A stretch of DNA of 63,972 nt, the filler included, from Ministeria vibrans ATCC 50519 (taxonomy: Eukaryota; Protista; Filasterea): NCBI GenBank assembly GCA_943704425.1. It is 16 parts of 16 records of this genome, joined end to end, with 100 filler letters (N's around TTAATTAATTAA, not from the genome) between each part and the next. Parts side by side here need not be neighbours in the genome. Positions count along the whole stretch, not along the records: positions 57,969 to 62,870 come from CALSCP010002164.1; 15 more parts are not named here. One strand, 5' to 3'. Each line of letters opens with the position of its first letter. The stretch's first letter is position 1. The notes beneath the pieces were generated by a model, which was not told the DNA's origin, did not search any database, and saw only the letters and a list, made by a program, of their open reading frames with translations. Below are positions 1-63,972 of the stretch, piece by piece. The position numbers were made by a program, and so were the translations under genes.

Positions 1-146
1 AAAGTGATAGAGAGAGAGAAACAAAGTGATAGAGAGAGAGAAACAAAGTGATAGAGAGAGAGAAACAAAGTGATAGAGAGAGAGAAACAAAGTGATAGAG
101 AGAGAGAAACAAAGTGATAGAGAGAGAAACAAAGTGATAGAGAGAG
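1..146. repeat. Intronic minisatellite (AGAGAGAGAAACAAAGTGAT)n
   Basis: About 6 tandem ~20-22 bp units; the same unit recurs at ~27850, 29000-29170, 45340-45540, 51805-52050 and 56160-56470. Confidence 0.9.
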
Positions 147-202
147 ATTGAGAGCTTCTAATACTATTTCTTGTTTCCTTTTCTTCCGTTATTGTTTTGT
201 AC

Positions 203-2026
203 CTGCCCTTCGAGCGTTGTAAGCTTCTGCTGTGACTTTTTCACTTGCTTCTGGTCAGATTTGAGTGTTGTTTGTGTCGTTTCCACCTCTTCTTCCAAAT
301 CCTGTCAAGAGTTGAATGATATCGGTTGAGAAAAGTGTGAGAAGAGTAAGGCGCGTTACTTGAGCTCGACCGAGAAACTTGTCGACTTTGTCCGAGGCAG
401 ATTTGTACTTGCGTTGCACCTCGGCAAGTGCGTCCTGGGTGACGCCACGCTCGCGTTTCGCCTGCTTGATTTGTTCACCAATAGGATTGAGCGTTTGCTA
501 ATGATTGTAAATAAAAGTGTCAAGGGGGAAGGAGAAGGAAATCAATGGAGAGTACCTCCTTTGCACTGAGTTCAGCGACCAGTCGATCACGCTCCTCCTT
601 CGCGGCCACATACTCCAGACGGTACTCCTCAAAGCGAGTCCATCCCAGCAGTTTGCGGAATGATTCTTTCTGGCGCGTCAGTTTAAAGCGTTTCTCATGG
701 ATTGCCACTGAAGCAGGACAAAAAAAAAAAAAAAAAAAGTTGGGGGAAGTACAGAGACAAGTAAGCACAAGAGGAATAACCATTGTTCAAGGAAATCACC
801 TTGCTGCTTGAGCTCAGTCTGTCGGTGAGATTTTCTGGCTCGCTCGCGCTCCAAGTCCTCAAGATTGACCTGTGCAGTTAAAGGAGAAAGGGGGTGGCAG
901 GAGTTGAGTTGACCGAAGCAAGCAATTTGGGTCACGGTACCGAGTCACCCTGATCCTCTTTGTACAATTGAATGAGGCTCTTGTGTGTCTCGACCATTTC
1001 ATCACCACCAACGGCCTTCATTGTTGCCTCAAGAAGCTACAGACGATACAAAAATGCGTTTTGAATGCGTTTTGAATGTCAGGCAGAATCACAGTCAGGA
1101 ATTCAAAGAAACACGGTCAAGAGGGAGACATTGACATCAAAACATGAAAAGAAAAAGAAAGACACATAATAATAACGGAAGAAGGAGAGAGCAAATACAG
1201 CAGATGGACAAGAAAGACAAGGAAAATGATGAGATCGTACACAAGTACACGAGAAGACACAAAACAAGCAACAATGCTATTATTGACATTGATTGGTTCG
1301 CACCTCTTCGGGAGACATGCGGGCAAATTGGACCACCATGTCCTGCGGCAGAAACTGGCACTTGTTCTCCAGCTGAATGCCCAAGCTCGAAATGTGTTTT
1401 TTGATTTGCTTTACTGTTGCCATGTGTCCGTCAATGGACCACTCAGATTTGTTGTGTGCCTACATGAGAAGAAGAGGAGGGATGAGCGGGAGATGGGGGT
1501 CGAAGGAAATGATACTGTGTACACGTGTGATGGTGCGCTTAACGGTACTGTGGCCCGTGTCGGTGCACAAATCAAGTTCGATGATTGCCTTGAGAAGACA
1601 GAGAAGGTGAGCATGAAGAATTTGTTTTTAAAAAAAGTTTCAAAGCACCTGCGCGCATCCATGCTTGACAAATTCACCCACATCCTTTTGTCGGCCCAGG
1701 AGGCTCGTGGCACCCTACGTCAAAGATAAGCGATGTTTTAATATAATTGTACTGTTGGTATTCAGTTGAGGAGCGAGACGTACGTTGAGACCGAGGCAGA
1801 TTGCACAGACCACTGTGGACTTGCCTGTGCCGTTTGGACCAATGACGACGTTCTGCACGAACGGAAAGGGAAGCAGAAAGAAACACAATGTAATCCGAGT
1901 TAAGACAACTGACAACACAAGTCTATGCATATCTTTGTACCAAGTTGGGCCCTGGGTGGAACTCGACAAAGTCGTACGTTACAAAATTGGTGAGTTTCAC
2001 GCGCATGATGGCGCCAACAGGGTAGC
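203..2026 (-). CDS. SMC5: Structural maintenance of chromosomes protein 5, N-terminal part (multi-exon, partial at both ends)
   Basis: Spliced translation GAIMRVKLTNFVTYDFVEFHPGPNL|NVVIGPNGTGKSTVVCAICLGL (Walker A), then IQLENKCQFLPQDMVVQFA (Q-loop), then coiled coil; GT-AG introns. Confidence 0.93.
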
Positions 2027-2101
2027 CTGGTTTGTGTGTGAGTAAGAGAGTGAGTGAGTGAGTGAGTGAGTGAGTGAGTGAGTGAGTGAGTGAGTGTGAA
2101 G

Positions 2102-2202
<101 letters not shown>

Positions 2203-2302
2203 NNNNNNNNNNNNNNNNNNNNNNNNNNNNNNNNNNNNNNNNNNNNTTAATTAATTAANNNNNNNNNNNNNNNNNNNNNNNNNNNNNNNNNNNNNNNNNN
2301 NN
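2203..2302. other. Artificial contig-joining spacer N-TTAATTAATTAA-N (also at ~24731, 25975, 31541, 33824, 36705, 38102, 42228, 43523, 50179, 52131, 54551, 56105, 57913, 62915)
   Basis: Identical 12-mer with stops in all six frames, centred in N runs of equal length. Confidence 0.97.
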
Positions 2303-2690
2303 CTCAAACTCTCTCTCTCTCAAACTCTCTCTCTCTCTCAAACTCTCAAACTCTCAAACTCTCTCTCTCAAACTCTCTCTCTCAAACTCTCTCTCTCAAA
2401 CTCTCTCTCTCTCTCAAACTCTCTCTCAAACTCTCTCTCTCAAACTCTCAAACTCTCTCTCTCTCTCAAACTCTCTCTCAAACTCTCTCTCTCTCAAACT
2501 CTCTCTCTCTCAAACTCTCTCTCTCTCTCAAACTCTCTCTCAAACTCTCAAACTCTCTCTCTCAAACTCTCTCTCTCTCAAACTCTCTCTCAAACTCTCT
2601 CTCTCAAACTCTCTCTCTCAAACTCTCTCTCTCAAACTCTCTCTCTCTCAAACTCTCTCTCTCTCTCAAACTCCTCTCTCTCTTTCAAAC
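2303..2690. repeat. Compound microsatellite ((CT)nCAAA)n
   Basis: Tandem ctctcaaact units at the contig edge. Confidence 0.9.
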
Positions 2691-2699
2691 TCTCTGAGA

Positions 2700-3324
2700 C
2701 CTGAGTAGTCGCAAGAACACGAATCGTGTGCGGCAGACGGTAGGCATATGGTAAGGGCTCAGCGATCACCTGCACGCTTTGCGTCGGTGCCTCGTTCTCA
2801 CACTGATCGCTTTCGTCGAAATACAGCACTCCCTTAGCGCCCCAGTCTTCCGGCAACTGCCGCACCGTGGCCGTGCCTGTCGTCGGTGTCCCACGGCGGG
2901 GAGAGTCTGAGCGAGTCGCTGAGCTGTCGCACCGGCGCAACTCAAACGCACCCTACACACAGCAAGGCATCGGCGATAAGGGATACCAATGGCAGAAACA
3001 CACAACACTCGACGACTCGGCAAGGCGGTGAAGCGGGTCGTGAGTGGAGCGGAAACGAACTTACGATGAGACGCGTTGACTGCGATTTCCCTTGCGCGAT
3101 CTACCAAAATACAACGCGTGTTCAATCAACGAAGACTCCTTGTCCACGGCGTCTCCGAGTACCCTTCGTAGGATGACGTGCGCCCCGTGCGGCACGTCCG
3201 GCAGCGTGGCTCGGCCGCACCAGACGACGCCACTGCGTCTCACGGCGTACTTGGTCCCTTCCCGGTCCAGCACGGCCAAACAAGCCCCCTTGAGGCAGCA
3301 CTCGTGAGGCGGGTCGCTGTCCAT
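2700..3324 (-). CDS. Hypothetical spliced gene, 5' part, function unknown
   Basis: ATG at 3324 (MDSDPPHECC...). Plausible GT-AG introns at ~3161-3101 and ~3064-2953 give an open spliced frame (...VILRR|IAQGKSQSTRLI|GAFELRRCD...WGAKGVLYFDE). Confidence 0.4.
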
Positions 3325-3575
3325 CTCAAGTGCGGAAAGAAGGATGTGTGAAAGATGAAGGAATCAAAATAATAAGTAAAATTATATCGAATGTCGAAAG
3401 AAACCCCAAAATGAGATGTGTGTCACATTGTCGTGCGTCCAACATCTTTGATTGTATGATTACTTTGATTAATTATTAATATGAAGTATCTATTACACCG
3501 CTGAAAGTAACGCGCATCTTCGGTCGTTCGTGCAAATCATAATAATACAATCGTTAGAAGTACAGATGTGACTGA

Positions 3576-4195
3576 CTACTCGTCGTCACCATCCTCATCA
3601 TCGTCTCCAAACGACAACAGCGTCGCGTTCTTCACCGCCTTCGTCTTGGCGAGGACCCGCATGCGCGCACGCTCGTCCGTCTTCTTCTCCTTGGCCGTTC
3701 GCCCGTCCGTCTTTGTCGTCGTTGGCTCGTCCGTCGCCTTCGTCTGCTTGGCCCTTCGCTCGTCCGTCTCCGCGCTCGCCCCCTCCTCGCCAACCCTGCG
3801 CCTCTTGAACACCACCTTCTTGCCCGTCTTGAGCGACTCCCACTCGCCCGTCTCCTTCAGACGCGCCACCTCCTCCGCCGTCAAGTCAGTCGCCTTCACG
3901 GCAACCACCGTCGGCGCATCGTCTCCCAGCAGCGCCCCCGCCTCCTCGTCGTCTGCCCCGTCCCCCACCTCCGCCAACCCTCGCTTCACACGCATCTCCT
4001 TCCGCTCCTTCTCCGACTCCCCATCTACCGCTGCCTGGTGCGCCACAGAGGGAGAGAGCAGCAGCGCCACATGATGAGTCCGTCAACAATCAACAATCAC
4101 ACTCTCTCTCTTTCTTTCACCTGCATTTGCTGCAAAAATTTGGGCGTTGCAGCCTTAAACTCGAGTGTGTTGCGGTGTTTATTGAAGCCCGCCAT
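3576..4195 (-). CDS. KIAA1143: KIAA1143/DUF4604-family protein (2 exons)
   Basis: Exon 1 MAGFNKHRNTLEFKAATPKFLQQMQ|gt; exon 2 has DDAPTVVAVKATDLTAEEV and C-terminal KAVKNATLLSFGDDDED, both family motifs. Confidence 0.75.
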
Positions 4196-4333
4196 TGAAC
4201 TTGTCGACTGAAGTAAGGAAAATAATTATTTTATTACGCTGAAAAATGAAATATTATCGGTGTAAAAATCCTGCGCCCTTGAATAATTTTTCCACATTGT
4301 TGATCAAAATTTTGCCCTTGGACGTCAATCGTA

Positions 4334-6174
4334 ATGAACGAAGAGATTCAAGTGGACACGTTCCGGTCGTCGTCGCCACATGCCGCGGCAACAGGGCTGC
4401 CCAAGGAGGCGCCGCTCCCCGTTGGCGGTGGCGGCAAGTATCTGTTCTGGCTTGCGGCGCTCGTTGCGGCCGTCGGGGGCGTGCTCTTTGGGTACGACAT
4501 TGGCGTGATTGCTGGGGCGCAGGTACGGTGCGGTGGTGGGCGGCGAACGAGGCGATTGTGACGCAGTGCTGGTTGTAGGAGCAAATCAAAACGGAGTTTG
4601 CGCTGTCCAAGTACGAACAGGAGCTGCTTGTGAGCATCATGCTGGTCGGGGCCACGTTTGGGGCTGTCATTGGCGGCTACATTGTCGATCGGTTTGGGCG
4701 CCGCTTCACCATTTCGCTGCTGTGCCTCGTTTTCATTCTGGGCGCAGTGGTGTTGGCGCTCGCGCACAACTTTGCACTGCTGCTCGTCGGCCGATTCATT
4801 GTGGGCATTGCCGTGGCCATTTCGGCCGTTGCCGACTGCCTGTACATTGCTGAGATTGCGCCGACAGGACGGCGTGGCTCGCTTGTGTCGCTTAATGAGC
4901 TGGCCATCACCATTGGCATCATGCTCGCCTACCTCGTCGCGTTCATCTTCGAACACCACGCCGGTGGCTGGCGCTGGATGTTTGGTCTGTCCGCCGTGCC
5001 TGCCGCCCTTCAATTGTGCGGCATGTATTTCTTGCCGTCGAGCCCGCGCTACCTTGTGCTTCACGGCAAACTCGACGAGGCACAGGCGACGCTGATGCGC
5101 CTGCAAGGGTGCACCAGCAACGAAGCGAATGCCATGGTAGCGAGCATGGTTGAGGACATCCAGGCAGAGCGAACCGCTCACACACGCGATCTGTTTCGCT
5201 CGCGTGACCACATGTCGCGTCGCATGGCCATTGGCGTCGGTCTCGTCATCTTCCAACAGTTCAGTGGCCAACCCAATGTCCTCTACTACACAAATTCGGT
5301 CTTCCTTCAAGCAGGCTTCTCGCCGCACCAGGCCAGTCTCTCTTCCGTCTACGTGGGCACCGTCAAGATGTTTGCGACGGCCCTGGCTCTTGCTGTCGTC
5401 GACCGGTTCGGCCGGCGCAAGCTTCTTCTCAGTGGCATCTTCGCCATGCTCGTGGGCTTTATGCTCATGGGCGGCATCTTTGTGCACGAAGACATCCGTG
5501 TGGAGCCTGCCAATGCCACTCAGAGTGCCCTTGCCAATGCCACCGAAGAGGGAGGGTCGGGCGGCGCCGAAGGACTCGGGTCGCTTCTGGGGCTCTTCAT
5601 CATCGTCGCCGGCTACTCCTTCTCGTTTGGGCCCACGGTTTGGCTTCTGCTCAGCGAGATGTTTCCGCCGCGTGTACGGGGCCGCGCCATGTCAATTGTC
5701 ACCGTTGTCAACTGGCTGGGCAATCTAGTCGTGTCGGCAACCTTCCTTGAGCTCATGGAGGCCATCACGCCCGGCGGCACCTACCTACTCTACGGCGCCG
5801 TGTGCGTCTTTGCCCTCCTCTTCGTCTTTGTAGCCGTTCCCGAGACCCGAGGCGTACCCCTCGAGCACATTGGCGACCTCATGGCCCGCCGCTTTCACGG
5901 CTATCTCCCCTGCTGCATGTCACCTCCACTCCACGTCTCCGGCGCAAGTGCCTCCCACGGCTCAGGACACAGTCGCCTCCGTGACGACGATTGCGACGAT
6001 GAACCTTCCACTCGCCCCTCCACCGACCTCTCCAACACCAATGCGGCTGTGGCGCTTCTTGAAGATGATGACGACGACGAAAGCAGCAGCAGTAGCAGCA
6101 GCCGTAGCAGCTGCTGTGACAACGATGACTACGACATCACCAACAACCACACCGCCAGTAGCAGCTCTGTATGA
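4334..6174 (+). CDS. MFS sugar porter (GLUT10/12- or myo-inositol-transporter-like), intron 4523-4578
   Basis: GGVLFGYDIGVI, DRFGRR twice, YIAEIAP..RG, QQFSGQPNVLYY, SEMFP..RG, VPETRG motifs; about 12 TM segments. Confidence 0.93.
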
Positions 6175-6285
6175 TACTGCCTACTTTTTGTAGTGTACAC
6201 TAATAATTGTTCCTGTATTTATTTTTTTCCCGTTCATTCGTTTGTTTTTTGCCTTCGATTTCACTCAGAATATTCATCGCACTAG
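6147..6285. repeat. Direct repeat copy 1 (transporter stop codon + 3' UTR); copy 2 at 9727-9886
   Basis: ccacaccg..tagcagctctgtatgatact..tttttgtagtgtacactaat..ttcgatttcactcagaatattcatcgcactag occurs in both places, with a few substitutions and a ~20 bp indel. Confidence 0.9.
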
Positions 6286-6289
6286 TGGA

Positions 6290-7900
6290 TAATCTCGCAC
6301 CGCGGTCGGTGGTCTGGAACCTGCACGGCACAAGAGGTCGCCAGCTCGCGCATGTCCGGAGGTATATTGCATCTCCACTGCTGGTTTTCATTTCCTTATC
6401 GCGTCGCACATCTGAGCGTCGTTGTGTAGGCCTGCATACGCCGCTCGCCGCTGAACATTTCGCCAAAATACGGCGGGTCTCTATTCCTCTGGGGCTACGA
6501 GACCTTCGCGGGCGAGTATGAAAAATTGCAATCGCATCTCAACTCGTGTGTCCGTCAGCAAACGTTGCTGCACCCCTTACTTCGAACCATGTGTCTCCTC
6601 CAACAATACGCGGAGACTTGTCACATTCCAGTGTTCATGCTGCACAAGTTTGATGAGTCGCTGCGCAGCATGAAGCTGTTGGAGAAACAAACTCCTCCCG
6701 AACTTCTTCCGCGAGACCCGGGGATGCGTGTCTCTTCCGGCATCCGGCCGTGTCGAGAGCCTCTGGCGCGTTATTGCGTCGAGTCGCTCACTTGTGAGCG
6801 CTGTCGATGATTTCATTGTCGCCTTTGGCGATGACGGCATTGGTGCGACTTCGGGCAAGGTTGAGCGAGACTTTCTGCGCCATTAATGGCGTGCAACGCC
6901 TGTTTACTCCGTACTTCATTTGGTGACCGTGACCGTGTGGGTTTTCTCACAAGACTACCTTGAGGTATCTGACACGGAGCAGGCTCGGATGATGCTTGGG
7001 CGAGTCGCAGATTACTTTGGGCCGTACACCCGATGCNNNNNNNNNNNNNNNNNNNNNNNNNNNNNNNNNNNNNNNNNNNNNNNNNNNNNNNNNNNNNNNN
7101 NNNNNNNNNNNNNNNNNNNNNNNNNNNNNNNNNNNNNNNNNTGTTAAGTAGAGGGGCGACGCGCCACCCGATCTGTCCTATCGGATTTATTCTCGGATAA
7201 AGATCGGTTCCAGGCAGGGGCACCTGCTCCGATTGATGGCTTGGCACAATCGAGGCGTGCTTCAACTTGAGCTTGCGGAGGAGAGTGAGCACAACTACTG
7301 TCAAGCGATCCCTGCAGCTCCTCGCGTGCTTCCGGTGCGGTGGAGGTCATCGCCGAACTTGGCCTGATTGAGGTGCGCATGTTGCAAATGGAGTGTTGCC
7401 GTCGTGGTGTCGTCTGGAGCATAACGGGATCAAGCGCACTGAGCTCATGGCGCGTGCAGGAGAGATTTCCCGGTGTTGCCGATGCGCTGGACCGCGGCAC
7501 GGATTGTGGGACCATTTCGGACATGAAGAAAACGCGAGAGCGCTTTGCCACAAGACGGAGCAGTCGTTCTTGCAAGAGGTGCTTGGTGGCGATCTTCCCA
7601 CTTCGGTTGCAGTGCTGGAAGCGACTCAAGCGAGGTTTCAACGGTTAGACCAGTCTCGAGACCACCAGCTTGCTATTGCACGTCATGATGGAAAAGCGCC
7701 AGAGCAAATAATGATACAAATTTCACCCGTGTGGTTGTCGCTGTCGCCAAGATGCATATCTCAAACCCGCCAAACGTCCTCGATTGGCTGGATGTTGTAT
7801 AGCGGGGAACAGCGACTCGTCCACGACCCAATGCTCACAGGTCGCGTCGTCTTCGCAGTAATACCTTTAATTCAGCGGAACCTTTGCCGTGTCCACAAGA
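6290..7900 (+). pseudogene. Degenerate coding-like sequence of unknown origin (frame-broken, one apparent GT-AG intron at 6362-6429, internal N gap)
   Basis: Protein-like stretches (LFLWGYETFAGEYEKLQ..., LIEVRMLQMECC...) interrupted by stops and frame changes. Confidence 0.35.
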
Positions 7901-7945
7901 CAGGGTATGTACGGAGGAAAAGAATAAAAATAAACATACTTTACT

Positions 7946-9259
7946 TCAGTCGTCCTGAACACAAAAATTGTTGAAATAATAAACTGAAGCCATGCCACTC
8001 GCGCGTCCCTCGGCAATAGCGCAGAAGTGAGTGCTCCCGAGAGTGAATTGCATCCAAGTCCGGGGCGCGTCTGCCATCACACTCTCAAGATACTCGAACA
8101 TCAGTGATCGGGCATTAAACACGTACAGGGGCGACGCAATGGAAACATTAGTCCCGGCGTATAAACCCGCAACACCAACAAAGACATGCCCGTCTACTTC
8201 GAAAATGTTGGGGAAAATGCAGCCCACACAGGGAATCGTCTGTTGCAACACCAAGAGTGGCGATCTATCGCTCTGTAGGGTATACACCGCGATATGTTGA
8301 TTATAGTCGTCCCCAAGTTGGTAATTTGCGACAACAAGATAGCCAACTCCGTCTTTTTCAAAGAAATCAGAACCATAACCAACGCGTGTCAGAACATCCG
8401 CAACGGGAACGAGTTCGCTGCTTGTCGCATTAAATGTATACAGAGTCGAAATACTCTCCTTATCATCGACTGGGCCCTGTTGCGTGAGAAAGAGAAACTC
8501 GGCGCCGTCGAAGTGGAAGTGTTTGAACATGGTCGCTCCGATCGTGTCCACAGCCAAAGTTTCGATGAACATGGACAGTGTTTTGTTCCACTTGAACACC
8601 TTCGACATCACGCCAAAGCCGTTGGTGGCCGGGTCGTAAAATTGGGAAAGGGCGAGAAAGCGCTCAGAGAGAACCGAAAACACTTCGGCATGGAACGCCC
8701 CGGTTGTCGGTATTGATTGGATGGGAATAAATGTCTCGTTCAGCCGGTAGAGTGTTGACAAGTGGGAATAGTCCGTGCGCGCAGAATTGGAATATTGTGT
8801 CACAAACAAAAAAGTCTCTGCACCTTCCGTGAAAACTTTCAGTGAAAACGCTTCTTGTGACGGGATAGTCTGTGTCAGTTCGAACACAGGCATGGTACCT
8901 GACCTGTGAATCGACACATGAAAGACCCGTACCATCATTGGCATGGACGGACTAGGAATAGGCGAAGCGACGAGGATCGATGTGCCGTTTGAGAGGGTGA
9001 CAAAGTCGTAACTGCCAACTGCGAAGTCGAACTGGTGAAGGCGTCGCAGAAGAGTAGAACCCATGCAAGTGGATCCTTTTGGCGCGCATGTAGTGCTACT
9101 ACTGGATGTAATGGGGATATCACCGGCAGTATCCGAGCGAACAAGAACGCTTCCGCCAGCAGCGGGTGACAAAACGATATTTCCTTCTTCGTTAAACACT
9201 GATACGCCCTGCGTTGCAACCAGCGCCACGCACACCATCATAAGCGTCAAGAACAACAT
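7946..9259 (-). CDS. Secreted EPTP/EAR-repeat beta-propeller protein, intronless
   Basis: Signal peptide; about 6-7 repeats of the type F..IQSIPTTGA..(F)...FL..(SQ/AN)Y..S.V(F/Y)(K)WN, as in LGI/TSPEAR/ADGRV1 EPTP repeats. Confidence 0.8.
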   Translation of the reverse strand: MLFLTLMMVCVALVATQGVSVFNEEGNIVLSPAAGGSVLVRSDTAGDIPITSSSSTTCAPKGSTCMGSTLLRRLHQFDFAVGSYDFVTLSNGTSILVASPIPSPSMPMMVRVFHVSIHRSGTMPVFELTQTIPSQEAFSLKVFTEGAETFLFVTQYSNSARTDYSHLSTLYRLNETFIPIQSIPTTGAFHAEVFSVLSERFLALSQFYDPATNGFGVMSKVFKWNKTLSMFIETLAVDTIGATMFKHFHFDGAEFLFLTQQGPVDDKESISTLYTFNATSSELVPVADVLTRVGYGSDFFEKDGVGYLVVANYQLGDDYNQHIAVYTLQSDRSPLLVLQQTIPCVGCIFPNIFEVDGHVFVGVAGLYAGTNVSIASPLYVFNARSLMFEYLESVMADAPRTWMQFTLGSTHFCAIAEGRASGMASVYYFNNFCVQDD

Positions 9260-9726
9260 AACCTACGAGTATCAAGGAAATGAACGGAATTTAGACCTGA
9301 ACACACGAGGCGTCAGGACACCCCGATTTGCAGGTGCTACGTTAAAAATAAGCGAGAACGACTCTCGCATGAAATCACCGCCCTCCGCCATCATACATCA
9401 TCCACCAACACACTAAATACATCCCAACTAATGCGTGCGCCCATAAAACATACCCTGATTTGCAGAATTCTCAGAAGATCGCAGAGTGAGAACTTAGAAA
9501 AGCAGTGAATAGGAGATGGTGTCCAAGGTGACTCAGCCGAGCCGTTTGATCGTGACCTCTCAGTCGCCGAGATCACCTCAATTCGCTGCTCTCGCCCCTG
9601 CCATGAACAACGTCTACCAACTCACTCCCGCCACCAACGGAGGACAAATGCGTGCCACTCGAGTCGACAGACAGGTTGTTTGCCAATTCAAAATCAAAGC
9701 TGCCGCGTTTCTGCTGACCTTGCGAC

Positions 9727-9886
9727 CCACACCGTCACTAGCAGCTCTGTATGATACTACCGACTTTTTGTAGTGTACACTAATTGTTCCTGTATTTTTT
9801 TTTTCGTCAGACATCCAATCCTAATAATATCCGTTCATTCGTTGGTTTTTCGCTTTCGATTTCACTCAGAATATTCATCGCACTAG
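9727..9886. repeat. Direct repeat copy 2 of 6147-6285
   Basis: See copy 1. Confidence 0.9.
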
Positions 9887-10040
9887 GCCACTAGTACTCA
9901 AAAAGAGTAACGCAACTGTATTAACATTCATACGAAAAAACATCGACAGACACACACGTCAACAGAAATTAAACCACACCAAAACAAAAACAAATTAATA
10001 TAGAAAAGGATCAAAGAAAGAAAGAAGAAAGAATATATCG

Positions 10041-13000
10041 TTAGACGTCGACATCGCCATCAAGCATGCTCAGCTCAAACTCTTGGCCGGGAGTGCGGAT
10101 GGGAGCATTGCGACCTCCGGGTCCTCTGACGTCGACGCGTCCGTACTGGTCGCCGTATTCCTGGCGCACCGACTCTTGGCGACGCGCCTTGCGCTCCAGC
10201 ATCGACTCGTGTTTCGTCAGCGTCACTCCTCCCGACGCCGCACTCTCCGATGCCACTGCCGACAGTTCACTCTGCAATTAGATATGAATCATGCACATGA
10301 GTATGATTAACATTTCAGATCAATTCATCAAAACGTACGTCTCCCGTGGCAAACTTGAAGCCCGACCGGCGATTGCGTCGCATCAACACAATCACAACAA
10401 TAATGAGAATCACCAACACAGCTCCCAGAGCAGCGCCCACAATGATGCCAATGTTCGAGCTGGAACCATTTGACTGCCCACCCGTACCAGTACCACCGCC
10501 AGCTGAAAGAAAAAAAAAACAAAAACAAAAACAAAAACAAAAACAAAAACAAAAACAACAATGTGAACACACGTCTGCAGACTTTTCTACGTTTCTTACG
10601 GGTAAGCTGACAGCGAGCACCGGTAAAAGAGGTGGCAGAGCAGTCACAAGTGTAACCACTGCCAATGTCGGTGCACACACCGCCGTTAAGGCAGGGGTTG
10701 GGCGAGCAATCGTCGACGCCCGCCGTCTGGCACACCGTGCCAAAGTGACCCGTGCCCGCGCAATTGCAGTCAAAGTAGTTGCCCTGGTTGACACAGGCGC
10801 CACCATTTTGGCACGGTGACGACGCACACTCGTCAATGTCCGACTCGCAGTGTGTGCCGGTGCGACCGGTACCAAAGCACTGACAAGTATAGCCGTTGAC
10901 ACCCTCGTTGCATGTGCCATAGAGACACGGCGATGACGCGCACTCGGCAACGTCCTCTGTACACATGACACCGGTGTAGCCCGCAACACAGGTACATGTA
11001 AACATGCCCGAGCCATTGGCACAGGTGCCCCCGTTGGCGCACGGATTCGAATCACACTCCTCCAGATCGAGCGCCGTCACAAGACCGGGCGCAGAGACTT
11101 CGCCGCATGCAGTGTTGGTCGGACAGCCAGGGGCACCGCGGCGTCGCGACAGCGCACTCGCCTCGGTGTATGTGCTTCCACCAAAGCGTGTCGAGTACAC
11201 TCGCATGCCATCAATCTCAACACTCGACAGTCCAGCATTGAGCGTGAGCACTACCTCAACACCCTTGAGGAAGACGGCCGAGCCGGCCGTCGTAATGCGA
11301 TAGGTACTCGAGCCCGACACACCTTGAGGTGCCGGTGGAATCACCGTGCCCGACACATCCACCACTGTGACACGCACCGACGTGGAAAACACACCGACAC
11401 CAAAAACAATCTGAATCTTGCCGTCGGCCGACACGTACGTGCCGCCCGACGGCGACACCACAATGCCCGATGTCTCACACAGGCCATCAATGAAGCCGGG
11501 CGCACACGTACACGTGTACGACTCCACACCGTCGTTGCAAGTCGCCCCATTCTGACAGGGGTTAGACGCACACTCGAGCGTCAGTGTCTCACACATGGTG
11601 CCGTGATAGCCGGTGAGCGAACAGTCGCATGAGAACGAACCCACCGTCTGCGAGCAGGTGCCACCGTTCTGACACGGCGACGATGCACACTCGTCAATGT
11701 CCGTTGCACATTGCGTGCCTGTGTAGCCGGGAACACAAGCGCACAAGTAGGAAACGCCCACATTCGAGCAGGTCGCTCCATTGAGACAGGGCGTCGACGC
11801 ACAGTGGTCTTGCTGGGAGCTGCAAAAGACGCCGAGGAAGCCGGTGCCGGTGCAGTCGCACAGGAAACTCGCAACGCCATTCTGGCAAGCGCCGCCGTTT
11901 TGACACGGCGACGACAAACACTCATCAATGTCCACGTCACACAGTGTGCCAGTGTAGCCGTGGCAGGTACACGTGAACATGTTGACGCCGTCGGTACACG
12001 AGCCGCCATTCAAGCAGGGCGACGACTCGCACTCGTCCACCTCGGTCTGGCACATCACACCGATGTAGCCCGTGTTGCTACAGTCGCACGTGTACAACAG
12101 ATGTCCATCCTGACACGCACCGCCATTTTGACAAGGCGACGATGCACACTCGTCAATACTCACGGCGCACTGCGCTCCAGTCCAGCCCGCCTCACACGCA
12201 CAGACATAGGCATTCACCTGGTCCGAACAAGTCCCTCCGTTGACACACGGATTCGAAGCACACTCGTCCACTTCGACCGCACACTGCGTGCCAATGTAGC
12301 CCGTGTTGGAACAGTCGCACTGCCACGCACTGCCCAGCATAAAGCAACGCGCACCATTCATGCACGGTGCTGAGACGCAGTGGTCGGCCGTCGAGTCACA
12401 CACAACACCGACAAAGCCCGTGCCGGTGCACACACACACAAATCCGTCTACATTGTCTTGGCACGTACCACCATTCAGGCAGGGCGACGAAGCACACTCG
12501 TTGATGTTGCTCGAGCAATCAGCACCCTGCCATCCCGAAGCGCACGCGCACGAAAACAACGCCAGGCCATCGGAACAGGTGCCGCCATTCTGGCACGGTG
12601 CCGAAAGACACTCGTTGCCGTCCGTACCACACCTGTCCCCAACCGTGTTGGGCGGGCAGGTGCACGTGAACGAGTCGAGGCCGTCGGCGCAAGTGCCGCC
12701 ATTCTGACACGGCGACGACGCACACTCGTCAATGTTCGATGCGCACACGTCGCCTCCGTAGCCTGGAACGCACACACACGAGAACTGGTTAGGCACATTG
12801 TTGTTGCAGGTGCCTCCATTTTGGCAGGGCGACGACACACACTCGTCAATGTCCACCTCGCACTGGGTGCCGGTAAACCCCGACAAACCGCATGTGCACG
12901 TAAAGCCGGCAACAAGATCGCTCGAGCACTGGCCATGAGCGCACGGCGACGAGGCACAGTGGTCCACCGTTGCGCCGCAGACGTCCCCGGTGAAGCCTGC

Positions 13001-16000
13001 GGCGCACTGGCACGCAAAGTCAGCTGCACCATTCTCAGCGCAGGTGGCGCCATTGAGGCAGGGCGACGAGTCACAATTGATAATGGGCGTGTCGCAGAGG
13101 GTGCCCGTGAAGGGAAGCGAGCCACAGTTGCAGGCAAAGGCGTTGTTCGAGTCGGTGCAAGTGGCACCATTCTGACACGGTGACGACGCACACTCGTCGA
13201 CGGTGCTCGAACACACAGTGCCCACAAACGCCGTGCCTGTGCAGTCGCACGTGAAACGCGCCACTTCGTCACTACACACACCGCCATTTTGGCACGGTGA
13301 CGACGCACACTCGTCAATGTTCACCGCGCAGTCGACGCCCGTGTAGCCAGCGGCACACGTACAACTGAACATGGCCAACAGATTGGCGCACGTGCCCGCG
13401 TTCTGGCATGGCATCGATGCGCACTCGTCAATGTCCGCCTCGCACTGTACGCCCGTAAAACCGGTCGCACAGCCGCACACAAATGTAGCCCCAATGCTGC
13501 TGCAAGTGGCGCCATTTGTGCATGGCATCGACAGGCAATTGTCTTGCGTCGAGTCGCACACGGTACCCGTAAACCCCGTGGCGGTACAGTCGCAAGTAAA
13601 ACTATTGACGCCGTCCTGGCACGTGCCGCCATTGGCACATGGTGACGACGCGCACTCGTCAATGTTGGTGGAACACGTTGGGCCCGAGTAACCCGTGTTG
13701 GCACAGTCACAGGCAAACGCGTCGAGGCCGTTGGAACACGTACCATGCTCGCAGGGCGACGAAGCACACTCGTCGACGTCCCCGTCGCACAGAGTGCCGG
13801 TCGATCCAGAAGCGCACTGGCACGCAAAGCCATTCAGCAGATTGATGCAGGTGGCACCGGCAACGCACGGTTGCGACGCACACTCGTCAATGTCGCTGGC
13901 ACAGTGTGTGCCATCAAAGCCCGGTTCGCAATCGCATGTGTACGAGGCAATGCCGTCGCGACACGTGGCCTCATTCTGGCATGGCGACGACACGCAGTCG
14001 TCAATGTTCTGCTCGCACAGCGTTCCAGTCGTACCCGTCACACACGTGCACGCAAAGGCATCCAACTGATCAACACACTGGCCGCCGTTCTGGCACGGCA
14101 TCGACGCGCACTCGTCAATGTTCGTCAGACACGATGCACCCGTGTAGCCTGTTGCACAGTTGCAGCTGTATGCCAGCAGCATGTCGGTACATGTGCCGCC
14201 GTTGGCACACGGCGACGACACGCACTCATCAACCTCGACCGAGCATGTGGCGCCCATGTAGCCAGTGCCGGTGCACTCACAGGTAAACGATTCCACGCCA
14301 TCCTGACACGTGCCGCCATTGAGACAACCGCTCGAGGCGCAATCGTCAATGTTTGTCTCGCAAGAAGCGCCCGTGAAGCCCGACACACACGCGCACGAGT
14401 AGGCTGCGAGCAGGTCGGCGCACACGCCTCCCGACTGGCACGGCGACGAGGCACACTCGTCTACCGCCGTCTGGCAATGGTCGCCGGTAAAGCCAGTCGA
14501 GGTGCAGTCACACACATAGACATTGTTGACGGTGCCGCATCCGCCACCATTCTCGCACGGCGACGACACGCACAGGTCAAGCGTCGAATCACACAACGTC
14601 CCGATAAATCCGGTGCCGGTGCAGTCGCATGTAAATCCATTGAGAGCGTCGTGGCACACGCCGCGCACACACGGAATCGAAGCACACTCGTTAATGTCAC
14701 TGTCGCACACGGTGCCCGTGTAGCCCGCGGCGCACGCACAGCTGAAGCCGTTGACGTGGTCCACACAACTTGCACCGTTTGCACACGGCGACGACGCACA
14801 CTCGTCAATATTGTTGGCACACGCAGCACCCGTGTAACCCGGCAGGCATTGACACGTGTAACCATTGACAGCATCCTGACAGGTAGCGCCGTTGAAGCAC
14901 GGCGATGACTCGCACTCGTTCAACGCCGTCTCACAGCGCGAGTTGGTAAACCCAGTACCGCTGCAGTCGCACGTAAACGCATTCACCTGGTCTTGGCACA
15001 CGCCACCGTTGAGACACGGCGACGAGGCGCACTCATCAATTTGCACTTCGCATTGCGTGCCCTGGTAGCCTGTGCCCGAACAGCTGCAAAGATATTGACC
15101 CGGAAAGACAGAACACACACCCCCATTCTGACAGGGCGACGAGGCACACTCGTCAATCTCCGTCTCGCACAGGTCGCCGGTGAAGCGCGACGTGGCACAC
15201 AAGCACGAAAAGCTCAACGCTCCATCGACACACGTGGCACCATTTTGACAGGGAGATGAGGCACACTCGTCGATGGCTACTTCACAAAAGGTGCCCGTGT
15301 ACGCTGTTTGTGTACAGTCACATGTGACCCCGGCAGCAGACGTGGCATGACACACACCGACGTTTTGGCAGGGGCTCGAGGCACACAAGTCTACCGTGAG
15401 GTCACAGTTGTCACCCGAGAAGCCCGTGCCGTCGCAGTCGCACGTGTACATATTGGGCTGAGGCTCTTCGCACACACCACCGTTCTGGCACGGTTGCGAG
15501 CCACACTCAAAGTTGTCGAGGTTGCACAGGGCTCCCGTAAAGCCCGGCACACACTGGCACGTGTACATGTCGACGCCGTCCTCGCAGGTGGCGCCGTTGC
15601 GGCAGGGCGACGACGCACACTCGTCAATGTTTGTCTCGCACATGCTGCCGGTGTAGCCGCCGCGGCAAAAGCACTCAAAAGCATTGGTGCGGTCGACGCA
15701 GGTGCCGCTGTTCTGACAGGGCGACGAGAGACACTCGTTGGCGGCCGACGTGCACGTTGCGCCGCCAAAACCGGTGTTGCTACAGTCGCACGAAAAGCCG
15801 GGCGACAAATCTTGGCACACGCCACCGTTGCTGCACGGCGAAGACGCGCACTCGTTGATGGAAATGTCACAAAGCGCACCGGTAAACCCCACCGAGGCAC
15901 AGTCACAGGTGAAGCCCACTCCGGTGTCAGAGCATGGAGCAGCGTTGTGACACGGCGACGAGGCACACTCGTCGATGTTCACCTCACAAGCAGTGCCGGT

Positions 16001-19000
16001 GACGCCCTGTGGACATGTGCATGACCAAGCGTTGGCACCGTCAGTGCATGTCGCACCATTCTCGCACGGCGATGACGAGCACTCGTCGGCGGCGTTTGCG
16101 CAGTTGTCACCCTCAAAGCCTGTGCCGGCACACTCGCACGTGTACGAGGTGCCATCGCCGTCGCACACACCGCCGTTGAGGCACGGACTTGAGTCGCACA
16201 GACTCATTTCGGTTTGGCACTCGGAGCCCGTGTAGGGTGGAAAGCAGTGGCACGTGTACGACGCGGCAAACTCTTGGCAAAAGCCCAAGTTTTGGCAGGG
16301 ACTCGAGAGACACGGCGCAGTAATGGGCGTCTCGCAAACCGTGCCCATGTAGCCCAGGCCGGTACAGTCACACTGGTAGCTGTTGACACCGTCAAGGCAG
16401 GTACCGCCATTCTGACAAGGCAACGACATACAGTCGTTGACGTTCACGTCACAGAGGGTGCCTGTGAAGCCCGTGGGGCATGTGCACGAGTGCGCATTGA
16501 CACTGTCAATGCATGTACCACCGTTGGAGCAGGGTGACGAGTCACACTCGTTACCTTGTGTCGCACAGGTAGGGCCCGAGAAACCGCCTGTCTGAGAACA
16601 GTCGCACTCGAAAAAGTTGTCCTTGTTAAAGCAAATGCCGCCATTTTGGCAGGGCGACGATTCACACTCGTTGGAGTCTGCCTGACACTGCGTACCACGC
16701 TTGCCGGTGCCTGTGCAGTCGCACAGAAACGAGTCCACACCGTCGTTGCAGATGCCGCCATTGAGACACGGCGACGAGGCACACTCGTCAATTTCCGTCT
16801 CACAAAAATCGCCGACAAAGCCCGTGCCGATGCACTCGCACACAACCACGCCAGTCGCGTCCTGGCAAATACCGCCGTTGAGGCATGGCGTGCTGTCGCA
16901 AATGCTCGGTTGCTGCGACTGCTGTCCATTGTTGTTGCCGCCGTCGCCACCCTGATTCTCGCCGGGCGTCGGCGCCACAATGGGTCCGTCAAGCGTCACA
17001 ATAATCTTTCCTGTCATGTGTGGGTTCTGCGGGTCGCTGTAGCGATAGGTGCCCACCTCCCAGAAAGCGTACGATACCGTCTGGCCGGGTGCCAGAGTAA
17101 AATCAAACAATGGGGGCACGCCGCTTTGCTGTAGTTGCAGCGGAACCGCGTCCGTATTGGTCCACATGACGACGGTGCCGACCGGCACGGAAATGTCGCT
17201 GGGCACACAAAGAGGCGAGGCTTGGCACCAGTTGACGGTGACGAGCTCACCCGTGGGCAGAGGTGCTGCACTCGTGACGGGCGCTACAGTGGTCTCAGGC
17301 AGGAAAGCCGTCGTGCTCACGGCCAAGTTGCAAATGACTCCCACGTCGTCGGCGTGGGTGCAGTCATTGGAGTACACTGGCGAGTGGCCGCAGTCGAGCA
17401 GAGTCGACTCCTGGGCGGTGAGACACTCCACATTGTCAAGTGTGATGGGCATCGACGCGCTGCCAGGACCAAACTGCAGTGTAGACTCGGCACTGGCCAG
17501 ACGTGGGCCATAGCCAAGCTGGTTGCACACGACGGTCGCAGAGAAACTGTCAAAGGCATCCTGGCACACGGTGCCCCATTCGCCGCAGTAGAACACCTCG
17601 AGGCGTCCCTCGGTGGGCCCCGAGCCGCCCACAAGACGCACAAGGCCATTGGATGCCTGACTGGGGCACACGGGAATAACGGTGGTTGCAGCCGGTGAAG
17701 GTGACATGGGCGGTTCACTTCGGCCCGACGGCAGTGGGTCGCCGCCGCAAATGAGTGCCACATCTTCGGCATGACTGCAATCGGAGGTGGTCGCGTGCGA
17801 GCACTCGAGAAGCGAGTTTTCCCAGCCACCGCAGTTCACGTCGTCAAGACTAATAGGCGTGGAGGGTGCAGCAGCGGTGAACTGGGAGGTGGACGCCGGC
17901 ACAAAGACCGCCTGTGTCGCACCGAAGCCCAGTTGGTTGCATGCGATGCGAGCATTCTCAGGATTGCTCAGCCAGTTATCGTCGCAGACAGTGCCCCACA
18001 TGCCGTCAACGTACACTTCGAGGAGACCCCGGCCGTACACTGTGGTGCCAGTGAGACGCAACGTACCTGGTGGACCGGCGGTGACGAGGGGCGGCAGTCC
18101 AAGAACGGTAGACTGCTCCGGAATAATGGTGGTAAACATGCGCATCTGGCCGAGGCACTTGACACCCACATCCTCGGCGTGCGAGCAATCCGACTGGCCA
18201 ATAGGCGTGCCCAGCGGACACTGCAAGAGGGTATCTTCCGTGCCCACACACTCGAGGGTGTCTAGCGCAATGGGACCCTCGCCCGGACCAAACTCAAGCG
18301 TGGCAACCGCCTCGGTCGACGGCAAACCCAACTGTACGCAGACGATGCTCGCGTCGACCGCGGTAAAACCGTCATCGCACACCGTGCTCCAGGTGTTGTC
18401 GACAACAATTTCGACACGACCCTCATTGGAGGTGGCACCGTTCACGAGACGAATCGAGCCGGGTGCGGCTGTTGTGAGTGGGAAAACGGTGCTCTCGGGT
18501 CCTTGGGTGGTCGGCAGGCGATTGGACGGAAGCAGCTGACCAAGGCAGCGCAGACCAACGTCTTCGGCGTGCGAGCACTGAATGGGCGAGCTTTGTGTGC
18601 GCACAGTGGGTCCGTTGCAGTCAAGCAATGAAAACTCGTGGCCATCACACGCAACCTGGTTCAGATTCACAGGCGTGATCGGATCCACCTGACCAAACTC
18701 CGTTGTGGAGTTGGGCATGCTCACACCCGTAAAGGACTCGGCTTCGGTCGCGGGCAGGCCGAGGAGGTAGCAGGCAACCTGTGCATCCTTGAGGCTCCAG
18801 TTGTCGTCGCAGACGGTGCCCCAACGACCATCAATGAGAATCTCGAGAATGCCCTCGTTAGCCGTCTGACCGTTGACCAGTCGCAGCGAACCGGTGGGCA
18901 CGTCCGAAACGCGTGGTGGCAGGCCAATGGACGTAAAGGTGGGCTCGGGCACGTACACGGCAAACGACTCAACCACACCGGCACAGATGACACTGACAAA

Positions 19001-22000
19001 CTCGGCGGGAGTCGTCGAGCGACAGTTATTCTCGCCAAAGGGCAAGTGGTAGCACTCGTCGATGCTGTTCTCGCGACCGTTGCACACCACGTCGTCGAGC
19101 CAGAAGAAGTTGGTGGAGACGCCCGGGAAGTAGTCCTCGACTTGAGCAGTCGCCTCCGAGCTGGGCAGGCCCATTTGAGCGCAGGCGACGCGCGCCTCAT
19201 TGCGTCCCATGTTCTGGTCAAAACCGGCGTCGTCGCAGATGCCGCCCCAGGTGCCATTGTAGAGAATCTCGAGGCGACCCTCAAGTGGATTCTCGCAGCC
19301 CACAAGACGCAACGAGCCGTTGGGAAGAACGTTGTTGGTGGGCGCCGGCTGTGTGGACGCAGGCACACACTTGGGTGGCACCGTGGTCTCGGGGAAGATA
19401 AATCCCGTCGCTGTGGCTCCCGCACACACAATTTCCACGTCGGCCTCGTGAGTGCACGTGGTGTTCCAGAAGCCATTGTGGGGACAGTCAAGGAGGGACG
19501 CCTCAAAAGCGGTGGGGCAGTTAAGGTTTTCAATGAGTATGGGCGCGTCGGTGACGAGAGGAAACGAACCGGTCGTGGCGTAGGCGTCGGTCCAGGGCAG
19601 ATCAAGCTGCTGGCAGACGACGCGCGCGTTGTTGTTGGTCAGCAGCCAACCGTCGGTAGCGCACACGGTGCCCCAGTTGTTGTTGACGAGCACCTGAAGG
19701 GTGCCTTCGCTTGGGTTTGCACCTCCCACAAGACGCACAGTACCGGTGGCGCCCGACGCAAACGGGTAGGCGGCGGTGGTGGGTGCGGCACCACACGAGA
19801 TGGCGACGTCCTCAAAGTGCGAGCAGCCCGTGTCGCCATAGCCGAGGAAAGGGCAACGACGCAGCGTCGCCTCGTCGCCGGCACAGTTGACCAGCGCCAT
19901 CCACACGGGTAGCGAAAGGTCCACCGTGGCAAACTCAGCGTTGTTCTCGATGCGAGCGCCCACAAAGTTGAAGCCCATCTGACGACAGGCGACCTGAGCG
20001 TCGATAAGAGTCCAGCCATCGTCGCAAATGGTGCCCCACTGGCCGTCGTAGTTCAGCTCGAGAATGCCCGACTCGGGTGTGGGACCACCCACAAGACGAA
20101 GTTCGCCGCACGGCAATGAATTGCACAGCACGGTTGTAGTGGGTGCTGGTGGTACGGCGGTGCCACTGAGACCGCGGCAGATGACACCACCTGCCCAGAA
20201 TTCGGGACAACTCTGCGAGTTGGTGTAGCCCTGAAACTCACAGTCGGTGAGGGACGCCTCGTCACCCTTGCATTGAATGCCACTCATCCAGTTGGTTTGG
20301 CCCTTGGGACCACCAAAGGTCATGATTTGTGCTTCGGTCCAGGGCAAACCAAGTTGCCGACAAATGACACGCGCATCACGCCAGTTGTACTTTTCGTCCT
20401 GGCAGATGGTGCCCCAGAGGCCGGCGTGCACCACTTCGACGCGACCCGAGTTGGCATCAAACCCATCGACAAGGCGCAGCGCGCCTTCGGGCTCGGTCGC
20501 GGCCGTGGGCAAAGCCTGTTCGGGTTGCGCAGCGCAAATCACCGCCACATCCTGATCGTGGGTGCACAGTGTTGCTGGCGGATAAAAGGTCTTGGGACAG
20601 TCCGTGAGGTTGGCTTCGGTGCCGAGACACTGAATGTTAGCAACCAACACGGGGTCTGTGGCAACAAAAGGCGACTGGGGATCGAGAGCACCTGTGTAGA
20701 GACGTGCGCCAGCCGTGGGCAAGCCCTTCTCGCGGCAAATAACAGCCGCGTCCGCTTGGTCAAAACCGACGTTACAGAGCGAGCCTGAGGCGAGGTCGGG
20801 CAACGTTTGCACCTCGAGGTAGCCCCACGAGATACCACCGAGGTTGGCAACAAAGGCAAACGAGTCAATGGAGGTGTGTGCCGACTGGTCAGGTCCCGGA
20901 TTGACTTCGCATGCGACACCCACATCCATGGCGTGGGTGCACGAGGCGTCGGCCGGAATCTGATACTGACAATGAAGAATGTTGGGCTCGGTGCCGGTGC
21001 ACACCACGTTGCTCATCATGATAGTTCCCGTGCCCGGCTGGTAGTTGCCAGCGGTTGGAGTTTGCACTGCGGTGCCTCCAATGAAGGAATTGTCGGGCTG
21101 GCTCAGGCACACCACCTTGGCAGCATTGTCGTCCCAGGTACCGCCCGCATTGCAAATGGTTCCCAGCTGACCGCCGTAGCGCACATCGACGCGACCCTGG
21201 CCAAACTCACCCGTTCCATCGATGACCGTTTCACCGTCGAGAGAGGTCACGTCGACAGGTGGAACATACGTGGGCGCCACAGGCAGGTCCGTGTTCACCG
21301 ACGTAACGGTACAGTCGACACCGACATCGTCGGCGTGCGTGCATCCCGACGGCACTGACGTGCCCATGGCTCCTTGAGGGCACAGCGCCAAAACAGATTC
21401 ACTACCGTCGCAATTGGGTGCGGGAAGAGGTGCAATTGAGCCTGTTCCGGGCGCGAACTGATCTGTCACGAGAGGAAGCGCATTCTGTGTGCCCACTTCG
21501 TTGCACACAACCACCGCGTCGTTCTGAGTAAATCCCGTCGAGCACACTGTGCCCCACAAGCCGTCGGACAGCTCGACTTCAACAAGACCCTAAACAAACA
21601 TATATTATGATAAGCAAAAAAAAACAACAAAAAAAAACAACAAAGAAAAAGAACACTAACAATAATAAAAATAATAATAATAATTAATAATAATAATAAT
21701 AATAATATTCACCTTGTTGCCCTGCGAGAGACGCGTCTGGTAGACACCAGCACCAAAAGACATAGCACCACCGACACCCGGATCGATGAGGACATTCATG
21801 TTGGTGGTGCTCCAAGTATAGGTGTAATCAGCATCGCCATAGGGGATGTTGGCGGGTGCAATCTCGGGGTTGTAGAAGACGGTGAGATTGACGCCGTCGA
21901 CCGCGACGGGTCCCTGCCAGGTGAGTGTCACGTCAACACTGATGTAGCAGAGGCCATTTCGCATTCCAATTGTCACGCCTGGATTGGACGTGGCGCGATA

Positions 22001-23502
22001 CGAAGGGGTTGTGATGGCGCTGCTCACGACACTGATAACAGGGACAAGTTGTGAGGCGGCAGCCGCTTGAAAGACGGGATTCATCTGGTCGGGACCCGGT
22101 GCAATGGTGTGTGTCCCGGCCGAGCACTCGGTTGTCGCAGAAATTAACTCGGCAACCACGTGGAGGTAGACGTCGGAGGTGGCGGAGGCGGTGGTAACGA
22201 TAATACCCTTGCCTGAGGGCGGAGTCATTTGCAAGACGAGTCGCCCAAAGGAGTTTTGGGCGTTCATCAAGAGGGTTCCGGTGCAGCCCGAAGCGCCACA
22301 GGTGGGCGACGTGCCTGGCAGAGTGGTCCAGAACGACGAGTAGGGAGGCGAGGTGGAAACACAAAGGTTTCCATCGGCATTAACGTTTGCCGGACTCGCA
22401 CACAAGGAGGTGCCTGCGAGCGAGTGGGGCACCATGTGCCAGACGAGACTCTCGCGTGTGGGCGTGGGAAAAACGTTGCCGGTCTGGAAGGGATTCGAGA
22501 CAGAGCCGACTGGTCCAGTGTTGCTGTAGGTGCCGTTGAGAGCGACACCGTTGGCAGGGAGTGTGGTGGAGTCGTAAAAGACCATTAGATGGAAAACAAG
22601 TGGATTAACGTTGGACCAGTCAAAGAGAGCGGCGGCCGCCATGCTGTTGGCGGGCGTAAGGGCACGCGTGTAGAGAATGGATGAAAACGAGACGTCTTGG
22701 GTGAACTTGAGCATAAACTGTAGGTTGATGCGGCAGGCGCCCGTCGACGTAATGGACGTGGTTACGCCGGGTGCGGTGTAAATGGACGAGATGGGCGAAG
22801 TGGTGGGCACGGTGAAGGCCCCACAGTTGTTTGATGTGCCATCCGCGCCACAGAGAAGCGATGCCATCGATGGGGGGTTGCTCGTGGCAGAGACCACCGA
22901 GTAAGTGGTAGGAGTCCAAGCACAGTTACTTGTCTGTGAAACATACTCAGTTTCGAGGTACACGTAAAACGGAGTTATTGACTGCAAAAGAAAAACAAAA
23001 AAAAACAATAATAAATAAATAAATAAAGTGTTGGGGCGTAGGTGAGTAGTTGAAAGAAAGAGAGAGAAAAAAACCAATACGATAAAACAAAATAATAGTG
23101 GTAAATTGTTCCGAGTGATAATTTGAGGGGGGCTTACTCCGGTTCCTTCGGGATCGCTACTGATGGTAAGCGATCCAAGGCCACTGTCGGCAATGGGTAC
23201 AGAGAACATTTGGTCGATGGCTCCCGTGTTGGCAGCTGGTGTGAAATAAAAGGGAAAAAAAGAAGAAAATAAGATAGATGTGCGCTGACTTTGAGGATGT
23301 TATGATCGATGAACATACAAAGATCCAAATTGACATTTCCTGACTGTGTTCCGTTTGGGTATGAGTTGAATACGTCGCCAACCACCGCACCAGCAAGCTA
23401 AAGTCGTGGAGCAAAGCGAGAGAGAAAAAGAGAAGATGTATTGTAATAAAATTATTATTATTGTTTTTTTTAGAGTTAATAGAAGTGAAAGAGTGAAGTG
23501 AT

Positions 23503-23534
<32 letters not shown>

Positions 23535-24507
23535 ATGAGCAAAACACAACGTCACGACAGTTTGTCACGTACGGAAGCAACTTCGTGACCGTTCAGAGTC
23601 TGTTTGCAGAGGTAGCTACAATTGAATGTCAAGGCGAATGCGAGTGAGCAAGTGCAAAACAAACCCGTATGAATGGTGTCGTACCCTGTGGAGTCGACAC
23701 GGTCGGCGGCACTGCACGAAGGGAGGGAGTCCGGCAGAGCAAGCACCTGAACAAACTGGGAAGGGAGGTCGACTGGGGGTTCGCTGGTGGGCTGGATCAC
23801 TTGGTCGGTGATGAATGGCTCGGGAGGGAGGAAGGTTTGCTCGACCGGAGCGGCGGTAACGGCGGGGTAGGTGCCGGAGATGGAGACGCCGTTGGCAAGG
23901 GGCGTGGGCGAGTCGTAGAAAAAAAGCAACTGGAAGTCGGGAACATCTTGATTAGACCACTGAAATGTGCCTGTAGGGGTGTTGGAGGGGGCGGCGATGA
24001 GCGTGCGTGTGTGCGAGATGCTTGTAAAACTAAACGTCTCGGTCACTTCGACAACCCAATTGGACTCCAGACGACAGTCGCCCTCCTCTTCAAGACCCGT
24101 CGCAATTTGATTGGAAACAAACGGGAGAGGACTCGACAAAGACGTCTGGGTGATGGTCGGGCATGCAGTTGTGGTGCACGAGAAGGAAAGAGCACCAGCG
24201 CCATTCTCCACAGCGTCATACGTTTCGTTCAGTAGAGGGCACGGGCTCTGCTGCGTGACAATGCCAAACGAACCCATGATGTACGTTTTTGTTGGTATCT
24301 AGACACAAAAAAAAAACAGTACACACACACACACACACACACACACAATTTCAGAGAATTTTCAGACTGCAGTGGCGAACACACACACACACAGAAATTG
24401 CCTTACGCCAGTTCCAAGAGGGTCCACGTCGACGGTGAAGCTTTGAGAGGTTCCAGCAACCGGATCAGCTGGTGCGGACCAGGTGGTTTGAAGTGAGGTA
24501 GCACCGG
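10041..24507 (-). CDS. Giant type-I membrane receptor: unrecognised ~270-aa repeats, 11 SRCR, cupredoxin-like, ~50 Ca-binding EGF, ZU5-like, TM, short cytoplasmic tail (5' end beyond the contig)
   Basis: An ~11-kb exon (~10600-21589) holds the SRCR (RLVGG..GRLEV..WGTVCDD..CSHAEDVGVxC) and EGF (DIDECASSPCQNGGTC) repeats. Splicing 10599->10503 gives the TM segment IGIIVGAALGAVLVILIIVVIVLMRR; the last exon ends ...LDGDVDV*. Upstream GT-AG exons keep the frame up to 24507. Confidence 0.9.
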
Positions 24508-24577
24508 CTGCACGCGTAGTGTGTGTAAGACAGAGCGAGACAGAGAGAGAGGGGAGAAAGAAAGAGAGGGGAGAAGG

Positions 24578-24686
<109 letters not shown>

Positions 24687-24817
24687 NNNNNNNNNNNNNN
24701 NNNNNNNNNNNNNNNNNNNNNNNNNNNNNNTTAATTAATTAANNNNNNNNNNNNNNNNNNNNNNNNNNNNNNNNNNNNNNNNNNNNCAAAGACACACACA
24801 CACACACACAAGACAAA

Positions 24818-24852
<35 letters not shown>

Positions 24853-24892
24853 GACACACACACACACACACACACACACACAAGACACACAA

Positions 24893-24933
<41 letters not shown>

Positions 24934-24967
24934 GGTTGGTTCAGTCTTGTCAACAACTTTTTTTTAC

Positions 24968-25274
24968 CGGAGGACCAAAAAGAAGAATTCCGCGCCAGGG
25001 CTGACGCTTTCCTGTAAACAGCTGAGGAAACTTGATGGGCAGAATGACTGCCTCTTTGAGTGCCTCTTTTGCGACCTCGAGACCCGCCACATCGTCCCAC
25101 TTGACATTTGGCTTCTCCGGCAGAATTTGATCTATTGTGTGCGTGTTATTTTTACAAAAAAAATTGATGAAGACATAAAATTGATTATTACATCTCAATC
25201 ACTTTTTCACTCCATCAATTTATTTCTTTCTATCAATTTCTCTCCATCAATTGGTTTCTCCCTCCTATCAATCA

Positions 25275-25318
<44 letters not shown>

Positions 25319-25662
25319 TGTTTCTTTCCCTCTCTTTCATCTCTCGTAGATAGGTGATCGTACCGGCCAACTGTTCGCGCATCTTCTTCTTCTCGGGATC
25401 GTCGTCGTCGTCGCTATGGTCGCCCTTGGCGCCGTCTGCCATGGGTTTCTTCTTTGTGTCCTTCTTGACTCCATTTTCGCGCTCAACGTATTCCCGCAGC
25501 TTCTCTGCACGGTCCAGGTACTGTACACACTTCTCGCGAATGCTCTGTTTGCTTCGCTCGTTCTTCTCGTCTGAACACAAACGAGTGTACAAAATCAGTG
25601 ACTTGATTGTGTGTGTACAACACATCAACTTACATTTCAAGGCGGTCATAAAGTACTGAAGG
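24968..25662 (-). CDS. VPS4: Vacuolar protein sorting 4 AAA ATPase (MIT domain + start of AAA domain, partial)
   Basis: [28 protein letters not shown]; [50 protein letters not shown]. Confidence 0.95.
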
Positions 25663-25770
25663 CTAGTTTGCGGCAATAATAAGACAAGGGAGAGAGTGTG
25701 TGAGTGAGAGAGAGGGAGAAGAAAGTAAGAAACAAAGTGGTAGAGAAGAGTGAGAGAGATAAGGAGAAGG

Positions 25771-25930
<160 letters not shown>

Positions 25931-26030
25931 NNNNNNNNNNNNNNNNNNNNNNNNNNNNNNNNNNNNNNNNNNNNTTAATTAATTAANNNNNNNNNNNNNN
26001 NNNNNNNNNNNNNNNNNNNNNNNNNNNNNN

Positions 26031-26119
<89 letters not shown>

Positions 26120-26163
26120 GCTTTCTGTCTTGGTGTTGACTGCTTTTTTGTTTCTGTATTTAG

Positions 26164-26950
26164 TGTACCGATCATGTTCCGTGGCGACAGGTTCGGTCTG
26201 AACGACACGTCGTATGTGGGTATGTGGAATGAGGTACAGGCGACGCACGGTGTCAAGCGTCTGGTGCATACTCAGCGCGTCAACAAGCACCATCGTTCAG
26301 GCGGCTCCATGCATCTGCTTGTGATCGTCACTGACAACAACTTCCTCTTTGTCAAGGAGACCAAGAAGGCTCTTCAGGTATATATTGAAGAAAAAGAAGA
26401 TCTTTCTTCCAAAGGCACATACGTAATGACTCTTGCACTTGTTATACAGGTCAAGTACACTCTACCGTTTGACGAAGTTCTCGGTTTGAGCACATCGACC
26501 ATTCACGATGGCACTGTGATTCTGCACGTGCGCGCTGCCGATGTAGGCGTCAAGGCGGCCAAGGGTGTCGAGAAGGGTGACTACCTGCTTGAGCTGCAGC
26601 ACCCCATTGAGTTCATTACCAAGGCTGCCATGACCATGCGCAGTTCCCTCAAGCGTCCTATCCAGATCAACATTGCCGACGAGTACGAAAACCCCAGTTC
26701 AAACCAATCATTTCCTCTGACTTACCCATGCTCTCTTGTTTTTTTTTGTCTTAGCATTGCTTATGTGGCCAAGGGCGTGCGGCAACAGATGCACATTGTG
26801 CGGTCGAGCAACCCGACGCTGACGACGGCGACGTACGTGCACGAGAAGAAGGGAGAGCACATGGGCTATGTGGTCAGTGTGCCGCAGAACGTCACTCCTG
26901 TCATGTTTAACATGGGTGCTGCGCCCTCCGTCGACATTCTCGACATGTGA
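26164..26950 (+). CDS. Class I myosin C-terminal TH1 tail (last 3 exons)
   Basis: VNKHHRSG..LLVIVTD..VKYTLPFDEVLGLSTS..DGTVILHV..KGDYLL..PIEFITK is the TH1 PH-like pattern; introns 26378-26449 and 26682-26754. Confidence 0.75.
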
Positions 26951-27051
26951 TTCATACAATACAACAAAACACAAACTACTACTACTATTATTACCATTAC
27001 TATTCCCATTGATTGTTTGACATTCTTTGTATTGAAGGGGGGCTCGAGATG

Positions 27052-28162
27052 TCATTGGGTGAGCGGCAGACACATATTGTAGTGGGCGTCTGCCTTGAAG
27101 ATGCTGTCGGGTTTCTTCCATGCACACCATCCTTTGCTCTGAATTGTCCTACGATGCACAAGAGTGAGAGCCTTTCTCTTTTTCTCTCTCTTTCTTGCGT
27201 GTGAGTACTGAAGGTCTTCGTCTCCGGTGTAGTGAGGGTCGAGAATAAGAAGCTGGACGTCGCCCGTGTCCTCCTGGTGGTGAATGCCGAGTATAGTGTG
27301 CGCGAGAACACCCCCGCCAATCATAACGGGCGAGCCCACTGTATGGAAGTGTCGCACCAGTTCACGTGCCTGTGACGGCACTTCCCGTCCGTTGCTTACA
27401 AACAAAATCCGTGAACTCACCTAAAACATGCATTATATAAAAGATGTATTAGTGTAAAAAAAACGAGTAGGATTCTCCTACCCCCAAATGTTCGTTCAGG
27501 ACCATTTGGATCTCCTGCGAGCCAATCCATTCCTTTGAGCCAATAAACTTCTTCTGCTTGTCGCCCAGTTTGACAAGCGTCTCCTGGATTTGAGAGTGAG
27601 TCGGCACTGCCTTGTCCGTGTAGCCCTACGCACAGAGAGACAAATACAAGAAAAATGAGCTGTTTTTGGATTTGCGTGGCGCTGAGTTGGCACTGCACAG
27701 GCGCACCTGTAGACGAAACCAGGACCAGATTGTCTGGAGAGAGCGGTATGCACAGCCCCAGCCCTACACACACAAGAGCATGATTGGATGTGAGTTGATG
27801 TGTTCGGATCAATCACATTGGTGTATTTCTCCCATCTCTCTTCCTATCACTTTGTTTCCCTCTCTTTCATTCGTTTATCACTTTGTTTCTCTCTCTCTTT
27901 CCTATCTCGCTCTCACTTGCTTTCTTTATCCTTCCTCTTTCTCTCTTTTAGTTTATGAACGTGATGTACCTTGTCGTTAAAGCGCTCTTGCATGTAGTGA
28001 TAGTATTCGTATGAGCCGCGCACAACCGCAATGGTGCCCGTCCCTACAATTGGGTGTTTGAATGGCCAAGGGGGGAACAGCATAATCAGGTACCTCTCGG
28101 CGGTGATGCGCCAATATGAACATCAACAAGACGACCTGTACATATATAGATAAAGAGAAAAA

Positions 28163-28258
<96 letters not shown>

Positions 28259-28728
28259 NNNNNNNNNNNNNNNNNNNNNNNNNNNNNNNNNNNNNNNNNN
28301 NNNNNNNNNNNNNNNNNNNNNNNNNNNNNNNNNNNNNNNNNNNNNNNNNNNNNNNNNNNNNNNNNNNNNNNNNNNNNNNNNNNNNNNNNNNNNNNNNNNN
28401 NNNNNNNNNNNNNNNNNNNNNNNNNNNNNNNNNNNNNNNNNNNNNNNNNNNNNNNNNNNNNNNNNNNNNNNNNNNNNNNNNNNNNNNNNNNNNNNNNNNN
28501 NNNNNNNNNNNNNNNNNNNNNNNNNNNNNNNNNNNNNNNNNNNNNNNNNNNNNNNNNNNNNNNNNNNNNNNNNNNNNNNNNNNNNNNNNNNNNNNNNNNN
28601 NNNNNNNNNNNNNNNNNNNNNNNNNNNNNNNNNNNNNNNGGGAACAGCATAATCAGGTACCTCTCGGCGGTGATGCGCCAATATGAACATCAACAAGACG
28701 ACTGTACATATATAGATAAAGAGAAAAA

Positions 28729-28795
<67 letters not shown>

Positions 28796-29352
28796 TAAAC
28801 AGACGAGTGTGTACCAGAGGGATTCTCGGAGGAGAGAGAAACTGCGGCTGAAAAGCGCAATCCTGGGCTGTTGGGTGGGAGCAGCAGAAGCGCTTTGAGT
28901 CGAGTGCACAGCTCAGCTGCAAAGTGAGTAAGAGAAAGAGGAAAAAGAGAGAGAGAGAGAGACGAAAGAGAGAGAGAAGAGAAAGAGAGCGAGAGACAGA
29001 GCGAGAAACAAAGTGATAGAGAGAGAGAAAGAAAGTGATAGAGAGAGAGAGAAACAAAGTGATAGAGAGAGAAAAAGTGATAAAGAGAGAAAGAAACAAG
29101 GTGATGAAGAGAGAGAAAAACAATGCAAAAGAGAGAGAAGAATGAGGAAAAAACAGGAAGAGACAAAGTGATCAAATGTGAACGCTTTCTTGTATACCAC
29201 AATCGGATTCGGACTGAGAGTGGTCGACGGGAAAGACCAAGGAGACGAGATAGGGAGCATTGGGAAGACGAAAGTGCAGAATGCGGGGAGAGAGCATGCG
29301 GTTGTCCTGCAGCGACAAACAAAACACGTCATGAGTTGTCACAAACAAACAA

Positions 29353-29393
<41 letters not shown>

Positions 29394-30916
29394 CGTGCAT
29401 CGACGGGTTTGTAATACCTCTGCGAGAGCGCGGGCTGAGTGGGAGAATACACTGCGAAGCTGGACAGTGGCTGCGTCGCGAACCACGCGACAGAGAGCAG
29501 ACATGGACAAAGCCGCAGACGCATAGACCACAAGGTCCAGGGAAAATACAAGCGACGTCGACACACATACCACTAAACAACAACGAAACGAATATTTCAC
29601 ACATTAGAGAGGTATAAAAGAGAAAGAGTTGGTGATACTTTCGCCGTAGAAGAGAGTGGTAGAGGGCGGAGGGTGTTGGGTGCCGTCGGTAGAGAGCTTC
29701 GCGTCGACAGAGCGTGCCAGAAAAAGATCAAGGGCAATGGGATTGATATAGGCGGGAGGGGCGGCAGCCGAGCCCTTGGACGACGACGATGCGGAGGAGG
29801 AGGAGGAGGAGGACGCAGGGTGAACGGTCGCATAGACAGAGGCGCAGGTCGCCGCTTTCGACGAGTCGCTGTCGCTCTGGTATGCGTTTTGTGTGCCTGC
29901 TACTACGAGAAGGTTTCGACTATCTTGCACTGCTGCCTCCAGACGCTCACTCTGTCGCTTCAGAATGGCCGCGGGAGTTTCGTCTAAAACGAGTGTGCAA
30001 TATAATTAGGAGACACCATAAATTATGTCTACAACATGTCTTACAGTCCTTCTCTTCGTGAGCAATGTCAATGCGGGGCAAATTTCCCGAAATATGGAAA
30101 GGAATAAATGACTTTTGAAAGAGTGCGCGAGTGTCCTCAAAGGTTGCTTTCGCCTGAAGCGAGAGCAGGTCAGTACACTGTTTTACCACCGCCTTTCGTC
30201 TTGCGTACCTCCGTATACGTTCCCGAGTTGAAGACACCACAATAGGGAGCACCACCGGCATCAAGCGGAATGCCAATGACGAGCTGCGGCAGCTTGATCG
30301 GCAGCACACCGCCCCCCTTCGCCAAGCAGCAGCGTGTCAGCCCCCGACGCACTGCCCACTCCCATTTGCCCTCCTACCTGCTCCGCGTGCGACAACGCAA
30401 GCTTCTCCGCCACCCGTTTGTTCATCTGCGCCACGCCTTCGTCGTCAGACAGAGCGCCGTGCGTAAAGACCAGTCCGCGAACAGACAGACCTACAACATC
30501 AAAATTGTATCGACGTGAGAATCAAAATTGTCTGTTTTTTCCCCTGATTTGCATTTTTTTCTTCGCGAGGCGAGACTGCAACCCGCTCTCAGACGACGCC
30601 CTACCGGCAGGCACAAGCGTGCGGCTTTTGAAGCGGATCTGCGACCAGCTGGCGATGTCGTTGGTCGGGTTGAGATCGGCGCAGTGGACGGCGCCAAACA
30701 CAAGCGGGTCTGCTGTGGGGAGGGGGAGGGGGACGGGGCGGTCAGTCGCCGGTGATCGAGGCACGCGCCACGCGCCACGCAGTGTGGACCGCACACACAC
30801 ACACAGTCGGTGTGAGGGTGATGCTTACCGGGCGCACCAATCAAAATACTCAGTGTGGGCGTCGCCGACAGGCGCGCTCCTTCAATCACCGATGACTCTA
30901 CTACCCAGTTGGTCAT
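27052..30916 (-). CDS. UFSP2: Ufm1-specific protease 2 (peptidase C78), multi-exon; N-terminal exons tentative
   Basis: [14 protein letters not shown]|[16 protein letters not shown] (catalytic Cys), [31 protein letters not shown] (DPH motif), KGWCAWK. Confidence 0.9.
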
Positions 30917-31256
30917 TTGTCTCTGGAGATTGAAAAAATATTAATAAAAATTATTGTTCATAATTGTTGGATTGTTTTATTTGGAAGGAGACATTAATTT
31001 TTATATGAAATAGATTATAATGCACAGACACAACACAACCAGTTCAGAACCACAGTCAAGCGCGTGGAGCGACATGAGCACCAATATCATTATTCCTCAC
31101 TAGGATGGGTGCTCTGGATGAGCTGGATCAACTCATAAGCGACGAACAGCACACGAACAATGAGTAAATCACATTGATTAAATATCAAAACATTCACTTT
31201 CTTTCCTTCAAAGATCATCGTTGCGTGCGTCCACTGCCTGACTGACAAGCACCATC

Positions 31257-31412
31257 ATGATGAAGACCATGGTGCTCCTGTACGCCGTGGTGGCCCCCGC
31301 GTTGGTCCTGGCGGTCTCTGAAGTCGCTATGACGCGCAACGGCCCTGTGGAGTGGCGCGCCCCTCGCGATGGCGACCTTGCATGGGCATCGCTGTCAGAC
31401 AATCGCACGACC
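31257..31412 (+). CDS. First exon of a secreted protein, possibly phospholipase B-like
   Basis: MMKTMVLLYAVVAPALVLA signal peptide; DGDLAWASLSDNRTT|gt resembles the AWA.(L/F).N...TGW start of PLBD proteins. Confidence 0.4.
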
Positions 31413-31596
31413 GTACGCAATTCCATTCAGAGTTAGTTCGTATGACAGGGGTTGTTGTGGAAGCCGTTGGAGTGATGGTCGGTGTCAATGACATCGNNNN
31501 NNNNNNNNNNNNNNNNNNNNNNNNNNNNNNNNNNNNNNNNTTAATTAATTAANNNNNNNNNNNNNNNNNNNNNNNNNNNNNNNNNNNNNNNNNNNN

Positions 31597-31686
<90 letters not shown>

Positions 31687-31824
31687 GTTATTATTATTAG
31701 AAAAATAACTGAAAGACGTTTCCAATACATTGTTAATCGCAAGCAAAAAGCGACAACTTATTTTTATAATAATAATTTATAATTATTATTATTATTTTTT
31801 ATTTAATAATTTTATTATTATTAA

Positions 31825-31855
<31 letters not shown>

Positions 31856-31866
31856 ATTATTTATTA

Positions 31867-32934
31867 GTGACCTCATTGGATCGACCGAGTGCCATGCTGG
31901 CGTCTGCAATTCGACGCGTGACACTGACGGCGGAAGGAACAATGACAGCTCGACAGCGGACTCTGCGGGATCAGCTGGAAGGAAAAGGGGGCGCAGCCAT
32001 TTCGATTGCATTGGCACTGATTGGGAGTGAACAACGAGAGGAAGACGAAGACGAAAAGGGAAATGCTATGCATGGGGGAGGATTGCTGATGGATGCAATG
32101 GAGGAAGGCGATGAGGATGACGGCTCCTCGGACAAACCAAAGCCAGTACCCAATGCGCTGCAACGCACTGTGCTCATTGCAAATGGCCAGTCAATCCAAG
32201 AAACCGTGCTATTGGACGCGCTGCGGCGCATTTCTTCGCTCGACTCGCGTCTCTCCCGTGCCATTCCCCCGTCTGAAGCGCGTGCCTTCAAACAGGCAAT
32301 GGAGCGTCGCACTGACCTCCTGCGCTCACTCGACTACTTTGACTTTCTTCACTACATCTTCACTGTGTGTCCCTCAGACGGTTTACCTTTAAACCTCTCA
32401 ATGCCGACTGCACGCGCACCACACCAGCCTCACCACCACCATGACAGTATTCCTCCTTCATCTCCGTCCGACCCAATTGTCGAGCCTCCTTTCTTTGACC
32501 AACGCTACCAGCACCAGCACCAGCAACAACAACAACACCAGCACCAACTACAACACCACCATCACCACCGCCACGACCAGCGACTGCCCCACGCCCAATC
32601 ACTCACCACCCCACGCAGTGCCCATGCAGGCCAAACACCATCGTCGCGCTCTCCATTAATATTATCATCATCTACAGCAGCAGCGACAACAGCGTTCGCC
32701 CCCCTCATGACCATTCTTCCCGCCGTCCCTCAGCCCCGCTCTGCCGCACACCCTCGCACGTCCCACCACCACCATGACCTGCAACAACACTCACAGTCTC
32801 GCTCTCGTGTTGCTCCCTTGCCCCCAATCAATCTTGAGCTTGTCGCTGTACGCCCCCCTCAGTCCTCTCACACCTCCCTTCCTTCTTCCTCGACCATTCG
32901 TGGCCCGTTCCGTCGTTCAAATTCACACATGTAA
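31867..32934 (+). CDS. Hypothetical protein, terminal exon, with His/Gln/Pro-rich tail
   Basis: 355-codon open frame after an (AAT)n intron ending in ttag; no family recognised. Confidence 0.6.
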   Translation: MTSLDRPSAMLASAIRRVTLTAEGTMTARQRTLRDQLEGKGGAAISIALALIGSEQREEDEDEKGNAMHGGGLLMDAMEEGDEDDGSSDKPKPVPNALQRTVLIANGQSIQETVLLDALRRISSLDSRLSRAIPPSEARAFKQAMERRTDLLRSLDYFDFLHYIFTVCPSDGLPLNLSMPTARAPHQPHHHHDSIPPSSPSDPIVEPPFFDQRYQHQHQQQQQHQHQLQHHHHHRHDQRLPHAQSLTTPRSAHAGQTPSSRSPLILSSSTAAATTAFAPLMTILPAVPQPRSAAHPRTSHHHHDLQQHSQSRSRVAPLPPINLELVAVRPPQSSHTSLPSSSTIRGPFRRSNSHM

Positions 32935-33009
32935 TAATAACATTAAATTACAGCCATAACAGTTAATAATAAATACAGCAATCACAGGATGGAGCTATTT
33001 CTTGGTGAG

Positions 33010-33743
33010 CTAAAGCTTGCGTCGACGCGACTCAAACTCGCGCGTTCGTTCCCTGTCAATCTTCTTCAGACGTGCTACACGGAGAGACACTTCCGATGCA
33101 ATTTTCGCTTCAATGTCCCTCGTTGCTCGCCCGAGACGCCGCATCTTGTCGAGGAACTGACGCCGTTCTTCAATCTCGCTACACACATCCTCAAATTCGT
33201 CGTAAGGTGCCAGTTCTGCGGAGACTCCATCTTCCTCCTCCTCTTCTTCTTCTTCTTCTCTGTCGTGGCCAGTCGCCAGCAGATTCTGTAATCGTTCCTT
33301 CTCGCGCGGGTGCCGCACAGGCGCACTCGGAACAAACTTGTCGCGGTCCGTCTGTTTGATGTGCGTTCGAATGCCAGGCCGCGCAGACACTGTCGGATTC
33401 AGCACCACCACCTTATGTTTCGCCTGTGTGCCTTTTGAGTTCACCATGACAACCGAAAATAATATCATTCATCCCGAACGATTTACCTTTTGATCGTATC
33501 CCAAGCTACTGGCAACAGGTATTCGTGGCGGTCCAGATGCGAGTGCAGTCTTTGAGGCGTCTTTCAGCACACGACGTTGATGAGCAGACAATTTTGCGTC
33601 TGTCATCATTCGCTCCAAAAGTTTACTCGTCCCCTCCGAAAGTTGTCGTTGATCCTTGGCTCCATTGCTCTCTGTGTGTGAATCTTCTTTTTCTTATTAT
33701 TTATTATTTTGTTCAACTCACAACTGAATTTTTTCACATTCAT
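33010..33743 (-). CDS. C22orf23: UPF0193/EVG1 (C22orf23)-family protein
   Basis: TSKLLERMMTDAKLSAHQRR; REKERLQNLLATG; FEDVCSEIEERRQFLDKMRRLG..EVSLRVARLKKID. Confidence 0.75.
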
Positions 33744-34149
33744 TGTCACAGTCCAGTGACCTCCCAACTCACTTGATTGNNNNNNNNNNNNNNNNNNNNN
33801 NNNNNNNNNNNNNNNNNNNNNNNTTAATTAATTAANNNNNNNNNNNNNNNNNNNNNNNNNNNNNNNNNNNNNNNNNNNNTAAATACACTTTTATTTAGAA
33901 TCTATTGAGCGTCTGGGACGTTTTGTTTTTTACTGAATTGTACAATATTGTCTGGATTCTACGTAGGATTAGTATAGTAAAAATAATGATATTTTGTCGA
34001 AGGGTTCTATTCAAAATCCATCAATTTTTCAGCCCATCTATTCAAAATCCCCTATCTATTCAAAATCCGTCGAACGTGCAATTGGAGCCTTTTTAAATTA
34101 AAAAATTGCGCCGACCAGAAAGCGAGTTTATTCATTCTTTCACAGATTG

Positions 34150-36046
34150 CTAGACACCATCATAAGCTGTGATCCACCCGATGTCTGCCGGATATCTGGA
34201 TCATGATGGCGATGTTGGAAGAAGGAGACTGGCGGACGGCCACAGTGAGCAGTCTGGAGCGCCTTGATGATCTTGCGACTGTTTTCAAAATTGCACTTTA
34301 TCATCTGCTAATTGTAATCCACCATAAATTACAGAATTATAAGCGTGGCAAACATACCCTCCTCAAAATGGTTAAAAAAAATAGGTGCTGTTCCTTTTCA
34401 GTTTATTATAATTATGATCAACTGATCAATTCCAACCATAACAAAAACACCCAAAATATTTGGGTTACACATCGCAAACACCAAACTTTTGACCAGCGGC
34501 ACACTTGCGCACCTGAGCATTCGCATAACAGCGCCAGTACCTGGGACCGATCGCATCAGGGCCTCCATCAAGCTCATTCGTCCAAAAATCATTCAACGAA
34601 GCAAAATTCCTGTTGTTGGTAACCGGAGGAAGTGGTGGTAAAGGAGGCTCAAGCGACAACACTTTGGTAAAGGCACCATTCAAAGCAATTCGCTCGTTTT
34701 CGTTAAACATTAAATTTTGGCGAATGTCAGCCAGCTGGGCTGGGTTCGCACTCCCAAAGTCCCACTTCCCAAGGTGTAAAATCCAGCTCATGGCACGGTT
34801 GACGGCATCGCCGACCGTAGCTGAGAGTGTTCCATCAATTGGGCGAGGATCGCGAAAGCAGGCCCGCACAGCGATGGCAATCGTGTATGAGGCAGCAATC
34901 TTCCCAAGTACATCCAGAGTGTCATAGAGGCGTAGAGCTTTCTGGGCTTCCAAGATGGCTACCTTTAAAGAACAAAAAAATGCATAATCGCAAGCAGAAT
35001 CGTCGTATCGCACACGTATCTGAAGGAGAATGTGGACAGAAAATAAGTTGAGACTATACACGAGAATGATTTGCCAATAAAATTGTAACGAGAGAGGAAC
35101 GCGAGAGAGAAAGAAAGAAAGAGAGAGAAAAGAAAGGGAGACGTAGACAAATGGAGAAGGTGGGTAACAAAGAGGGACAGAGACAGAAAATGACAACGAA
35201 TGAAACGAACAAGCACAAAAACAAATACATACAGCTTGTTTGTGGTGATACAGAGAAAGAATAATGTTTTCATACCTGGCCTGATGAAAGTGGGCCCCGA
35301 TCTTCTGTTATGGTGAGGTTCAAAATGTTCGTGGGGTCGTACTTTGTACCTCGGATAAAACAAACAACAGCCGACGCAGCACACATTGCATTGAAATGCA
35401 TTTCAGCAGGAAGCTCTACGAAATCCAAATGGACTGCACCATCGTCGAGGAGGGCAGCAACACGATATTTTGCCTCTGTTTCTACTCCATGCACAAAGCA
35501 TTTGTTCCTGCTGCGACCAATGTGACGAAGAATATCAAAGACTTGGTTCGCGCATGGAGTTTGAGTATTAGCACATTGTTGCCTGTCAAGCTTTGCAGGC
35601 AAGCTTTGGTTCGAAAATAATTCGTGTAGCATGAAACACGCAGCCATACACTTCCATTTTGCAATCAGCTCATTCTTCTTCTTTACGTATCGCAAGAACA
35701 TATCGACGAGTTTTTCCATGCACATACAAAAGCAAAGGGGGACCAAGAGCCAGTCAATTCTGATGCCATACAGCTTGTTGTCCAAGTTGAACGGCAGAGA
35801 AAACCAAATTTCTGAAGAAAAGTACAAGCTGCTGCCCAATATCATACAGCCAAGGAATATCAGAGCTTTAACTAGCCAAGGCGAGGGACGTTGATCTCTA
35901 TTGCAAGCCAATAAGAGTGCACGCACAAACTGCAGCAAAGCTTCAAACTTCACTGCTTCGTCGTCCATATCCGCGATGTTTTCCACAATTGGAGGGTGAG
36001 TCACCATTGTTAAGCAAATGACTATCAAGAATATTGCGATGGCTAT

Positions 36047-36129
<83 letters not shown>

Positions 36130-36296
36130 GCACATACGAAATACTGGCAGATGCGGAGCGAAACAGAGCCAGGGAGAGAAAGGTGGGGAGAGGAGAACAA
36201 CGGCAGACGGACAGAAAAAAAGGTAGCGGCACAGACTGTCTGTGAAAGAACCATGCGGCAAACGCGAATATTGCGTTTAATGATTCTGCCGCTCAT
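34150..36296 (-). CDS. Orphan multi-exon protein, boundaries approximate
   Basis: Long open exons at ~35277-36010 and ~34470-35020 with GT-AG junctions; no family recognised. Confidence 0.5.
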
Positions 36297-36760
36297 GTTG
36301 GATTGGAGGTTGGGAAAGAAAAGAGCACACACAGAGCGCGTCATCTTTTAACATTTTTTCGGATACTCTCGACAACGCTCCCTACGCAAAAATGTACGCC
36401 CGCAACCACAACACAAGAATACAACCGCCCCCAACACACTACATCACACCCATTGCACACCCAAATTTAGAGGCGCTAGGCAATGTTTGCGGTTGGTCAC
36501 AAGGCGTTATCGCGGCCAATGCAGTCATCGCCATCCTCACCCGGTCACCCCTGTCTTTTAGCCGCCTCATACAACCCCTGGGACCATACGGCACCCAGAA
36601 CCGAGGCGATGGTCTAAAGGCGTGGGGAAGAAGGACACGAAGAGGAGTAGCGCAAAGTGANNNNNNNNNNNNNNNNNNNNNNNNNNNNNNNNNNNNNNNN
36701 NNNNTTAATTAATTAANNNNNNNNNNNNNNNNNNNNNNNNNNNNNNNNNNNNNNNNNNNN

Positions 36761-36840
<80 letters not shown>

Positions 36841-36982
36841 TTATTATTATTATTATTATTATTATTATTCTTATTATTATTATTATTCTTATTATTATTA
36901 TTATTCTTATTATTATTATTATTATGATTGTCATTATGATTATTATATGATTGTGTGCATGGATTTGAAGTCGACCACTTAC

Positions 36983-37559
36983 GCACGGCACCGTCGGGAG
37001 CACCAGCGAGTAGTTGGTAGAACATGTGAAAGGAACGTTCGCCAGAGGTCTGACTGACGACACGAGACTTTTCCAGGAGATAGTTTGTGATGTCGCCGCC
37101 AACAGGCGAGCCGATGTAGTCGAACTGCATGTCCATGTACTTGCCGAAACGAGACGAGTTGTCGTTGCGGAGCGTCTTGGCATTGCCAAAGGCCTCGAGG
37201 ACGGGGTTCGACTGAAGCAGCTGTTCCTTGACCTTGTTGGCGACGGGACCCGAGCCACTCACGGCCACAATGAACTGCATGATCTTCTTAGACGCCTCCG
37301 TCTTGCCCGAGCCACTCTCGCCAGAGATGATGACACACTGGTCGACGTTTCGTTCGTGCATTGAGCGGTGTGTTTCGTCTGCAATCGCAAAGCTTCAAGG
37401 ACAAGTGTCAGAAAAAAAAGGGGGGGAAGAGACACTGGCTTACATGTGAGGGGACATTTCAAAGAGATTCTTGTCGCGGTAGTCATTGACGTGTTTCTCG
37501 GTGTAGATGGGCAGTTCGTGGTACGGATTGATGGAGACGAGCACAGGGCCGATGTACGT
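36983..37559 (-). CDS. Class I myosin motor domain, N-terminal part (partial)
   Basis: [36 protein letters not shown] (P-loop), [32 protein letters not shown]. Confidence 0.93.
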
Positions 37560-38157
37560 CTACGGAGAACGCACGAGACATGTCAGGGAGGGTGTGGTGG
37601 GCGCGTGCGCGGACCGCAAATGCCGCAGTGGGCTGAGGGGGAGAGGGGGGAGGGGGGGAAAGAAAAAGAGAAAAAAAAAGGGGAAGAGTGCGGTGGGGAG
37701 TGGGGAGAAGGACAGGGACGAGTGGAGGGGCGAGCAGAAGGAGAGAATGGGGCAACGAGTGGTGTGTAGCAGCGGGCGATGGCGAGAACGGAGGGCGGCA
37801 AAGAGCACAGCGGGATCAGCGTCAAACGTCCGACGTAATCAACGGTCAAAACGGGCGGTCGCTGATCGGCGGACGACGGGCGCAGCGGCGACGGCGAGCG
37901 GGTCGACGACGACGGAGAAGCCCTGCGCCGTCTATGGCCGCGAGTGCGATGCAACGCACGACGGGTGGCGCGCGCGACAGAGAGAAGAGCCGAACGAGAG
38001 AGCTCAATCTTGACAATGCAGTACGGATCCGAAAAGCCAGTGCTAGAACGTGGAGGGNNNNNNNNNNNNNNNNNNNNNNNNNNNNNNNNNNNNNNNNNNN
38101 NTTAATTAATTAANNNNNNNNNNNNNNNNNNNNNNNNNNNNNNNNNNNNNNNNNNNN

Positions 38158-38210
<53 letters not shown>

Positions 38211-38215
38211 ACTTA

Positions 38216-38357
38216 CGACAAGCTGGTCAAAGTCAGTATCGTGCGCAACGGGAGAGTGTTTGCTGTAGGCGATGCGCATCTCGAGGCCCATCTCGCAAAA
38301 GTACGCAAAAGCGGTAGACATGGCATCGCGAAGATCTTTGCACGCCACCTTGCTCAT
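38216..38357 (-). CDS. First exon of an unknown gene (MSKVACKDLRD...FDQLV|gtaagt)
   Basis: ATG followed by a canonical donor; divergent from the ZnT gene. Confidence 0.4.
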
Positions 38358-38484
38358 TGGGGACGGCGGGAGAAGGGCAAGGCGAGGCGAAAATACTGAA
38401 TTTTGAATATTCAATATAATAATTAATCATAAATCATTGCAAGTTCACAGAATTGACTAAGGTCTAAGTTCACCTTTTTTTTCA

Positions 38485-39744
38485 ATGGCGTCTCAATCGG
38501 AATCGTATTGGTCTGACTCGGATGACGAAGCTGATCGCGGGGAAACGGCGCGACCACAGGGGGTCTTACGATTGAAATTTTTTGCCAGCTTTTTTGCACT
38601 GTTTGCAACGGCTGAAGTGATCGCAGGACTCGCTATAAACTCAACTGTGCTCATTGCGGACGGGATCCACCAGGTATCCGACGTCATAGGCATCTTGGTG
38701 GGACTTGCAGCGGCAACAGCGTCCGCCAAAGACGTCCGGGCGGGTGTCGTTGGGGCGTTCTTCAACGCGAGCTTTCTTGCGGCCGCCTGCCTCTTCCTGA
38801 CGCTTCAGGCGCTCCACCGAGTCATCGACCATGTGGTGTTGGGCGATGGGAATGCCAGCGGACTTGATTCGCGGCAGCCCTACATCATTGTGGTCCTGGG
38901 CGGCGTCTCGCTGCTCCTCAACCTTGTGGGCGTTGTGCTCTTCCACGGCCACGGCGCCCATGGGCACACGCACGGCGGTGGGGGCCACTCCCACACTGCC
39001 CCGCTGCCAATGCAGCCCTTGCGGTTTGATCCACGTGATCAAGCATCGGTCGTGGTCAACGACGACGACGACGACGACGACGAGGACGAGGAGGGGGACG
39101 ACGTGAGCGAATCCAATCGTCTCCTCCAACACCACCCCACCACCACGACTACGACAACTACCACGAACAACGATGACGACGTCGAACTCATTTCTTTCAT
39201 TGGCGAACAGCTCAACCAAAGCAACGCGCACAGCCACAGCCACAACACAATGGATTCGGCCAACGCAGCAAAAAAGCGCACGCCCGACTCCAATCTACAC
39301 GTCATTTTCTTACACTGTCTGGGTGACGTCGCATCGGCCCTGTCCGTCATCACATGCGGTCTTCTCCAATGGAAATCTCATTGGCACTACAAAATCTTTC
39401 TCGACTCGCTCTTCACCCTGCTCATTGTGACTCTTTTGGCATTTTTAGCGCTACCCATTCTCATTCGTTGCGCCAAAATTCTTCTCAATCAACCCCCTCC
39501 ACATTTCACTGCCCTCGATCAGCGCTCTCTCCGACTCAACTTGCTTCACAAAATCCCTCTCATCACTCACATCCGGTCCTTGCGCGCAACGCAACTCAAC
39601 GACTCTCGTTTTGACCTGCACATTCAGTGTCAATTGGACCATACTATTCAGCAAATCACGGTCGCTCAGCTGTCAAACGACATTAAGAGAGCCGTAAGAG
39701 ACTCTCTTCCTGATGTCTTTTACATTTACATTGACTATGTATAA
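38485..39744 (+). CDS. Cation diffusion facilitator zinc transporter (SLC30A1/ZnT1-like), intronless
   Basis: LIADGIHQVSD and FLHCLGD metal-site motifs, His-rich loop HGHGAHGHTHGGGGHSH, 6 TM + C-terminal domain. Confidence 0.9.
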   Translation: MASQSESYWSDSDDEADRGETARPQGVLRLKFFASFFALFATAEVIAGLAINSTVLIADGIHQVSDVIGILVGLAAATASAKDVRAGVVGAFFNASFLAAACLFLTLQALHRVIDHVVLGDGNASGLDSRQPYIIVVLGGVSLLLNLVGVVLFHGHGAHGHTHGGGGHSHTAPLPMQPLRFDPRDQASVVVNDDDDDDDEDEEGDDVSESNRLLQHHPTTTTTTTTTNNDDDVELISFIGEQLNQSNAHSHSHNTMDSANAAKKRTPDSNLHVIFLHCLGDVASALSVITCGLLQWKSHWHYKIFLDSLFTLLIVTLLAFLALPILIRCAKILLNQPPPHFTALDQRSLRLNLLHKIPLITHIRSLRATQLNDSRFDLHIQCQLDHTIQQITVAQLSNDIKRAVRDSLPDVFYIYIDYV

Positions 39745-39817
39745 CAAAAGCAGCAACCGATGCGAATAGATTTTGAAAAACAAAAATAAGAATAACGAGT
39801 GTGTGTTTTACTGAGAA

Positions 39818-41735
39818 TTATTCAGGGAAGTGATCTCCATACATTCCCGGATCGCCCTACGATAGCAGAGAGAAAAAAAAGAGATAGAGAGTTAGTGATA
39901 GTGCATGTGTATATGTGTTTCTCATTCAGTCAAGACTCGTTCAATCACACACTCAACATCTCATTCAGTCACTCTCGCAATCACAAGCACAAAACATGCA
40001 CACACACACACACACACACACACACTTCTCTCTTCTCTTTCTATCTTACATCTGGGTTCTGCTTGAGCCATCTTGCATATCTGCGTCTGCGTCCGCTCGA
40101 CGCAAGCGCCTCTCGTTCCTCAATCACCTATTATAATTATTATTTTTATTTTAACTAAATACATCATTCACTATCACTCAAACACATTCACATTAATTTC
40201 ATATAGCATAATACAATTATTTCATATGACGTATAAAAAACGGAATAATTCGATACCGAATACCATTCAAATGATCAATCAATCCACCAAACATAACTTT
40301 CTCACTTATTACCTTTTCGTCATTAAATTGAGTCAAATTCTCTTTGATCCACAATTTTCGCGCAATCAGAGAATTTCGCTCACTTTCCTCCAAACAGTCA
40401 AACTTGTCCACTGAGTATTTCAGTGCACGATAAGTCAAATAATATTGCTCCTCCTCACTGCAACGACGAAAAAAGTTGGTACAATTGAGTCAAAATTGTG
40501 GACTCTTTCTTACTTGTAGTCCAATTTTAGAACATTATGCTTGTAGTGCCAATCCCAGTTCCATTTGAGATACATACAAAAGCGATACGGGCTCATAACA
40601 ATCTGTGCCCAAAGAATATCACTCCACTAACACCACAGACAAAACAAAAAAAAACAAAAAAAAATAATATCAGTAACGTTTTGTGATCAGAATTCTTCAG
40701 TGATCCCAGTGACTTGCTCAAATGTGTACCTTTGGTTTTTTCCAACCGCCTTTAAGCTCCATATGTCCATCTTCAGCACATTCAATCAGCTTTTGAGTCA
40801 CTTCTTCAGTTTTCATCTGAACATCACAATATAATTATGACAATAATTAGTTGATATAATTTAGTTGATGTCTTCTTCTTCTCGTTTTTCCTACCTTTTG
40901 CTTTTTGTAGTTTGCTTTGAGAAATCCGTGGTCGATTGCGCGAGTGATCATTCTAATAAAACGATACATAAATCACACGACTCATAATAATTATTAACTT
41001 TTACTTACTTTTGTCTCGTTCGAGTGTCATAGACCAAAATACCGTTCATTGCTTGATCGTACATTTTCCACCGGACAAAGTATTGTAAGAGAGAAATCTA
41101 CATGTACGACGAGACAAAGAGATAAACTGACATAATAAAGTGGGACACACAAACACAAAACGTACAATGGTTATAGTCCAAAAGAAGACAATGCGAATGT
41201 CCACTTTGGGACTCAAACGACGCTTGTAGTACGTGTACTGGTTGTACAAGACATCCTCAGGATGCTCCAGGTAGTAATCGTACTCTAAAAGACACATCGG
41301 AAGCACATCAGTCGTTCCAAATTTGACGATCGAATAATAATAATAATTTCTAGTCACCTTTGCGCGATTCTTCATTGCTCAGAATCTCATAAGCGTTTGC
41401 GAGTTGGATGAATTTCTCCGTTGCATCGGAGGCCTTGTTACGATCGGGATGCAGCTTGCGCGCGAGCGTCTTGTACGCCTTGCGAATCTGGAACGCGTGT
41501 GGGGTTTGGGGAAAAGGAGCAAAAGCAGAGTTTAAAGGGCGAAAAACGCACTGGCGCAGAGCCACGCGAGGCCTACCTGCTTGTCTGTTGCATCGGGGGC
41601 GGCGCCGATGATCTCGTAGCAGTTGTCGGCGCCGCAGTAGAGCGTTTCTTGTTGCTGTGCGTGAGTTTCGTCCACTGCGGCCACAAGAAGCACCAGCGCG
41701 AGCAGCACGCCCGGCACGCCACGGGGAATCACCAT
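39818..41735 (-). CDS. DNAJC25: DnaJ homolog subfamily C member 25
   Basis: Signal peptide, [12 protein letters not shown] domain with [34 protein letters not shown]. Confidence 0.9.
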
Positions 41736-42283
41736 CTCGCTTGCCGCTGCGGGGTTCGTCGGTCACGATCCGTGAAAGAGAGAACACAGAATGAGTAATC
41801 AATAAAAACGATAGTCAAACGTGATCTACAGTTCTCACCACGTTCTCACTTGTCCCCTGGGCTCTGCGACTTGAGTAGTCAGTCAACTGACTCAACTTAG
41901 ACAACTCGGCAGCCTACCCTGACTTTTTGTTTTCTTATCACTGATATGACGTTTCTTATCTTATCTCGACTTTCGTCCAGAATTGACTTTTCGACTTTTC
42001 GACTAATTTTGTAAATAATTAATCTCAAGTTCTCAACTCACTTTTTTTTATCTCTTCCCGACCACTTACCGATTCACGCATTGAGTCTATTTTAACTCGC
42101 GCTCACCATGGCAACAACCTCGCAGACAACCACTTTTTCTGGCCACAAATTCGCTTTTGTGGTCGGACGAAAAAAATTCGACGNNNNNNNNNNNNNNNNN
42201 NNNNNNNNNNNNNNNNNNNNNNNNNNNTTAATTAATTAANNNNNNNNNNNNNNNNNNNNNNNNNNNNNNNNNNNNNNNNNNNN

Positions 42284-42343
<60 letters not shown>

Positions 42344-42353
42344 TTGCACGTAC

Positions 42354-42980
42354 GTCGAAGAGCGACGCCGTCTGAAAGACCTCCTCCTTGCGCACTCCCG
42401 CCTCCAGCGCAACCTTGTTGAACGTCGCAATGTTCTCCATCTGCTTGAAGGCCATGCCGCCCCGGTGGATCTGCTTCTCAGGAATCGATCCCGGCTTGAG
42501 AGCGTTGGCAAGGTCGCACAGAAGCTGACACACACACACACACACACAAAACAAAACAAACACAAAAACAAAAATATATTACGTCAGTGGATTTTGTTTT
42601 TGCTATTCCCGAAAATCGACAGCGAAAGAGCGGCTGTCGCGCAATGGAGCAGCATCATTGGTGAGTGTAGGGCGAGAGAGGCAGAGCAGGGAGCAGCAGG
42701 GGGGGCGGCAGGGCGGAGTGAGGTACCTGGCCGTTCTTCAGAAGAGCGTGCATGGACTCCTCGCCTTCCCCGTCGACATTGACGCCCTCGGAGGGCGTGC
42801 CCTTCAGGCGCTGCTTGAGCACCGCACGGATACCCTGGTCGCAGCCGATGTTGTAGCTGAAGAAGTGCAGAAAAAGGTAAAAAAAAAAGGAAGTTTGGTT
42901 GAACTTGAGACGCACTTGGCCTTCTGCTTTGCGCGCAGCTGCGAGTCCAGTCCACCCATCTCTGCCGGTCGTTCTGCCAT
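42354..42980 (-). CDS. Calponin/transgelin/myophilin-type CH-domain protein (partial)
   Basis: MAERPAEMGGLDSQL..LKNGQ|LLCDLANALKPGSI..AFKQMENIATF..VFQTASLFD. Confidence 0.85.
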
Positions 42981-43642
42981 CTTGGTTGGGTTGGTTTTTT
43001 GCGTGAAATTTACGGCTTGAAAAAAAGTGAGACAGTCACTGACAGTCTGACAGTGAGAGTGACTGACGGACTGAGTGTGTTGCCACTTGACCATTGTCTT
43101 GCAAGAAAGCGTAAATATTATGAAGAATAATCGAGCTGGCCGTCAAACAGCCCTCACACGCCTCCCCCTTGCCCACATAATCTCTGATTCCTTGGTCGAG
43201 TACACCTCAAACACGCGTGGCGAATATGGTTGGACTGTGGACATTCAATTGTCGATTGTGTCAAAACGAAAACTGAACGTCATATAAGGAATTAATGTCC
43301 TTTACGACCATCCATCGTATCACCGGATAGATCTTATAACATATCAGAGATACACTACACTCACAACCGAAGACGGCGTGCGCTGAAACGGCGTCGATGC
43401 TTCGAGACGAGTCTTTCTTTTTCCAGACGTTTCCAGCACTTTCTCGCACAATATTTCTCGACAGTATAAAAGCGCCGANNNNNNNNNNNNNNNNNNNNNN
43501 NNNNNNNNNNNNNNNNNNNNNNTTAATTAATTAANNNNNNNNNNNNNNNNNNNNNNNNNNNNNNNNNNNNNNNNNNNNTACAGGGGATGGCGCAGAGGAA
43601 GGGGACGGGCTGTGCAGCGAGAAAAGTCAAAGAGGAATGCGT

Positions 43643-43726
43643 ATCTTTCTGTCGACGTGATCCCTTCATCCGTCTTCTGATTGTGCGATCAGCTTTGTGC
43701 ATCCTACTACGCGCCAGTCGACCCAT
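43643..43726 (-). CDS. ZNF593: First exon of the ZNF593/Bud20 ribosome biogenesis factor
   Basis: MGRLARSRMHKADRTIRRRMKGSRRQKD matches the family N-terminus (MG..R..H......K..RR.KDLD). Confidence 0.55.
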
Positions 43727-44006
43727 ACTGGAGAAATTGGTAGTGACGGTTATATAATAATGATTAAATTTTTTGATCTTGAACAAATTCTGTCACTTTG
43801 GCAGAAGTGTACCGTGAGTGAGCCTGAAGTCTCAACCACTTACTAGTAGCTAAACACTAGTTACTACTCCGTACTTCATACGCAGTAATCCGTACTTGTA
43901 ACTACTACCTAATAAATACGGGTGAAATACGGTAGATCACTCACGTCCTCAAAAGACAAAAATAACAAAAAATTAAAATTATTAATATTATTATTACTTT
44001 TTTGAA

Positions 44007-44603
44007 ATGGAGCACTCATACCAGTCGTACAAGAGACCACGGGCAGCATACATGGACCACACGGTGATTCGGCATCAGACGGAAATGATGGCGTTCATTA
44101 CGGAGCGAACGCGCAGACGCAACGTGATCACCGGCGTGGTGCTTGCCTCGTTTGTAACTGGCGTGTGTAAGTGGACAGGAGAGAGCGAAAGAGAGAGAGA
44201 GCGAGCGAGCAAGGAGGAGCGACGGAAACGTTTCCACCATTTTTTTTTTTTGTGTGTGTGTGTGAGTCTGTCTCATCTCCGCCACTGCCATGGCATCGTT
44301 CCCATGTTCACGGGATTGGGGAGCGCTATGCAGAGTGCGACAGTCGTGCTAGGCAGCGCAGTAGCACGTTCCTTTGCGACACGGCTGCGAGTGTGACACA
44401 TTGTGCGAGTTGCTGCAGTGGTGACATGTTGCTCGTCCCTCATGAGACGCTTTGTTCCTTTAGATGGCTACACGATGTACCAGTTGAGCAAGAACGCCGC
44501 CGACGACTTCACTGATTTTGAAGACCCCAACCGAACTATTCTGACCAAGGAGGCAATGTTGCGTCGGCAGGCGGAGGCGGAGGCGGCCAAGAGCCAGAAG
44601 TAG
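44007..44603 (+). CDS. COA3: Cytochrome c oxidase assembly factor 3 (CCDC56), intron 44168-44463
   Basis: RRRNVITGVVLASFVTGVY|GYTMYQLS..DDFTDF pattern. Confidence 0.75.
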
Positions 44604-44734
44604 AAACCCTTTATTTTGATTTTGATGCAACGTACTAGTAATAATTTGTTTTTCACACAAAATCAAACGGGATAGAAAATTTAAGAATAATATAAATAGT
44701 AAGTAATGTAAGTATTCACTGAACAATGACATGG

Positions 44735-47384
<2,650 letters not shown>

Positions 47385-48069
47385 GTCGACGGCGGCAACC
47401 GGCGGCGTCACGTCCCTGCTGTCGGACGCTTGTCTTTTCCCTCGCCAGTCCCAGGTTCCTTGTTTTTTTGGTTTTTTTTTTAGTTCCTTCACGAAAAAAA
47501 AAATGACTCTGTCGTCAGTTCTTACCGGGACCGTCGTCTGTGCCCATAGCACTCATTGTAAGTCTTCAGATGTGAGTGTATAAGGGTGCCAGGGTGCTAG
47601 AGGTAGTGTTTGGTCGACCAATTAAAAGAAAGAGGAAAATGTTTGATTAATTATTCTTCTTTTTGTTGGAAGTTCGATTTATTCGAATCAAGTATGTCCC
47701 TCTCAGGATATGGCTTATCTGGTGCCTATCGCGTCACTTGTCTGGCCATCAGCCAACCTGTCTCTGTTTCCTCTCGACGCTTCCGTCGCTTAGAAAGTGG
47801 GTTTGAGCTGTTTGTGTTATCGCTTCTCGTTTGTGATTGATGATAATTATGTTCTTCTTCTTTAAATATTCGGACGTTCCCACAAGTGTGACATGAACGC
47901 ATCTGAGATCAAACAAAGCTTATAGCCTATAGGTAATTGGTTAGTCGAAGGAAGGCAGACAGACGACATACACAGCATACAGTGATAGTCTGTGACGAAC
48001 GCAGTCGATTTGATTAGAAGTATTATTGCTTTATTAATTGTACAATAATAATAATTAGTTGTACATGGC

Positions 48070-50093
48070 TTACAAATCGCTGTTGGGAGTCTCGAGAGAT
48101 GGATGTATGTGCTGAAAGGCAGACTGTATAGACTGGAGAGAGTGAGCCCATTGTTTTCGCTCGCGAGCGTGGCTCGCCACGACTGTTTTGAGCAACGCCA
48201 GCCAGTCGGCTGAGTCGTCGGGAGGCACTCCATTGGTGTACTCGCTAACAGAGAAAAACAAGGCAGGAAAAATTAAAAGGAATCAACAAAGGCGTCCAAT
48301 GGTGTACGTGAAGAGGGTGTTGACATCGTGGTGGACGGTAGAGCGAAGAAGAGCAACGCGAGACTCGACCGAGTAGACACGGGCAAAAAGCACGAGGTTG
48401 GTGAGAAGCAGCAGTAGGGACAAGGTGACAAGGGCAATGGTGGCGGGCGTCATGAAGGCAGCGACGGGCGACGGCGACGGCGACGACGACGAAGCATTGC
48501 CGCTACTGCTGCTGGAGGGCTGGGGCGTGCTTGTGGGGGTTGTGGGTGAGCGGGAAGCGGTGGGAGCAGTTGGGGAGGCTGATGCAGTCGAGGTGACGGA
48601 GAGGGAGCGCGGGGCGGGAGGAGGCGCAGACGGATTGGAGCTGGACACGCGCGCACGCAGCGTCTGCTCCAAAAGGTTATAGTGGGCGGCCAATGACTCT
48701 TGCGTGCTGCTCTCAATGAAGTCTAAACAAAAACGCGTGAGCGAGAGAAGATGGGAGAAAAAACAAGATAATAAATAATATAGTGTGTGCTTCATGTGTG
48801 TGTGTGAAGGTGTTGTTGTTGTGTGTGAAAACACAAAGACAAAATAGGGCGTACTTTTGATCACACTCCAGACGGACTTTGTGTATCTGATTTCAGCGGT
48901 GACAAGCAAAAGGGAACGGCACGGGGCGATCTGGGTGATGCAGTAGCGGTTGTGGGTGATAAAGGAGTCGCCATACATGACACGCGGAGTGGCGACAGTT
49001 GTCTCAAAGGTGTACTGGGCATTGGGACGTGTGACAATACGCTCTTGGCGCTCTTCGACTTCGGCGCTCTTGGGCCCAACTGTCTTGTTGACGGGCACGG
49101 TGTATGCGACATGGCGTGTGTGTGTGGATGATGCGCACGTATTCGTGCTGCTGTTGGAGCTTGTGGTGAGCTCCCATGCGCCAATGGAAGAGTCACGAGT
49201 GCCGTTCTGGCGCCACAGCTCACAAAAGAAGCCTGATTCATCGTTGGCCGAGAAGAGCAGGTTTTCGAGAGTGGCGGCGTCGACGGAAAACTCGGCATTG
49301 ACGTACTCGCGGGAGTAGTGATCTTCGCATGAGCAGCGGGTCGCATACGTGACAGAAGAGGGAGGAGAGGGAGAAAGAGAGCGGGGTAGCGGGGATCGCG
49401 ACTCGGGGGCCGATGCCGCCGATGTTGCTGTGGTAGCAACACTAGAGGCAGCACTAGTACTAGTAGTGAGGGTGAGAGTAGCGGGTGCTGTGGAGGCAGA
49501 GCGAGCTTCGGGTTTGGAGGCTGACACAGCCTCTGATGTAGTCGTGGATGGTGGAGGCAGGCTGGCCCATGACGTGGGCGCTGACGCGTTTGCAGGTGTT
49601 TCGGGTGCTGCTGCCATAGATGATGAGGCTGCTACTGCTGCTGCTGCTGTTGTTGTTGTTGTTGTTGTTGCCGGTGATGGTGTCGTCGTGGATTCCACCG
49701 TCGCTGCGTCCGTAGTTGTTGCATCGGTGGCTGTGACTGCCTCCAAATCGACGGCGCTCTCGTCCCTCTCCGTTTCGTCGGCAGACGCGCCCGGAGACAC
49801 TTGCGGCGGCACATCGCCAACGACCGCCCTCCAGATGCAGCTGAGTCGTAGGAGTTGCTGGTCGCGGGATATGATGGAGCAAAAAGTGAATCTTTTGCCC
49901 TCTTTGGTGTACACTTTGATGGCGTTGGGAAAGAGCAGCGCCGTCTTGACTGGCGAGATGCGAGTGACCGACTCGAGCGGAATCACCTCAATGGTCTCGT
50001 AGCCCAGCAAGTTGCTCCGGAAACACATGAACCGTTCGCTGACATACACACGGCCCTGCAAGAGAATGTCGCGAGACAGAGCCGCCGCAAAGT
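48070..50093 (-). CDS. GRAMD1: GRAMD1/Aster-like sterol transporter (GRAM + VASt + TM), 5' partial
   Basis: FAAALSRDILLQGRVYVSERFMCFRSNLLG (GRAM); VGPKSA, TPRVMYGDSF..RYCI (VASt); C-terminal TM. Confidence 0.88.
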
Positions 50094-50362
50094 CTGGAAA
50101 AAGTAGAAGAGAGGAGAAAAAAAAAAAAAAAACANNNNNNNNNNNNNNNNNNNNNNNNNNNNNNNNNNNNNNNNNNNNTTAATTAATTAANNNNNNNNNN
50201 NNNNNNNNNNNNNNNNNNNNNNNNNNNNNNNNNNGTCAGGCAACATCCTTTTGGGCGATCCAATGTGGCGGATCGACAGCCGACCTCGTCTGCGAGAGGA
50301 AGTACACATAAATATCGTCAATCATTTATCGCATTTTCCTTTTGTCAATCAGTGTTCTTACT

Positions 50363-51765
50363 GAAGTGCATTCTCCTTCTTCGGTTTTCCCGCTGAGAGA
50401 CTGAGTTCGTGAAACTCTTCGTGTGCATTCAGCAGAACCAAATCCGGTCCAAATACAACGCGACTCTTTTGTTTCTACCAAACCACAACACATAAAAAAA
50501 ACCGATGATTGTATTTTCAATGGAAAAAATTCTATCGTCAAAATAGTTTGGTGATCTCTTTCTTACCTGGTAGTCAAAGACAAGAACAGCGCAATTGTGA
50601 GGGACACGGTAGCTCACTACTCGCGTTTTGTCACGCACAGTCGTCTCTACACGCACACAAGACACAAAGCGTCAACAACACTAACAAAATAATGCAAAAT
50701 CTAGTTTTGTTACTTACTCTCGACGAGCGACTCAAAGTAGGCCAACTTGCGCACTTCGGGATTCTCTGAGAATCCTCCACCATTCTGCAGCAGTTTCTCA
50801 GTGAGCGACGACAACGGCTTCTCCCACAGCTCTTCGTTCTCATTCAAAAGCACTCGAGCGGGACCTAAAAACACCAAACGTTAGACCTTTTTTTACTCTA
50901 GAGCTCGCACACTGCATTTTTGTACCCATGACAGTGTTAATGGTTCCAGAGCGCACATCACGCACATAAATGCCCTCAGAGTTGCCCAATACAATGGTTC
51001 GTCGTCGGTCAATGACTTCCGCCTCAATGGGCGGGATGTAGTCGGACGGTCCGCGCAATAGCCACCGCTCACCCGCACATCGTTTCACTGTTGCCCCTTC
51101 TTCTTCGCCAATTGCACTCTCCGTAAAATCCTTGACTGCGAACAACACAAGTGCTTCATCATCGCCCAGAATGAATGCCGACTGCGGATCGGATGTCAGC
51201 ATGGTCTCGCCGGGTCGCACAAAGAAAGACGTTGGCCCGATCACGAGTTTCCTATTCAGAACGATTGCGCGTGAGTGTGCAACGAGTTACAGACGCCACA
51301 TAAAATAACAAACATAAAAAAAGAACTATGCATACCTTTGACCCCACAAAGGCTTCGACGTCTTCCCGTCAAGTGGGTTCACAATGACTACCCACTCGCG
51401 CGGTGCCAACACCGTGCGCGTCAGCACTCGCACAAGTTCTTCGTTAATAGAGGGCAGAAACGTGCGCGCCATTTCAACCGTCACAATCCATCTATAAACA
51501 AAAAAACGACCATTACAATATTCCTATTGATCTTTTTTTTTTTTTTGCTTTTTATATACTCGTCGCCAATGCTCCTTTTGACGCCAAAGCGGTCTTTGAA
51601 GTTGCTACAGACTGCGCGAATGTGCAGTGCCCGCTTGTCCGTCAGCTGCTGAGCCATGTCCTTGCCAAGACACCGTTCGTAGGCACTGGCCAGGTACGAG
51701 CCGGGAGTTTCCACAAGAAACTCTTCGCCAGCGGCTCTCTTGACGCCACTCGCGTCAATTGTGTC
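50363..51765 (-). CDS. MVP: Major vault protein (repeats ~4-9, partial)
   Basis: RAAGEEFLVETPGSYL, AGERWLLRGPSDYIPP, EGIYVRDVRSG, RDKTRVVSYRVPHNCAV, SRVVFGPDLVLL, LSLSAGKPK. Confidence 0.9.
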
Positions 51766-52041
51766 CTACCCCCCAAAAAAAATTATAAGATTTACTTCAA
51801 GTCCTCTCTCTCTATCACTTTGTTTCTCTCTATCACTTTGTTTTTTTCTCTCTCTCTATCACTGTCTTTTTCCCTCCCTCTCTATCACCTTGCCTCTCTC
51901 TCTCTCTATCACATTGTTTCTCTCTCTATTACTTTGTTTCTCTCTCTCTATCACATTGTTTCTCTCTCTAACACTTTGTTTCTCTCTCTCTAACACTTTG
52001 TTTCTCTCTCTCTAACACTTTGTTTCTCTCTCTCTAACACT

Positions 52042-52086
<45 letters not shown>

Positions 52087-52186
52087 NNNNNNNNNNNNNN
52101 NNNNNNNNNNNNNNNNNNNNNNNNNNNNNNTTAATTAATTAANNNNNNNNNNNNNNNNNNNNNNNNNNNNNNNNNNNNNNNNNNNN

Positions 52187-52217
<31 letters not shown>

Positions 52218-53233
52218 GTTGCAAAAAAAGAGAGGAGAAGCAAGGAGGAGCATGCGGGGCATGTGAGGCCAAGACGATAGGCATGCAAATGTAGCTCTGG
52301 CGACGGGAGCGGCGAATTGTCGAGGGAGGAGCGGAGAGGAGTGCGTCCAAGGGCGTTCGGCGAGAAGCCCCCTTCGCCGCGTGCATTGCCGTTGGACGCA
52401 AGTATGTTCGCCAATTCCGCCACCCTCAGCCCCCCACTGTCCGCCGTACTGTCGCTTGTGCCGCTCACCGCACCGCTTCAATTGGTGAAAAACAACGCAA
52501 AAGCGACTCGACAACCCAAACCCAAATACACTCAATAAAGAACACCAACGGCTTGCCCAACGGCGTGTCAAGGGCTCCACTTACCATCGTGATGCTGCAA
52601 GGAGGAATAAAAAAGGCCGCTTTTGAAATTCGCGAAATAATCCGAATTCGTTATTAATTGAGAGTTGAGACTTGTGACTTGAGTTTCTCAGATAAGTTGT
52701 AACCCCACCAAGGAACTTCCAGAGATCAAGAATGTTTGAGAAGAACAAGATCAGATTGATCCATCGGCAATGTGTCTCAGTGACGCAGCTGAAATTGATG
52801 AATGATGGACGAGAGTGGCAGTGGAGTGACATGAGAGAATTACGGTTCTTGTTGCACTCTTGTTGTAACTTTTTTTTGCCCCCTATCACCCCTAGGTATG
52901 TTTGCCCCCCCAATGACGCTTCCCCATTGATTGCCATTCCTACTATGACCTTCTTCTCAACCGAGTATATATCAACGGCGATTTTGGGCCGAATTTTGTG
53001 ACTCGAAATTGTTGCGCGCGTTCAACTTTTTGCGCGCCATTCCCCTACACGTTATTCGAGTTGTCTTTGGCCCTCTCTCTCTCTCCACACGTTGAAAACG
53101 CACCCAAGAATCCTGTAGCGCCGCTCAACGACAACGCACAAGGGAGCATTTCGCGACACTCAACAGCCGGCACTTTTGTTCTTTTGTTTCGCAGCCTGTC
53201 AAAGCTCCTCGGCCCACGCCAAACGAACAGACC

Positions 53234-54379
53234 ATGTCACAGCGCAGTTGGGATCGCGGCGAAACGCACGTAAGCGACCGCATCACGCAGGGAGACGACC
53301 AGGGCGCCACGCCGGCAGCCGCTGAGGAGAGCTTCTTGAAATTCATCCTGGAGTACCGAATCGAACAGGTCTTCGTCTACCGGTAAGCCATCGCCTGCCT
53401 GGGACTCGCAGACCGCACAGCACACTTGCGCTCCATGCTGCCGCAGTGAGGAGTGTCGACGTGCGCGTCTTTGGCGGTAGAGACAGCCAAACCTCACCAC
53501 CCAACCCTTTTGTACGTCGTCGTAGGGAGATGCTCCGTGAGCGATACCACAAGGGAAACTATTCACTCGAAGTCAGCCTCCAAGACATCAACGCCTACAA
53601 CGAAATGCTCCACAAGGCACTCAAAACACAGCCCTCGGATGCGCTTCCACTGGTACGCAAGCATTGCCCCATATCAACTCTTGACCCCATCCCTTCCTGC
53701 AGTTTGAAGCAGCAGCAAAGCGAGCTGCCGACCAAGTGATTGGGCACGGAAAGGACGTGGAAGATATTCAGATTACACTCGTCTCCGACGAGGCGCCAAA
53801 GCAAATTCGACACCTCAACGTACAATTCAATCAATCAAATAACAAACTCAAGCACTCATATGACGTTATGCTTCTTTCTCTGTGTGACTCCATTCCTGTG
53901 TAGGCTGACGACGTTGCACAGCTGGTTAAAGTGCCGGGTATTGTGATTTCAGCGTCGTCGACGCGCACCAAAGCCACAGAGCTACAGCTGCAGTGCAAGA
54001 ACTGCAAACACATTGTGCGCATGCCGGTGCGTCCGGGCTTCACGGGCGCACAGCTGCCGCGTACTTGTGGAGAGTATGCTCACCACACACTTTTTGAGAT
54101 CAACCACCTTTCCCCTGTGACCCTTTTCCTTTGGTGTGTAGGCCGCGCGTGGGCAATGAGCCGAGGTGTCCCATGGATCCGTACCAGATTGTGGGCGACA
54201 AGAGTAAGTGCGTCGACCAGCAGACACTCAAACTACAGGAGACGCCCGAAATGGTCCCCACAGGTGAACTCCCTCGCCACATCCTGCTCAGCGTCGACCG
54301 CAGTCTAACCAATCTTGTCGTGCCCGGCACCCGGGTTACTGTGCTTGCCATCTACGCCACGTTTGCCAACCGTGGAAAC
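53234..54379 (+). CDS. MCM5: DNA replication licensing factor MCM5, N-terminal part
   Basis: WDRGE start, [67 protein letters not shown]. Confidence 0.93.
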
Positions 54380-54868
54380 GTATGCAAAAACACCCTTTTT
54401 TACTCACTTTTACTCGCTTTCACTCACTTTCACTCACTTTCACTCACTTTCTACTCACTTTCACTCACTTTTTACTCACTTTTACTCACTTTTCACTCAC
54501 TTTTCANNNNNNNNNNNNNNNNNNNNNNNNNNNNNNNNNNNNNNNNNNNNTTAATTAATTAANNNNNNNNNNNNNNNNNNNNNNNNNNNNNNNNNNNNNN
54601 NNNNNNTTTGGTGCCTGTCTCTACACTTGGTATGAGAGATGAATGCAGCACAAATCCACTTGAGAGTGTTGAGCACGGTAGACACACGGGAGAGATGAAG
54701 GGAGGAGTATGTGTTGGAAGGAGGGAGTGAGGGAGAGAGGAAAGCGAACTTTGGAAAAAGTGAATGGTCAACCCAACAGGAAAAAGGGCGATAGAGACGC
54801 AGAGACAGGGGGAAGGGGAGGGAGGAGGGGGGCGGCGGACAGTGCGGCAGGGGGTCTGCGGGGCGTAC

Positions 54869-55145
54869 CGATGGCGTAGATGGGCACCATCAGGAGAATG
54901 CGCACAATGCGACGCTGCATGTCGGGCCGGCGGTAGTTGGTGAGGTGCTTGACGATGTGGTAGGTGGAGACGCAGACGGCCGCCATGGCAAACGCCCCTG
55001 CGATCCAGAAAAGCACCGCCCGAACATACAACTTGTTTGGGCCGATCAGCGGAAGTTCGGGCGTGGGAGTCGCGGACGCCGTCGCCACAGCCGCCGCAAG
55101 CTCCGTTGCCATCATCGTCGGCAGTGACGGCAGCGATGTTTCCAT
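54869..55145 (-). CDS. TMEM184: TMEM184/OST-alpha family protein, first exon
   Basis: HIVKHLTNYRRPDMQRRIVRILLMVPIYAI. Confidence 0.88.
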
Positions 55146-55270
55146 CTTCTTGCAAAAGACGGACCGAAAAATAAAAATGGGAATTGATTATTGATTATTT
55201 GATTCCGACTTCGAATATATTTTATAATTTATATTTTTTTCGGACTGTTCGCTCACAAGACGGTTTCACA

Positions 55271-55905
55271 ATGAGCTCTCTTGCGGTGGCTGACAGCGCG
55301 TCACTGGATGCGATCTTTGCCAGTGCGGCGGCCAACGAGTATGATCCGGAGATGCTGACCAAAGTGAAAGACGATTGGATTGCAAAGCAACTGACAGTGC
55401 GCCGCGACGAATTCACCAACAATGTCCCCCTGCGGTACGTCGGTGGGCTGTACAGTGCGTTGCCGTGGCGGCGCAACCCGCCCGCTCGCCGGAAGACTCT
55501 TCTTTTGGGCGATTCAAACATTATCAGTATTGGTTTGTCGACTGACTAATTATTCTTTCGACCCACTTTCGTTTTCTGTAGCGTTCTCGTTGGCTCGTGG
55601 AATGTCAACGGGAAAGTCATCAAGGATGACTTGCGTCCGTGGCTGTTGCGTGACGAAAATCCGCCAGACGTTTACGTTATTGGGTACTCAAAGTCGAAAT
55701 GGACTTTTTCTGAACTGTCTCTCCTCTCTTTCGTTCTCTCTCTCTCCCTCTCCCTCTCTTTCTCTCTCTCTCTTGTGTTCTCGACGACAGCTTCCAAGAG
55801 TTGGACTTGAGTGCTGAAGCGTTTGTGTTCAACAACAGCCCACTGGAAGAAGAGTGGACTCGACGGATCGGGAGTGTGCTGAACGAACGGGGCGCATACA
55901 CCAAG
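55271..55905 (+). CDS. OCRL: Inositol polyphosphate 5-phosphatase, OCRL/INPP5B-like, 5' part
   Basis: VGSWNVNG, PWL..PPDVYVIG|FQELDLSAEAF. Confidence 0.85.
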
Positions 55906-56060
55906 GTAGACTCGTGCGGAGAATTATCAGTGTTCGGGGGTTGGCGAGGGGGGGGTGTCTGTGTGTATGTGTTTGTGGTGTGTGTGTGTAGACTCGCGCG
56001 GAGAATTATCAGTGTTCGGGGGTTGGCGAGGGGGGGGTGTCTGTGTGTATGTGTTTGTGG
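55906..56060. repeat. ~82 bp tandem duplication at the start of an OCRL intron
   Basis: gtagactcg(t/c)gcggagaattatcagtgttcgggg..tgtgtttgtgg occurs twice. Confidence 0.85.
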
Positions 56061-56160
56061 NNNNNNNNNNNNNNNNNNNNNNNNNNNNNNNNNNNNNNNN
56101 NNNNTTAATTAATTAANNNNNNNNNNNNNNNNNNNNNNNNNNNNNNNNNNNNNNNNNNNN

Positions 56161-56194
<34 letters not shown>

Positions 56195-56203
56195 AGTGAT
56201 AGA

Positions 56204-56286
<83 letters not shown>

Positions 56287-56574
56287 AGTGAGAGAGAGAG
56301 AGAGAAACAAAGTGATAGAGAGAGAGAGAAACAAAGTGATAGAGAGAGTGAGAAAGAGAAAAGTAGAAGGGTAAAACAAAGTGATAGAGAGAGAGAGAGA
56401 GAGAAATAGGAGGTGAAACAAAGTGATAGAGAGAGAGAAAGAGAAAAACAGGAGGTGAAACAAAGTGAGAGAGAGAGGAGGGAGAAAGTAACAAAAAGAA
56501 TAGAGGCAACAAAACGAGTCGGAACAATAACAGTCAACAGCAAATACTCAATGCTTTTTCGTCTCATTCTCAAA

Positions 56575-57088
56575 CCTGGAGGAATAGCAATGCGACTCGA
56601 CGCCAGACCCAAAATTCCATCCAACGGAGTGTCTATAATGCACAGAGAATATTCAATCCCTCTTTTGTCCTATTGTTTCGATTTGTTCTCTACCTTCAAA
56701 GAATTTGGCGACAATGTTTCCTTCTCCCAAAGGCGTATTGGGCGCACTAACTCCGCCAAGAGAAATGGTGTCGTTGACGTAGTCTCCTGCAACGTATCCT
56801 GTGCCGTACGGCAGAAAGAATTTGGCACCTACAACCCCCCAAAAGAAAGTCAGCCCTAACCCTAACCCTAACCCCAAACCCTCGAAAATAATTAATACCA
56901 TTGTGCTTCACGGTTGACGAGGAGCGGTTGGAGTAGCGGTGCTTGCCGTGGCAGCCGGCGGACTCACAGGCCTCCGAGGGGACCCACAGGTTGGAGCTGC
57001 CCGTGTCCATGACAACAACAAAGGGCCCCTGCTGCGGCGTCCCCGCTGAGATGTTCGCCGTGAAGATCTCGTCAATGAAGTTTTCCAC

Positions 57089-57182
<94 letters not shown>

Positions 57183-57528
57183 TTATGAGCAATTATGAGC
57201 AACCCAACAACACAAGTTTGTTCATTTGTCTCTCACTTACTCGGAACAATGGGATGCGCTGCTGTAGCCTCAGCACCCACAAGAGTGTTGGCAGCCCGCT
57301 GAGCCCAAGAGGGCGCCGTGCGCATTGGAGCGATTCCCTGCAGAAGAGAGAAGGAGAGAGTGAGAGGAGTGAGCGGATGTCATCCTAACACCCAAAACAA
57401 ACCTTCTGGCGCTCACGGAGCGACTTGGACACGCCGCCACTCGGCCGGACTGAGCCGAGTGACAGGTTGAGTGTCTGAGCAGACGTGGAGACAACAAGAG
57501 CGACCAAGGTGGCGAGAACGAGCTTCAT
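56575..57528 (-). CDS. Secreted pepsin-family (A1) aspartic protease, 5' part
   Basis: Signal peptide MKLVLATLVALVV, GTPQQ..VVMDTGSSNLWVPS..C..GC, YGTG, DGILGLA. Confidence 0.92.
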
Positions 57529-58015
57529 AACAAATTATTGTGAGAGTGAATTCACTTATTTCACACTCACTGAATTGTGATCTGAATTAAGTGAATTCTG
57601 ATTTTCAATTACTTGCTCTGATCGCAGCTCAGCCATGGGTTCTCTGGCTATTGGCATTTTAAAACATACAGTACACACGACATAGGTCAGAGTGGTGACC
57701 GATAAAGCCAATTTTGTCTACAATCTCCCTCTCTCTCTCACAGCGAAACATTAGTTGATCAGACCTGATCGCCAATTGTTGAACTCATTTATATTGTGAT
57801 GTCTTCTGACGCTCTCCGGTTCAGCGGCCACGAGTGCCTGCGCACGGTACGCCCTCCCGCCCGCCCCCNNNNNNNNNNNNNNNNNNNNNNNNNNNNNNNN
57901 NNNNNNNNNNNNTTAATTAATTAANNNNNNNNNNNNNNNNNNNNNNNNNNNNNNNNNNNNNNNNNNNNCCCCCCCCCGTCTGGAACGTTAAGCAGGATAT
58001 CAGAAATGAACTTAC

Positions 58016-58531
58016 AAAAGTATCAAAGGCCAAGGGCTGATTGAATAACATTGTTTCTGCAAACATGAATGCCATGTCAATGACACCCTAAAAACGAGGG
58101 ACGGATTTTAGATACTTAGTGGCGCAACACGATTGAAAAAAAAAACACGGTGCTATGCCGAGCACAAAATTATTTGTGTACCGTGGTATCCCAGTCTGAA
58201 AGATTTCCGCGATGATCGATGCCACTCGACTGAAACATGGCACGAAGACTTGTGGTTCCGGCAAGATTGAGCGTGTCTTGTGCGGTAATTACAAAGTTAA
58301 CGCAGCCATGAAAGTATCCTCCCTCCAGATGATTTCCCACTCGAGCTGAGCCCCACTGTTGCACTTCGCGAATCAAAAGTTTGTCTCCGGTATTTGCAAA
58401 TCGAAACCCAACAAAAGTTCCGAGAATCTGCGCAATCATAATTAAATTTTGATGAGTTAAAAGATCCTCAAAAAACCACCAGATTTAGCACATGAAAAAA
58501 TAATAAGAAAAGAATAATAAAAAATATAAAA

Positions 58532-58565
<34 letters not shown>

Positions 58566-59006
58566 TTATTATTATTATTTATTATGATGATTATATTTTT
58601 GTTATTGTAATAGTTATGATTCTTATGACAATTATGATTCCTATGATTATACTATAATAATTCTTCTGACCGTTATTGTGTAGGTTCCTGCCACAGCGTA
58701 AGTGTGAGTGCGTTTTGGTGAGTCATAGCTTGTGATGGTGTCAGCCAGGCTGCCATCGCCCCAGCTGACAGAAAACGCATACACTCCAGTGTCCATCAAA
58801 GGTAATGTAACAGTACTAAACGCGCTATCGGTCTGCCATAAAGTCACGAAAGCTGCCGGTCGCTCGCAATTGTCCCCAATGAATTCGTTCGTGCACACAC
58901 AAGAGTAGAAGTTAACTGAGAACAAGTGAGTCAGTAGGTCATTGGAAAAAAGCGGGAAAGGCGAGTTTTCTTGCAAAGCACGATTAATGATACTAATATT
59001 CAAACG

Positions 59007-59043
<37 letters not shown>

Positions 59044-59094
59044 AAGTTATTATAATAATTATTATTAGTAAACTGTTATTATTAATAATAATAA

Positions 59095-59143
<49 letters not shown>

Positions 59144-60479
59144 TATAATGATAATAATAATAATAATTATAATGATAAGAATAAGAGACGAAATGGTAAT
59201 AATAATAATTAACTATTACCATCAACATAAATAATTAATATGGGTTAATGGCCTTTTTTCGAGACAGTGTACGGCGAAAGAATTGTTCTACTCGCTGTTT
59301 TGCATTTTAGCTCTCTAATTCAATCCTCTTGACAATAACAATTTGAATGTGTTCAGCATGAGCAAGCCACGCATGCACACTTTCAAGTGCATGGCGTGGT
59401 TTTGAGGACATGCGCCATTTTTTATGACTGGAATATTAAAACGATAAGAAGAAGAATAAAATTCTTAATAAGAAAAAAATTAATAGAGAATAGACAGCGA
59501 ACTCAATGTCAAAACAAGACAATATACAAAACAAGCAGCACAATACTTCCGACGTTGACACAATATTAGAAAAAGAATATAATATTAAGAGAAGAACAAG
59601 AAGAAGAATACAACCCATTTTTAATGGAAGAAGTAAACATTTCTAATTTATTATCAATCACAATTATTATCAATCACAAACGATAAGCGATGACACAAAC
59701 AGCTCAACGTCACTTAATATGAATTAGAAGAACACAACCCATTATTAAAATTAATTAGATTAAAATTAAGTAAAATTAAGTAGAAGAAGAAGTGCAACCC
59801 ATTATTCAAAAGTCTCGTTTTTTTTACCTGATACTTCGGAGCAACTTCCCCCATTTTCACACGGCGATGAAGCACATTCAGAAAGGTCCATAGTGCAATC
59901 TGCTCCAGTATATCCCATAGCACAGACGCAGGTGTAGGAACCTAGGTTGTCTTGGCATACGCCACTATTTTGACAGGGCGCGGACGCACACTCGTTGATA
60001 TCAGTTTCACAAAAAACGCCAGTATGTCCGAGTGCGCAAATACATGTGAAGTTTCCGGCTTTGTTGTTACACAGACCTCCATTGCCACAGGGTGACGATT
60101 TGCACTCATCCACGTCCTCTTCACACAGCATGCCGCTGTATCCAGACGTGCACATGCAGAGGAATTCTTGACCATTGTCGTAGCATTTTCCGCCATTCTG
60201 GCATGGTTGCGATTCGCAGGCCTCACCGAGGGTAACGACAATCTGCTCTAGATACGAAATACGATCTTGCAGCTGCTGGACCAAAGAAGACATTTTGGGG
60301 TCGGTGAGGACTTTCGCTCCATTTATAAAAATATCGCTTGATGAGTGAACAGAGCAGTTGGCGGCAGGCAAAAGCACGATATCGCCGTCACTGTTGTAGA
60401 TGGCGGTATCACTTGGTGTCGAGGCACCAAATGCTGCAAGAAAGAACGCGGCGAGAACGACAACGATTGCGAACTTCAT
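58016..60479 (-). CDS. Secreted chimeric protein: cubilin-like head + coiled coil + 4 EGF + PKD + BspA/DUF285 surface repeats (3' partial)
   Basis: Exons ~60479-59829, 58915-58671, 58428-58182 and 58088-58017 join via GT-AG in frame: ..NCERPAAFVTLWQT..SVSWGDG..THTYAVAGTYTIT|ILG..DKLLIREVQQWG..FHGCVNF..SLRAMF..LSDWDTT|GVIDMAFMFAE..FNQPL. Confidence 0.82.
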
Positions 60480-60534
60480 GAGCAAAAAACGAGTGAAAGT
60501 CAAAACCCAACCCCCACCCATTTTAAACTATTAA

Positions 60535-62660
60535 CTAACCCACCCATTTCAAATCCTTGCAAACCTTTTTTTCGCTCATGTCGCTCATGTCGCTCCACTC
60601 TTCGTTCTCTCTATTCTCGCCAAGCTCAACTAGCGTGCTCAGTTCGCTTTTTGGACACGTCTTTTTGTAATGTCCAAGCTGGCCGCAAGTCTGGCATAGG
60701 CGCCCGCCGCGGCTCTTGGTTTTGCCCTCATCGCCTGCGTCACCCGTCGGCGGATTGGGCGCAGCCGATGCGGGGGTTGCAGGTGTCGTTGAGGTGGTTG
60801 TAGTTGTACTGTTGATATAGTTGTAGTTGTTGCGGAGCTGCTCTGCTTTTTGTTGATCTTGCCCAGCATGGCAAGAAAAATTTGCTTGGACGTGAGCTTC
60901 ACCGGCGCCGAGCGCTCCACAGTGTTGACGAGATTCGGCGTCTGGACAATGTAGAAAAGGTACCTCCACCGTGATCCACAGCGGCGCCTTGATGTTGGGC
61001 GCCGCTCGCAGGTTGCTGGTCGGCGGCACGGACATCGCAATGTTTCGGAGGCGCACGCAGCTGTTGACTCGGGAAAGACAGTCGAGAACTCGTCGCCGCA
61101 GCGGAGCCCAAAAGTTTTGACAACCCAAATCACGTGAGTGCACGGGAGAATGTCGACTGCGTTGCGGCCGCACGAGCACCAAGACAACCGCGGTGTGGCC
61201 TCAGCCAGATCCACTTCAATCGTGCGCCTCGGGCAGTCGTGGCTGGTGACGTGAACGCGCTCGTTGTCCAGCTGCATGAGTCGGAGGTTGCTGGCACCCC
61301 ATAGCGCACGGCCGTTGTACTCCTTGTTCATTACAGCTGACGCCAAGAAGTTGCGCGGCCGAACGATTTCGCTTGGTCAATGCGTGCCGCAGCGTCCTCC
61401 ACCAACCTTCGCACCGTTTCGAGTGGCCAGCCCTGCCGCTTCTCCTCGCTGGCAGCAGCAAACACAGTCTCAGCGTCGTTGCTCGTTGTGTTGCCGAATG
61501 GATTGAAGCGTTTTCCAATCACGCTCGCAGCCCACTCTCTCGTCGGATGACCATCGGTGATGTACTTGTAGCTCTTCTTGCTCAGTCGCTGGATAGCAGC
61601 CATCGCGTCCTCGAACACGAGCGTGTCTGGGGTGTTGGCAGCGACCTCGAAGTGCTGCATGATGACGGTCCGATCCGCCTTGGTCACATCGACGCAACCC
61701 GCAAAGATTGCACTTGAAGTGGATTGATTACAAATGATCTTGATGCCGCCGTGGTGCCGTGTGAACTGCACATGCGCTTCCATGGTCTCGAGCACCCGCT
61801 TCGCCTCCTCAGCGCTCTCCTTCTCCACCACAGCGACAGCGACCAACACTCGCGACTGCGAGAACGTGCGCGCAGTGACGACGGCTAAGCTCCCGATGCA
61901 AGACGTTGTCGCCGCCGGACGTCCCATGTATCGGCGTTTGTTCACCGTGTTCCCATTCTCGTCTGTTGCCGGGTGCTTCCGCTGGCCACCGTTTTTGCCG
62001 GCACGGCTCGCCGCAAGGCGCGTGTCGACTTTGTCTTCGTCTTTGCCACCACTCTCGTTCTCCTCGTCGTCTTCCTCCGCATCATCGTCACGTCCATGTC
62101 CCGCGCCAGCATGCCCGTAGGCGCCGTCAATGTGAGCATGAAGAAACGATTCGACGCTGCGGACGCGTCTGCCGAGATATCCGAAGTCAATGCAGACAAT
62201 GTCGCTGATGAAGCCGCTGCTCAGCATTCGGATAGTCGATCCAGGGCCGGAACGTGGCGCAGCCATCTGCACCCGCCTCGTACATGCCCAAGTTGAGAGT
62301 GACGGTCTTGTTGAAGGCTTCGATGTAGGCACAGAGAGCGCCCCACGGCTCAGCGTGCGTGGTCGCCGCGAAATTTGGTGGAAGCGACAGTAACGCCGCG
62401 ACGCAGCACCGCTGCGAGCCTTCGTTGCATTGGTGGGTTTGCCGGAAAGCGTCGTACCGAACGGGCAGCGTTGGCCACGGCGCTGACCAACAGCGACGGG
62501 TTGCGGCGGACGTTGCTGCGGTTGACGAGTGGGTCGCATGTGTGGACGAGGTTGGAGTAGAGGACGACGAATTCGCTGCCTCGGGCGCGTGCACGTACGT
62601 GGAAAGTGCAGCCGGCTTCGGGCACGTGCGTAGACTCCTTAGAACGTGCACCGACACCGC
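60535..62660 (-). mobile_element. Degenerate Mutator/MULE transposase (frameshifted)
   Basis: In order: MuDR-type DNA-binding finger GCTFHVRAR..F.V..HTC; CIDFGY (first D); AVAVVEKESAE; IICNQ (second D read as N); TTSNDAETVF (E); SWIM CSCG..ILPCTHVI; zinc knuckle CQTCGQLGHYKKTC, spread over several frames. Confidence 0.85.
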
Positions 62661-62669
62661 CGGGCGCAA

Positions 62670-62870
62670 CACACCTTTTCATCGTGCTGATGGATCGAAT
62701 GGAGAAGCCACCGTTGCCGACGACGCCGCCGTCCGAGGAACGTGTCGTCTTGGGGTTCCCGCCCATGTCCCATGGGGCGCCCAAATAGTCATATTGCATG
62801 TACTCATCGATGCCGGGGCGGAGCAACAGGCAGTCGGTGTGCAGAAAGAGAATGTGATCGCGCACCACCG
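62670..62870 (-). CDS. DUF5672-type (putative glycosyltransferase) fragment, intronless, 5' cut by the contig end
   Basis: HILFLHTDCLL..IDEYMQYDYLGAPW..VGNGGFSIRS signature. Confidence 0.7.
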
Positions 62871-63032
62871 NNNNNNNNNNNNNNNNNNNNNNNNNNNNNN
62901 NNNNNNNNNNNNNNTTAATTAATTAANNNNNNNNNNNNNNNNNNNNNNNNNNNNNNNNNNNNNNNNNNNNATGTCACAAAAAAAAAAAAAAAAAGCGAGT
63001 CTCTAATGATGTTCTTTTTTCTTGCTGTCCAG

Positions 63033-63972
63033 GCCGCTGAGATGCTTCAGGTGGACCGTGTTGCGCTGGAAAAGGCGCTGACAACGCGCACGTCGTCGGC
63101 GGGAACAGAAAAGATTGTCAAGAGCTACAATGTGGCACAGGCGTGCGAGGCGCGCGATGCCATGAGCAAGGCCATCTACCAGAAGATGTTTGTGGGTCTG
63201 GTCGGCAAGATCAACCTGCTGCTCTTTGAGGCGGCCATCAGCGAGGACCAACAGGGCACCAGCATTGGCATTCTTGATATTTTCGGCTTTGAGAACTTCA
63301 AGAAGAACTCGTTTGAGCAGCTTTGCATCAACGTTGCCAACGAGAACCTCCAACACTACTTCAACCAGGTAATGCCATGGTTGGGCACCAAAAAGAAACA
63401 CGCGAATCTCATGTATTGATGTCTCGTTACATTTGTAGTACATCTTTACGTGGGAGCAAGAGGAGTACGAGCGCGAGGGCATCAACTGGAAGGCGATTGA
63501 CTTTATTGACAACAGCCGTTGCATTGACCTGCTTTTGTCCAAGCTTGGTTTGCTCGCTCTCTGCGACGAAGAATCTCACTTCCCGTCTGCCAGCGACAAG
63601 TCGATGGTTGCCAAATTTACCAGCAACCACAAGAGCAACCCTATCTTCTCGGTGCCTCCGGGTGACGATGTTGCCTTTATTGTGTCTCACTACGCTGGTG
63701 ACGTGCGCTACGACGCGCATGGCTTCCTTGAGAAGAACCGCGATGCGCTCGCCGACTCGCTCGTTGCCATGGTCCTTGCGACCAAGCGCAAGTTCCTCCA
63801 GAAGGTGTTCAAGGACTCCATTATGGAGAGCGCCCAGAACTCCAAGAAGGGCAAGAAGGAAGCCAGCACGGTGGCCGCCACCTTCAAGGGCTCCCTCCGT
63901 GACCTCATGATGAAAATTTACTCCGCCACCCCTCACTTTGTCCGTTGCGTCAAGCCGAACAGGGTAAAAAAA
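63033..63972 (+). CDS. Unconventional myosin motor domain (most like class III), partial; intron 63369-63438
   Basis: SIGILDIFGFENFKKNSFEQLCINVANE, CDEESHFP, HYAGDVRY..FLEKNRD, STVAATFKGSLRDLM..PHFVRCVKPN. Confidence 0.9.

What the first reader, a model, noticed from the sequence alone, without database searches (positions are those of the whole stretch)
58016..60479. Animal-type EGF/cubilin-like protein fused to a bacterial PKD + BspA (DUF285) surface-protein body, with spliceosomal introns
Seen: signal peptide, short beta-type head, coiled coil (SSLVQQLQDRISYLEQ) and 4 EGFs. The fourth EGF runs, inside one exon, straight into AFVTLWQT..VSWGDG..THTY..AGTYTIT..DKL..VQQWG..F.GC.NF..MF..LSDWDT..V.DM.FMF..FNQPL. 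Knowledge: that order of motifs is the usual PKD + 26-residue repeat architecture of BspA-type/DUF285 surface proteins of Bacteroidota and mollicutes. Inference: a bacterial adhesin domain was acquired horizontally, gained at least 3 introns and was joined to eukaryotic EGF modules. The introns and the within-exon junction argue against contamination.
Basis: partly seen in the sequence, partly recalled or inferred. Interest (0 to 1): 0.8.

Follow-up and report, generated by a model that had tools for sequence, protein, structure and literature searches.

The report
Protist secreted EGF–DUF285 repeat protein gene
This is a real, intron-bearing eukaryotic gene for a secreted protein that joins Notch-type EGF modules to a PKD-like + DUF285 (BspA-type) repeat body, but it belongs to an older eukaryotic gene family and DUF285 proteins were already known in marine microalgae, so it is not a fresh bacterial gene capture.

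Summary
On the minus strand (60479 to 58016) there is one gene with four in-frame exons and canonical GT-AG introns. It is cut at its 3' end by the contig edge. It encodes a signal peptide, a short head, an amphipathic helix and four EGF modules (Pfam EGF 6.5e-22). Then come a PKD-like beta-sandwich (below Pfam threshold) and the N-terminal cap plus first repeats of a DUF285/BspA-type repeat domain. The cap exon matches 2664 proteins, and every top hit scanned carries DUF285.

Two other marine metagenome contigs carry the same gene layout with introns at the same positions. At least nine intron-less EGF+PKD+DUF285 genes sit on compact contigs in another metagenome, and two of the three contigs whose neighbours were scanned carry eukaryote-type neighbour genes. 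The nearest prokaryotic or viral relatives are only 40-56 % identical, and they include Asgard and DPANN archaea, Bacteroidota and phage-like contigs. Synonymous sites between family copies are saturated.

DUF285 in marine microalgae, and its horizontal spread, has been published since 2010. The likely history is an old transfer, then fusion to EGF modules and expansion within eukaryotes. The likely role is an extracellular binding or adhesion protein. The source organism was not identified. Modest interest.

The parts
60423..60479 (-). Start codon and predicted signal peptide (19 hydrophobic residues ending in a small-residue cleavage motif)
   Evidence: Translation. The N-termini of L001 and P0051 are equivalent. 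No signal-peptide predictor was available, so this is read from the sequence.
60300..60422 (-). Short head region (residues 20-60), conserved in the two intron-bearing relatives
   Evidence: Alignment A3. Invariant positions include N41, S43, V44, I50, G54, V57 and T59. No Pfam family matched.
60225..60299 (-). Amphipathic heptad-like helix (residues 61-85) just before the EGFs; a possible oligomerisation helix
   Evidence: The hydrophobic spacing is conserved in L001 and L003. A helix occupies the equivalent place (residues 44-61) in the AlphaFold model of P0051, but at low confidence. That it forms a coiled coil is inference.
59828..60218 (-). EGF modules 1-3 and the N-terminal half of EGF 4 (end of exon 1; the exon ends in phase 1)
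   Evidence: Pfam EGF 6.5e-22 in 4 stretches; EGF_CA 4.4e-11. Best solved relatives are Delta-like 1 (1.3e-68) and Notch1.
58916..59827 (-). Intron 1 (912 nt, GT..AG, 26 % GC, holds a (TAA)n microsatellite)
   Evidence: L001 and L003 have an intron at the same position and phase in their last EGF.
58863..58915 (-). C-terminal half of EGF 4 (start of exon 2)
   Evidence: It completes the six-cysteine pattern begun in exon 1.
58671..58862 (-). PKD-like beta-sandwich module (rest of exon 2)
   Evidence: PKD_4 18.6 bits and PKD 17.0 bits, both below cut-off. It aligns at 41-43 % identity with both sandwich modules of P0051. Those modules reach the PF00801 cut-off (27.0 bits) and fold as a beta-sandwich with pLDDT above 90.
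58428..58670 (-). Intron 2 (243 nt, GT..AG, 17 % GC, holds an (AAT)n array)
   Evidence: L001 and L003 have an intron at the same position and phase 0.
58182..58427 (-). Exon 3: N-terminal cap and first repeats of the DUF285/BspA-type repeat domain (82 residues)
   Evidence: phmmer found 2664 proteins at E<=1e-3 and 632 at E<=1e-10. The hits scanned carry DUF285 at up to 1523 bits directly after this module. ESM Atlas top clusters are DUF285/BspA, score 0.94. No direct Pfam hit.
58088..58181 (-). Intron 3 (94 nt, GT..AG)
   Evidence: L001 and L003 have an intron at the same position.
58016..58087 (-). Exon 4: one 24-residue DUF285 repeat encoded as its own 72-nt exon
   Evidence: DUF285 13.6 bits, below cut-off. 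L001 has three successive repeat exons of this kind, two of them complete 72-nt exons with phase-0 introns at the same point.
57969..58015 (-). Start of intron 4 (GTAAGT donor) running into the contig end; the gene is cut at its 3' end
   Evidence: The contig ends in a C run, which is probably an assembly or sequencing artefact.

Best explanation
The locus is a functional gene of an intron-rich, still unidentified eukaryote, probably a marine protist. It belongs to a multigene family of secreted proteins built as: signal peptide, short head, amphipathic helix, 2-8 Notch-type (partly calcium-binding) EGF modules, PKD-like beta-sandwich, DUF285 (BspA-type, leucine-rich-repeat-like) solenoid.

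The sandwich + DUF285 unit is shared with thousands of bacterial, archaeal and viral surface proteins. It most likely entered eukaryotes by an old horizontal transfer. It was then fused to EGF modules. In this lineage it acquired or retained introns at module boundaries, to the point that single repeats are single 72-nt exons.

Inferred mechanism, not shown: the protein is exported. The helix may oligomerise it. The EGF stalk holds the DUF285 solenoid away from the cell, and the solenoid's variable face binds a ligand (cell-cell, cell-surface, or microbe/virus recognition).
For: Gene structure and coding state:
- Intact frame across four exons with GT-AG introns.
- Strong EGF hits.
- The cap exon hits 2664 proteins, and all of the scanned hits of 500 residues or more carry DUF285; the Atlas agrees.

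Relatives:
- L001 and L003, from an ENA marine metagenome, have the same layout at 55-66 % identity in exons 2 and 3. Their introns lie at identical positions and phases, all GT-AG where both ends are on the contig.
- Where computable, dN/dS is 0.12-0.21 with dS above 1.5, which indicates purifying selection and old divergence.
- At least nine intron-less EGF+DUF285 proteins come from JGI sample 3300071654. Three of their contigs are compact, and two have eukaryote-type neighbours: a DEP domain with poly-Q, and a GT7 galactosyltransferase.
- The EGF-to-sandwich junction aligns residue for residue with P0051.

Phylogeny:
- Tree of the cap module: the window, L001 and L003 form a clade (98), and the JGI family forms a clade (97).
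- A tree holding all these eukaryote-assigned rows together is not rejected (p-AU 0.855). It even scored 44.8 log-likelihood units better than the short free search.

Literature:
- DUF285 is multi-copy in bacteria, giant viruses and eukaryotic phytoplankton, and is highly transcribed in diatoms (PMC11992049).
- Its horizontal distribution among bacteria, prasinophytes and a diatom was described earlier (PMC2996958).
- It is in flux between Aureococcus and its giant virus (bioRxiv 10.1101/2024.10.30.620910).
Against: - No transcript evidence; the splicing is inferred.
- The gene is truncated, so repeat number and C-terminus (anchor or not) are unknown.
- Pfam PKD and DUF285 are below threshold on the single exons. 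I did not score the joined protein.
- The cap-module tree (81 columns) has an unresolved backbone. The free tree did not join the two eukaryotic groups, so the EGF fusion could have arisen twice.
- The eukaryotic nature of the JGI contigs rests on two neighbour domains.
- The source organism is unknown.
- Function is entirely inferred from architecture.
Confidence: 0.7

Rival explanations
1. One reading: a recent, lineage-specific capture of a bacterial (Bacteroidota or mollicute) BspA adhesin gene that then gained introns and was joined to host EGF exons in this genome.
For: The PKD-like + DUF285 unit is very common in Bacteroidota surface proteins. Exon GC is 39-50 % against 17-39 % in the introns, which shows the introns are a distinct component.
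Against: - The best prokaryotic or viral identity is only 40-56 %.
- The closest named relatives are as often archaeal as bacterial.
- The same fusion with the same intron positions occurs in two other contigs, with saturated dS.
- The fusion also occurs in an intron-poor eukaryote.
Confidence: 0.07
2. The DUF285 body reached this lineage through a giant virus, or is exchanged repeatedly between host and virus, rather than coming directly from a prokaryote.
For: DUF285 genes are multi-copy in the Aureococcus giant virus and are reported in flux between host and virus (PMC5917014; bioRxiv 10.1101/2024.10.30.620910). The single best non-family match to exon 3 lies on an IMG/VR viral contig (56 %).
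Against: That best viral contig (L018) looks like a phage of bacteria: it has FISUMP-type repeats and PT linkers and no EGF. No viral hit carried EGF modules. Viral rows do not group with the window clade in the tree.
Confidence: 0.15
3. The two EGF-bearing eukaryotic groups (the window lineage and JGI 3300071654) fused EGF modules to DUF285 independently. EGF is a mobile module, so the shared layout would be convergence.
For: The free tree does not place the two groups together. The head regions upstream of the EGFs show no detectable sequence similarity.
Against: Both groups have the same order of parts and the same direct junction from the last EGF cysteine into the first sandwich strand. 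Monophyly is not rejected, and the constrained tree scored better.
Confidence: 0.2
4. Assembly chimera, contamination or a dead pseudogene.
For: The contig is short with an artefactual poly-C end. A decayed transposon-like region lies directly upstream.
Against: The junction lies within one exon. The frame is intact over 404 complete codons plus the split codon. Where computable, dN/dS is 0.12-0.21. The same architecture appears in independent assemblies.
Confidence: 0.03

Closest known systems
DUF285 / BspA-family leucine-rich repeat surface proteins (Pfam PF03382; 'PARCEL' repeats of Roske et al. 2010, PMC2996958)
   Same: It has the same cap module and the same roughly 24-26-residue repeat with the MF..A..FNQ...W/F-D-x-S-x-V motif. 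A PKD-like sandwich precedes the solenoid, as in many prokaryotic members. The protein is secreted.
   Different: It is fused to N-terminal Notch-type EGF modules and is encoded in pieces with spliceosomal introns, one repeat per exon. Its repeat is 24 residues, against 25 in P0051. Pfam thresholds are not reached on the separate exons.
DUF285 proteins of eukaryotic phytoplankton and giant viruses (diatoms, Ostreococcus/Micromonas, pelagophytes, AaV)
   Same: These are eukaryotic or viral DUF285 genes in marine microbes, multi-copy and thought to be horizontally exchanged (PMC2996958; PMC11992049; bioRxiv 10.1101/2024.10.30.620910).
   Different: None of the papers found describes an EGF fusion or an exon-per-repeat structure. 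I could not fetch named diatom or prasinophyte sequences to place them in the tree.
Intron-less EGF+PKD+DUF285 'surface proteins' of JGI metagenome 3300071654 (P0051, P0160, P0161, P0175, P0214, P0219, P0231, P0236, P0257)
   Same: Most of them share the same order of parts and the same EGF-to-sandwich junction. Identity is 41-51 % in the sandwich and cap.
   Different: They have no introns and a different head sequence. Some carry two sandwich+DUF285 units, and EGF number varies from 2 to about 8. P0175 and P0231 have a longer, different N-terminal region before the EGFs.
Animal matricellular proteins with an N-terminal oligomerising helix followed by EGF repeats (tenascin, COMP/thrombospondin) - an analogy drawn from my own knowledge
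   Same: Signal peptide, short heptad helix, an EGF stalk, then a C-terminal binding domain.
   Different: There is no homology outside the EGFs. The C-terminal domain here is a DUF285 solenoid. Oligomerisation was not tested.

Membership tests
EGF / calcium-binding EGF (PF00008, PF07645) | Six-cysteine EGF pattern scoring above the Pfam gathering cut-off | tested here: met
   PF00008 77.9 bits (cut-off 21.5), 4 stretches; PF07645 43.3 bits (cut-off 27). Delta-like 1 at 1.3e-68.
Cubilin-like | CUB domains following the EGF modules | tested here: not met
   No CUB hit in any exon. The EGFs are followed by the PKD-like module.
PKD domain (PF00801 / PF18911) | Score above the Pfam gathering cut-off | tested here: not met
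   17.0 bits against a cut-off of 23.5, and 18.6 bits against 27. Only the WGDG..THTY..GxYTV half matches.
PKD domain (PF00801 / PF18911) | Ig-like beta-sandwich fold at this position | tested here: inconclusive
   Shown only by proxy. The homologous module of P0051 passes PF00801 (27.0 bits) and is modelled as an all-beta module with pLDDT above 90. The window's own module was not folded.
DUF285 / BspA-type repeat (PF03382) | Score above the Pfam gathering cut-off (25 bits) | tested here: inconclusive
   13.6 bits, on exon 4 alone. Only one full repeat lies on the contig and the exons were not joined, so the test cannot be completed here.
DUF285 / BspA-type repeat (PF03382) | Homology of the flanking cap module to that of bona fide DUF285 proteins | tested here: met
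   2664 hits at E<=1e-3. The hits of 500 residues or more that were scanned (P0002, P0012, P0019, P0051, P0054, P0057, P0071, P0160, P0214) carry PF03382 at 102-1523 bits right after the module. Atlas score 0.94.
DUF285 / BspA-type repeat (PF03382) | Tandem repeats of about 25 residues with the MF..A..FNQ motif | tested here: met
   One complete repeat in exon 4 and a degenerate one at the end of exon 3. The relative L001 has three in a row.
Spliceosomal-intron-bearing eukaryotic gene | GT-AG borders that restore one reading frame, conserved in relatives | tested here: met
Spliceosomal-intron-bearing eukaryotic gene | Spliced transcripts | not testable with these tools
   No transcript data for the source organism could be reached.
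Recent prokaryote-to-eukaryote horizontal transfer | The eukaryotic sequence nests with support inside a donor clade at high identity | tested here: not met
   Maximum identity is 56 % (viral contig) and 48 % (Promethearchaeota). The window clade stands alone on a 0.74 branch, and the backbone is unresolved.

The most novel reading that the evidence does not exclude
A single old transfer of a prokaryotic or viral PKD-like+DUF285 surface module into a marine eukaryote was fused to Notch-type EGF modules. This founded a family of secreted stalk-and-solenoid proteins now shared by at least two eukaryotic lineages. In the intron-rich lineage the repeats were then cut into, or multiplied as, one-repeat exons. 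If so, the family is a clean natural example of intron gain and exon-based repeat expansion in a gene of foreign origin. It is also a candidate recognition receptor for bacteria or viruses at the surface of marine protists.
Probability: 0.35. Interest if true: 0.55.

Novelty: new variant of a known kind. Interest (0 to 1): 0.35.

Why it matters
DUF285 is among the most transcribed domains of unknown function in ocean diatoms (PMC11992049), and its role is unknown. An architecture that puts it at the tip of a secreted, EGF-stalked protein argues for extracellular ligand binding. That gives a concrete construct to test.

The one-repeat-per-exon structure, with positions conserved between copies, also offers a datable case of how a gene of prokaryotic type becomes a typical eukaryotic mosaic gene. 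It is not evidence for a recent or unusual cross-domain transfer.

Tried and rejected
- Word-index search with exon 3 found nothing, and with the exon 2 ORF only one weak PKD fragment. The length filter makes these blanks uninformative.
- The sample accession of L001 and L003 appears in no paper held.
- Two scans of JGI metagenome contigs gave nothing closer than 43 %. The window's lineage is poorly sampled there.
- An Atlas search with the neighbouring DUF5672 ORF returned only bacterial and phage clusters and did not identify the organism.
- Foldseek of the P0051 model against the PDB returned only EGF matches (Notch, Delta). No solved structure matched the DUF285 solenoid.
- The sigma-70 promoter scan hits are an effect of the AT-rich introns and mean nothing here.
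- I considered vertical descent from Asgard archaea, because several of the closest named hits are Asgard. I judge it unlikely given the patchy eukaryotic distribution, though it is not excluded.
- I did not build or search a joined (spliced) protein, so there is no whole-protein Pfam score and no fold of the window's own product.

Full report
WHAT IS THERE

The piece 57969-62870 carries a four-exon gene fragment on the minus strand.

- Exon 1 (60479-59828) starts at an ATG. It encodes a 19-residue hydrophobic signal peptide and a head of about 40 residues. A 25-residue amphipathic helix follows, then EGF modules 1-3 and the first half of EGF 4. It ends in phase 1 at a GT donor.
- Intron 1 is 912 nt, 26 % GC, and contains a (TAA)59 array.
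- Exon 2 (58915-58671) completes the split codon and EGF 4. It runs without interruption into a 64-residue module with the WGDG...THTY...GTYTIT signature.
- Intron 2 is 243 nt and 17 % GC.
- Exon 3 (58427-58182) is 82 codons.
- Intron 3 is 94 nt.
- Exon 4 (58087-58016) is a single 24-residue repeat.
- A GTAAGT donor follows, and the contig ends 47 nt later in a C run.

All complete introns are GT..AG and the frame is continuous. I never built the joined protein, so no whole-protein score exists.

DOMAINS

- EGF is unambiguous: PF00008 at 6.5e-22 in four stretches and calcium-binding EGF at 4.4e-11. The closest solved relatives are Delta-like 1 (1.3e-68) and Notch EGF repeats. There is no CUB domain, so 'cubilin-like' is not supported.
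- The next module is only PKD-like here: 17-18.6 bits, below the cut-offs. It aligns at 41-43 % identity with the sandwich modules of the homologue P0051. Those modules reach the PF00801 cut-off and are modelled as a confident all-beta module.
- Exon 3 has no Pfam hit. An exhaustive phmmer search, however, found 2664 proteins at E<=1e-3 and 632 at E<=1e-10.
- All nine hits of 500 residues or more that I scanned carry DUF285 at 102-1523 bits immediately after the matched module. They often also have PKD, fn3 or an inverse-autotransporter beta-domain.
- Exon 3 is therefore the N-terminal cap and first turns of a DUF285 solenoid. The Pfam model starts further in. The ESM Atlas gives the same answer (0.94).
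- Exon 4 is one canonical repeat (DUF285 13.6 bits).

RELATIVES WITH THE SAME GENE STRUCTURE

Two short hits, P0103 (71 %) and P0093 (61 %), led to contigs L001 and L003 of one ENA marine metagenome assembly.

- Both contigs encode the head, the helix, EGFs (three in L001, two in L003), the sandwich, the cap and DUF285 repeats; L001, which is complete at its 5' end, also has the signal peptide.
- Exons 2 and 3 are 55-66 % identical to the window and exon 1 is 41-45 % identical.
- Introns lie at the same four kinds of position and in the same phases. These are: inside the last EGF (phase 1), after the sandwich, after the cap, and after every repeat.
- In L001, three successive repeats each lie in their own exon; the two that are complete are 72 nt long.
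- Synonymous sites between the copies are saturated (dS above 1.5 or not computable) while dN is about 0.3. Where a ratio can be computed it is 0.12-0.21. These are old, selected copies.

A SECOND EUKARYOTIC GROUP WITHOUT INTRONS

- P0051 (620 residues, one uninterrupted ORF) has a signal peptide, head, helix and two EGFs, then two sandwich+DUF285 units.
- Using P0051 as query found eight more EGF+DUF285 proteins from JGI. P0051 and the three of these whose contigs I looked up all come from sample 3300071654.
- Their contigs are gene-dense with genes on both strands. Neighbours include a DEP-domain protein with poly-Q tracts and a GT7-type galactosyltransferase. This points to an intron-poor eukaryote, but the assignment rests on those two domains.
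- The junction from the last EGF cysteine into the first sandwich strand aligns with the window's.

PROKARYOTIC AND VIRAL RELATIVES

- Named hits include Aquimarina, Flavobacterium, Saprospiraceae, gammaproteobacterial sponge symbionts, Woesearchaeota and Nanoarchaeia.
- Asgard archaea (Promethearchaeota, Heimdallarchaeota, Thorarchaeota) appear repeatedly.
- The best unlabelled domain-level hit, P0071, lies next to a thermosome-type chaperonin gene.
- IMG/VR contigs reach 56 % identity. The best one is phage-like and has no EGF.

No donor can be named.

TREE

- A maximum-likelihood tree of the cap module (108 rows, 81 columns) groups the window with L001 and L003 (support 98). It also groups the JGI family (97). 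The backbone is unresolved.
- A tree constrained to keep all eukaryote-assigned rows together is not rejected (p-AU 0.855). It had a log-likelihood 44.8 higher than the short free search.
- This is compatible with a single eukaryotic origin of the fusion but does not prove it.

WHAT IS ALREADY KNOWN

- The DUF285/'PARCEL' repeat was described in 2010 as horizontally distributed among bacteria, prasinophyte green algae and a diatom (PMC2996958).
- It is the only DUF among the top 100 transcribed Pfam families in ocean diatoms, and is noted as multi-copy in bacteria, giant viruses and eukaryotic phytoplankton (PMC11992049).
- It is abundant in the Aureococcus giant virus and exchanged with the host (PMC5917014; bioRxiv 10.1101/2024.10.30.620910).
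- A search for papers naming both DUF285 and EGF found nothing about such a fusion.

VERDICT

What appears new is the EGF-stalked architecture and the one-repeat-per-exon structure. The most likely function is an exported binding or adhesion protein. That is inferred from the architecture only.

The organism remains unidentified.

Noticed in passing
window 60535-62539 (-): Three overlapping minus-strand ORFs in different frames, 57-62 % GC. One has a weak SWIM zinc finger hit (16.6 bits) and one a CCHC zinc knuckle (21.1 bits). The 402-residue ORF has no significant Pfam hit. It looks like a decayed or intron-bearing MULE/FAR1-type transposase remnant, ending only 56 nt upstream of the EGF gene's ATG.
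   Followed up: partly
window 62350-62868 (-): An ORF with a DUF5672 domain (1.2e-13), cut by the contig end and overlapping the 402-residue ORF in another frame. The Atlas neighbours are bacterial and phage DUF5672 clusters.
   Followed up: partly
window 58499-58563 and 59007-59184: Long AAT/TAA microsatellites inside introns 2 and 1. Intron GC is 17-26 % against 48-50 % in exons 1-3, a very sharp exon/intron contrast in composition.
   Followed up: yes
window 57969-57977: The contig begins with a run of nine C, probably a sequencing or assembly end artefact.
   Followed up: no
L007, L008; P0013, P0096, P0162, P0168, P0169, P0237, P0251: Asgard archaea (Promethearchaeota, Heimdallarchaeota, Thorarchaeota) are prominent among the closest named carriers of the sandwich+DUF285 unit, at 41-48 % identity. 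Whether this reflects sampling, ecology or history was not examined.
   Followed up: partly
L018 21-2261 (+): A protein on an IMG/VR contig combines Fibrobacter-type paralogous repeats, PT-rich linkers, a PKD-like module and DUF285. It is the best non-family match to exon 3 (56 %).
   Followed up: partly
L002, L037, L038, L039 (JGI 3300071654): An unidentified gene-dense eukaryote-like genome (L002 reads at roughly 57 % GC; the others were not measured) with at least nine EGF+DUF285 paralogues. Many of its neighbouring genes have no Pfam hit.
   Followed up: partly
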